From Escherichia coli (GTDB taxonomy: Bacteria > Pseudomonadota > Gammaproteobacteria > Enterobacterales > Enterobacteriaceae): 64,000 nt of DNA. Below, in pieces: positions 1-64,000 of the stretch. The position numbers were made by a program, and so were the translations under genes. The stretch is from assembly GCF_024502345.1 (NCBI RefSeq), contig NZ_JALDNN010000001.1. The stretch is one strand, 5' to 3'. A model generated the notes under the pieces. That model worked only from the letters and a program-made list of their open reading frames with translations, was not told the origin of the DNA and did no database searches. Positions within the stretch are counted from its first letter, which is position 1, and each line of letters begins with the position of its first letter.

Positions 1-1144
1 GCACTACGTTCTCACTTGGGTAACAGCCCAATACCTTCATTGAACGGGTGATTTCCCCTAACTCTTTCAATGCTTTTTGCATTTCCGCTGATTCAAGATT
101 GGCCTGAATATCCAGATAAAACATCTCTTCCCATGGATTACCGTGAATCGGGCGTGATTCCAGACGGGTCATAATCAGATTGTGGTTGCGCAGTACCAGC
201 AACGCTTCAACCAGCGCACCGGCTTGTTGCCCGGTCGCCATTAACAACGTCGTTTTCGCCGGAACCTGATCAGACACGTTAATGGCTTTACGCGCCAACA
301 CCACAAATCGGGTGAAGTTTTGTCGCTGATTCGCTTCAATCCGCTCCAGTACCTGCAAACCGTACAAAGTGCCGCCAGCTTCGCTTCCCAACGCAGCAAC
401 ATGCGGTGATTTTGCCTGTGCAACCTTTTCCATTGCCGCAGACGTACTTTCGGTATATTCAATCTTCCAGTGCGGATAACGATTAAGGAATTTGCTGCAT
501 TGCTGGAATGGCTGCGGATGGCTGTAGACCGTATTGATGGTGGATAAATCAGTCGTGCCGGAGACTAACAAACAATGGTCGATAGTTAACGTCATCTCGC
601 CAACAATCGACAAGCTGGTATGTTGCAGCAGATCGTAAACGTCATTTATGGCACCGGAGCTGGTATTTTCAATCGGTACGACGGCATAGTCGGCCTGGCC
701 GGTTTCCACCTGATTAAAAATATCGGCAAATTTGGCGCAGCCACTTTCAATGAATTGCTCAAAGTGACGGGCAGCATACTGGCGCGCCGCAAGATGGGAA
801 TAAGAACCTTTGGGGCCGAGAAAAGCGATGCGTGCTGAGTGCGGATTAATTTTATTGAGATGTTGTTGGAGCAAAGCCTGCTGAGTTAATACGGAATCTT
901 CAATGATGAGCTGGAACAGGCGAGTAATGTAATGGGCGTCCAGATGGTGCGCTTTACCGAGCGTAATTAATCTTTCCAGTAAATCGCGTTCACGATCAAT
1001 ATCACGTACCGGGCGATGCGAGAGCAGTTTGGCTTTTCCCACCTCGACGGCCAGTTCGCGCCGCTCTGCGAGTAATGCTAATAATTTTTCATCCAGCGCG
1101 CTGATTTTCTCTCGCAGCGCCAGTAACGGGTTTTCCGATGTCAT
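1..1144 (-). CDS. pheA: Chorismate mutase / prephenate dehydratase (P-protein); 3' end runs off the window start
   Basis: Minus-strand translation from ATG at 1144..1142 reads [39 protein letters not shown]..., recognised as PheA; sits directly downstream of pheL and its attenuator. No stop codon inside window. Confidence 0.9.
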
Positions 1145-1163
1145 AGTGTTGCCTTTTTGTTAT

Positions 1164-1197
1164 CAATAAAAAAGGCCCCCCGATTTGGGAGGCCTTA
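1164..1197 (-). terminator. pheA attenuator (Rho-independent terminator between pheL and pheA)
   Basis: GC-rich hairpin GGCCTCCCAAATCGGGGGGCC followed by TTTTTTATTGA on the minus strand, between the leader peptide stop and the pheA start. Confidence 0.75.
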
Positions 1198-1242
1198 TTG
1201 TTCGTCTTCGCATTCTGTTTCACACGACGAAACGCCTCCCAT

Positions 1243-1290
1243 TCAGGGGAAGGTAAAAAAGAATGCGAAGAAAAACGGTGTGTGTTTCAT
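1243..1290 (-). CDS. pheL: Phenylalanine operon leader peptide (15 aa, 7 Phe codons)
   Basis: Minus strand ATG AAA CAC ACA CCG TTT TTC TTC GCA TTC TTT TTT ACC TTC CCC TGA = [15 protein letters not shown]; too short for the ORF track; position immediately upstream of the attenuator hairpin. Confidence 0.85.
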   Translation of the reverse strand: [15 protein letters not shown]

Positions 1291-1343
1291 GTTTGTTTCC
1301 TTAAGTGACTTTAGTACAGTACCCGTACTGTTTTCACGCTGTC

Positions 1344-1371
1344 AACAAAAAACGCGCCCGAAGGCGCGTTG
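1344..1371 (-). terminator. Putative Rho-independent terminator of raiA
   Basis: Hairpin AACGCGCCTTCGGGCGCGTT followed by a T-run on the minus strand, 23 bp downstream of the raiA stop. Confidence 0.6.
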
Positions 1372-1393
1372 GCGATACACTCAATATAAAGGA

Positions 1394-1789
<396 letters not shown>

Positions 1790-1954
1790 TCAAAATGTGT
1801 GATGGAAATCTCATAATTTTGTCACTTTTTGTCAACGAATCTTTTTTGTGAGAAATCGCAGGAAGAGGTGTTTTTTTACTTGAGGAATATCTCAAAGCGA
1901 GCCATATTTGATGAGATAGATAGCGACTAAATCGCTTCAGTTTCACAACTAACA

Positions 1955-1988
1955 GAATAAAAAAACGGCAGCTCAAGGGCTGCCGTTT
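1955..1988 (-). terminator. Putative Rho-independent terminator of bamD
   Basis: Hairpin CGGCAGCCCTTGAGCTGCCG followed by TTTTTTTATT on the minus strand, just downstream of the bamD stop. Confidence 0.6.
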
Positions 1989-2005
1989 TGTGTTTCAGGT
2001 TTCTG

Positions 2006-2743
2006 TTATGTATTGCTGCTGTTTGCGGCGATGATTTTCGCTACTTTTTCAGCTTGCGCATTCATCTGCATCTGACGGTATGCATTTTCCATCAGCGGCA
2101 GCGCATCACGCGTAGCCTGGGTATCCGGGTAGTCGCGCAACATGCCTTCTACGCGGTTAACGACGGCAACCCATGCGCCACGTTCTGTATAGTACTCGGC
2201 AACGGAGTATTCATATTTCGCCAGACGATCTTTCAGGAATACCAGACGTTTGGTGGCATCGGTGGTGTACTGACTGTTCGGATAGCCGCGCACCAGTTTG
2301 GAAAAGTCACTAAACGCAGCTCGTGCATGTTGAGGATCGCGATCGCTACGGTCAACGCCAAAGAACCCTTGCAGCGCACTGTCATCCAGCGCCATATTGG
2401 TCAGGCCACGCATGTACATGACATAATCGATATTCGGATGGGTCGGGTTAAGGCGAATAAAACGATCGATGGCAGCCTGCGCTAACGGCAAATCGGCGTT
2501 TTTATAGTAGGCGTAGATGAGATCCAGCTGCACCTGCTGCGAATACGGACCAAACGGATAGCGATTATCTAACGCTTCCAGTTGCGTTATTGCCTGTCTC
2601 CAGTTACCGTCCTGCAGCTTTTGTTGTGCAGTCGCGTAAATTTCATTTGGCGGATTATCAGGTACTTCTTCCTTTGACCCCGAGCAACCCGCCAAAAACA
2701 GGCTTAGTGTGGCGGCTGCCACCAGATATTTCATGCGCGTCAT
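2006..2743 (-). CDS. bamD: Outer membrane protein assembly factor BamD (lipoprotein)
   Basis: 245-aa ORF with lipobox LAGCSG near the N-terminus; recognised as BamD/YfiO; diverges from rluD. Confidence 0.9.
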
Positions 2744-2877
2744 GACGTTTTGACTTTCCTCAAAATGTAATACGGGAGATTCTCTGTTCCTGCTCCCGGT
2801 TAAGACCAGCTACAATAGCACACTATATTAAACGGCAAAGCCGTAAAACCCCAACGATAAACGAAGAAGCAGTATAT

Positions 2878-3858
2878 ATGGCACAACGAGTACAGCTCAC
2901 TGCAACGGTGTCCGAAAACCAACTCGGTCAACGCTTAGATCAGGCTTTGGCCGAAATGTTCCCGGATTATTCACGTTCGCGAATAAAAGAATGGATCCTC
3001 GACCAGCGCGTGCTGGTTAACGGCAAACTTTGTGATAAGCCGAAAGAAAAAGTATTGGGTGGCGAGCAGGTTGCCATCAACGCAGAGATTGAAGAAGAAG
3101 CGCGTTTTGAACCGCAGGATATCCCGCTGGATATCGTCTATGAAGATGAAGACATCATCGTCATTAATAAACCGCGCGACCTGGTGGTTCATCCTGGCGC
3201 GGGTAACCCGGATGGCACGGTACTGAATGCGTTGCTTCATTATTATCCGCCTATTGCCGATGTACCGCGTGCGGGCATCGTCCATCGTCTGGATAAAGAC
3301 ACCACTGGCCTGATGGTTGTGGCAAAAACCGTTCCGGCTCAGACGCGTTTAGTCGAATCTTTGCAAAGGCGTGAAATTACTCGTGAGTACGAAGCGGTGG
3401 CGATTGGTCATATGACCGCTGGCGGTACGGTGGATGAGCCAATCAGTCGCCACCCGACCAAACGTACTCACATGGCGGTGCATCCGATGGGCAAACCAGC
3501 GGTGACTCACTATCGCATCATGGAACACTTCCGTGTGCACACGCGTCTGCGGTTGCGTCTGGAAACTGGACGTACGCACCAGATCCGCGTGCATATGGCC
3601 CATATCACTCATCCGCTGGTGGGCGATCCGGTTTATGGTGGCCGTCCGCGTCCGCCAAAAGGTGCTTCGGAAGCGTTTATCTCCACGCTGCGTAAGTTTG
3701 ACCGCCAGGCGCTTCATGCAACCATGCTGCGTCTTTATCACCCGATCTCCGGCATCGAAATGGAATGGCATGCGCCTATTCCACAAGATATGGTGGAGCT
3801 GATTGAGGCGATGCGTGCCGATTTCGAAGAACATAAGGATGAAGTGGACTGGTTATGA
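2878..3858 (+). CDS. rluD: 23S rRNA pseudouridine synthase D
   Basis: 326-aa ORF with S4-like N-terminus and the pseudouridine synthase motif HRLDKDTTGL; recognised as RluD. Confidence 0.9.
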   Translation: MAQRVQLTATVSENQLGQRLDQALAEMFPDYSRSRIKEWILDQRVLVNGKLCDKPKEKVLGGEQVAINAEIEEEARFEPQDIPLDIVYEDEDIIVINKPRDLVVHPGAGNPDGTVLNALLHYYPPIADVPRAGIVHRLDKDTTGLMVVAKTVPAQTRLVESLQRREITREYEAVAIGHMTAGGTVDEPISRHPTKRTHMAVHPMGKPAVTHYRIMEHFRVHTRLRLRLETGRTHQIRVHMAHITHPLVGDPVYGGRPRPPKGASEAFISTLRKFDRQALHATMLRLYHPISGIEMEWHAPIPQDMVELIEAMRADFEEHKDEVDWL

Positions 3859-4586
3859 GTAAGCTGATTGTCCCGCAGTGGCCGCTGCCAAAAGGTGTTG
3901 CGGCTTGTAGCTCTACTCGTATCGGCGGCGTGAGCTTGCCCCCGTATGACTCGCTCAACCTCGGTGCCCATTGTGGCGATAACCCGGATCACGTTGAGGA
4001 GAATCGCAAGCGACTTTTTGCTGCGGGCAATTTGCCTTCTAAACCGGTCTGGCTTGAGCAGGTACACGGCAAAGATGTGCTTAAGCTTACTGGCGAACCT
4101 TATGCCTCAAAACGAGCAGATGCCTCTTATAGCAATACGCCTGGCACGGTTTGCGCAGTGATGACTGCCGACTGCCTCCCTGTGCTGTTTTGCAATCGAG
4201 CGGGAACGGAAGTCGCCGCCGCTCATGCTGGCTGGCGTGGACTGTGCGCAGGCGTGCTGGAAGAGACAGTTTCCTGTTTTGCTGATAATCCGGAAAATAT
4301 TCTCGCCTGGTTAGGGCCGGCAATTGGTCCACGCGCGTTCGAAGTGGGGGCGGAGGTTCGCGAGGCGTTTATGGCAGCAGACGCCAAAGCGAGTACAGCT
4401 TTCATTCAGCATGGTGATAAGTATCTGGCGGATATTTATCTGCTTGCCCGGCAGCGTCTGGCGAGCGTTGGTGTTGAACAAATTTTCGGCGGCGACCGTT
4501 GTACATATACGGAAAATGAGACTTTCTTCTCTTATCGTCGCGACAAGACCACCGGGCGTATGGCAAGTTTCATTTGGCTGATATAA
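3855..4586 (+). CDS. pgeF: YfiH/PgeF family protein (DUF152; purine nucleoside phosphorylase / laccase-like)
   Basis: 243-aa ORF whose ATG overlaps the rluD stop (ATGA); recognised as YfiH. Confidence 0.85.
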   Translation: MSKLIVPQWPLPKGVAACSSTRIGGVSLPPYDSLNLGAHCGDNPDHVEENRKRLFAAGNLPSKPVWLEQVHGKDVLKLTGEPYASKRADASYSNTPGTVCAVMTADCLPVLFCNRAGTEVAAAHAGWRGLCAGVLEETVSCFADNPENILAWLGPAIGPRAFEVGAEVREAFMAADAKASTAFIQHGDKYLADIYLLARQRLASVGVEQIFGGDRCTYTENETFFSYRRDKTTGRMASFIWLI

Positions 4587-4647
4587 CCTAAAGAATCAAG
4601 ACGATCCGGTACGCGTGATTTTCTTTTCACATTAATCTGGTCAATAA

Positions 4648-4679
4648 CCTTGAATAATTGAGGGATGACCTCATTTAAT
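4648..4679 (+). promoter_or_regulatory. Sigma-32 (heat-shock) promoter of clpB
   Basis: CCTTGAAT (-35), 14-bp spacer, CCTCATTTA (-10): matches the sigma-32 consensus CTTGAA / CCCCATnT; about 40 bp upstream of the clpB start. Confidence 0.6.
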
Positions 4680-4715
4680 CTCCAGTAGCAACTTTGATCC
4701 GTTATGGGAGGAGTT

Positions 4716-7289
4716 ATGCGTCTGGATCGTCTTACTAATAAATTCCAGCTTGCTCTTGCCGATGCCCAATCACTTGCACTCGGGCACGACAACCAATTCA
4801 TCGAACCACTTCATTTAATGAGCGCCCTGCTGAATCAGGAAGGGGGTTCGGTTAGTCCTTTATTAACATCCGCTGGCATAAATGCTGGCCAGTTGCGCAC
4901 AGATATCAATCAGGCATTAAATCGTTTACCGCAGGTTGAAGGTACTGGTGGTGATGTCCAGCCATCACAGGATCTGGTGCGCGTTCTTAATCTTTGCGAC
5001 AAGCTGGCGCAAAAACGTGGTGATAACTTTATCTCGTCAGAACTGTTCGTTCTGGCGGCACTTGAGTCTCGCGGCACGCTGGCCGACATCCTGAAAGCAG
5101 CAGGGGCGACCACCGCCAACATTACTCAAGCGATTGAACAAATGCGTGGAGGTGAAAGCGTGAACGATCAAGGTGCTGAAGACCAACGTCAGGCTTTGAA
5201 AAAATATACCATCGACCTTACCGAACGAGCCGAACAGGGCAAACTCGATCCGGTGATTGGTCGTGATGAAGAAATTCGCCGTACCATTCAGGTGCTGCAA
5301 CGTCGTACTAAAAATAACCCGGTACTGATTGGTGAACCCGGCGTCGGTAAAACTGCCATCGTTGAAGGTCTGGCGCAGCGTATTATCAACGGCGAAGTGC
5401 CGGAAGGGTTGAAAGGCCGCCGGGTACTGGCGCTGGATATGGGCGCGCTGGTGGCTGGGGCGAAATATCGCGGTGAGTTTGAAGAACGTTTAAAAGGCGT
5501 GCTTAACGATCTTGCCAAACAGGAAGGCAACGTCATCCTGTTTATCGACGAATTACATACCATGGTCGGCGCGGGTAAAGCCGATGGCGCAATGGACGCC
5601 GGAAACATGCTGAAACCGGCGCTGGCGCGTGGTGAATTGCACTGCGTAGGTGCCACGACGCTTGACGAATATCGCCAGTACATCGAAAAAGATGCTGCGC
5701 TGGAACGTCGTTTCCAGAAAGTGTTTGTTGCCGAGCCTTCTGTTGAAGATACCATTGCGATTCTGCGTGGCCTGAAAGAACGTTACGAATTGCACCACCA
5801 TGTGCAAATTACTGACCCGGCAATTGTTGCAGCGGCGACGTTGTCTCATCGCTACATTGCTGACCGTCAGCTGCCGGATAAAGCCATCGACCTGATCGAT
5901 GAAGCAGCATCCAGCATTCGTATGCAGATTGACTCAAAACCAGAAGAACTCGACCGACTCGATCGCCGTATCATCCAGCTCAAACTGGAACAACAGGCGT
6001 TAATGAAAGAGTCTGATGAAGCCAGTAAAAAACGTCTGGATATGCTCAACGAAGAACTGAGCGACAAAGAACGTCAGTACTCCGAGTTAGAAGAAGAGTG
6101 GAAAGCAGAGAAGGCATCGCTTTCTGGTACGCAGACCATTAAAGCGGAACTGGAACAGGCGAAAATCGCTATTGAACAGGCTCGCCGTGTGGGTGACCTG
6201 GCGCGGATGTCTGAACTGCAATACGGCAAAATCCCGGAACTGGAAAAGCAACTGGAAGCCGCAACGCAGCTCGAAGGCAAAACTATGCGTCTGTTGCGTA
6301 ATAAAGTGACCGACGCCGAAATTGCTGAAGTGCTGGCGCGTTGGACGGGGATTCCGGTTTCTCGCATGATGGAAAGCGAGCGCGAAAAACTGCTGCGTAT
6401 GGAGCAAGAACTGCACCATCGCGTAATTGGTCAGAACGAAGCGGTTGATGCGGTATCTAACGCTATTCGTCGTAGCCGTGCGGGGCTGGCGGATCCAAAT
6501 CGCCCGATTGGTTCATTCCTGTTCCTCGGCCCAACTGGTGTGGGGAAAACTGAGCTTTGTAAGGCGCTGGCGAACTTTATGTTTGATAGCGACGAGGCGA
6601 TGGTCCGTATCGATATGTCCGAGTTTATGGAGAAACACTCGGTGTCTCGTCTGGTTGGTGCGCCTCCGGGATATGTCGGTTATGAAGAAGGTGGCTACCT
6701 GACCGAAGCTGTGCGTCGTCGTCCGTATTCCGTCATCCTGCTGGATGAAGTGGAAAAAGCGCATCCGGATGTCTTCAATATTCTGTTGCAGGTACTGGAT
6801 GATGGGCGTCTGACTGACGGGCAGGGGAGAACGGTCGACTTCCGTAATACGGTTGTCATTATGACCTCTAACCTCGGTTCCGATCTGATTCAGGAACGCT
6901 TCGGTGAACTGGATTATGCGCACATGAAAGAGCTGGTGCTCGGTGTGGTTAGCCATAACTTCCGTCCGGAATTCATTAACCGTATCGATGAAGTGGTGGT
7001 CTTCCATCCGCTGGGTGAACAGCACATTGCGTCGATTGCGCAGATTCAGTTGAAACGTCTGTATAAACGTCTGGAAGAACGTGGTTATGAAATCCACATT
7101 TCTGACGAGGCGCTGAAACTGCTGAGCGAGAACGGTTACGATCCGGTCTATGGTGCACGTCCTCTGAAACGTGCAATTCAGCAGCAGATCGAAAACCCGC
7201 TGGCACAGCAAATACTGTCTGGTGAATTGGTTCCGGGTAAAGTGATTCGCCTGGAAGTTAATGAAGACCGGATTGTCGCCGTCCAGTAA
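4716..7289 (+). CDS. clpB: Chaperone ClpB (Hsp100 disaggregase, AAA+)
   Basis: Track ORF begins at 4704, but the ATG at 4716 follows a perfect GGGAGGAG SD and gives the canonical 857-aa [11 protein letters not shown]... protein; two Walker A motifs ([16 protein letters not shown]). Internal GTG at 5160 (Val149) with its own GGAGG SD matches the known short ClpB isoform start. Confidence 0.95.
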
Positions 7290-7295
7290 ATGATA

Positions 7296-7322
7296 AAACG
7301 AGCCCTTCGGGGCTCGTTTTTG
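7296..7322 (+). terminator. Rho-independent terminator of clpB
   Basis: Hairpin AAACGAGCCCTTCGGGGCTCGTTT followed by TTTTTG, 7 bp after the clpB stop. Confidence 0.7.
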
Positions 7323-7404
7323 TCTATAATTTAGACGGAAAAGACTATATTTAAGATGTTTTGCCTGAAAAGTGAGCGAACGATAAAGTTTTTATATTTT
7401 TCGC

Positions 7405-7432
7405 TTGTCAGGCCGGAATAACTCCCTATAAT
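7405..7432 (+). promoter_or_regulatory. rRNA operon promoter P1 (A/T-rich UP element upstream)
   Basis: TTGTCA (-35), 16-bp spacer, TATAAT (-10), preceded by the A/T-rich run AAAGTTTTTATATTTTTCGC; classic rrn P1 architecture. Confidence 0.75.
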
Positions 7433-7521
7433 GCGCCACCACTGACACGGAACAACGGCAAACACGCCGCCGGGTCAGCGGGGTTCTTCTGAGAATCTCA
7501 ACAGAGAAAAGCAAAAAATGC

Positions 7522-7549
7522 TTGACTCTGTAGCGGGAAAGCGTATTAT
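7522..7549 (+). promoter_or_regulatory. rRNA operon promoter P2
   Basis: TTGACT (-35), 16-bp spacer, TATTAT (-10), about 115 bp downstream of P1. Confidence 0.7.
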
Positions 7550-7587
7550 GCACACCCCGCGCCGCTGAGAAAAAGCGAAGCGGCACT

Positions 7588-7607
7588 GCTCTTTAACAAT
7601 TTATCAG
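7588..7607 (+). promoter_or_regulatory. rrn leader boxA antitermination element
   Basis: TGCTCTTTAACAATTTATCA matches the rrn boxA consensus in the leader between P2 and the 16S gene. Confidence 0.7.
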
Positions 7608-7730
7608 ACAATCTGTGTGGGCACTCGAAGATACGGATTCTTAACGTCGCAAGACGAAAAATGAATACCAGGTCTCAAGAGTGAACACGTAATTCATTAC
7701 GAAGTTTAATTCTTTGAGCATCAAACTTTT

Positions 7731-9272
<1,542 letters not shown>

Positions 9273-9357
9273 CCTTAAAGAAGCGTACTTTGTAGTGCTC
9301 ACACAGATTGTCTGATAGAAAGTGAAAAGCAAGGCGTCTTGCGAAGCAGACTGATAC

Positions 9358-9433
9358 GTCCCCTTCGTCTAGAGGCCCAGGACACCGCCCTTTCACGGCG
9401 GTAACAGGGGTTCGAATCCCCTAGGGGACGCCA
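9358..9433 (+). tRNA. gltW: tRNA-Glu (UUC) in the 16S–23S spacer
   Basis: GTCCCCTTCGTCTAGAGGCCCAGGACACCGCCCTTTCACGGCGGTAACAGGGGTTCGAATCCCCTAGGGGACGCCA; 76 nt with encoded CCA; anticodon loop CTTTCAC. Confidence 0.95.
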
Positions 9434-9626
9434 CTTGCTGGTTTGTGAGTGAAAGTCACCTGCCTTGATATCTCAAAACTCATCTTCGGGTGATGTTTGA
9501 GATATTTGCTCTTTAAAAATCTGGATCAAGCTGAAAATTGAAACACTGAACAACGAAAGTTGTTCGTGAGTCTCTCAAATTTTCGCAACACGATGATGAA
9601 TCGAAAGAAACATCTTCGGGTTGTGA

Positions 9627-12529
<2,903 letters not shown>

Positions 12530-12621
12530 ACAACGCCGAAGGTGTTTTGGCGGATGAGAGAAGATTTTCAGCCTGATACAGATTAAATCAGAACGCAGAA
12601 GCGGTCTGATAAAACAGAATT

Positions 12622-12741
12622 TGCCTGGCGGCCGTAGCGCGGTGGTCCCACCTGACCCCATGCCGAACTCAGAAGTGAAACGCCGTAGCGCCGATGGTAG
12701 TGTGGGGTCTCCCCATGCGAGAGTAGGGAACTGCCAGGCAT
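12622..12741 (+). rRNA. rrfG: 5S ribosomal RNA
   Basis: TGCCTGGCGGCCGTAGCGCGGTGGTCCCACCTGACCCCATGCCGAACTCAGAAGTGAAACGCCGTAGCGCCGATGGTAGTGTGGGGTCTCCCCATGCGAGAGTAGGGAACTGCCAGGCAT; 120 nt. Confidence 0.97.
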
Positions 12742-12752
12742 CAAATAAAGCG

Positions 12753-12780
12753 AAAGGCCATCCTGACAGATGGCCTTTTT
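12753..12780 (+). terminator. rrn operon terminator T1
   Basis: Hairpin AAAGGCCATCCTGACAGATGGCCTTTTT immediately after the 5S gene. Confidence 0.8.
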
Positions 12781-13062
12781 GCGTTGGTGCAAAAAAATGC
12801 CGGATGCGACGCTTCGCGTCTTATACTCCCACATATGCCAAATTCAGCAACGGATACGGTTTCCCCAACTTGCCCACTTCCATACGTGTCCTCCTTACCA
12901 GAAATTTATCCTTAAGCTCCTCAATAACCATTTTCCTGCTAACTAAATTCATGGTTAAGGTTGTATAATGATACGCAACAAATGTATAACATTTTCTTTA
13001 CCAAAAGAAATAAACAAAAGCGACCGACAAAAGCATCGGATTACGGCAGGAGACATAATGGC

Positions 13063-14361
13063 ATGGCTGAAAGTACTGTAACGGCAGACAGCAAACTGAC
13101 AAGTAGTGATACACGTCGCCGCATTTGGGCGATTGTGGGGGCCTCTTCAGGTAATCTGGTCGAGTGGTTCGATTTCTATGTCTACTCGTTCTGTTCACTC
13201 TACTTTGCCCACATCTTCTTCCCTTCCGGGAACACGACGACTCAACTACTACAAACAGCAGGTGTTTTTGCTGCGGGATTCCTCATGCGCCCAATAGGCG
13301 GTTGGCTATTTGGCCGCATAGCCGATAAACATGGTCGCAAAAAATCGATGCTGCTATCGGTGTGTATGATGTGTTTCGGCTCACTGGTAATCGCCTGTTT
13401 GCCTGGTTATGAAACAATCGGTACGTGGGCTCCGGCATTATTGCTTCTCGCGCGTTTATTTCAGGGATTATCCGTTGGCGGAGAATATGGCACCAGCGCC
13501 ACCTATATGAGTGAAGTTGCCGTTGAAGGGCGCAAAGGTTTTTACGCATCATTTCAGTATGTGACGTTGATCGGCGGACAACTGCTAGCCCTACTGGTTG
13601 TCGTGGTTTTACAACACACCATGGAAGACGCTGCACTCAGAGAGTGGGGATGGCGTATTCCTTTCGCGTTAGGAGCTGTGTTAGCTGTTGTGGCGTTGTG
13701 GTTACGTCGTCAGTTAGATGAAACTTCGCAACAAGAAACGCGCGCTTTAAAAGAAGCTGGATCTCTGAAAGGATTATGGCGCAATCGCCGTGCATTCATC
13801 ATGGTTCTCGGTTTTACCGCTGCGGGCTCCCTTTGTTTCTATACCTTCACCACTTATATGCAGAAGTATCTGGTAAATACTGCGGGAATGCATGCCAACG
13901 TGGCGAGTGGCATTATGGCTGCCGCATTGTTTGTATTTATGCTTATTCAACCACTCATTGGCGCGCTGTCGGATAAGATTGGTCGCCGTACCTCAATGTT
14001 ATGTTTCGGTTCGCTGGCAGCCATTTTTACCGTTCCTATTCTCTCAGCATTGCAAAACGTTTCCTCGCCTTATGCCGCTTTTGGTCTGGTGATGTGTGCC
14101 CTGCTGATAGTGAGTTTTTATACATCAATCAGTGGAATACTGAAGGCTGAGATGTTCCCGGCACAGGTTCGCGCATTAGGCGTTGGTCTGTCATATGCGG
14201 TCGCTAATGCTATATTTGGTGGTTCGGCGGAGTACGTAGCGTTGTCGCTGAAATCAATAGGAATGGAAACAGCCTTCTTCTGGTATGTGACCTTGATGGC
14301 CGTGGTGGCGTTTCTGGTTTCTTTGATGCTACATCGCAAAGGGAAGGGGATGCGTCTTTAG
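13063..14361 (+). CDS. kgtP: Alpha-ketoglutarate:H+ symporter (MFS)
   Basis: Track ORF is over-extended; ATG at 13063 with AGGAGA SD gives the 432-aa [31 protein letters not shown]... protein recognised as KgtP. Confidence 0.9.
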
Positions 14362-14681
14362 TGATGGGTCAGTTGCCAGACGGTATAGCCGGTGCTTGCA
14401 CCGGCGACATCCCAGGCCAAATCCTTCCAGCTCCAGCCGCTCCCTTCGGGGCGGCTATCCCAAAGCTCTTTTGACGCCCCCAAACTGACAGAGAACATCA
14501 ATCCAAACATGGCACTGCGATCCCGGCTCATCCCCTGATGCTGTGAATATTCATTTCCGGCGGCGGAAAGCATCGCCGAGGCGATAAAGTGTTGAGCTTT
14601 ATCCTGCCCGCTCCAGCTATCGTTAGCCATATGGCTGCATCCAGAAAGTAACAATAGCGAACAGACAAAAAGAATACGCAA
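14358..14681 (-). CDS. yfiM: Small lipoprotein YfiM (DUF2279)
   Basis: Signal peptide with lipobox LLSGC; TTG start at 14681 lies 7 nt after a GGAGG SD and gives the 107-aa K-12 length; 3' end overlaps the kgtP stop by 4 bp (convergent). Confidence 0.7.
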
Positions 14682-14693
14682 AACGTGGCCTCC

Positions 14694-14722
14694 AAAAAAC
14701 AAACCCCGTACAGGACGGGGTT
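14694..14722 (-). terminator. Rho-independent terminator of pssA
   Basis: Hairpin AACCCCGTCCTGTACGGGGTT followed by TGTTTTTT on the minus strand, directly after the pssA stop. Confidence 0.7.
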
Positions 14723-14726
14723 GTGA

Positions 14727-16082
14727 TTACAGGATGCGGCTAATTAATCGGTCGATGCGGATACGGCGCAAACGGCGGATGAGTTTACGAACCTTCACCG
14801 GATAATCGGCAATACTTTGCAGATCGCGATAGTGCTTAACGATGGTGGTATGCTCGCGGATCAGCTCCAGTTCTTTCTCTCGCTGCGGCGCAAGCTCCAG
14901 TTGTGGATCGTGGATTAAAATGGCGTTTTCCAGATCCAGACGCCAGGCGCGCGGGTTCAGGTTATTACCGGTGATCAACATCCACTTATCATCAACCCAC
15001 ATCCCTTTTAGGTGATAGGTGTTGTCGTCATCTTTCCATAACCGAACCACTAGCTGGTCAGTATTGACGTAATACTGCAAACGGCTCAGGAAACGACGCA
15101 GATTGATCTCATAGAGATAAGGCAATGCGCCAATTATCTTGAAAGGTTCATCTTCCGGAATGTAGAAGTCGTTCGCGGTTTTATCACCAACAATAATTTC
15201 GACCTTTTTCCCTTCGCGCAGCAACTGGATAATATTGCGCACAAGGATTGCTGGCAGGTTGAAGTATGGCGTACAGATGGTTAGTTTCTGCTCGGCACAA
15301 GGCATAAGATGGAAAATGGTCTTGTTCAACAGACTCGATTTCCCCAGCCCCACTAGCGGCGTTACGGAAAGCTGATCGTTGTCGGCATCGCCCTGGAAAT
15401 GATAAGCGGCATCACGCAGCTCTTGGCGGAACAGACGAATATCGTTCTTGATTTCCGGGCTTTTTGGCCGATTAACATCATCCAGACGATTAACGCCGCG
15501 GCCATTCATAATATTCTGTGTAACCCATTCAAACATAATGTCTGACATCTTACGGTTACGGATAAGATGATAACGGTCGTAGCGATATTTATCGTGCTGA
15601 TGCAGGTAAACATCGTTCAGGCTGGCACCGCTATAAAGTACGCTATCGTCGATGATAAAGCCTTTAAAGTGCAGAACACCAAGGGCTTCACGGGTATTGA
15701 TTGGAACGCCATAAACCGGAACATCTACGCCCGGATTTTCCTGCGCCATGCGGCAGTACCAGTCAGCGTTAGTGTTAGATGCCGCAGCGCCAATGCGTCC
15801 ACGTTGTGCACGATGCCAGTCGACTAGCACCCGCACATCCAGTTCCGGACGCTGCCTTTTAGCTTCATACAACGCGTTCAGAATGCCTTTGCCACCGTCA
15901 TCCTGTTCGAGATACAGGGCGACAATGCAAATGCGCTGCTTCGCGCTGGCTATTTTTTCCAGCAGCGTCTCCCGGAAGTCGGCGGGAGCGTAAAAGAAAT
16001 CGACATCATCAACTGATTGAGAAATCTTGGGTAGTTGGGCAAGGTGTTGTTGATGTTTATTACGCTTAAATTTTGACAACAT
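14727..16082 (-). CDS. pssA: CDP-diacylglycerol–serine O-phosphatidyltransferase (phosphatidylserine synthase)
   Basis: 451-aa protein MLSKFKRNKHQQHLAQLPK... with two PLD-type HxK motifs; recognised as PssA. Confidence 0.92.
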   Translation of the reverse strand: MLSKFKRNKHQQHLAQLPKISQSVDDVDFFYAPADFRETLLEKIASAKQRICIVALYLEQDDGGKGILNALYEAKRQRPELDVRVLVDWHRAQRGRIGAAASNTNADWYCRMAQENPGVDVPVYGVPINTREALGVLHFKGFIIDDSVLYSGASLNDVYLHQHDKYRYDRYHLIRNRKMSDIMFEWVTQNIMNGRGVNRLDDVNRPKSPEIKNDIRLFRQELRDAAYHFQGDADNDQLSVTPLVGLGKSSLLNKTIFHLMPCAEQKLTICTPYFNLPAILVRNIIQLLREGKKVEIIVGDKTANDFYIPEDEPFKIIGALPYLYEINLRRFLSRLQYYVNTDQLVVRLWKDDDNTYHLKGMWVDDKWMLITGNNLNPRAWRLDLENAILIHDPQLELAPQREKELELIREHTTIVKHYRDLQSIADYPVKVRKLIRRLRRIRIDRLISRIL

Positions 16083-16195
16083 CACAGTGCATTTCTTCTC
16101 TGTTCATTGAAGGGTCCTCTGTGCAATGCAGACGACATAAGCGGGCAATAATAACACCAGTCCCGATTAAGTGGTCAACATTTCCAGTACCTTAC

Positions 16196-18856
16196 TCATG
16201 ATTCCTCGCGTTGGGCAAGATTTAGCGTAAGCCCAACGATCCCCTCTTCGAGCTGGATATCAACGTTAAACCCGAGCTTGCGGGCTAGCGCCACCATGCC
16301 ACGATTGTTTGGCATCGTAATACCATTCAGACGTTGTAGTCCGTGATCTCGCGTATAGGTAATCAACTTTTCCATTAAGCGTCGACCTAAGCCTAACCCT
16401 TTGAGATCCGAGCGAACCAGCACAGCAAATTCGGCATCGATGTTATCAGGATCGGAAATCGCACGCGTGACGCCGAGGATCTCTTCCGTTTGATCAATAC
16501 GTCGTACCGCTACAAACGCCATTTCCCGATCGTAGTCGATCTGTGTCATGTTGGCTAAATCTTCATGGGTAAATTCGTTGATCTCGCTAAAGTAGCGGTA
16601 ATAAAGATCTTCTTTGGTGACTCGCGAAATGAATTGCTGAAGTTGTGGCTCATCTTCTGGCAAAATCGGGCGGAACAAGCAGCGTTCACCGTTTTTCAAT
16701 TCTACCCATTCTTCCAGCTGATGCGGATAAGGGCGCACTGCCAGCCGACTCTCGTTATCGCCTTCAAACGGCGCGATATCCAGCGTGACATCCAGCGCGG
16801 TAAATTCACTGCCAGAAGCCAGCAAAGGATGAATATCCAGACGCTGAATTTCCGGGCAATCGACAATCAAGTTGGAAACCTGCACCAGAAGCTGGCTCAA
16901 GCCTGCAACATCCAATGGGCGTAGCGCACTGCGCGCACGAATCTTTTTACTTTTGATCCCCTGAATAACCAGATAGCGGGCCAGGTTCATGTTCAGCGGC
17001 GGCAGTGCGACGACGGCTTGATCTTCAGGACGCCACTCCACACCGCCTTCACCCAGCATGATCAACGGCCCAAAAACCGGATCGTGCTCAACCACAACCC
17101 GCAACTCCTGAGCGCCAGCACGGTTAGCCATACTTTGCACCAACAGGCCGTGGATCCGCGCCTGTGGCCAGGCCATTTTTACGCGATCGAAAATAGCGTT
17201 CGCCGCTTGCTGGACTTCATTGGCTGTACGCAGGTAAAGCATGACGCCCTGAACTTCCGATTTATGTGGAATATCCGGCGAACGTAATTTCAGCGCCACC
17301 GGATAACCAATCTGTTCGGCAATATGCACCGCTTCGGTGCTATCGCTGGCAATCCAGGTAGGGAGCGTGTTCATGCCATACGCTTGCAGGATGGGCTGAA
17401 CTTCATGGGTATCGAGCGACGTAGCCCCTTCGGCAATCGCCTGTTGCAACAGAAGATGCGCTTCTGCGGTATTGGAAGTCAGATTGCTGGGCAACGCCGG
17501 CGTTTCGCGTAGTTGCTTCTGATTACGCCGGTACTCCACCATATGCATAAAAGCAGTGATGGTTCCTTCCGGGGTACGGTAGGTCGGCAGCCCGGCTTCG
17601 CTGAATAAACGTCGTGCCTCTTGCGAGGAGTGCTCGCCGCACCAGTTCGTCAGCAAAGAGACATATTTGCTGCGGGGATGATGCTTTACCGCTTCAATTA
17701 ATACTTGCGCGCTTTCTGTTGCGGGAGCAGCGGCGCTGGGCGAATGAATAACCATCAGCGCATCAAAATCCTGGCTGTGGAGCAGAATGTCCAGCGTTTT
17801 GACATAATGCTCGCTGCTGGCGTCATCGCGCAGATCGAGCGGGTTAGAGACTGCCACATGTTCTGGCAATGCATCGCGCAATTTCTGGCAGGTTTCTTCG
17901 CTTAGCGTTGCCAGCTTGCCATTGCGTGACCATAAGGCATCCAGCGCCAGCGCGGCAGGCGCAGCACCGTTGCTGATAATCATCAACCGGTCGCCACGCA
18001 GCGGGCGCATATGGCTAAGGGTTTCCACCGCCGAAAACAGTTCGTGGGTATCCTGTACCCGCAACAAACCGGCACGCTGAATAGCCGCATCCCATGCCGG
18101 GTCCATTCCTGCCGTCGTGTTGAGCAGTCGCTGTGCCGCCGGGCTACGTCCGCTTTTAATCACCAGAATCGGTTTATTACGCGAGGCACTACGGGCTGCC
18201 GAAACAAAGCGTCGCGCGTCGCTTAACTGTTCGAGATAGAGCAGGATGGCGCTGGTTTTACTGTCGCGCGCCAGATAGTCGAGCAATTCATCAACGTCGA
18301 TATCCAGGCTGTCGCCGAGCGCAATAAAGTAGGAAAAGCCCATCTCACGCTGTTGCGCCCAGTCGAGGATGGTGTTGGAGACGGCTGCCGATTGTGAAAT
18401 AAACGCCAGCTTGCCGCGTTTAATCGGCACAGGCGAAAAGCTGGCATTCAGACCTTGCCAGGGAGCCAGTAAACCCAGACTGTTTGGTCCAAGCAGGCGC
18501 ATGTTATGGCGCAGGGCGCAGGCGCGGAGATCTTCGTGTTGCGATGCCGGGGCGGAAAGAATAATGCAGGTTTTACAGCCTTTCTCGCCGAGCTCTTCCA
18601 GAAGAGCAAGATTACGGCTGGCATTGGTACATAAAACCGCAAGGTCGGGTGTAAAGGGCAAGCTGGCAATATCCGGCCAGGCCAACACACCCAACACCGC
18701 TTTCCAGGCTGGCGTCACCGGGAGTACCGGTCCGTTAAAGCCTCCCGCCAGCAGGTTACGCATCATCAGGTAACCTGCGCGATTGGGTTTCATCGACGCG
18801 CCAATTACCGCTATCGATTTTGGTCGCAGTAGTGCTTCCAGTCCTCGCTGACTCAT
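16196..18856 (-). CDS. patZ: Protein lysine acetyltransferase (acyl-CoA synthetase (NDP-forming)-like + GNAT domain)
   Basis: 886-aa ORF MSQRGLEALLRPKSIAVIGASMKPNRAGY... with CoA-binding N-terminus and C-terminal GNAT domain; recognised as PatZ/YfiQ. Confidence 0.9.
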   Translation of the reverse strand: MSQRGLEALLRPKSIAVIGASMKPNRAGYLMMRNLLAGGFNGPVLPVTPAWKAVLGVLAWPDIASLPFTPDLAVLCTNASRNLALLEELGEKGCKTCIILSAPASQHEDLRACALRHNMRLLGPNSLGLLAPWQGLNASFSPVPIKRGKLAFISQSAAVSNTILDWAQQREMGFSYFIALGDSLDIDVDELLDYLARDSKTSAILLYLEQLSDARRFVSAARSASRNKPILVIKSGRSPAAQRLLNTTAGMDPAWDAAIQRAGLLRVQDTHELFSAVETLSHMRPLRGDRLMIISNGAAPAALALDALWSRNGKLATLSEETCQKLRDALPEHVAVSNPLDLRDDASSEHYVKTLDILLHSQDFDALMVIHSPSAAAPATESAQVLIEAVKHHPRSKYVSLLTNWCGEHSSQEARRLFSEAGLPTYRTPEGTITAFMHMVEYRRNQKQLRETPALPSNLTSNTAEAHLLLQQAIAEGATSLDTHEVQPILQAYGMNTLPTWIASDSTEAVHIAEQIGYPVALKLRSPDIPHKSEVQGVMLYLRTANEVQQAANAIFDRVKMAWPQARIHGLLVQSMANRAGAQELRVVVEHDPVFGPLIMLGEGGVEWRPEDQAVVALPPLNMNLARYLVIQGIKSKKIRARSALRPLDVAGLSQLLVQVSNLIVDCPEIQRLDIHPLLASGSEFTALDVTLDIAPFEGDNESRLAVRPYPHQLEEWVELKNGERCLFRPILPEDEPQLQQFISRVTKEDLYYRYFSEINEFTHEDLANMTQIDYDREMAFVAVRRIDQTEEILGVTRAISDPDNIDAEFAVLVRSDLKGLGLGRRLMEKLITYTRDHGLQRLNGITMPNNRGMVALARKLGFNVDIQLEEGIVGLTLNLAQREES

Positions 18857-18887
18857 ACCGGTCTCCCGCAGAAGTGACCGAATGATT

Positions 18888-19586
18888 TTAAACGCTTTCT
18901 AACTGTTCTGCTGTGATGCTACCCAGATGTTGCGTTTTTCCTGCCAGATAGCGTGTTTTAAAGCGGGTAAAATGCTCGCCTAACCCTGCTGCCGCCCCGG
19001 TATCGCCGGCCATATCTAACAGTGCGATGGCTACCTCGGCAGTACAATATTGGCCTGCAGCCTGGGCTTCACGCAGGCGATAGGCAGAAAGCCGGGAAAG
19101 ATCGACGGAAATGACGGGAAGATTATCCAGATACGGACTTTTACGAAACATCTTGCGAGCTTCCGGCCAGGTACCATCGAGCATGATAAACAGCGGTGGC
19201 TTACCGGCAGGTGGTGTGAAGATCACTTCCCGTTGCTCATCAGCATACGAGGCGGGAAAGACCACCATTGGCTGATAATCCGGGTTTTGTACCAGATCCA
19301 GCAAATCCTGCGAGGGTTCGGTACGCGACCATTGAAACGCAACGGTATCAGGCAAAATATCAGCAATCAGACGCCCGGTATTACTGGGCTTCATTGGCTC
19401 GGTGTCGAACATCAGCAAACAGAAGCGACTTTTTGCTTGTGCTGGGGTAATTGTCGAACAGAGACATAATTTCTCTGGCAAAAGACAGCGTTGGCAGCGA
19501 CGAACGCGATTACCGCGGGCAAGAAAAGGACGTGTTGCGCGCGCAATACGCTCGGCGCGTAACTGGAGAACAGCGTTTTCGGTCAT
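18888..19586 (-). CDS. tapT: tRNA-uridine aminocarboxypropyltransferase (DTW domain)
   Basis: Internal ATG at 19586 gives the 232-aa MTENAVLQLRAERIAR... protein with CxxC...CxC and DGTW motifs; recognised as YfiP/TapT. Confidence 0.85.
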   Translation of the reverse strand: MTENAVLQLRAERIARATRPFLARGNRVRRCQRCLLPEKLCLCSTITPAQAKSRFCLLMFDTEPMKPSNTGRLIADILPDTVAFQWSRTEPSQDLLDLVQNPDYQPMVVFPASYADEQREVIFTPPAGKPPLFIMLDGTWPEARKMFRKSPYLDNLPVISVDLSRLSAYRLREAQAAGQYCTAEVAIALLDMAGDTGAAAGLGEHFTRFKTRYLAGKTQHLGSITAEQLESV

Positions 19587-19654
19587 AAGAGAGCGTCGAA
19601 AAAACGCCATTGTCGCAGAGGAGAAAACGGGGCACAAGATGCGCCCCGGTAAGA

Positions 19655-20074
19655 TTAAAGAGATTCGTTCAGCCAGCTATCGAACGGCGCTTTCGGTACT
19701 GCGCCATTAAGCATGTCGACAACCTGACCGTTTTTGAAAATCATGATCGTCGGTATACTACGAATTCCAAAGCGACTGCTCAATTCACGTTCAGCTTCGG
19801 TATTCACTTTCACAAAGCGCACTTTACCGCTACGCTCTTGCGCGACATCTTCAAAAATTGGTGCGAAATTACGGCAGGGGCCGCACCACGGTGCCCAGAA
19901 GTCGATCACCACTGGTAGATCATCTTTCAGCAATTTGTCGAGCGTTTCACCGGTCGCATTAATCACCTCTCCGTCAAACAAGTCGTGACCGCAGCGTCCG
20001 CATTTTGCCGCATCTTCGATCCGATCGTCGGGAATGCGATTGATGGCCTGACAATGGGTACAAACGGTATTCAT
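19655..20074 (-). CDS. trxC: Thioredoxin 2 (N-terminal zinc-finger extension)
   Basis: 139-aa ORF with N-terminal CxxC...CxxC and the active site WCGPC. Confidence 0.92.
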
Positions 20075-20280
20075 AACTAACCTCGGGATGAGTAAGGAGA
20101 CTTATCGGCAACAACGCCGGTATGTTTCTAATATGTTACATATTATCGGGGACATTGTTCCAGACAACAATCTGTTTTATTCAATAGGTATGATAGTCGC
20201 AGGCTTTGGTACGAAATCATGGCGAACCGCGCGGACTTCGGGTAATCTGCGCGCTTCGCGCAGCGCTGGTGGAGAAAAGC

Positions 20281-21318
20281 ATGAACGATGAAATGAAAGG
20301 TAAAAGCGGCAAGGTCAAAGTGATGTATGTCCGCAGTGATGATGATTCTGATAAACGTACCCACAACCCGCGTACCGGGAAAGGGGGCGGGCGTCCAGGA
20401 AAATCTCGTGCTGACGGTGGCCGTCGCCCCGCCCGCGATGACAAACAGAGTCAGCCCCGTGACCGCAAGTGGGAAGATTCGCCGTGGCGCACGGTTTCCC
20501 GCGCGCCGGGTGATGAGACGCCGGAAAAGGCCGATCACGGTGGCATCAGTGGTAAAAGTTTTATTGATCCGGAAGTGTTGCGTCGTCAGCGTGCGGAAGA
20601 AACCCGCGTCTACGGCGAAAACGCCTGTCAGGCACTGTTCCAGAGCCGTCCGGAAGCGATTGTTCGCGCCTGGTTTATCCAGAGTGTAACGCCGCGTTTT
20701 AAAGAAGCCTTGCGCTGGATGGCAGCAAACCGCAAAGCGTACCATGTGGTAGATGAAGCGGAATTGACAAAAGCGTCAGGCACGGAACATCACGGTGGCG
20801 TTTGCTTCCTGATCAAAAAGCGTAATGGCACAACCGTGCAGCAGTGGGTAAGCCAGGCAGGCGCGCAGGATTGTGTTCTGGCACTGGAAAACGAATCTAA
20901 CCCGCATAACCTGGGTGGCATGATGCGCAGCTGCGCGCACTTTGGCGTGAAAGGTGTTGTGGTGCAGGATGCGGCACTGCTGGAGTCGGGTGCGGCTATC
21001 CGTACCGCAGAAGGCGGCGCAGAGCACGTTCAGCCGATTACTGGCGACAACATTGTTAACGTGCTGGATGATTTCCGTCAGGCGGGTTACACCGTAGTGA
21101 CAACTTCCAGCGAGCAGGGGAAACCGCTGTTCAAAACCAGCCTGCCAGCGAAAATGGTACTGGTGCTGGGTCAGGAATATGAAGGGTTACCGGATGCCGC
21201 ACGCGATCCGAACGATCTGCGCGTGAAGATTGACGGTACGGGCAACGTTGCCGGGCTGAATATCTCTGTTGCAACAGGCGTTTTGCTTGGTGAATGGTGG
21301 CGTCAGAATAAAGCCTGA
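20281..21318 (+). CDS. yfiF: SpoU/TrmH-family RNA 2'-O-methyltransferase with basic low-complexity N-terminal tail
   Basis: ATG at 20281 gives the 345-aa [14 protein letters not shown]... protein; first ~100 aa rich in K/R/G/D/P; C-terminal SPOUT methyltransferase domain. Confidence 0.85.
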
Positions 21319-21365
21319 TAAATCAGCCGGGTGGCAACTCTGCCATCCGGCATTTTCCCGCAAAT

Positions 21366-22055
21366 TTACTCACTCTCTGCCGGTAATACTGGCATCCAGT
21401 CAATCGGCGTCTCGCCATGTTGTTCCAGCCACTGATTTGCCAGCACAAAATGGTTGCAGCCAAAGAATCCACGATGCGCCGAAAGCGGCGACGGATGCGG
21501 TGCTTTCAGTACATGATGGCGTTGCTTATCTATAATCGCCCCTTTCTTTTGCGCATGCGATCCCCACAACAAAAACACCACGCCTTCGCGATGCTGGTTA
21601 ATCAGGCTGATCACTTTATCGGTGAAGGTTTCCCAGCCGAGGCTGGCGTGGGAATGCGCCTGACCTGCGCGTACCGTCAACACAGTATTGAGTAGCAGAA
21701 CGCCCTGACGCGCCCAGCTTTCAAGATAACCATGATTAGGGCGGGTGAAGCCCGGAATAGTATTTTCCAGCTCTTTATACATATTCAGCAGTGACGGAGG
21801 AGTGGCGATTCCGGGGCGAACGGAAAATGCCAGCCCATGCGCCTGTCCCGGTCCGTGATAAGGATCCTGGCCGAGAATCACCACTTTAACGTCACCCAAC
21901 TCGGTAAAGCGGAACGCGTTAAAGACATCTTTTTGTGGTGGATAGATAGTGATGCCGGACTGCCGCTCGCTGGCGACGGTCTGAAGGGTATTAAGAAAAT
22001 AGGGTTGCTGCTTCTCTTCAGCCAGCACGTCATGCCATGTTAATTCGTTAGCCAT
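21366..22055 (-). CDS. ung: Uracil-DNA glycosylase
   Basis: 229-aa [23 protein letters not shown]... with the GQDPYH catalytic motif. Confidence 0.95.
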
Positions 22056-22185
22056 CTCGCTCTCCTGCGAATCTTCAATCCGCCTAGCTTAACTGCTTCT
22101 TTCTACAGAACAAAATCATGCTCATTTTTTAGACTTAAACGAGTGCAAAAAAATGTAAATTGGTAAAATTTCACACCCGCATAAG

Positions 22186-22199
22186 TTGATGTAAAACAA
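22186..22199. promoter_or_regulatory. FNR site II (upstream) of the grcA promoter
   Basis: TTGATgtaaAACAA, close to the FNR consensus TTGAT-N4-ATCAA; centred 53 bp upstream of site I, as expected for the two-site yfiD/grcA promoter. Confidence 0.6.
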
Positions 22200-22238
22200 T
22201 AAAATCCATTTGCGACCACAATCGATGTGTGATTTTTA

Positions 22239-22252
22239 TTGATTTAAATCAA
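22239..22252. promoter_or_regulatory. FNR site I of the grcA promoter
   Basis: TTGATttaaATCAA, a perfect match to the FNR/CRP-family consensus, about 110 bp upstream of the grcA start. Confidence 0.7.
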
Positions 22253-22359
22253 AGAATAAAGGGTGTTTGAGGAGTATATATACACTCAAGCAACAATGGT
22301 TTTACCAATTGGCCGCGACAGGCTGAACAAATCAAATAATTTTGCCGGGGAGGCATCAC

Positions 22360-22743
22360 ATGATTACAGGTATCCAGATTACTAAAGCCGCTAACGACGA
22401 TCTGCTGAACTCTTTCTGGCTGCTGGACAGCGAAAAAGGCGAAGCACGTTGCATCGTTGCGAAAGCAGGTTTTGCAGAAGACGAAGTGGTTGCAGTAAGC
22501 AAACTGGGTGACATTGAGTACCGTGAAGTTCCAGTAGAAGTGAAACCAGAAGTTCGCGTTGAAGGTGGTCAGCACCTGAACGTTAACGTTCTGCGTCGTG
22601 AAACTCTGGAAGATGCAGTTAAGCATCCGGAAAAATATCCGCAGCTGACCATCCGTGTATCCGGTTATGCAGTTCGCTTTAACTCTCTGACTCCGGAACA
22701 GCAGCGCGACGTTATCGCTCGTACCTTTACTGAAAGCCTGTAA
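22360..22743 (+). CDS. grcA: Autonomous glycyl-radical cofactor (stress-induced pyruvate formate-lyase spare part)
   Basis: ATG at 22360 gives the 127-aa [20 protein letters not shown]... protein with C-terminal glycyl-radical motif RVSGYAV. Confidence 0.93.
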
Positions 22744-22764
22744 GGCTTAAGTAGCAAGTTACTA

Positions 22765-22796
22765 AGCGGAAGAGGGCGACCTCTTCCGCTTTTTTT
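22765..22796. terminator. Rho-independent terminator between convergent grcA and eamB
   Basis: Hairpin AGCGGAAGAGG-GCGAC-CCTCTTCCGCT followed by TTTTTTT; A-run on the other side could serve eamB. Confidence 0.7.
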
Positions 22797-22798
22797 CA

Positions 22799-23386
22799 TT
22801 AATAAAAAATGCGTACCGCGCAATAGATCAGCAGCAGCGCCAGCACGATATTTAACTGGCGACCATACTGGCGAAACAATCGCTGAAACAGATGCCCCGC
22901 CAGCGCCCAGCACACATTACCAAACGTCCCAATCATTGCCAGCAAAACGCTGACGCCAACTATCCAGCTTAACGCCTGTGTTTGCGGCAGAACAAATGTC
23001 GACAGTGCCGTAACACCGTACAAAATGATTTTGACGTTCACAAACTGCAAAGCAAAGCTGGCCCAAAAACTGATTGGTTTTGTCTGAAGCCCGTCTTCCT
23101 TTGTTGGACTGGTAGCGATTTTCCACGCCAGCCAGACAATATATGCCGCCCCCGCCCAACTCAACAGATGCACAGCTGCCGGGTCGATAACAGCCAGTGA
23201 AAACGAAATGCCCGCACACAGCAACATGACGATTAAAAATCCCAGACTCATCCCTGCCAGCACGCGGGTACTTTGACGAAATCCATGCGACGTAGCAGAG
23301 CTAAGGGCGAGAATATTGTTCGGTCCTGGCGTCATAGCGGTAATCAGGGTGTAAGTCCAAAAAGCACTTAAAAGGGTCGGTGTCAC
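22799..23386 (-). CDS. eamB: Cysteine/O-acetylserine exporter (LysE/RhtB family)
   Basis: 195-aa polytopic membrane ORF MTPTLLSAFWTYTLITAMTPGPNN...; recognised as EamB/YfiK. Confidence 0.88.
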   Translation of the reverse strand: MTPTLLSAFWTYTLITAMTPGPNNILALSSATSHGFRQSTRVLAGMSLGFLIVMLLCAGISFSLAVIDPAAVHLLSWAGAAYIVWLAWKIATSPTKEDGLQTKPISFWASFALQFVNVKIILYGVTALSTFVLPQTQALSWIVGVSVLLAMIGTFGNVCWALAGHLFQRLFRQYGRQLNIVLALLLIYCAVRIFY

Positions 23387-23488
23387 TTGTTATCTCCTCT
23401 GTTTTGGTAGACAGTACCCGACACGGAACATTTAAAAAAATGAATGTTTTTATATTCTAGATTCGATATTTTCGATAGGTTTGGGGTT

Positions 23489-24370
23489 ATGGATCTGCGC
23501 CGTTTTATTACGCTTAAAACCGTGGTGGAAGAGGGTTCCTTTTTGCGAGCTTCGCAAAAATTGTGCTGTACACAATCGACGGTGACTTTTCATATTCAGC
23601 AGCTTGAGCAGGAGTTTTCAGTCCAGTTATTTGAGAAAATTGGCCGACGGATGTGCCTTACCCGCGAAGGAAAAAAGTTGCTGCCGCACATTTATGAACT
23701 TACCCGAGTGATGGATACGCTTCGTGAGGCTGCCAAAAAGGAGTCAGATCCGGACGGGGAACTACGCGTTGTTTCGGGCGAAACGTTGCTCTCTTACCGA
23801 ATGCCGCAGGTGTTGCAGCGTTTTCGGCAACGCGCACCAAAAGTGCGTTTATCGTTGCAGTCGCTGAACTGTTACGTGATCCGTGATGCGCTACTGAATG
23901 ATGAGGCCGATGTCGGCGTCTTTTATCGCGTAGGGAATGATGATGCCCTGAACCGACGAGAGTTGGGTGAACAATCGCTGGTGCTGGTGGCTTCACCGCA
24001 AATTGCAGATGTCGATTTTACTGAGCCGGGAAGACATAACGCCTGTAGCTTTATTATCAACGAACCGCAATGTGTCTTCCGGCAGATATTTGAGAGCACG
24101 CTGCGTCAGCGGCGGATCACGGTGGAAAACACCATTGAGCTGTTAAGCATTGAAAGTATCAAACGTTGTGTCGCGGCGAATATCGGTGTCAGTTACTTGC
24201 CCCGCTTTGCGGTGGAAAAAGAGCTTGAGAGCGGAGAATTAATTGAATTGCCTTTTGGCGAACAGTCGCAGACCATTACGGCCATGTGCGCACACCATGC
24301 TGGAAAAGCGGTTAGCCCGGCGATGCACACTTTTATTCAGTGTGTTGAAGAGAGTTTTGTGGCTGGATAA
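23489..24370 (+). CDS. yfiE: LysR-family transcriptional regulator
   Basis: ATG at 23489 gives the 293-aa MDLRRFITLKTVVEEGSFLRASQKL... protein with N-terminal HTH; divergent from eamB. Confidence 0.85.
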   Translation: MDLRRFITLKTVVEEGSFLRASQKLCCTQSTVTFHIQQLEQEFSVQLFEKIGRRMCLTREGKKLLPHIYELTRVMDTLREAAKKESDPDGELRVVSGETLLSYRMPQVLQRFRQRAPKVRLSLQSLNCYVIRDALLNDEADVGVFYRVGNDDALNRRELGEQSLVLVASPQIADVDFTEPGRHNACSFIINEPQCVFRQIFESTLRQRRITVENTIELLSIESIKRCVAANIGVSYLPRFAVEKELESGELIELPFGEQSQTITAMCAHHAGKAVSPAMHTFIQCVEESFVAG

Positions 24371-24428
24371 AAATAATGTCGGGATTAAACCCGGCATTTA
24401 ACTTGTCGACAAAGTGCGCTTTATTCAT

Positions 24429-24526
24429 GCCGGATGCGGCGTGAACGCCTTATCCGGCCTACAAGATCGTGCAAATTCAATATATTGCATGAGCCACGTA
24501 GGCCTGATAAGCGTAGCGCATCAGGC
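24429..24526. repeat. BIME: two inverted REP elements
   Basis: GCCGGATGCGGCGTGAACGCCTTATCCGGCCTAC and the inverted GTAGGCCTGATAAGCGTAGCGCATCAGGC, separated by a linker containing TGCAAATTCAATATATTGCA; a near-identical copy lies at 54596..54693. Confidence 0.85.
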
Positions 24527-24578
24527 AGTTTTGCGTTTGCCAGCACTTTTAATACCAGGCTTAAACCCGGCATTGAGA

Positions 24579-25913
24579 TTACTCTTCTGTCGTTTGCGGT
24601 GGCACGCCCGTTCCGCTTGGTTTACGGCGCTTACCAATATTTTTGGTGTCGCGATGGCGTTTTTTCACCCGCGGTTTCTCTTTCTCTTTAGCTTTTTTCT
24701 TCTCGGCGCGTTTTGCCAGTACTTTCTTCGATGGCTTGCCGGTCTGCTTCTCGCTTGGCGCACGCGTTTTCGGGCGTAACTCATCAATAACGCGAGCTTT
24801 AATCGGCTCTTCAATGTAACGGCCAACCTTGCCCAGCAGCAAATGGTCATGGGCTTCCACCAGCGAAATTGCGGTGCCTTTACGACCGGCGCGCGCGGTA
24901 CGTCCGATACGGTGCAAATAAGTATCGCCACTGCGCGGCATATCGAAGTTAAAGACGTGGCTGACGTCAGGAATGTCGATACCGCGCGCGGCAACATCGG
25001 TTGCAACCAGTACGTTTACGCGACCTTCGGTCAAACGCTTGATCGCTTCGTTACGCTTGCCTTGTACCATCTCACCTTCGAGATAGCAGTTGTTGATGCC
25101 CGCTTCGCGCAGCCAGTTTGCCAGCTCATGCACACGTTCACGCTTACGCACAAACACAATTGAGCGGGTCGCTTCCGGCTGTTTTAACAGATGCACCAGC
25201 AATGCGGTTTTATGTTCCAGGTCATCGGCGCGGTAATACCACTGATGAATTTTTTTGCGCTCACGGGTGGACGGATTGGCAGAAACCTCCACCGGATCTT
25301 CCAGCAGACGCTCGGCAAAGTCCTGAATCGCATCGCCTTCCAGCGTTGCCGAAAAGAGCAGGGTCTGTTTACGCCAGCGCGTTTCGCCAGCAATATGTTC
25401 GATATCCTGAGCGAAGCCCATATCCAGCATACGGTCTGCTTCGTCGAGGATCAGCGTTTCAACCGCGCGGCAATCGAAGTTCTCTTCTTTTATGTATTGC
25501 AGCAGACGTCCGGTCGTGGCGACCACGATGTCCTGATTTTCGCTGAACACTTCCGCGTGGTTCATATAGGCTACGCCGCCGGTGATGGTGGCGATATCCA
25601 GATGCGTATGTTTCGCCAGTTCGCGGGCATGATCGGCCACCTGCATCGCCAGCTCGCGAGTTGGGGTGAGGATCAAAATACGCGGCGGACCGGATTTCTT
25701 ACGTGGGAAATCGAGCAGGTGCTGCAACGCTGGCAGCAGATACGCCGCCGTTTTACCGGTGCCTGTCGGCGCAGAACCGAGTACATCACGGCCATCGAGC
25801 GCAGGCGGAATGGCGGCAGCCTGAATGGCGGTCGGGCGAGTGAAACCTTTATCCTGGAGGGCTTCCAGCAGGCTTTCGTCGAGTTCAAGTTCGGAAAAAG
25901 TCGTTACAGTCAT
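24579..25913 (-). CDS. srmB: ATP-dependent DEAD-box RNA helicase SrmB
   Basis: 444-aa ORF with Q-motif, Walker [13 protein letters not shown] box (LILDEAD) and a basic K/R-rich C-terminal tail. Confidence 0.93.
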
Positions 25914-26044
25914 GTTCTACCTCTGTGTGGGGCGCTGATTATAGACGTTACGGCTGCAATCTTCATCTGTTTGTATGGATATCGCTTCTCGGGTATTGTT
26001 CTCACCCGGTGCTATCGCCGTTTTTCCTGCAAGGTTTTATTTTC

Positions 26045-28413
<2,369 letters not shown>

Positions 28414-28686
28414 CCGTTTGGTCAGCATAGCATCATGTTGTGCGAATAAACACCTGCTATTTTAATATTTGTTACAGTGGCTAAACACGCTGACGCAGGG
28501 CGGCGAGAAAAAGAGAAGTTACTGGCTGGTGGAGGATTAGGTGGTGAAATAAAAAGGCCGTTGGGTTACTCTTCAGGCAGTTAAATGGGCATTTCTACAC
28601 AGAGAATGCGATGTTCAGATTCTGTAGACTTATAATGATAGATAATGATCCGTCTACAGCATGACAAACAAAAACAGATGCGTTAC

Positions 28687-28714
28687 GGAACTTTACAAAA
28701 ACGAGACACTCTAA
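28687..28714 (+). promoter_or_regulatory. SigmaE-dependent autoregulated rpoE promoter
   Basis: GGAACTT (-35), 16-bp spacer, TCTAA (-10): matches the sigmaE consensus; about 85 bp upstream of the rpoE start. Confidence 0.7.
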
Positions 28715-28796
28715 CCCTTTGCTTGCTCAAATTGCAGCTAATGGAGTGGCGTTTCGATAGCGCGTGGAAATTTGGTTTGGGGAGACTTTACCTCGG

Positions 28797-29372
28797 ATGA
28801 GCGAGCAGTTAACGGACCAGGTCCTGGTTGAACGGGTCCAGAAGGGAGATCAGAAAGCCTTTAACTTACTGGTAGTGCGCTATCAGCATAAAGTGGCGAG
28901 TCTGGTTTCCCGCTATGTGCCGTCGGGTGATGTTCCCGATGTGGTACAAGAAGCTTTTATTAAAGCCTATCGTGCGCTGGATTCGTTCCGGGGAGATAGC
29001 GCTTTTTATACATGGCTGTATCGGATTGCTGTAAATACAGCGAAAAATTACCTGGTTGCTCAGGGGCGTCGTCCACCTTCCAGTGATGTGGATGCCATTG
29101 AAGCTGAAAACTTCGAAAGTGGCGGCGCGTTGAAAGAAATTTCGAACCCTGAGAACTTAATGTTGTCAGAAGAACTGAGACAGATAGTTTTCCGAACTAT
29201 TGAGTCCCTCCCGGAAGATTTGCGCATGGCAATAACCTTGCGGGAGCTGGATGGCCTGAGCTATGAAGAGATAGCCGCTATCATGGATTGTCCGGTAGGT
29301 ACGGTGCGTTCACGTATCTTCCGAGCGAGGGAAGCTATTGATAACAAAGTTCAACCGCTTATCAGGCGTTGA
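28797..29372 (+). CDS. rpoE: RNA polymerase sigma factor sigmaE (sigma-24, envelope stress)
   Basis: ATG at 28797 gives the 191-aa MSEQLTDQVLVERVQKGDQKAFNLLVVRYQHKV... protein. Confidence 0.95.
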   Translation: MSEQLTDQVLVERVQKGDQKAFNLLVVRYQHKVASLVSRYVPSGDVPDVVQEAFIKAYRALDSFRGDSAFYTWLYRIAVNTAKNYLVAQGRRPPSSDVDAIEAENFESGGALKEISNPENLMLSEELRQIVFRTIESLPEDLRMAITLRELDGLSYEEIAAIMDCPVGTVRSRIFRAREAIDNKVQPLIRR

Positions 29373-29404
29373 CGATAGCGGGATACTGGATAAGGGTATT
29401 AGGC

Positions 29405-30055
29405 ATGCAGAAAGAACAACTTTCCGCTTTAATGGATGGCGAAACGCTGGATAGTGAGCTGCTTAACGAACTGGCTCATAACCCAGAAATGCAGAAAACC
29501 TGGGAAAGCTATCACTTAATCCGTGATTCAATGCGGGGTGATACTCCCGAGGTGCTCCATTTCGATATCTCTTCACGCGTGATGGCCGCCATTGAAGAAG
29601 AGCCAGTACGTCAACCGGCGACATTGATCCCGGAAGCCCAGCCTGCGCCGCATCAATGGCAGAAAATGCCATTCTGGCAGAAAGTACGTCCGTGGGCGGC
29701 ACAGCTTACCCAAATGGGCGTAGCAGCATGCGTATCGCTTGCAGTTATCGTTGGCGTCCAGCACTATAATGGACAATCTGAAACGTCCCAGCAGCCCGAA
29801 ACGCCGGTATTTAATACACTGCCGATGATGGGTAAAGCCAGCCCGGTAAGCCTGGGAGTACCTTCTGAAGCGACCGCAAACAATGGTCAACAGCAGCAGG
29901 TACAGGAGCAGCGTCGTCGCATTAATGCAATGTTGCAGGATTACGAACTGCAACGCCGACTCCACTCTGAACAGCTTCAGTTTGAGCAGGCGCAAACCCA
30001 GCAAGCCGCTGTACAGGTGCCAGGAATTCAAACTTTAGGAACGCAATCGCAGTAA
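29405..30055 (+). CDS. rseA: Anti-sigmaE factor RseA
   Basis: ATG at 29405 gives the 216-aa MQKEQLSALMDGETLDSELLNEL... protein with a single transmembrane segment and Q-rich C-terminus; directly downstream of rpoE. Confidence 0.93.
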   Translation: MQKEQLSALMDGETLDSELLNELAHNPEMQKTWESYHLIRDSMRGDTPEVLHFDISSRVMAAIEEEPVRQPATLIPEAQPAPHQWQKMPFWQKVRPWAAQLTQMGVAACVSLAVIVGVQHYNGQSETSQQPETPVFNTLPMMGKASPVSLGVPSEATANNGQQQQVQEQRRRINAMLQDYELQRRLHSEQLQFEQAQTQQAAVQVPGIQTLGTQSQ

Positions 30056-31011
30056 TGAAGCAACTTTGGTTTGCCATGTCATTAGTGACAGGTAGCCTGT
30101 TATTCTCTGCTAACGCCTCGGCCACTCCCGCGTCCGGGGCGTTATTACAGCAGATGAACCTGGCCAGTCAGTCACTGAATTACGAGCTGTCATTCATCAG
30201 CATCAATAAACAGGGTGTTGAGTCTCTGCGTTATCGACATGCACGCCTCGATAACCGTCCTCTTGCACAATTGTTGCAAATGGATGGCCCGCGCCGGGAA
30301 GTGGTACAGCGCGGCAATGAAATCAGCTATTTTGAACCGGGACTTGAACCGTTCACGCTTAATGGCGATTACATTGTTGATTCTCTGCCATCGCTTATCT
30401 ATACCGATTTCAAACGCCTTTCTCCTTACTACGACTTTATCTCCGTCGGGCGCACGCGTATTGCTGATCGTCTTTGCGAAGTCATTCGCGTGGTTGCCCG
30501 AGATGGTACACGCTACAGCTACATCGTGTGGATGGACACCGAATCGAAATTACCGATGCGGGTTGATCTCCTTGATCGCGATGGTGAAACGCTGGAACAA
30601 TTTCGCGTGATTGCTTTTAACGTCAATCAGGATATCAGCAGCAGTATGCAGACGCTGGCGAAGGCAAATTTGCCGCCGTTGCTTTCTGTTCCTGTAGGTG
30701 AAAAAGCTAAATTCAGCTGGACGCCAACCTGGTTGCCACAGGGTTTTAGCGAAGTTTCCAGTAGTCGACGTCCGCTACCGACGATGGACAACATGCCTAT
30801 CGAATCACGTCTCTATTCCGACGGATTATTCAGCTTCTCGGTAAACGTTAACCGCGCTACGCCATCGAGCACCGATCAGATGTTGCGCACCGGACGCAGA
30901 ACCGTCAGTACAAGCGTACGTGATAACGCCGAAATCACTATTGTCGGTGAACTGCCGCCGCAAACGGCGAAACGCATTGCCGAGAATATTAAGTTCGGGG
31001 CAGCGCAATGA
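30055..31011 (+). CDS. rseB: SigmaE regulatory protein RseB (periplasmic)
   Basis: 318-aa ORF with signal peptide; ATG overlaps the rseA stop (TAATG). Confidence 0.93.
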   Translation: MKQLWFAMSLVTGSLLFSANASATPASGALLQQMNLASQSLNYELSFISINKQGVESLRYRHARLDNRPLAQLLQMDGPRREVVQRGNEISYFEPGLEPFTLNGDYIVDSLPSLIYTDFKRLSPYYDFISVGRTRIADRLCEVIRVVARDGTRYSYIVWMDTESKLPMRVDLLDRDGETLEQFRVIAFNVNQDISSSMQTLAKANLPPLLSVPVGEKAKFSWTPTWLPQGFSEVSSSRRPLPTMDNMPIESRLYSDGLFSFSVNVNRATPSSTDQMLRTGRRTVSTSVRDNAEITIVGELPPQTAKRIAENIKFGAAQ

Positions 31012-31487
31012 TCAAAGAGTGGGCTACCGTCGTCTCCTGGCAAAACGGGCAGGCGCTGGTCAGTTGTGATGTTAAAGCTTCATGCAGCAGCTGCGCTTCA
31101 CGCGCCGGTTGCGGTAGCCGCGTGTTGAATAAACTTGGCCCGCAAACCACGCATACCATTGTCGTACCCTGTGATGAACCGTTAGTGCCGGGGCAAAAAG
31201 TGGAATTGGGGATCGCCGAAGGCAGCCTGCTTAGCTCCGCATTACTGGTTTATATGTCGCCGCTGGTGGGATTATTCCTTATCGCTTCGCTATTTCAGCT
31301 ACTCTTTGCTTCTGACGTCGCAGCATTATGTGGTGCGGTCCTCGGCGGTATTGGCGGGTTCCTGATTGCGCGCGGCTACTCGCGTAAGTTTGCTGCCCGG
31401 GCAGAATGGCAACCGATCATCTTAAGCGTGGCATTGCCGCCTGGCCTTGTGCGATTTGAAACATCTTCGGAAGACGCGAGCCAGTGA
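31008..31487 (+). CDS. rseC: SigmaE regulatory protein RseC
   Basis: 159-aa membrane ORF MIKEWATVVSWQNGQALVSCDVKASCSSCASRAGCG...; 4-bp overlap with rseB. Confidence 0.9.
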   Translation: MIKEWATVVSWQNGQALVSCDVKASCSSCASRAGCGSRVLNKLGPQTTHTIVVPCDEPLVPGQKVELGIAEGSLLSSALLVYMSPLVGLFLIASLFQLLFASDVAALCGAVLGGIGGFLIARGYSRKFAARAEWQPIILSVALPPGLVRFETSSEDASQ

Positions 31488-31510
31488 TTTCACTGGCTTT
31501 GTTGCATTTT
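31479..31510 (+). terminator. Putative terminator after rseC
   Basis: Hairpin GCCAGTGA-TT-TCACTGGC followed by TTTGTTGCATTTT, overlapping the rseC stop. Confidence 0.5.
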
Positions 31511-31684
31511 GCATAACAAATGCGAGGACGTTTCCAGATACCACAATCCATACGGTATGAACATTTCCTCGCCTCAATGTTGTAGTGTAGAATGCGGCGT
31601 TTCTATTAATACAGACGTTAAGCTCAGAACAGCGACTTCTAAAAGCCTGGTTAACCGGGCATTAAGGCACAATAATCATACTTT

Positions 31685-33484
31685 ATGAAGAATATACGTA
31701 ACTTTTCGATCATAGCTCACATTGACCACGGTAAATCGACGCTGTCTGACCGTATTATCCAGATCTGCGGTGGCCTGTCTGACCGTGAAATGGAGGCGCA
31801 GGTTCTCGATTCCATGGATCTTGAGCGTGAGCGTGGCATTACCATCAAAGCGCAAAGCGTGACGCTGGACTACAAAGCGTCTGACGGCGAAACCTATCAG
31901 CTTAACTTTATCGACACCCCGGGCCACGTAGACTTCTCCTATGAAGTTTCCCGTTCGCTGGCTGCCTGTGAAGGTGCATTGCTGGTGGTCGACGCCGGGC
32001 AGGGCGTGGAAGCGCAAACCCTGGCAAACTGCTACACCGCCATGGAAATGGATCTCGAAGTGGTGCCAGTACTGAACAAGATTGACCTGCCGGCAGCCGA
32101 TCCTGAACGCGTGGCGGAAGAAATTGAAGATATCGTCGGCATCGACGCCACTGACGCGGTGCGCTGTTCAGCGAAAACCGGCGTTGGCGTGCAGGACGTT
32201 CTCGAACGTCTGGTGCGCGACATTCCGCCGCCGGAAGGCGATCCGGAAGGCCCGTTGCAGGCACTAATTATCGACTCATGGTTCGACAACTACCTGGGCG
32301 TTGTTTCACTTATCCGTATTAAAAACGGCACCCTGCGTAAGGGCGACAAAGTGAAAGTCATGAGTACCGGGCAGACCTATAACGCCGACCGTCTGGGCAT
32401 CTTCACGCCGAAACAGGTTGACCGCACTGAACTGAAATGTGGCGAAGTAGGCTGGCTGGTATGTGCGATTAAAGATATCCACGGCGCTCCAGTCGGCGAT
32501 ACCTTAACGCTGGCGCGTAATCCGGCAGAAAAGGCGCTGCCTGGCTTTAAGAAAGTCAAACCGCAGGTATACGCTGGTCTGTTCCCGGTAAGCTCCGACG
32601 ACTATGAAGCCTTCCGTGACGCGCTGGGTAAACTCAGCCTGAACGATGCCTCACTGTTCTATGAGCCGGAAAGCTCCAGCGCGCTGGGCTTTGGTTTCCG
32701 CTGCGGCTTCCTTGGCCTGCTGCACATGGAGATCATCCAGGAACGTCTGGAACGTGAATACGATCTGGATCTGATCACCACTGCGCCGACCGTAGTGTAT
32801 GAAGTTGAAACCACGTCAAGGGAAGTTATCTACGTCGACAGCCCATCCAAGCTGCCTGCGGTAAATAACATTTACGAACTGCGCGAGCCGATTGCAGAGT
32901 GTCACATGCTGCTGCCGCAGGCATATCTCGGCAACGTTATTACGCTGTGCGTAGAAAAACGCGGCGTGCAGACCAATATGGTTTACCACGGTAATCAGGT
33001 GGCGCTGACGTACGAGATCCCGATGGCGGAAGTGGTGCTCGACTTCTTCGATCGCCTGAAATCTACCTCGCGTGGTTATGCGTCTCTGGATTACAACTTC
33101 AAACGCTTCCAGGCGTCCGACATGGTACGTGTAGACGTATTAATCAACGGTGAACGTGTTGATGCGTTGGCGCTGATCACCCACCGTGATAATTCGCAAA
33201 ACCGCGGTCGCGAGTTGGTGGAGAAGATGAAAGATCTGATCCCACGCCAGCAGTTTGATATCGCCATTCAGGCAGCGATTGGTACGCACATTATTGCGCG
33301 ATCCACCGTGAAACAGCTGCGTAAAAACGTACTGGCTAAATGTTATGGCGGCGATATCAGCCGTAAGAAAAAGCTGCTGCAGAAGCAGAAAGAAGGTAAG
33401 AAACGCATGAAGCAGATCGGTAACGTCGAGCTGCCGCAGGAAGCGTTCCTCGCCATTCTGCACGTCGGCAAAGACAACAAATAA
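31685..33484 (+). CDS. lepA: Translation elongation factor 4 (LepA)
   Basis: 599-aa [26 protein letters not shown]... with GTPase G1 motif AHIDHGKST. Confidence 0.96.
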
Positions 33485-33499
33485 CCCTTAGGAGTTGGC

Positions 33500-34474
33500 A
33501 TGGCGAATATGTTTGCCCTGATTCTGGTGATTGCCACACTGGTGACGGGCATTTTATGGTGCGTGGATAAATTCTTTTTCGCACCTAAACGGCGGGAACG
33601 TCAGGCAGCGGCGCAGGCGGCTGCCGGTGACTCACTGGATAAAGCAACGTTGAAAAAGGTTGCGCCGAAGCCTGGCTGGCTGGAAACCGGTGCTTCTGTT
33701 TTTCCGGTGCTGGCTATCGTATTGATTGTACGTTCGTTTATTTATGAACCGTTCCAGATCCCGTCAGGTTCGATGATGCCGACTCTGTTAATCGGTGATT
33801 TTATTCTGGTAGAGAAGTTTGCTTATGGCATTAAAGATCCTATCTACCAGAAAACGCTGATCGAAACCGGTCATCCGAAACGCGGCGATATCGTGGTCTT
33901 TAAATATCCGGAAGATCCAAAGCTTGATTACATCAAGCGCGCGGTGGGTTTACCGGGCGATAAAGTCACTTACGATCCGGTCTCAAAAGAGCTGACGATT
34001 CAACCGGGATGCAGTTCCGGCCAGGCGTGTGAAAACGCGCTGCCGGTCACCTACTCAAACGTGGAACCGAGCGATTTCGTTCAGACCTTCTCACGCCGTA
34101 ATGGTGGGGAAGCGACCAGCGGATTCTTTGAAGTGCCGAAAAACGAAACCAAAGAAAATGGAATTCGTCTTTCCGAGCGTAAAGAGACACTGGGTGATGT
34201 GACGCACCGAATTCTGACAGTGCCGATTGCGCAGGACCAGGTGGGGATGTATTACCAGCAGCCAGGGCAACAACTGGCAACCTGGATTGTTCCGCCGGGA
34301 CAATACTTCATGATGGGCGACAACCGCGACAACAGCGCGGACAGCCGTTACTGGGGCTTTGTGCCTGAAGCGAATCTGGTCGGTCGGGCCACGGCTATCT
34401 GGATGAGCTTCGATAAGCAAGAAGGCGAATGGCCGACTGGTGTGCGCTTAAGTCGCATTGGCGGCATCCATTAA
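33500..34474 (+). CDS. lepB: Signal peptidase I
   Basis: 324-aa ORF MANMFALILVIATLVTGILWCVDK... with catalytic-serine motif SGSMMPTL. Confidence 0.95.
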   Translation: MANMFALILVIATLVTGILWCVDKFFFAPKRRERQAAAQAAAGDSLDKATLKKVAPKPGWLETGASVFPVLAIVLIVRSFIYEPFQIPSGSMMPTLLIGDFILVEKFAYGIKDPIYQKTLIETGHPKRGDIVVFKYPEDPKLDYIKRAVGLPGDKVTYDPVSKELTIQPGCSSGQACENALPVTYSNVEPSDFVQTFSRRNGGEATSGFFEVPKNETKENGIRLSERKETLGDVTHRILTVPIAQDQVGMYYQQPGQQLATWIVPPGQYFMMGDNRDNSADSRYWGFVPEANLVGRATAIWMSFDKQEGEWPTGVRLSRIGGIH

Positions 34475-34485
34475 TAGCCATCTTC

Positions 34486-34518
34486 GTTCACGTTGTCGCC
34501 GTTATGGCGACAACGTGA
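34486..34518 (+). terminator. Perfect 14-bp-stem hairpin after lepB (terminator and/or rnc leader structure)
   Basis: TTCACGTTGTCGCC-GTTAT-GGCGACAACGTGAA, 12 bp after the lepB stop; the T-run that follows is weak (TTATTTAT). Confidence 0.5.
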
Positions 34519-34715
34519 ATTATTTATGAGATAAATCTCCCGTGGCTAACGACATCCCCCGTCGTTGTGTATAGAATATTCCCCCGAAGTTTAAGGTTGG
34601 CACCTCCAGGTTGCCACGGCACACGAAACAGCGTTGGTCCCCATATACCGCTAAACTGAAACTGCAGCGAAGCAGTTAGCAGAGCCATGTATATCAGGTC
34701 TGTTTCGTGTGCTGA

Positions 34716-36328
<1,613 letters not shown>

Positions 36329-36339
36329 GAGTCACTCCG

Positions 36340-37068
36340 ATGGAAGGCTGGCAGCGCGCATTTGTCCTGCATAGTCGCCCGTGGAGCGAAACCAGCCTGA
36401 TGCTGGACGTCTTCACGGAGGAATCGGGTCGCGTGCGTCTGGTTGCCAAAGGCGCACGCTCTAAACGCTCTACTCTGAAAGGTGCATTACAGCCTTTCAC
36501 CCCTCTCTTGCTACGTTTCGGCGGGCGTGGCGAAGTCAAAACGCTGCGCAGTGCTGAAGCTGTCTCGCTGGCGCTGCCATTAAGCGGTATCACGCTTTAC
36601 AGCGGTCTGTACATCAACGAACTTCTCTCCCGCGTACTGGAATACGAGACGCGCTTCTCTGAACTCTTTTTCGATTACTTGCACTGCATTCAGTCTCTTG
36701 CAGGTGCCACTGGTACGCCAGAACCCGCGCTGCGCCGCTTTGAACTGGCACTGCTCGGGCATCTGGGCTATGGCGTCAATTTTACCCATTGCGCGGGTAG
36801 CGGCGAGCCGGTAGATGACACCATGACGTATCGTTATCGCGAAGAAAAAGGGTTTATCGCAAGCGTCGTTATCGACAATAAAACGTTCACCGGAAGGCAG
36901 TTAAAAGCGTTAAACGCGCGGGAATTTCCTGACGCAGACACACTACGCGCCGCGAAACGCTTTACCCGCATGGCGCTTAAGCCGTATCTTGGCGGTAAAC
37001 CATTAAAGAGCAGGGAACTGTTCCGGCAGTTTATGCCTAAGCGAACGGTGAAAACACATTATGAATGA
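36340..37068 (+). CDS. recO: DNA repair protein RecO
   Basis: 242-aa [44 protein letters not shown]... Confidence 0.93.
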
Positions 37069-37079
37069 TGAGGATTGTC

Positions 37080-37811
37080 ATGGCTGAATTACTGTTAGGC
37101 GTCAACATTGACCATATTGCAACGCTGCGTAACGCACGCGGTACTGCTTACCCGGATCCGGTGCAGGCGGCGTTTATTGCCGAGCAGGCGGGAGCGGACG
37201 GCATTACCGTGCATTTACGTGAAGATCGCCGCCACATTACTGACCGCGATGTGCGCATCCTGCGGCAGACGCTGGATACCCGAATGAATCTGGAGATGGC
37301 AGTGACCGAAGAGATGCTGGCGATCGCCGTTGAGACGAAGCCACATTTTTGCTGTCTGGTACCGGAAAAGCGTCAGGAAGTCACGACCGAAGGCGGCCTG
37401 GACGTCGCAGGGCAGCGTGACAAAATGCGAGATGCCTGCAAACGTCTGGCGGATGCCGGGATTCAGGTTTCTCTGTTTATCGACGCCGATGAAGAGCAGA
37501 TCAAAGCTGCGGCAGAGGTTGGCGCACCGTTTATCGAGATCCACACTGGTTGCTATGCTGATGCCAAAACTGACGCCGAACAGGCGCAAGAGCTGGCGCG
37601 TATCGCCAAAGCCGCAACCTTTGCCGCAAGCCTCGGTCTGAAAGTTAATGCTGGTCACGGTCTGACCTATCACAACGTAAAAGCCATTGCCGCCATCCCT
37701 GAGATGCACGAACTGAATATCGGTCATGCCATTATTGGCCGTGCGGTGATGACCGGGCTGAAAGAAGCCGTAGCAGAGATGAAGCGTCTGATGCTGGAAG
37801 CGCGTGGCTAA
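37080..37811 (+). CDS. pdxJ: Pyridoxine 5'-phosphate synthase
   Basis: ATG at 37080 gives the 243-aa [21 protein letters not shown]... protein. Confidence 0.93.
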
Positions 37812-38191
37812 TGGCAATATTAGGTTTAGGTATGGATATTGTGGAGATCGCTCGCATAGAAGCGGTGATCGCCCGATCCGGTGATCGCCTGGCACGCCGC
37901 GTATTAAGCGATAACGAATGGGCTATCTGGAAAACGCACCACCAGCCGGTGCGTTTTCTGGCGAAGCGTTTTGCTGTGAAAGAAGCGGCGGCAAAAGCGT
38001 TTGGCACCGGGATCCGCAATGGTCTGGCGTTTAATCAGTTTGAAGTATTCAATGATGAGCTCGGCAAACCACGGCTACGGCTATGGGGTGAGGCATTAAA
38101 ACTGGCGGAAAAGCTCGGCGTTGTAAATATGCATGTAACGCTTGCCGATGAGCGGCACTATGCTTGTGCCACGGTAATTATTGAAAGTTAA
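37811..38191 (+). CDS. acpS: Holo-[acyl-carrier-protein] synthase
   Basis: 126-aa [35 protein letters not shown]...; ATG overlaps the pdxJ stop (TAATG). Confidence 0.95.
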
Positions 38192-38217
38192 AAATAATAC
38201 CGTTCTATTTATAAAGT

Positions 38218-38256
38218 AAAACCCCCGAACTGGTAAGGAACGGGGGTTTTACTTTT
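38218..38256 (+). terminator. Rho-independent terminator of the rnc-era-recO-pdxJ-acpS cluster
   Basis: Hairpin AAACCCCCGAACTGGTAAGGAACGGGGGTTT followed by TACTTTTT. Confidence 0.7.
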
Positions 38257-38611
38257 TAACTTTAATTTTGTGCAGCATGCACCCTCAACAACAGCGATTA
38301 TGGATCAGTGTGCTTATCTTTTACAAGCAACTTGCAATCTTTAGCATAAAAACTCGAGCCTTTACGAAGAAAGCAATATTGATGGAAAGATTTACGTGAC
38401 CGCCAATTCGTAAGTACATTAAAATTGGCTTCGTTATTGAAGATTTTGCTGTGCTTTACACCATGCCACAGAATTCCCCCATTGAAACGAGTGGTGTCGT
38501 CAAAGCTCTGGTGTGGAGTGCAGCATGCACCCTCAATAACTCGCACGTTCAGTTTTGGGGAGATGTAAGGGCTAATCTGAACGGCTGCATTCCTTGTTTA
38601 AGGAAAAACGA

Positions 38612-38692
38612 ATGACTGATTGCCGATACCTTATTAAACGGGTCATCAAAATCATCATTGCTGTTTTACAGCTGATCCTTCTGTTCTTGTAA
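38612..38692 (+). CDS. shoB: Type I toxin ShoB (26-aa hydrophobic membrane peptide)
   Basis: ATG ACT GAT TGC CGA TAC CTT ATT AAA ... = MTDCRYLIKRVIKIIIAVLQLILLFL*; below the ORF-track size cut-off; lies in the acpS–yfhL intergenic region where shoB/ohsC sits in K-12; a GC hairpin follows. Confidence 0.8.
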   Translation: MTDCRYLIKRVIKIIIAVLQLILLFL

Positions 38693-38886
38693 CACCAGGA
38701 AACGTACTTAAGGCGCGTCCGGTGAACCAGCCTGGCGCGCCTTTAATAATTCTAAATAAGTGTTTGTGCAGATATTGTTGTAATTCATTAAATGAATAAT
38801 ATTTATAATAACATTACGTAAATAAATATAATAACCTGAAGGTTTGCACAATAAAGTCATCAATATTCTGCTCCGGGAGCAGAATA

Positions 38887-39183
<297 letters not shown>

Positions 39184-39202
39184 TTATACGCGCATTCTTT
39201 AC

Positions 39203-53000: not shown

Positions 53001-53024
53001 ATTGATGTATCTCAAATGCATCTT
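53001..53024. promoter_or_regulatory. NsrR operator (with overlapping FNR-like half-sites) in the hmp promoter
   Basis: AAGATGCATTTGAGATACATCAAT on the hmp strand: imperfect inverted repeat matching the NsrR consensus; TTGATgtatCTCAA also resembles an FNR site; 26 bp upstream of the hmp start. Confidence 0.65.
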
Positions 53025-53170
53025 ATAAAAAATAGCCCTGCAATGTAAATGGTTCTTTGGTGTTTTTCAGAAAGAATGTGATGAAGTGAAAAATTTGCAT
53101 CACAAACCTGAAAAGAAATCCGTTTCCGGTTGCAAGCTCTTTATTCTCCAAAGCCTTGCGTAGCCTGAAG

Positions 53171-53186
53171 GTAATCGTTTGCGTAA
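53171..53186. promoter_or_regulatory. Candidate PurR box upstream of glyA
   Basis: Reverse complement TTACGCAAACGATTAC matches the PurR consensus over ACGCAAACG but diverges in the second half. Confidence 0.35.
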
Positions 53187-53302
53187 ATTCCTTTGTCAAG
53201 ACCTGTTATCGCACAATGATTCGGTTATACTGTTCGCCGTTGTCCAACAGGACCGCCTATAAAGGCCAAAAATTTTATTGTTAGCTGAGTCAGGAGATGC
53301 GG

Positions 53303-54556
53303 ATGTTAAAGCGTGAAATGAACATTGCCGATTATGATGCCGAACTGTGGCAGGCTATGGAGCAGGAAAAAGTACGTCAGGAAGAGCACATCGAACTGAT
53401 CGCCTCCGAAAACTACACCAGCCCGCGCGTAATGCAGGCGCAGGGTTCTCAGCTGACCAACAAATATGCTGAAGGTTATCCGGGCAAACGCTACTACGGC
53501 GGTTGCGAGTATGTTGATATCGTTGAACAACTGGCGATCGATCGTGCGAAAGAACTGTTCGGCGCTGACTACGCTAACGTCCAGCCGCACTCCGGCTCCC
53601 AGGCTAACTTTGCGGTCTACACCGCGCTGCTGGAACCAGGTGATACCGTTCTGGGTATGAACCTGGCGCATGGCGGTCACCTGACTCACGGTTCTCCGGT
53701 TAACTTCTCCGGTAAACTGTACAACATCGTTCCTTACGGTATCGATGCTACCGGTCATATCGACTACGCCGATCTGGAAAAACAAGCCAAAGAACACAAG
53801 CCGAAAATGATTATCGGTGGTTTCTCTGCATATTCCGGCGTGGTTGACTGGGCGAAAATGCGTGAAATCGCTGACAGCATCGGTGCTTACCTGTTCGTTG
53901 ATATGGCGCACGTTGCGGGCCTGGTTGCTGCTGGCGTCTACCCGAACCCGGTTCCTCATGCTCACGTTGTTACTACCACCACTCACAAAACCCTGGCGGG
54001 TCCGCGCGGCGGCCTGATCCTGGCGAAAGGTGGTAGCGAAGAGCTGTACAAAAAACTGAACTCTGCCGTTTTCCCTGGTGGTCAGGGCGGTCCGTTGATG
54101 CACGTAATCGCCGGTAAAGCGGTTGCTCTGAAAGAAGCGATGGAGCCTGAGTTCAAAACTTACCAGCAGCAGGTCGCGAAAAACGCTAAAGCGATGGTAG
54201 AAGTGTTCCTCGAGCGCGGCTACAAAGTGGTTTCCGGCGGCACTGATAACCACCTGTTCCTGGTTGATCTGGTTGATAAAAACCTGACCGGTAAAGAAGC
54301 AGACGCCGCTCTGGGCCGTGCTAACATCACCGTCAACAAAAACAGCGTACCGAACGATCCGAAGAGCCCGTTTGTGACCTCCGGTATTCGCGTGGGTACT
54401 CCGGCGATTACGCGTCGCGGCTTCAAAGAAGCAGAAGCGAAAGAACTGGCTGGCTGGATGTGTGACGTGCTGGACAGCATCAATGATGAAGCCGTTATCG
54501 AGCGCATCAAAGGTAAAGTTCTCGACATCTGCGCACGTTTCCCGGTTTACGCATAA
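53303..54556 (+). CDS. glyA: Serine hydroxymethyltransferase
   Basis: ATG at 53303 (CAGGAG SD 6 nt upstream) gives the 417-aa [22 protein letters not shown]... protein with PLP-lysine motif TTTTHKTL. Confidence 0.97.
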
Positions 54557-54595
54557 GCGAAACGGTGATTTGCTGTCAATGTGCTCGTTGTTCAT

Positions 54596-54693
54596 GCCGG
54601 ATGCGGCGTGAACGCCTTATCCGGCCTACAAAACTTTGCAAATTCAATATATTGCAATATCCGTGTAGGCCTGATAAGCGTAGCGCATCAGGC
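54596..54693. repeat. BIME: two inverted REP elements (second copy)
   Basis: TGCCGGATGCGGCGTGAACGCCTTATCCGGCCTAC and inverted GTAGGCCTGATAAGCGTAGCGCATCAGGC, same arrangement and linker core as the copy at 24429..24526; followed by hairpin AAGGCTTCC-TTCG-GGAAGCCTT (54713..54736). Confidence 0.85.
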
Positions 54694-54753
54694 AATCTTA
54701 GGTATGTGATCATCAAGGCTTCCTTCGGGAAGCCTTTCTACGTTATTGCGCCA

Positions 54754-55947
54754 TCAAATCTGTCGTAACTGCGCCTCAACATACAAATAGCCAATCCCCA
54801 ACACCTGTTGTGCGCGGCTTAATTGCCCAAAGCCAATTTGCGTTGCTTTCACGCTCGGCCCTTCGTCGCGGTCGAACGGGTTAAATCCCGTCTGGCGAAT
54901 AATGGTATTAAGCCAGTGCTCACCAAAGGCACAACTGCGACCGTACAACCAAATCTGATTAATATTGAGGATGTTGAGGAAGTTATACAGACTCAAACCA
55001 ATGGCATTGGCACTGCGATCAACCCAGCTGGTGATCCACGGTTCTCCACTCTGCCAGGCAGCGATTAACTGCGCGGTTGTCAGTTTTTCAGGATCAAGCT
55101 GAGTATTAACCGGTTGTGATTTTAGCCATACCCGCGCCTGTTTTTTTAATGCACTTAACGAGGCGACGGTTTCCAGGCAGCCGTAACGTCCACAGTCGCA
55201 GACGACGCCATCCGGATTAACGATGGTGTGACCAATCTGTCCGCTACCATACAAACTGCCGCGATAAATTTGCTCGTTAATCACGAACGACGAGCCAATG
55301 CCGTAATCAACGTTGATCACGCAGAAATCCCGTTCCTGCGAATTATTTTGCCATTTCTCCGCCAGCGCCAGCATCACGCAGTCATTATCGACCATCACCC
55401 GAATGCCCAGCTTCTCTTCCAGCAGATACTTCACCTCAACCGGCGTTGTCCACGGCGCTTGCGGCATGGTTTGCGACACGCCGGTCACCGGATCAACCTG
55501 ACCGTGGATTGCCAGCGCCAGATTGATGGTGCGGTCCGGCCACAATTTACGGTGGCGATGCCAGCATTTTTCGATTTCGGACAGCAGCGCCTGCGGCGTC
55601 GGTGCATCAATCTGTAAATACTCAAATTCACCTTTCGGACTTAAACAAGCATTAGCAACCTGACACTCAATACTGGTGGGCGTCACGTTCAGGCACAGCG
55701 TCCAGTCACCTTCCGGCGCAATCAGCCATGTACCGCTACTATGCCCGCGCGTCTGGCTTTCATCGTCGATATTCACCACCCGTTTTTCGCTTTCCAGTTC
55801 CTGCAAAATATTACTGACTGCCGGAATCGAAATTTGCGCCAGCCGGGCCAGCGTTGATTTATTGGCGCGCTTTTGCCGGTACAGCAGTTCCAGAATCACG
55901 CATTTGTTATGGTGGCGAATCTGTTGATTGTTAATGCAGGCTCTCAT
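54754..55947 (-). CDS. yphH: ROK-family (NagC/XylR-like) transcriptional regulator / sugar kinase homologue
   Basis: 397-aa protein MRACINNQQIRHHNKCVILELLYRQKRANKSTLARLAQISIPAVSNILQEL... with N-terminal HTH and ROK zinc motif CDCGRYGCLE; the GTG at 55953 is an alternative start. Confidence 0.8.
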   Translation of the reverse strand: MRACINNQQIRHHNKCVILELLYRQKRANKSTLARLAQISIPAVSNILQELESEKRVVNIDDESQTRGHSSGTWLIAPEGDWTLCLNVTPTSIECQVANACLSPKGEFEYLQIDAPTPQALLSEIEKCWHRHRKLWPDRTINLALAIHGQVDPVTGVSQTMPQAPWTTPVEVKYLLEEKLGIRVMVDNDCVMLALAEKWQNNSQERDFCVINVDYGIGSSFVINEQIYRGSLYGSGQIGHTIVNPDGVVCDCGRYGCLETVASLSALKKQARVWLKSQPVNTQLDPEKLTTAQLIAAWQSGEPWITSWVDRSANAIGLSLYNFLNILNINQIWLYGRSCAFGEHWLNTIIRQTGFNPFDRDEGPSVKATQIGFGQLSRAQQVLGIGYLYVEAQLRQI

Positions 55948-56064
55948 CTTCACTAAACCTTGTTTAGTTAATTGCGTGATTATTCCGCGAAAACATTGCC
56001 AGATTGTTCAATACACTGCCACAAATCTTTTAATTCAGTATGTCTTGTTAATATTGAGGGCACC

Positions 56065-59000
56065 ATGACTCCAGTAAAAGTGTGGCAAGAGCGCGTTGAG
56101 ATCCCGACCTATGAAACCGGGCCGCAGGATATACATCCCATGTTCCTGGAAAATCGCGTTTATCAGGGATCGTCCGGCGCGGTTTATCCCTACGGCGTGA
56201 CCGATACGCTGAGCGAGCAGAAAACCCCGAAATCCTGGCAGGCGGTGTGGCTGGAAAACGACTACATCAAAGTGATGATCCTGCCGGAACTGGGCGGTCG
56301 GGTGCATCGCGCATGGGATAAAGTGAAACAACGCGATTTTGTCTATCACAATGAAGTCATTAAACCTGCGCTGGTGGGGCTGCTGGGACCGTGGATCTCT
56401 GGCGGGATTGAGTTTAACTGGCCGCAACACCATCGCCCGACCACCTTTATGCCCGTTGATTTCACCCTCGAAGCCCATGAAGACGGCGCACAGACGGTGT
56501 GGGTCGGCGAAACGGAGCCGATGCACGGTTTACAGGTGATGACAGGTTTCACCCTGCGCCCTGACCGGGCGGCGCTGGAAATCGCCAGCCGCGTCTATAA
56601 CGGCAACGCCACGCCGCGTCATTTCTTGTGGTGGGCCAACCCGGCAGTGAAAGGGGGGGAAGGGCATCAGAGCGTTTTCCCGCCGGATGTGACTGCGGTG
56701 TTTGATCACGGCAAACGGGCCGTCTCCGCTTTCCCCATCGCCACCGGCACTTACTACAAAGTGGACTACTCCGCTGGAGTGGACATTTCTCGCTATAAAA
56801 ATGTGCCCGTTCCAACCTCATATATGGCCGAAAAATCGCAGTACGATTTTGTTGGCGCGTGGTGTCACGATGAAGATGGCGGTTTGCTACACGTTGCCAA
56901 CCACCATATTGCGCCAGGTAAAAAGCAGTGGAGCTGGGGACACAGTGAATTTGGCCAGGCGTGGGATAAGAGCCTAACTGATAATAACGGCCCGTATATC
57001 GAACTGATGACCGGTATTTTTGCCGATAACCAGCCCGATTTTACCTGGCTTGATGCTTACGAAGAGAAGCGTTTTGAGCAGTATTTCCTGCCTTATCATT
57101 CTTTGGGCATGGTGCAAAATGCCTCCCGCGATGCGGTGATAAAACTCCAGCGTAGTGAGCGGGGGATTGAGTGGGGGCTGTATGCCATCTCTCCGTTGAA
57201 CGGATACCGCCTGGCGATCCGCGAAATCGGCAAATGCAACGCGTTACTTGATGATGCCGTGGCACTGATGCCTGCGACCGCCATCCAGGGCGTGTTGCAC
57301 GGTATCAATCCTGAAAGGCTGACCATTGAGCTCTCCGATGCCGACGGCAATATTGTACTGAGTTATCAGGAACATCAGCCGCAAGAGTTGCCGTTGCCGG
57401 ACGTCGCCAAAGCGCCACTGGCAGCACAAGACATTACCAGTACAGATGAAGCCTGGTTTATCGGTCAGCATCTGGAGCAATATCATCACGCCAGCCGTTC
57501 ACCGTTCGATTACTACCTGCGCGGCGTGGCGCTGGATCCGCTGGATTACCGCTGTAACCTGGCGCTGGCGATGCTGGAATATAACCGCGCAGATTTCCCG
57601 CAAGCGGTGGCGTATGCCACTCAGGCTCTGAAACGCGCACATGGGCTGAACAAAAATCCGCAGTGCGGACAGGCGAGTTTGATTCGCGCCAGTGCTTACG
57701 AACGTCAGGGACAATATCAACAAGCCGAAGAGGATTTCTGGCGTGCGGTCTGGAGCGGCAACAGTAAAGCCGGAGGCTATTATGGTCTGGCACGACTGGC
57801 GGCGCGTAATGGTAACTTCGACGCGGGTCTGGATTTTTGCCAACAAAGTCTTCGCGCCAGCCCAACCAATCAGGAAGTGCTTTGCCTGCATAATCTGCTG
57901 CTGGTGTTAAGTGGTCGTCAGGACAACGCGCGTTTGCAGCGCGAGAAACTGCTGCGCGATTATCCGCTGAACGCCACTCTGTGGTGGCTGAACTGGTTCG
58001 ATGGTCGTAGCGAATCAGCTCTCGCGCAGTGGCGCGGTCTGTGTCAGGGACGCGACGTTAACGCCCTGATGACCGCCGGGCAACTGATTAACTGGGGAAT
58101 GCCCACCCTGGCGGCAGAGATGCTGAACGCACTGGACTGCCAGCGCACGCTGCCGCTTTACCTGCAAGCCAGCTTGCTGCCGAAAGCCGAACGTGGCGAA
58201 CTGGTCGCAAAAGCCATTGATGTCTTTCCGCAGTTTGTCCGTTTCCCGAATACGCTGGAAGAAGTGGCGGCGCTGGAGAGTATTGAAGAGTGCTGGTTTG
58301 CTCGCCATTTACTGGCCTGCTTCTACTACAACAAACGTAGCTACAACAAAGCCATTGCCTTATGGCAACGTTGCGTAGAGATGTCGCCGGAGTTTGCCGA
58401 CGGCTGGCGCGGGTTAGCGATCCATGCGTGGAATAAGCAACACGATTATGAGCTGGCCGCGCGTTATCTTGATAATGCTTATCAGCTTGCGCCGCAGGAT
58501 GCACGTCTGCTTTTCGAACGGGATTTGCTTGATAAGTTAAGTGGAGCCACACCGGAGAAACGACTGGCGCGTCTGGAAAATAATCTGGAAATTGCGCTGA
58601 AACGCGACGACATGACCGCAGAACTGCTCAATTTATGGCATCTCACGGGGCAGGCAGACAAAGCGGCGGACATTCTCGCCACGCGCAAATTCCACCCGTG
58701 GGAAGGCGGGGAAGGGAAGGTCACCAGTCAGTTTATCCTCAACCAGTTATTACGCGCCTGGCAGCATCTTGATGCCAGACAGCCGCAGCAGGCCAGCGAA
58801 CTGCTTCATGCCGCGCTGCATTATCCGGAGAATTTAAGCGAAGGCCGTTTACCGGGGCAAACTGATAACGACATCTGGTTCTGGCAGGCGATATGCGCCA
58901 ACGCGCAGGGCGATGAAACTGAAGCGACGCGTTGTTTACGTCTGGCGGTGACCGGCGATCGCACCATTAACATCCACAGTTATTACAACGATCAGCCGGT

Positions 59001-59346
59001 TGATTATCTCTTCTGGCAAGGAATGGCGCTGCGACTGCTGGGCGAACAACACACCGCACAGCAACTGTTTAGTGAAATGAAACAGTGGGCGCAAGAGATG
59101 GCGAAAACCAGTATTGAGGCGGATTTCTTTGCTGTTTCACAACCTGATCTGTTGTCGCTGTATGGCGATTTACAACAGCAGCATAAAGAAAAATGCCTGA
59201 TGGTGGCGATGCTGGCGTCCGCGGGACTCGGGGAGGTTGCGCAATATGAGTCTGCTCGCGCTGAATTGACGGCGATTAATCCGGCCTGGCCGAAAGCGGC
59301 ATTATTCACCACCGTGATGCCTTTTATTTTTAACCGCGTTCACTAA
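56065..59346 (+). CDS. yphG: Large uncharacterised protein with C-terminal TPR-like repeats
   Basis: ATG at 56065 gives the 1093-aa MTPVKVWQERVEIPTYETGPQD... protein; function unknown. Confidence 0.8.
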   Translation: MTPVKVWQERVEIPTYETGPQDIHPMFLENRVYQGSSGAVYPYGVTDTLSEQKTPKSWQAVWLENDYIKVMILPELGGRVHRAWDKVKQRDFVYHNEVIKPALVGLLGPWISGGIEFNWPQHHRPTTFMPVDFTLEAHEDGAQTVWVGETEPMHGLQVMTGFTLRPDRAALEIASRVYNGNATPRHFLWWANPAVKGGEGHQSVFPPDVTAVFDHGKRAVSAFPIATGTYYKVDYSAGVDISRYKNVPVPTSYMAEKSQYDFVGAWCHDEDGGLLHVANHHIAPGKKQWSWGHSEFGQAWDKSLTDNNGPYIELMTGIFADNQPDFTWLDAYEEKRFEQYFLPYHSLGMVQNASRDAVIKLQRSERGIEWGLYAISPLNGYRLAIREIGKCNALLDDAVALMPATAIQGVLHGINPERLTIELSDADGNIVLSYQEHQPQELPLPDVAKAPLAAQDITSTDEAWFIGQHLEQYHHASRSPFDYYLRGVALDPLDYRCNLALAMLEYNRADFPQAVAYATQALKRAHGLNKNPQCGQASLIRASAYERQGQYQQAEEDFWRAVWSGNSKAGGYYGLARLAARNGNFDAGLDFCQQSLRASPTNQEVLCLHNLLLVLSGRQDNARLQREKLLRDYPLNATLWWLNWFDGRSESALAQWRGLCQGRDVNALMTAGQLINWGMPTLAAEMLNALDCQRTLPLYLQASLLPKAERGELVAKAIDVFPQFVRFPNTLEEVAALESIEECWFARHLLACFYYNKRSYNKAIALWQRCVEMSPEFADGWRGLAIHAWNKQHDYELAARYLDNAYQLAPQDARLLFERDLLDKLSGATPEKRLARLENNLEIALKRDDMTAELLNLWHLTGQADKAADILATRKFHPWEGGEGKVTSQFILNQLLRAWQHLDARQPQQASELLHAALHYPENLSEGRLPGQTDNDIWFWQAICANAQGDETEATRCLRLAVTGDRTINIHSYYNDQPVDYLFWQGMALRLLGEQHTAQQLFSEMKQWAQEMAKTSIEADFFAVSQPDLLSLYGDLQQQHKEKCLMVAMLASAGLGEVAQYESARAELTAINPAWPKAALFTTVMPFIFNRVH

Positions 59347-59722
59347 ATCTTATTAACTGTAATATTTGAGCGGCACGCGCTGCCGCTCATCACAAAATAA
59401 TTAGAATAAGCCGTTGTAAATAAAAACCCTACAGGAGGCACTATGCCTAAAAAAATGAGAACAACCCGTAATTTATTATTAATGGCTACGCTATTGGGTA
59501 GCGCACTATTTGCCAACGCTGCGGATAAAGAAATGACCATTGGCGCAATATACCTTGATACCCAGGGATATTACGCTGGAGTGCGTCAGGGCGTTCAGGA
59601 TGCGGCAAAAGATTCTTCAGTACAGGTACAGTTAATTGAAACTAACGCCCAGGGTGATATTTCGAAAGAAAGTACCTTTGTTGATACCCTCGTGGCGCGT
59701 AATGTCGATGCCATTATTTTAT

Positions 59723-59731
59723 CGGCAGTGT
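59723..59731. repeat. 9-bp target-site duplication (left copy) of the IS insertion
   Basis: CGGCAGTGT immediately left of the IS left inverted repeat; identical copy at 60789..60797. Confidence 0.9.
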
Positions 59732-60788
59732 GGCTTTGTTGAATAAATCGAACTTTTGCTGAGTTGAAGGATCAGATCACGTATCTTCCCGACAACGCAG
59801 ACCGTTCCGTGGCAAAGCAAAAGTTCAAAATCACCAACTGGCCCACCTACAATAAAGCCCTCATCAACCGTGGCTCCATAACTTTCTGGCTGGATGATGA
59901 AGCTATTCAGGCCTGGTATGAGTCAGCAACACCTTCTTCACGAGGCAGACCTCAGCGCTATTCTGACCTTGCCATCACGACTGTGCTGGTCATTAAACGC
60001 GTATTCAGGCTGACCCTGCGCGCTGCGCAGGGCTTTATTGATTCCATTTTTTCTCTGATGAACGTTCCGCTACGCTGCCCGGATTACAGCTGTGTCAGCA
60101 GGCGGGCAAAGTCGGTTAATGTCAGTTTCAAAACGCCCACCCGGGGTGAAATCGCACACCTGGTAATTGATTCCACCGGGCTGAAGGTCTTCGGTGAAGG
60201 CGAGTGGAAAGTCAAAAAGCATGGCCAGGAACGCCGCCGTATCTGGCGTAAGCTGCATCTCGCCGTTGACAGTAAAACACATGAAATCATCTGCGCTGAC
60301 CTGTCGCTGAACAACGTTACGGACTCAGAGGCCTTCCCCGGGTTAATCCGGCAAACCCACCGGAAAATCAGGTCAGCCGCCGCCGATGGCGCTTACGATA
60401 CCCGGCTATGTCACGATGAACTGCGGCGTAAGAAAATCAGCGCGCTTATCCCTCCCCGAAAAGGTGCGGGTTACTGGCCCGGTGAATATGCAGACCGTAA
60501 CCGTGCAGTGGCTAATCAGCGAATGACCGGGAGTAATGCGCGGTGGAAATGGACAACAGATTACAACCGTCGCTCGATAGCGGAAACGGCGATGTACCGG
60601 GTAAAACAGCTGTTCGGGGGTTCACTGACACTGCGTGACTACGATGGTCAGGTTGCAGAGGCTATGGCCCTGGTACGAGCGCTGAACAAAATGACGAAAG
60701 CAGGTATGCCTGAAAGCGTGCGTATTGCCTGAAAACACAACCCGCTACGGGGGAGACTTACCCGAAATCTGATTTATTCAACAAAGCC
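59732..60788 (+). mobile_element. IS903-family insertion sequence (IS5 family, IS903 group), 1057 bp, complete
   Basis: 18-bp perfect terminal inverted repeats GGCTTTGTTGAATAAATC (59732..59749 and, inverted, 60771..60788); 1057 bp; 9-bp flanking direct repeats; single 307-aa DDE transposase ORF. Matches the canonical IS903 description (1057 bp, 18-bp IRs, 9-bp duplication). Confidence 0.92.
59809..60732 (+). CDS. IS903-family DDE transposase
   Basis: GTG at 59809 gives 307 aa (M)AKQKFKITNWPTYNKALINRGSITFWLDDEAIQAWYESATPSSRGRPQRYSDLAITTVL... with acidic residues in LVIDSTG, AADGAYD and RSIAETAMYRVKQ; the track ORF from 59764 is an N-terminal over-extension. Confidence 0.9.
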   Translation: MAKQKFKITNWPTYNKALINRGSITFWLDDEAIQAWYESATPSSRGRPQRYSDLAITTVLVIKRVFRLTLRAAQGFIDSIFSLMNVPLRCPDYSCVSRRAKSVNVSFKTPTRGEIAHLVIDSTGLKVFGEGEWKVKKHGQERRRIWRKLHLAVDSKTHEIICADLSLNNVTDSEAFPGLIRQTHRKIRSAAADGAYDTRLCHDELRRKKISALIPPRKGAGYWPGEYADRNRAVANQRMTGSNARWKWTTDYNRRSIAETAMYRVKQLFGGSLTLRDYDGQVAEAMALVRALNKMTKAGMPESVRIA

Positions 60789-60797
60789 CGGCAGTGT
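60789..60797. repeat. 9-bp target-site duplication (right copy) of the IS insertion
   Basis: CGGCAGTGT immediately right of the IS right inverted repeat. Confidence 0.9.
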
Positions 60798-61514
60798 CTG
60801 AAAATGGCAGTAGCCGTACCGTTCGTCGCGCCAGTGAAGCGGGTATTCCGGTGATTTGCTACAACACCTGTATTAATCAAAAGGGGGTCGATAAATATGT
60901 CTCGGCGTATCTGGTCGGCGATCCGCTGGAATTTGGTAAAAAACTGGGTAACGCTGCCGCCGATTATTTTATTGCCAATAAAATTGACCAGCCGAAAATT
61001 GCCGTCATCAATTGCGAAGCCTTTGAAGTTTGTGTGCAGCGACGTAAAGGATTTGAAGAAGTATTAAAATCCCGCGTTCCCGGCGCGCAAATTGTCGCTA
61101 ATCAGGAAGGGACTGTTTTAGATAAAGCGATTTCCGTTGGTGAAAAACTGATTATCTCCACGCCGGATCTCAACGCCATTATGGGGGAGTCGGGCGGTGC
61201 GACACTCGGCGCGGTAAAAGCGGTACGTAATCAAAATCAGGCCGGAAAAATTGCTGTTTTCGGTTCGGATATGACAACCGAAATTGCTCAGGAGCTGGAA
61301 AACAATCAGGTGCTGAAAGCGGTAGTGGATATTTCCGGTAAGAAAATGGGCAATGCTGTTTTCGCGCAAACATTGAAGGTTATCAATAAACAAGCCGACG
61401 GTGAAAAAGTGATTCAGGTGCCAATCGATCTCTATACCAAAACGGAAGATGGTAAACAGTGGCTGGCAACGCACGTTGATGGTCTGCCCTAATCGCTGAT
61501 TCGCAGAGGTCCCT

Positions 61515-63026
61515 ATGTTCACGGCAACAGAGGCAGTCCCGGTAGCAAAAGTGGTGGCAGGAAATAAGCGTTACCCCGGCGTCGTTGCGCTGGATAACGT
61601 TAACTTCACGCTCAATAAAGGCGAAGTTCGTGCGCTGTTAGGTAAAAACGGCGCGGGCAAATCGACTCTCATTCGAATGCTTACCGGCAGCGAACGCCCG
61701 GATAGCGGTGATATCTGGATTGGCGAGACGCGACTGGAAGGTGACGAAGCTACGTTGACTCGCCGTGCCGCTGAACTGGGGGTTCGTGCGGTTTATCAGG
61801 AGTTAAGTCTGGTGGAGGGACTGACGGTGGCGGAAAACCTCTGCCTCGGTCAGTGGCCCCGCCGCAACGGCATGATTGATTACCTGCAAATGGCGCAGGA
61901 TGCCCAACGTTGCTTACAGGCGCTGGGCGTTGACGTTAGCCCTGAACAACTTGTTTCAACGCTAAGCCCGGCGCAAAAGCAACTGGTGGAAATTGCGCGG
62001 GTGATGAAGGGCGAGCCGCGCGTGGTCATTCTTGATGAACCTACCAGTTCGCTTGCCAGTGCGGAAGTTGAACTGGTGATCAGCGCGGTGAAAAAGATGT
62101 CGGCACTGGGCGTGGCGGTAATTTATGTCAGCCACCGGATGGAAGAAATTCGCCGCATTGCCTCCTGTGCCACTGTTATGCGCGATGGTCAGGTGGCGGG
62201 CGATGTGATGCTCGAAAACACCTCCACGCATCATATTGTGTCGCTAATGCTAGGGCGTGATCACGTTGATATTGCGCCGGTAGCCCCTCAGGAAATTGTG
62301 GATCAGGCCGTGCTGGAAGTCCGTGCATTACGCCATAAGCCCAAGCTGGAGGATATCAGCTTTACGTTACGTCGCGGCGAAGTGCTTGGCATTGCTGGCC
62401 TGCTGGGGGCAGGGCGCAGTGAATTGCTGAAGGCGATTGTTGGGCTGGAGACGTATGAACAGGGCGAAATTGTTATCAACGGCGAGAAAATCACGCGCCC
62501 CGATTACGGCGACATGCTGAAACGCGGCATTGGCTATACGCCAGAAAACCGCAAAGAAGTGGGGATCATTCCCTGGTTGGGCGTTGACGAAAATACAGTG
62601 CTGACCAATCGGCAAAAAATCAGCGCCAACGGAGTGCTGCAATGGTCCACCATCCGCCGCCTGACCGAAGAGGTGATGCAGCGGATGACGGTCAAGGCCG
62701 CCAGTAGCGAAACGCCCATCGGCACGCTTTCTGGTGGCAATCAGCAAAAAGTGGTGATCGGTCGTTGGGTCTATGCCGCCAGCCAGATTTTGTTGCTCGA
62801 CGAGCCAACGCGCGGCGTCGATATCGAAGCCAAACAGCAGATTTACCGTATTGTCCGTGAGCTGGCTGCCGAAGGAAAAAGCGTGGTGTTTATCTCCAGT
62901 GAAGTGGAGGAGTTGCCGCTGGTGTGCGACCGCATCCTGTTGTTACAGCACGGTACGTTCTCGCAGGAGTTTCACTCGCCGGTCAATGTGGATGAGCTGA
63001 TGTCCGCCATTCTGTCTGTGCACTGA
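61515..63026 (+). CDS. yphE: ABC transporter ATP-binding protein (two fused ATPase domains, sugar-importer type)
   Basis: 503-aa ORF with two Walker A motifs (GKNGAGKST, GLLGAGRSEL) and signature LSGGNQQK. Confidence 0.88.
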   Translation: MFTATEAVPVAKVVAGNKRYPGVVALDNVNFTLNKGEVRALLGKNGAGKSTLIRMLTGSERPDSGDIWIGETRLEGDEATLTRRAAELGVRAVYQELSLVEGLTVAENLCLGQWPRRNGMIDYLQMAQDAQRCLQALGVDVSPEQLVSTLSPAQKQLVEIARVMKGEPRVVILDEPTSSLASAEVELVISAVKKMSALGVAVIYVSHRMEEIRRIASCATVMRDGQVAGDVMLENTSTHHIVSLMLGRDHVDIAPVAPQEIVDQAVLEVRALRHKPKLEDISFTLRRGEVLGIAGLLGAGRSELLKAIVGLETYEQGEIVINGEKITRPDYGDMLKRGIGYTPENRKEVGIIPWLGVDENTVLTNRQKISANGVLQWSTIRRLTEEVMQRMTVKAASSETPIGTLSGGNQQKVVIGRWVYAASQILLLDEPTRGVDIEAKQQIYRIVRELAAEGKSVVFISSEVEELPLVCDRILLLQHGTFSQEFHSPVNVDELMSAILSVH

Positions 63027-63050
63027 TGAATTTTACCGAGGAACCTGAAG

Positions 63051-64000
63051 ATGTCTGCTTCGTCATTATCATTGCCGCAGGGCAAGAGCGTCTCGCTCAA
63101 ACAATTTGTCAGTCGCCATATTAATGAGATCGGTTTGCTGGTGGTAATCGCCATTCTTTATCTGGTCTTCTCCCTGAACGCGCCTGGCTTTATCTCATTG
63201 AATAACCAGATGAACGTGCTGCGCGATGCCGCCACCATTGGGATTGCCGCCTGGGCGATGACGCTGATTATTATCTCCGGTGAAATTGATGTCAGCGTTG
63301 GGCCGATGGTGGCTTTTGTCTCGGTGTGCCTGGCATTTTTGCTGCAATTTGAAGTTCCGCTGGCGGTGGCGTGTCTGCTGGTGTTGCTGTTAGGCGCGCT
63401 GATGGGAACGCTCGCCGGGGTGCTGCGCGGCGTGTTTAACGTACCAAGTTTCGTTGCCACACTGGGGCTGTGGAGCGCCCTGCGCGGAATGGGGCTGTTT
63501 ATGACCAACGCACTGCCAGTGCCGATTGACGAAAACGAGGTGCTGGACTGGCTGGGCGGACAATTTCTCGGTGTGCCAGTATCCGCGCTGATCATGATGG
63601 TGTTGTTTGCGCTGTTTGTGTTCATTAGCCGAAAAACCGCCTTCGGGCGCTCGGTTTTTGCCGTTGGCGGTAATGCCACGGCGGCGCAGTTGTGCGGTAT
63701 TAACGTTCGTCGGGTGCGCATTCTTATCTTTACCCTTTCGGGATTATTAGCGGCGGTGACCGGCATTTTGCTGGCGGCACGCCTCGGTTCCGGTAACGCA
63801 GGTGCCGCAAACGGTCTGGAGTTTGACGTCATCGCTGCGGTCGTGGTCGGCGGTACGGCACTTTCCGGCGGTCGCGGTTCCCTGTTCGGTACATTGCTTG
63901 GTGTGCTGGTGATTACGCTAATCGGTAACGGTCTGGTGCTGCTCGGTATTAACTCCTTTTTCCAGCAGGTGGTACGCGGCGTCATCATCGTGGTGGCGGT
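63051..64000 (+). CDS. yphD: ABC transporter permease (ribose/xylose-type), C-terminus beyond window end
   Basis: ATG at 63051; translation MSASSLSLPQGKSVSLKQFVSRHINEIGLLVVIAILYLVFSLNAPGF... stays open to the window end; multi-pass membrane protein; not in the ORF track because no stop is reached. Confidence 0.82.
   Translation, partial: MSASSLSLPQGKSVSLKQFVSRHINEIGLLVVIAILYLVFSLNAPGFISLNNQMNVLRDAATIGIAAWAMTLIIISGEIDVSVGPMVAFVSVCLAFLLQFEVPLAVACLLVLLLGALMGTLAGVLRGVFNVPSFVATLGLWSALRGMGLFMTNALPVPIDENEVLDWLGGQFLGVPVSALIMMVLFALFVFISRKTAFGRSVFAVGGNATAAQLCGINVRRVRILIFTLSGLLAAVTGILLAARLGSGNAGAANGLEFDVIAAVVVGGTALSGGRGSLFGTLLGVLVITLIGNGLVLLGINSFFQQVVRGVIIVVA

What the first reader, a model, noticed from the sequence alone, without database searches (positions are those of the whole stretch)
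54754..64000. yphH–yphG–yphFED: poorly characterised sugar-uptake locus, here inactivated at its binding protein
A ROK-family regulator (yphH) diverges from a 1093-aa TPR-like protein of unknown function (yphG), followed by a sugar-type ABC importer (yphF binding protein, yphE double-ATPase, yphD permease). No substrate or physiological role is established for this cluster to my knowledge. In this genome the binding-protein gene is split by the IS, so the transporter is probably non-functional. This is the least understood DNA in the window, though it is conserved core sequence rather than a new system.
Basis: inference. Interest (0 to 1): 0.4.

Follow-up and report, generated by a model that had tools for sequence, protein, structure and literature searches.

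The report
IS-disrupted E. coli yph sugar locus
This is the conserved but still uncharacterised E. coli yph sugar-uptake operon, knocked out here by a recent IS903B jump into its binding-protein gene; its one puzzling part, the 1093-residue YphG, is predicted to be a sugar-mutarotase-like domain fused to a long helical repeat and to belong to a very large family of unknown function.

Summary
Window 54754-64000 holds yphH (ROK regulator, minus strand), yphG (1093 aa), yphF split at codon 97, yphE (double ATPase) and yphD (cut by the window end).

The inserted element is a 1057-bp IS903B with perfect 18-bp inverted ends and a 9-bp target duplication. Removing it restores an intact yphF. None of 5,426 complete E. 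coli genomes shares this junction, while yphF is present in 5,416 of them, so the insertion is recent and strain-specific.

No substrate or function turned up in the literature, Pfam or NCBIfam.

New here:
- The N-terminal domain is the most conserved part of the protein.
- Across 80 genomes from four phyla, cytoplasmic YphG orthologues sit beside a regulator (ROK or AraC) and a monosaccharide importer (MFS or ABC).
- Many also sit beside a canonical mutarotase and, outside the Enterobacterales, beside exo-galactosidases.

I read the locus as an uptake and conversion module for a galactose-type sugar, disabled here. The locus itself is ordinary; YphG's chemistry is open.

The parts
54754..55947 (-). 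yphH, ROK-family transcriptional regulator (397 aa): N-terminal winged HTH plus ROK sugar-binding/kinase-like domain
   Evidence: ORF. Pfam ROK E=1e-32, with MarR/HTH_24 at residues 16-54. RefSeq name yphH. One residue differs from the reference. Below the NagC and Mlc equivalog cut-offs.
55950..55979 (.). Conserved ~30-bp block in the yphH-yphG spacer. It includes the perfect palindrome ACTAAACCTTGTTTAGT (55952-55968) and an invariant GCGTGA (55974-55979). Candidate YphH operator.
   Evidence: Conserved in 17 loci from E. coli to Aeromonas while the rest of the spacer diverges. Single perfect match in the window. The function is inferred, not tested.
56065..59346 (+). yphG, 1093 aa, no signal peptide. 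Residues 1-345 form an aldose-1-epimerase-fold domain (DUF5107), ~346-455 a small beta-sandwich, and ~456-1092 a TPR solenoid.
59367..59389 (+). GC-rich 9-bp stem-loop in the 96-nt yphG-yphF spacer, with no U tract
   Evidence: RNA fold of the spacer: -23.3 kcal/mol, z = -2.85. Not called as an intrinsic terminator.
59443..59731 (+). yphF 5' fragment (codons 1-96 plus one base), including the Sec signal peptide. It reads into the IS and stops at 59742, giving a 99-aa product.
   Evidence: The reference YphF is Peripla_BP_4.
59723..59731 (.). Left copy of the 9-bp target-site duplication CGGCAGTGT
   Evidence: Read from the sequence.
59732..60788 (+). IS903B (IS5 family, IS903 group), 1057 bp. 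The 18-bp inverted repeats lie at 59732-59749 and 60771-60788. The transposase ORF is 59764-60732, in the same orientation as the operon.
   Evidence: Inverted repeats. DDE_Tnp_1_5 and DDE_Tnp_1 domains. 100% identical over the full length to plasmid copies annotated IS903B.
60789..60797 (.). Right copy of the 9-bp target-site duplication CGGCAGTGT
   Evidence: Read from the sequence.
60798..61492 (+). yphF 3' fragment (codons 97-327); it has no signal peptide of its own
   Evidence: The reconstruction gives an intact 327-aa YphF.
61515..63026 (+). yphE, fused double ABC ATPase (503 aa), intact
   Evidence: Two ABC_tran domains. The best NCBIfam matches are AraG, XylG, AlsA and MglA, all below their cut-offs. 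Three residues differ from the reference.
63051..64000 (+). yphD, BPD_transp_2 permease; residues 1-316 of 332, cut by the window end

Best explanation
The region is the E. coli yph operon: a regulator-controlled module that imports a neutral monosaccharide and converts it in the cytoplasm.

Proposed roles:
- YphH, a ROK repressor-type protein, is read divergently from yphG and probably acts at a conserved palindromic block next to its own start codon.
- yphG-yphFED-yphCB is read in the other direction.
- YphFED is a binding-protein-dependent monosaccharide (CUT2-type) ABC importer.
- YphG is the signature cytoplasmic protein of the module. Its N-terminal aldose-1-epimerase-fold domain most likely binds the imported sugar and carries out acid/base chemistry at the anomeric carbon (ring opening, and interconversion of anomers or ring forms). 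The TPR solenoid buttresses this domain.
- YphB, a canonical mutarotase, and in the E. coli version YphC, a Zn-dependent polyol/sugar dehydrogenase, act alongside.

Gene neighbourhoods in other phyla point to a galactose-type sugar, the product of exo-alpha- and exo-beta-galactosidases.

In this genome a recent IS903B insertion at codon 97 of yphF removes the periplasmic binding protein. It is probably also polar on yphEDCB. Uptake through this system is therefore lost, while yphH and yphG stay intact.

Status of each step:
- Shown: gene content, the IS anatomy, the YphG fold, and the conserved gene context.
- Inferred: loss of transport, YphG catalysis, the identity of the sugar, and the operator.
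For: Locus and IS:
- Searches give the coordinates, domains, 18-bp inverted repeats, 9-bp duplication, 100% identity to IS903B, and an intact yphF after in-silico excision.
- The junction is absent from 5,426 complete E. coli genomes.

Operon:
- Spacers downstream of yphF are 11-32 nt.
- YphG and the transporter genes are adjacent on the same strand in 13 of 16 gammaproteobacterial loci.

YphG fold and conservation:
- Model pLDDT 95, pTM 0.93.
- 67 of 345 N-domain columns are >=90% conserved across 116 sequences that share only 25-82% identity with E. coli YphG (mean column identity 25%). These include E313 (invariant), H122, H123, H215, D208 and Y311.
- There is no signal peptide in E. coli or in the 64 closest orthologues from other phyla.

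Gene context in 80 genomes:
- A ROK or AraC regulator in 58.
- An MFS sugar porter or CUT2 ABC importer in 52.
- A canonical aldose epimerase in 22.
- GH2 (BT4151-like exo-beta-1,4-galactosidase type), GH35, GH36 or GH97 in 38.
- Only 10 loci have neither a transporter nor such a glycosidase.

Further context:
- The transporter type is swapped (ABC versus MFS) at the same chromosomal site in Klebsiella, while YphG and the epimerase stay.
- In Bacteroidota the neighbouring galactosidases carry signal peptides, whereas YphG and the GalM-like protein do not. YphG therefore meets the imported monosaccharide.
Against: - No experiment links any yph gene to a sugar. The binding protein's closest relatives (AlsB, MglB, LsrB, RbsB) are all far below their family cut-offs.
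- The sequence profile of YphG does not match the aldose-epimerase family (hhalign probability <1%). The correspondence of H122/H123, H215 and E313 to the catalytic His/His/Glu of mutarotases rests on their order and spacing only; I could not superpose coordinates.
- A canonical mutarotase is often encoded next to YphG, which makes a plain anomerase role look redundant.
- A 600-residue TPR solenoid is unusual for a small-molecule enzyme and is typical of protein-protein interaction.
- Enterobacterial loci lack galactosidases, so the galactose inference is imported from other phyla.
- The 96-nt yphG-yphF spacer holds a stable hairpin, so yphF may have its own promoter or be attenuated.
- IS903B is oriented with the operon, so some read-through into yphED cannot be excluded.
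Confidence: 0.6

Rival explanations
1. YphG is a non-catalytic sugar sensor or scaffold. The mutarotase-fold domain only binds the sugar. The TPR solenoid then binds a partner protein such as the regulator, the transporter's cytoplasmic face or a kinase. This would control the operon in the way Mlc, another ROK regulator, is controlled by sequestration rather than by a small ligand.
For: - About 600 residues of bona fide TPR repeats.
- YphG is almost always encoded next to a divergent regulator (58 of 80 loci).
- YphH belongs to the Mlc/NagC family; that Mlc is regulated by protein binding is established knowledge.
- A canonical mutarotase is often already present in the locus.
Against: - The partner regulator changes family (ROK in gammaproteobacteria, AraC with its own ligand-binding domain elsewhere) while YphG stays about 40% identical over its full length. 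This argues against a specific regulator-YphG pair.
- The pattern of invariant His, Glu, Asp, Asn and Tyr residues in the N-domain is that of an active site.
- Distant paralogues carry signal peptides, which is hard to fit with a cytoplasmic signalling role.
- The polar residues conserved in the TPR part are few.
Confidence: 0.17
2. YphG is a new kind of cytoplasmic glycoside hydrolase, or another glycoside-cleaving enzyme. It would act on a small imported glycoside, for example a galactoside such as glyceryl- or methyl-galactoside. The released sugar would then be anomerised by YphB or GalM.
For: - Pairing of a glycosidase with a mutarotase is common (lacZ/galM, yihQ/yihR; established knowledge).
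- Family members occur with and without signal peptides, as is typical of glycosidases.
- The neighbours are glycosidases, esterases and sulfatases of glycan-utilisation loci.
- Conserved acidic residues lie in loops of the helical part (E818, E880 in FHPWEGGEG).
Against: - The transporters coupled to YphG are of monosaccharide types: a CUT2 ABC importer and an XylE-like sugar porter.
- In Bacteroidota the periplasmic exo-galactosidases already release monosaccharide before import.
- Structural similarity is clearly highest to true mutarotases.
- The most conserved part is the beta-sandwich, not the helical domain that carries the catalytic centre in GH15, GH65 and PL8-type enzymes.
Confidence: 0.15
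3. The yph locus is a cryptic, decaying remnant in E. coli with no current function, and the IS insertion is just one more step in its loss.
For: - No phenotype or substrate has been reported in decades of K-12 work.
- IS elements have hit the transporter genes independently in at least three strains: this one, ET670 in yphE, and EH10-18-47 in yphF.
Against: - The region is retained in 5,368 of 5,426 complete genomes, and yphF matches at >=80% coverage in one place in 5,392.
- All the other yph reading frames here are full length, with 0-12 substitutions.
- YphF protein and yphD mRNA are detectably regulated (PMC8753852; PMC8597633).
- Orthologous modules are conserved across phyla.
Confidence: 0.05

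Closest known systems
E. coli K-12 yphH / yphG-yphFED-yphCB locus, as annotated in RefSeq and EcoCyc as a 'putative sugar ABC transporter'
   Same: Same genes, same order and same flanks (glyA upstream). Nucleotide identity to complete E. coli genomes is 97-99%, with 0-12 amino-acid changes per protein.
   Different: Here yphF is interrupted at codon 97 by IS903B. This junction occurs in none of 5,426 complete genomes.
Monosaccharide (CUT2-type) ABC importers: RbsBAC, AlsBAC, AraFGH, MglBAC, XylFGH, YtfQRT-YjfF
   Same: A Peripla_BP_4 binding protein with a signal peptide, a fused double ATPase and a BPD_transp_2 permease. These are the best NCBIfam relatives.
   Different: All scores are far below the equivalog cut-offs (for example AlsB 64 bits against 335, and AraG 454 against 689). 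The substrate is unknown and the closest solved binding protein is 5hsg, which carries no functional name. In many relatives the importer is replaced by an XylE-like MFS porter.
Aldose 1-epimerases (GalM, YeaD, yeast hexose-6-phosphate mutarotase, E. coli YphB = PDB 3NRE)
   Different: Only 8-15% identity. The domain falls in Pfam DUF5107, not PF01263, and no profile-profile match is found. It is fused to a second beta domain and a ~600-residue TPR solenoid, making the protein three to four times larger. Activity is untested.
BDI_1685 of Parabacteroides distasonis (PDB 5CD6, a structural-genomics 'TPR-domain containing protein')
   Different: It has 575 residues and lacks the C-terminal ~500 residues of TPR solenoid. 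Identity is 21%, and no function or publication was found.
Mlc and NagC, the ROK-family repressors of E. coli
   Same: YphH has the same two-part build, an N-terminal winged HTH plus a ROK domain, and is described as the third, uncharacterised ROK repressor of E. coli (PMC4288165).
   Different: It scores 109-112 bits against cut-offs of 530-650. Its linker motif differs from the GR motif of most ROK repressors. Its operator and effector are unknown; a candidate operator is proposed here.
IS903 / IS903B (IS5 family)
   Same: 1057 bp, 18-bp terminal inverted repeats, a 9-bp target duplication and a DDE transposase. It is 100% identical to annotated IS903B copies on plasmids of Citrobacter, Salmonella and E. 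coli.
   Different: Nothing unusual. It is the only copy in the window.

Membership tests
Binding-protein-dependent monosaccharide ABC importer (CUT2 type) | Periplasmic binding protein of the Peripla_BP_4/RbsB type with a cleavable signal peptide | tested here: met
   The reconstructed YphF matches Peripla_BP_4 at E=2e-33 and has the N-terminus MPKKMRTTRNLLLMATLLGSALFANA/AD. In this genome the gene is split, so the protein is not made.
Binding-protein-dependent monosaccharide ABC importer (CUT2 type) | A single polypeptide with two ABC ATPase domains | tested here: met
   YphE has two ABC_tran stretches in 503 aa. Its best relatives are AraG, XylG, AlsA and MglA.
Binding-protein-dependent monosaccharide ABC importer (CUT2 type) | BPD_transp_2 (RbsC/AraH-like) permease | tested here: met
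   YphD matches PF02653 at E=8e-36 (reference copy). The window holds residues 1-316 of 332.
Binding-protein-dependent monosaccharide ABC importer (CUT2 type) | A demonstrated sugar substrate | not testable with these tools
   No equivalog match and no report in the literature.
ROK-family transcriptional repressor (NagC/Mlc type) | N-terminal DNA-binding winged HTH followed by a ROK domain | tested here: met
   ROK at E=1e-32 (residues 115-341). MarR/HTH_24 matches at residues 16-54 are weak and below the Pfam cut-offs.
ROK-family transcriptional repressor (NagC/Mlc type) | Orthology to NagC or Mlc | tested here: not met
   112 and 109 bits against curated cut-offs of 650 and 530. A published phylogeny places it in a separate small clade.
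ROK-family transcriptional repressor (NagC/Mlc type) | A palindromic operator in the regulated promoter region | tested here: inconclusive
   A perfect 7-3-7 palindrome lies within a ~30-bp block conserved from E. coli to Aeromonas. Binding was not tested.
Aldose 1-epimerase (mutarotase) family, for the YphG N-terminal domain | Mutarotase beta-sandwich fold | tested here: met
Aldose 1-epimerase (mutarotase) family, for the YphG N-terminal domain | Sequence membership in PF01263 (Aldose_epim) | tested here: not met
   Pfam assigns DUF5107 only. hhalign against the YphB and GalM-like neighbours gives a probability below 1%.
Aldose 1-epimerase (mutarotase) family, for the YphG N-terminal domain | Catalytic His/His/Asp/Glu constellation in the sugar pocket | tested here: inconclusive
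   H122/H123, H215, D208 and E313 are >=90% conserved or invariant and occur in the expected order. No coordinate superposition was possible.
Aldose 1-epimerase (mutarotase) family, for the YphG N-terminal domain | Mutarotase activity | not testable with these tools
   An enzyme assay is needed.
TPR repeat proteins, for the YphG C-terminal part | Tandem 34-residue helix-turn-helix repeats forming a solenoid | tested here: met
   TPR_16, TPR_2, TPR_1 and TPR_14 matches. Matches to consensus TPR structures. Paired helices throughout residues 460-1092 of the model.
IS903 group of the IS5 family | About 1.06 kb, 18-bp terminal inverted repeats, a 9-bp target duplication and a single DDE transposase | tested here: met
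   1057 bp, perfect 18-bp inverted repeats, TSD CGGCAGTGT, DDE_Tnp_1_5 and DDE_Tnp_1 domains, and 100% identity to IS903B.

The most novel reading that the evidence does not exclude
YphG founds a large, unrecognised family of cytoplasmic carbohydrate-converting enzymes: 3,934 sequence clusters at 50% identity match its first 460 residues, and the closest ones keep the full-length build. Each has a catalytic mutarotase-fold domain clamped by a TPR solenoid. The family would perform a so-far unknown step in the assimilation of galactose-type sugars, between exo-galactosidase or importer action and the central pathways. Orthologues occur in Proteobacteria, Bacteroidota, Firmicutes and Bifidobacterium. 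If so, E. coli has carried an uncharacterised sugar pathway in plain sight.
Probability: 0.3. Interest if true: 0.65.

Novelty: already known. Interest (0 to 1): 0.35.

Why it matters
The IS insertion itself is routine genome decay in one strain.

The value lies in YphG. It is a core E. coli protein of 1093 residues with no known role. It represents thousands of homologues in gut, soil and marine sugar-degrading bacteria, and it is tightly linked to sugar importers, mutarotases and galactosidases.

The fold assignment and the conserved gene context turn 'unknown TPR protein' into a testable proposal: a sugar-binding, probably catalytic protein acting on an imported galactose-type monosaccharide. 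Confirming a substrate would fill one of the remaining gaps in E. coli sugar metabolism. It would also annotate a frequent component of glycan-utilisation loci in Bacteroidota and Firmicutes.

This strain, with a clean natural knockout of the binding protein, is a ready comparison partner for strains with an intact yphF.

Tried and rejected
- Literature. Searches for yphG, yphF, yphE, yphD, yphH, DUF5107, b2549, BDI_1685, 5CD6, operon-style names, and 'mutarotase-like' with 'tetratricopeptide' gave no functional study. The hits were these:\n - YphF protein rises 3-4.6-fold on levoglucosan versus fructose, together with XylF, MalE, MglA, UgpB, UgpC and YtfQ. I read this as general catabolite de-repression (my interpretation), not as substrate evidence.\n - A yphD deletion lowers starvation-induced antibiotic tolerance.\n - yphG is used as a Klebsiella PCR target.\n- First AlphaFold run. 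A shallow alignment (40 sequences, >=53% identity) left the N-domain unmodelled, with pLDDT 25-45. It was discarded in favour of a run with 68 diverse sequences.\n- Profile-profile comparison. YphG against YphB and GalM-type neighbours was not significant, so homology to mutarotases rests on structure only.\n- Promoter and terminator scans. They found no more sites than in shuffled sequence and none at the expected places.\n- CRP site. I looked for one in the conserved GCGTGA block. The second half-site does not fit, so I dropped the idea.\n- Second operator. A copy of the palindrome at the yphG/yphF junction has 3 mismatches and is not distinguishable from chance.\n- Naming the sugar. I tried to name it from the binding protein, the MFS porter or YphC through NCBIfam. 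All matches are sub-threshold and spread over allose, galactose, ribose, AI-2, xylose, threonine and inosose families.\n- The afdb50 fold library was not available.

Full report
**What is there**

The ORF map and megablast against 5,426 complete E. coli genomes identify the region as the yph locus next to glyA. The parts are:
- yphH at 54754-55947 (-).
- yphG at 56065-59346 (+).
- An interrupted yphF (59443-59731 and 60798-61492).
- yphE at 61515-63026.
- yphD from 63051, cut by the window end at residue 316 of 332.

Pfam confirms the domain content:
- YphH has a ROK domain and a weak N-terminal winged HTH.
- YphG has DUF5107 (residues 39-324) and several TPR families.
- YphF is Peripla_BP_4.
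- YphE has two ABC_tran domains.
- YphD is BPD_transp_2.

In reference genomes the operon continues with yphC (Zn-dependent dehydrogenase) and yphB (aldose 1-epimerase). yphA (DoxX) follows on the other strand. The exact YphG and YphE sequences are on record from E. coli (WP_060659609.1), so the window is E. coli.

**The insertion**

The element at 59732-60788 is 1057 bp. It has perfect 18-bp terminal inverted repeats, a 322-codon DDE transposase ORF in the same orientation as the operon, and a 9-bp target duplication, CGGCAGTGT. It is 100% identical over its whole length to plasmid copies annotated IS903B.

Removing it together with one copy of the duplication restores a 327-residue YphF. That protein has its signal peptide and differs from a reference at one residue. 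As it stands, the gene can give only a 99-residue fragment, and the 3' part has no export signal.

No complete E. coli genome has this junction. yphF is present in 5,416 of 5,426 genomes and matches at >=80% coverage in one place in 5,392. The event is therefore recent and private to this lineage.

Independent hits in the same transporter genes do occur. A 94%-identical IS903-group element with its own 9-bp duplication sits in yphE of strain ET670. An IS1 sits in yphF of strain EH10-18-47.

Loss of the binding protein should abolish uptake by an SBP-dependent importer, and polarity on yphEDCB is likely. Both points are inference.

**State of knowledge**

Full-text searches found no substrate, regulon or enzymology for any yph gene.
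- YphH is cited as the third, uncharacterised ROK repressor of E. coli (PMC4288165).
- yphFED is listed as a 'putative ABC transporter, sugar' (PMC10305011).
- YphF protein rises on levoglucosan versus fructose, together with several other sugar- and glycerol-3-phosphate-binding transporter proteins (PMC8753852).
- A yphD deletion lowers starvation-induced antibiotic tolerance (PMC8597633).
- No yph protein reaches an NCBIfam equivalog cut-off in the June 2026 release.

**YphG: structure**

YphG has no signal peptide. A first model from a shallow alignment failed in the N-terminal third. A second model, from 68 diverse homologues, is confident throughout, with mean pLDDT 95 and pTM 0.93. It shows:
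- a beta-sandwich at residues 1-345;
- a smaller beta domain at about 346-455;
- an all-helical TPR solenoid from about 460 to 1092.

At the sequence level the relationship is invisible. I therefore treat it as shared fold, not as family membership.

**YphG: conservation and spread**

A full scan of 1.84 billion cluster representatives with residues 1-460 found 3,934 relatives at E <= 1e-3 and 882 at E <= 1e-30. Most of the best 150 hits are about 1,000-1,170 residues long.

Across 116 sequences sharing 25-82% identity with the E. coli protein, 67 of the 345 N-domain columns are >=90% conserved. The figures are 1 of 110 in the second beta domain and 19 of 580 in the TPR part up to residue 1035.

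The conserved set is rich in active-site-type residues. E313 is invariant. H122, H123, R124, H215, D208, Y311, N179, N192 and the DNQPD motif at 321-325 are also conserved. Their order (His, His, Asp, Glu) parallels the mutarotase catalytic set, but I could not superpose coordinates.

A few polar positions are conserved in TPR loops, for example E880 in FHPWEGGEG.

**YphG: gene context**

In Aeromonas, Serratia and K. oxytoca the locus reads ROK <-> YphG - MFS sugar porter - aldose epimerase. K. pasteurii has the E. coli arrangement with ABC importer, Zn-dehydrogenase and epimerase at the same chromosomal site. The importer and YphC thus form an exchangeable cassette, while YphG, the regulator and the epimerase stay.

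A scan of one genome per species returned 80 loci. They come from Enterobacterales, Aeromonas, Photobacterium, Bacteroidota, Firmicutes and Bifidobacterium, all full length at about 40% identity or more.

I clustered the five genes on each side and named the clusters with Pfam and NCBIfam:
- An AraC or ROK regulator in 58 of 80 loci, mostly divergent and adjacent.
- An XylE-like MFS porter in 42 and a CUT2 ABC system in 11 (52 loci with either).
- A canonical aldose epimerase in 22.
- A GH2 in 30. These fall in the subfamily of PDB 8U01, called GH2_20 beta-galactosidases in PMC12243196. Their best NCBIfam model is the BT4151-type exo-beta-1,4-galactosidase.
- GH35 in 9, GH36 in 5 and GH97 in 3.
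- Only 10 loci, several of them truncated, have neither a transporter nor such a glycosidase.

The 64 orthologues outside the gammaproteobacteria start directly at the conserved V-K-x-W-E-E motif, with no signal peptide. The neighbouring GH2, GH35, GH36 and GH97 enzymes have signal peptides in Bacteroidota but none in Firmicutes and Bifidobacterium.

In Bacteroidota the logic is therefore: periplasmic exo-galactosidases release a monosaccharide, the MFS porter imports it, and cytoplasmic YphG (often with a GalM-like enzyme) handles it. The minimal unit AraC <-> MFS - YphG recurs without any kinase, isomerase or aldolase. This suggests that one YphG-dependent step is enough to feed a mainstream pathway.

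More distant paralogues (27-31% identity) often carry signal or lipoprotein peptides.

**Interpretation**

The best-supported reading is that yph is an uptake and conversion module for a neutral, probably galacto-configured monosaccharide. YphG would be the conserved cytoplasmic converting protein, using mutarotase-type chemistry at the anomeric centre. YphB and YphC would be accessory. YphH would be the repressor.

The rivals are:
- a non-catalytic sensor or scaffold role for YphG, favoured by the TPR solenoid but weakened by the change of regulator family;
- a new glycoside-cleaving activity, favoured by the exported paralogues and the glycan-locus context but weakened by the monosaccharide-type transporters and by the closer similarity to true mutarotases;
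- a cryptic, decaying locus, contradicted by its near-universal retention.

The identity of the sugar and the reaction remain unproven.

**Regulatory features**

The yphH-yphG spacer contains a perfect palindrome, ACTAAACCTTGTTTAGT (55952-55968), 5 nt from the yphH start codon. It lies inside a ~30-bp block with an invariant GCGTGA. That block is conserved in 17 loci from E. coli to Aeromonas while the rest of the spacer diverges. A TAnAnT hexamer (56012-56017) is also conserved. This is a candidate YphH operator and promoter, and it is untested.

The 96-nt yphG-yphF spacer folds into a 9-bp GC stem-loop without a U tract. Co-transcription of yphG with yphFEDCB is therefore likely but may be modulated. 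The spacers downstream are 11-32 nt.

**Verdict**

The locus and the IS are known kinds of things, and the insertion is an ordinary strain-specific knockout.

The added value is the structural and comparative description of YphG, which makes its function testable. I score overall interest as modest at 0.35. I give 0.3 probability that YphG represents a new carbohydrate-converting enzyme family.

Noticed in passing
window 55950-55979 and 56012-56017: A perfect 7-3-7 palindrome, ACTAAACCTTGTTTAGT, abuts the yphH start codon. It lies within a ~30-bp block (invariant GCGTGA) conserved from E. coli to Aeromonas. A conserved TAnAnT hexamer (-10-like) lies downstream. Together they are a candidate YphH operator and yphG promoter.
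   Followed up: partly
window 59367-59389: A stable 9-bp GC stem-loop without a U tract lies in the yphG-yphF spacer (fold z = -2.85). It could be an attenuator, a processing site or an mRNA stabiliser between yphG and the transporter genes.
   Followed up: partly
L001 9565-10621 (E. coli ET670); hit H39 (E. coli EH10-18-47): Independent IS insertions occur in the same transporter genes of other strains. ET670 has a 1057-bp IS903-group element (94% identical, TSD GCGAAGTTC) inside yphE. EH10-18-47 has an IS1 inside yphF.
   Followed up: partly
L005 (K. oxytoca) versus L008 (K. pasteurii): At the same chromosomal site (glyA - yphA - ROK - yphG), two Klebsiella species carry different downstream cassettes. 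One has an MFS porter plus epimerase. The other has an ABC importer plus Zn-dehydrogenase plus epimerase. The transporter module has been swapped behind a constant yphG.
   Followed up: yes
Proteins P0212, P0245, P0263, P0248, P0254, P0235 and others: Distant YphG-family members (27-31% identity) carry signal or lipoprotein peptides. The closest orthologues in all phyla are cytoplasmic. The family thus has exported and cytoplasmic branches.
   Followed up: partly
L034, L047, L056, L065, L085, L089 (marine Flavobacteriia): A recurrent block reads sulfatase - MFS - GDSL esterase - GH2 - YphG homologue - sulfatases - GH2, often with a GH30 gene upstream. It looks like a dedicated locus for a sulfated, acetylated galactan. 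The substrate is unknown.
   Followed up: no
L030, L074, L075, L079 (cluster c21, ~720-750 aa): A protein of about 750 residues with no Pfam or NCBIfam match is encoded next to MFS and YphG in four Bacteroidota loci.
   Followed up: no
window 28406-28422: A one-mismatch copy of the yphH palindrome (ACTAAACACCGTTTGGT) lies elsewhere in the window. The number of matches at up to 3 mismatches is no more than chance predicts, so it is probably meaningless.
   Followed up: no

What the first reader, a model, noticed from the sequence alone, without database searches (positions are those of the whole stretch)
59723..60797. Complete IS903-family element inserted into yphF, with intact 9-bp target duplication
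The sequence shows a 1057-bp element bounded by perfect 18-bp inverted repeats GGCTTTGTTGAATAAATC and flanked by the direct repeat CGGCAGTGT (59723..59731 and 60789..60797). It carries one 307-aa DDE transposase ORF. Removing the element and one duplication restores an uninterrupted 327-codon yphF, so this is a simple, probably recent transposition into the substrate-binding gene of the yphDEF ABC transporter. It is the only accessory DNA in the window; the split gene, possible polarity on yphE/yphD, and any outward promoter activity from the IS end are the likely consequences.
Basis: partly seen in the sequence, partly recalled or inferred. Interest (0 to 1): 0.6.

Follow-up and report, generated by a model that had tools for sequence, protein, structure and literature searches.

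The report
IS903B insertion splitting the yphF gene
A well-known 1,057-bp jumping gene (IS903B) has landed cleanly in yphF, the binding-protein gene of a poorly characterised E. coli sugar transporter; this is an ordinary, strain-specific gene knockout by a common mobile element.

Summary
Window 59732-60788 is a 1,057-bp element. It has perfect 18-bp terminal inverted repeats (GGCTTTGTTGAATAAATC) and one DDE transposase ORF (307 aa from GTG 59809, or 322 aa from TTG 59764). It is flanked by identical 9-bp direct repeats, CGGCAGTGT. It is 100% identical to copies annotated as IS903B in many E. coli genomes and on a Citrobacter plasmid.

Removing the element and one repeat restores a 327-codon yphF. 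The restored locus aligns without a gap to K-12 and to strain AH04, whose sequences overlap the two junctions by exactly 9 bp. That is a clean 1,066-bp gain.

None of 5,426 complete E. coli genomes carries this insertion, and the junction is absent from the metagenome contigs. Together with the intact repeats and intact yphF halves, this points to a recent, strain-specific event.

One addition: the site has the flank pattern TTTTA-N-[9 bp]-N-TGAAA. This fits the palindromic IS903 target preference, and only 4 such sites exist in the window.

Polarity on yphE/yphD and outward promoter activity remain untested. I found no intrinsic terminator at the right end and only weak hybrid promoter-like sites. 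Verdict: real, fully explained, already known; low interest.

The parts
59732..60788 (+). Complete IS903B insertion sequence (1,057 bp; IS5 family, IS903 group)
   Evidence: 100% identity over 1-1057 to copies annotated as IS903B in many E. coli genomes and to a Citrobacter plasmid copy. The length matches the 1057 bp tabulated for IS903B in PMC8796155.
59732..59749 (+). Left terminal inverted repeat (IRL), GGCTTTGTTGAATAAATC
   Evidence: Perfect 18-bp inverted match to 60771-60788, diverging after base 18.
60771..60788 (-). Right terminal inverted repeat (IRR)
   Evidence: Reverse complement of IRL, 18/18.
59809..60732 (+). DDE transposase gene: 307 aa from GTG 59809. The same frame is open from TTG 59764 (322 aa).
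   Evidence: NCBIfam NF033579 IS5 family transposase, 357.6 bits against a cutoff of 140, covering the full model. Pfam DDE_Tnp_1_5 plus DDE_Tnp_1. D121, D193 and E259 are present. Element coordinates 78-1001 equal those tabulated for IS903B in PMC8796155. PGAP annotates the 322-aa version in an identical copy.
59723..59731 (.). Left copy of the 9-bp target-site duplication, CGGCAGTGT
   Evidence: Identical to 60789-60797. Present once in K-12 and AH04 yphF.
60789..60797 (.). Right copy of the 9-bp target-site duplication, CGGCAGTGT
59443..59742 (+). 5' fragment of yphF: 96 native codons, then 3 codons from the IS (W-L-C) and a TGA stop inside IRL at 59740-59742
   Evidence: ORF list and translation. 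Identified as yphF by alignment to annotated K-12 and AH04 loci.
60798..61492 (+). 3' fragment of yphF (codons 97-327). It lacks the signal peptide. The only in-frame start near the junction is GTG 60794, with no Shine-Dalgarno-like sequence.
59717..59721 (+). Left half of the palindromic target motif (TTTTA, positions -6 to -2 from the duplication)
   Evidence: The site matches WTTYA-N-[9]-N-TRAAW. Only 4 such sites exist in the IS-free window, against 0.7 expected. The pattern was re-derived from 16 independent insertions of IS903-group elements. The published motif is quoted in PMC2577343.
60799..60803 (+). Right half of the palindromic target motif (TGAAA, positions +2 to +6)
61515..63026 (+). 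yphE (ABC transporter ATPase), intact at 503 aa, 23 nt downstream of the yphF stop. It is the gene most exposed to any polar effect.
   Evidence: ORF list. Same length as annotated yphE in K-12 and AH04.

Best explanation
A single complete copy of IS903B transposed as a simple insertion into codon 94-97 of chromosomal yphF in an E. coli strain.

Inferred mechanism. This rests on established knowledge of DDE transposases and IS903. The transposase bound the 18-bp terminal repeats and made staggered cuts 9 bp apart in the target. Repair of the gaps duplicated CGGCAGTGT. The site was probably chosen because its flanks (TTTTA-N-[9 bp]-N-TGAAA) fit the element's palindromic target preference.

Shown effect. 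yphF is split into a 99-codon 5' ORF that ends at a TGA inside the left repeat, and a 3' fragment with no signal peptide.

Inferred effect. YphF, the periplasmic binding protein of the putative YphDEF sugar ABC transporter, is lost, and with it transporter function. Expression of yphE and yphD may fall through polarity.

Timing and source. The event is evolutionarily recent and strain-specific. The donor copy was probably a plasmid-borne or chromosomal IS903B elsewhere in the same cell (inferred).
For: - Anatomy: 1,057 bp, perfect 18-bp inverted repeats and identical 9-bp direct repeats.
- Identity: 100% over the full length to copies annotated as IS903B in E. coli chromosomes and plasmids. 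Matches occur in 1,993 of 5,426 genomes, with 1,059 records at 99% or more. At least 5,000 plasmid records match, mainly Klebsiella.
- Transposase: NF033579 at 357.6 bits against a cutoff of 140. Pfam DDE_Tnp_1_5 plus DDE_Tnp_1. D121, D193 and E259 are present. ORF coordinates 78-1001 equal those tabulated for IS903B in PMC8796155.
- Empty site: the in-silico excised locus matches 5,394 of 5,426 genomes over at least 80% of its length, and the listed best matches align as one piece. K-12 and AH04 overlap the two junctions by exactly 9 bp. The restored YphF is 327 aa with 3 substitutions against K-12.
- Recency: no other complete genome has the insertion. The junction is absent from metagenome contigs.
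- Target choice: the site is one of only 4 matches to WTTYA-N11-TRAAW in about 63 kb. It scores at the 99.5th percentile of a matrix built from 16 independent insertions in other genera. The published palindromic motif is quoted in PMC2577343.
- Precedent: 9-bp direct repeats and gene inactivation by IS903B are documented for mgrB in Klebsiella (PMC10513040).
Against: Nothing in the sequence contradicts this. The limits are as follows.
- Transposition competence and the loss of transporter function are inferred, not measured.
- The donor copy is unknown, because only 64 kb of the genome is available.
- The ISfinder reference sequence (X02527) was not compared directly. The name rests on identity to PGAP-annotated copies.
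- The published target motif as transcribed in PMC2577343 shows 9 N between the half-sites. The site here, and my empirical matrix, have 11. The original paper could not be read.
- Polarity is not demonstrated. No intrinsic terminator is predicted at the right end.
Confidence: 0.96

Rival explanations
1. The insertion is adaptive or regulatory rather than a neutral knockout. Either loss of YphF was selected, or the IS supplies or creates a promoter that changes expression of yphE, yphD and the genes downstream.
For: - The transposase gene has the same orientation as the operon, so transcripts leaving the IS would run into yphF', yphE and yphD.
- No terminator-like structure is predicted at the right end.
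- A weak hybrid -35/-10 (TCAACA-16-GAAAAT, 8 of 12) can be read by eye across the right junction. A 9-of-12 hybrid exists across the left junction on the minus strand.
- An independent insertion of an IS903-group element lies in yphE of strain ET670.
Against: - Promoter-like hits in the region are no more frequent than in shuffled sequence (4 found against 2.6 +/- 1.5). The right-junction site falls below the scan threshold.
- About 4,700 chromosomal IS903B-like places were counted in these genomes, so two hits in one operon are expected by chance.
- The insertion sits at a canonical preferred target, which explains the location without invoking selection.
- Without YphF, an ABC importer of this type is not expected to function whatever the yphE/yphD level (established knowledge of binding-protein-dependent ABC importers).
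Confidence: 0.04
2. The insertion is old and fixed in a lineage, and yphF is a decaying pseudogene rather than a recent knockout.
For: The chromosomal backbone is at most about 99.1% identical to any of 5,426 complete genomes over 20 kb. No close relative was therefore available to date the event, and a whole unsampled lineage could share it.
Against: - The element is 100% identical to many copies elsewhere.
- Both inverted repeats and both 9-bp repeats are perfect.
- The two yphF halves rejoin into a full-length ORF. It has only 3 amino-acid differences from K-12, all within the first 28 residues, and no frameshift or stop.
Confidence: 0.05
3. The copy is an assembly artefact, or the end-point of an IS-mediated rearrangement or composite transposon, rather than a simple insertion.
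For: IS copies are common sites of misassembly. In the draft genomes scanned, 24 of the 42 complete IS903-like elements with readable flanks lacked matching 9-bp flanks. This shows that recombination between copies is frequent.
Against: - The two flanks are adjacent in K-12 and AH04 and overlap by exactly the 9-bp duplication. A rearrangement end-point or a composite transposon would not give this.
- No second IS end occurs in the window.
Confidence: 0.01

Closest known systems
IS903B (ISfinder; IS5 family, IS903 group; reference X02527)
   Same: - Length of 1,057 bp and one transposase ORF at element coordinates 78-1001 (307 aa), as tabulated in PMC8796155.
- 9-bp direct repeats, as reported for IS903B in PMC10513040.
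- 100% nucleotide identity to copies that PGAP names 'IS5-like element IS903B family transposase'.
   Different: Nothing in the element itself differs. Only the insertion site (yphF nt 281-289) is not seen in the 5,426 complete E. coli genomes. The 70-aa antisense ORF lies at element coordinates 339-551 here, whereas PMC8796155 tabulates it at 460-672. I did not resolve this; it may be a difference in how the table was drawn up.
IS903 of Tn903 and IS102 of pSC101 (classical isoforms of the same group; recalled from the literature, not compared directly here)
   Same: Same size class, same terminal repeats and 9-bp duplication. The same DDE transposase family, and a palindromic A/T-rich flank preference (motif quoted in PMC2577343).
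   Different: These isoforms are expected to differ by a few percent in sequence. The E. coli hits fall into bands: 1,059 records at 99% or more, 1,048 at 95-99%, 327 at 90-95% and 416 at 80-90%. The copy here belongs to the top band, which carries the IS903B name.
IS903B insertions in mgrB of Klebsiella (colistin resistance)
   Same: The same element, acting by the same mechanism. It inactivates a chromosomal gene by simple insertion, and plasmids are the likely donors (PMC10513040 and PMC8796155).
   Different: The target here is yphF, a gene of unknown substrate with no known clinical phenotype. Nothing points to selection.
IS903-group insertion in yphE of E. coli ET670 (NZ_CP100930.1)
   Same: The same operon and the same orientation. 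The element is 1,057 bp with the same 18-bp ends and a 9-bp duplication, GCGAAGTTC.
   Different: It is a different isoform, 93.9% identical. It lies at a different site, inside the 5' end of yphE, and yphF is intact there. It is an independent event.

Membership tests
IS903B / IS903 group of the IS5 family | Element length of about 1,057 bp | tested here: met
   59732-60788 is 1,057 bp. IS903B is tabulated at 1057 bp in PMC8796155.
IS903B / IS903 group of the IS5 family | Perfect 18-bp terminal inverted repeats | tested here: met
   GGCTTTGTTGAATAAATC at both ends, 18/18, diverging after base 18. The same ends are present in the ET670 isoform and in 44 IS903-like elements from other genera.
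IS903B / IS903 group of the IS5 family | 9-bp target-site duplication | tested here: met
   CGGCAGTGT on both sides, present once in the empty site of K-12 and AH04. 9-bp direct repeats are reported for IS903B in PMC10513040.
IS903B / IS903 group of the IS5 family | Single transposase ORF of 307 aa at element coordinates 78-1001 | tested here: met
   GTG 59809 to the stop ending at 60732 corresponds to coordinates 78-1001. PGAP prefers an upstream TTG, giving 322 aa.
IS903B / IS903 group of the IS5 family | IS5-family DDE transposase, by profile match above the curated threshold | tested here: met
   NF033579 at 357.6 bits against a cutoff of 140, covering model positions 1-289 of 289. Pfam PF13737 at 4.2e-39 and PF01609 at 7.3e-33.
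IS903B / IS903 group of the IS5 family | Catalytic DDE triad (D121, D193, E259 in IS903 numbering; the positions are recalled from the IS903 literature and were not re-read here) | tested here: met
   D, D and E are found at exactly those positions of the 307-aa protein.
IS903B / IS903 group of the IS5 family | At least 95% nucleotide identity to the named reference, which is the ISfinder criterion for an isoform | tested here: inconclusive
   The reference X02527 was not available. By proxy, the element is 100% identical to many copies that PGAP annotates as IS903B.
IS903B / IS903 group of the IS5 family | Palindromic A/T-rich flanks around the duplicated 9 bp (target preference) | tested here: met
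   TTTTA-T-[CGGCAGTGT]-C-TGAAA. It is one of 4 sites in the window matching WTTYA-N11-TRAAW. It scores at the 99.5th percentile of a matrix from 16 independent insertions. The motif is quoted in PMC2577343, although that table shows 9 N rather than 11.
IS903B / IS903 group of the IS5 family | Transposition activity of this copy | not testable with these tools
   Intact ends and an intact ORF identical to widespread copies make activity likely. A mating-out or papillation assay would be needed.

The most novel reading that the evidence does not exclude
The yphF hit is not a neutral accident. Under this reading the yph sugar-transport operon is a recurrent target of IS903-group elements. That could arise from a hot spot created by a perfect palindromic target, or from selection to silence or rewire YphDEF, with read-out from the co-oriented IS altering yphE/yphD expression.
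Probability: 0.04. Interest if true: 0.25.

Novelty: already known. Interest (0 to 1): 0.08.

Why it matters
It matters very little beyond annotating this genome. yphF should be annotated as a pseudogene interrupted by IS903B, and the YphDEF transporter treated as probably non-functional in this strain. An identical, intact IS903B copy shows that the strain carries an element able to inactivate other genes, as it does with mgrB in Klebsiella. The junction is also a convenient strain-specific PCR marker. The one small point of general interest is that the site is a textbook example of the palindromic target preference of IS903.

Tried and rejected
- Source genome or shared insertion: I searched for the insertion in 5,426 complete E. 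coli genomes. The only locus covering at least 80% of the query (strain ET670) turned out to be a different IS903-group isoform inserted in yphE, not yphF. An exact scan of the left junction in metagenome contigs found nothing.
- Original target-site paper: Hu & Derbyshire 1998 (PMC107802) is not held. I used the motif as quoted in PMC2577343 and re-derived the preference from 16 independent insertions.
- Literature on yphDEF function: the search returned only unrelated papers.
- Terminator and promoter scan of 59300-61700: hits were no more frequent than in shuffled sequence.
- RNA folds: the left end had z = -0.68 and the right end z = +0.68. Neither gives evidence for a start-codon-sequestering hairpin or for a terminator.
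- Composite transposon, rearrangement end-point and old-pseudogene readings: considered and rejected on the exact 9-bp overlap of the reference flanks and on the intact ORF halves.

Full report
**1. Observation**

- The element spans 59732-60788 and is 1,057 bp.
- Its two ends are inverted copies that match perfectly for 18 bases (GGCTTTGTTGAATAAATC) and then diverge.
- This 18-mer occurs nowhere else in the 64-kb window, so the window holds a single copy.
- Directly outside the ends lies CGGCAGTGT, at 59723-59731 and 60789-60797. These are its only + strand occurrences in the window.

One long ORF fills the element on the + strand.
- From GTG 59809 to the stop ending at 60732 it encodes 307 aa.
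- The same frame is open from TTG 59764, giving 322 aa.

**2. What the element is**

A search of 5,426 complete E. coli genomes found full-length copies that are 100% identical and annotated 'IS5-like element IS903B family transposase'.
- Matches occur in 1,993 genomes.
- 1,059 records have a best match of 99% identity or more.

In the plasmid collection the 5,000-record limit was reached. The hits are mainly Klebsiella (3,032), Escherichia (872) and Enterobacter (482), and most of the plasmids are conjugative.

The protein evidence agrees.
- It matches NCBIfam NF033579 (IS5 family transposase) over the whole model, at 357.6 bits against a curated cutoff of 140.
- It matches Pfam DDE_Tnp_1_5 and DDE_Tnp_1.
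- Asp, Asp and Glu sit at positions 121, 193 and 259 of the 307-aa protein. From memory, these are the positions the IS903 literature gives for the catalytic triad.

PMC8796155 tabulates IS903B as 1057 bp with a 307-aa ORF at 78-1001. These are exactly the coordinates of GTG 59809 to 60732 within this element. PGAP annotates the longer 322-aa version in an identical copy, WP_000654812.1. The difference concerns only the choice of start codon.

**3. The insertion site**

Joining 59443-59731 to 60798-61492 gives a 984-nt ORF of 327 codons.

The excised locus (1,055 nt) matches 5,394 of 5,426 genomes over at least 80% of its length. The listed best matches align as one ungapped piece and are annotated yphF/yphE.

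Local alignment of the window to AH04 and to K-12 MG1655 shows alignment up to 59731 and again from 60789. The reference coordinates overlap by exactly 9 bp.
- K-12 yphF carries CGGCAGTGT once, at nt 281-289, with identical flanks.
- The restored YphF differs from K-12 YphF at 3 of 327 residues (positions 3, 25 and 28). All three lie within the first 28 residues.

The gain is therefore a clean 1,066 bp, made up of the IS plus one duplicated 9-mer.

**4. Why there**

PMC2577343 quotes a palindromic target motif for IS903, WTTYA...TRAAW around the 9-bp duplication. The original paper could not be read, so I re-derived the preference.
- Among them were 42 complete IS903-like elements with readable flanks, and 18 of these had matching 9-bp flanks.
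- This left 16 distinct reconstructed target sites. The elements with matching flanks are 85-100% identical to the one here.
- The symmetrised counts show T-rich positions -6 to -3, A at -2, and the mirror image T at +2 and A-rich +3 to +6.

The yphF site reads TTTTA-T-[CGGCAGTGT]-C-TGAAA, which fits on both sides.
- It scores at the 99.5th percentile of all positions in the window.
- It is one of only 4 exact matches to WTTYA-N11-TRAAW in the IS-free window, against 0.7 expected from base composition.

One discrepancy remains. The table in PMC2577343 shows 9 N between the half-sites, whereas this site and my counts show 11.

**5. Consequences (shown and inferred)**

Shown:
- The yphF frame runs 96 native codons, then W-L-C, then a TGA inside the left repeat at 59740-59742.
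- The 3' fragment has only a GTG at 60794, with no Shine-Dalgarno-like sequence, and lacks the signal peptide.
- yphE is intact at 503 aa and starts 23 nt after the yphF stop.
- yphD runs off the end of the window.

Inferred:
- YphF is lost, so this putative binding-protein-dependent transporter is non-functional.
- Polarity on yphE/yphD is possible through Rho, but it is not demonstrated.

The supporting scans were weak.
- No terminator-like structure lies at the right end.
- Promoter-like matches are no more frequent than in shuffled sequence.
- Across the right junction, TCAACA-16-GAAAAT matches only 8 of 12 positions. I read this from the sequence; it is below the scan threshold.
- A 9-of-12 hybrid site exists across the left junction, facing away on the minus strand.

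**6. Age and uniqueness**

No other complete E. coli genome has this insertion, and the junction is absent from the metagenome contigs. Perfect repeats, 100% identity to other copies and undamaged yphF halves all argue for a recent event.

One caveat applies. The backbone is at most about 99.1% identical to any complete genome over 20 kb. No close relative was therefore available to test whether the insertion is specific to this strain or shared by an unsampled lineage.

**7. Rest of the window**

Against AH04 the whole window is collinear, apart from the IS, small indels and about 100 unaligned bases at 38775-38876. At that place, between shoB and yfhL, AH04 has an extra IS1A and ISKpn26 that the window lacks. 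Against K-12, 34809-64000 is collinear with one gap.

**8. Verdict**

This is a real, completely explained and ordinary feature: a solo insertion of the known element IS903B that knocks out yphF. The novelty class is 'already known', and interest is low.

Noticed in passing
L001 4165-5221 (E. coli ET670, NZ_CP100930.1): An independent insertion of a 1,057-bp IS903-group isoform, 93.9% identical and in the same orientation. It lies inside the 5' end of yphE and has its own 9-bp duplication, GCGAAGTTC. yphF is intact in that strain. Given the thousands of IS903B-like places counted in these genomes, two hits in one operon are expected by chance.
   Followed up: partly
window 40000-59731: The chromosomal backbone is at most about 99.1% identical to any of 5,426 complete E. 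coli RefSeq genomes over 20 kb, and yphF itself at most 99.4%. The strain appears to belong to a poorly sampled or recombinant lineage. Its identity was not established.
   Followed up: partly
window 59750-59760 and 59816-59826: A perfect 11-bp inverted repeat inside the left end of the IS brackets the GTG start at 59809. It forms the main stem of the predicted RNA fold. It could sequester the start codon in read-through transcripts, but the fold energy is not unusual (z = -0.68). The 3' arm also lies in coding sequence and is exact in 33 of 44 relatives.
   Followed up: partly
window 60070-60282 (- strand): A 70-aa antisense ORF lies inside the transposase gene. PMC8796155 also lists a 70-aa minus-strand ORF for IS903B, but at element coordinates 460-672 rather than the 339-551 found here. 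The discrepancy was not resolved.
   Followed up: no
window 38775-38876, compared with L003 1306-3384: Strain AH04 carries IS1A and ISKpn26 between shoB and yfhL. The window has about 100 bp of A/T-rich sequence there instead. The neighbouring 37460-38774 (acpS to shoB/ohsC) is only 95.4% identical to AH04, lower than the rest of the window.
   Followed up: no
window 54421-54715: REP-like palindromic repeats lie downstream of glyA. One unit (54577-54694) is 89% identical to a copy elsewhere in the region (AH04 L002 25951-26068). A 146-bp piece (54421-54566) also matches a second place in AH04 (L003 19160-19305).
   Followed up: no
L026 about 539-1595 (Pluralibacter gergoviae): An IS903-like element is inserted into the 3' end of another IS903-like transposase gene. 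The target GCGTATTGC is followed by CTGAAAAT, the same right-flank sequence as at the yphF site.
   Followed up: no
window 1166-47617: The Rfam gathering-threshold hits are all expected for this E. coli region: an rRNA operon with tRNA (7731-12739), Phe leader, RyfD, AsrC, rncO, OhsC, GlmY and ES036. Nothing unusual was found, and there were no hits inside or next to the IS.
   Followed up: yes
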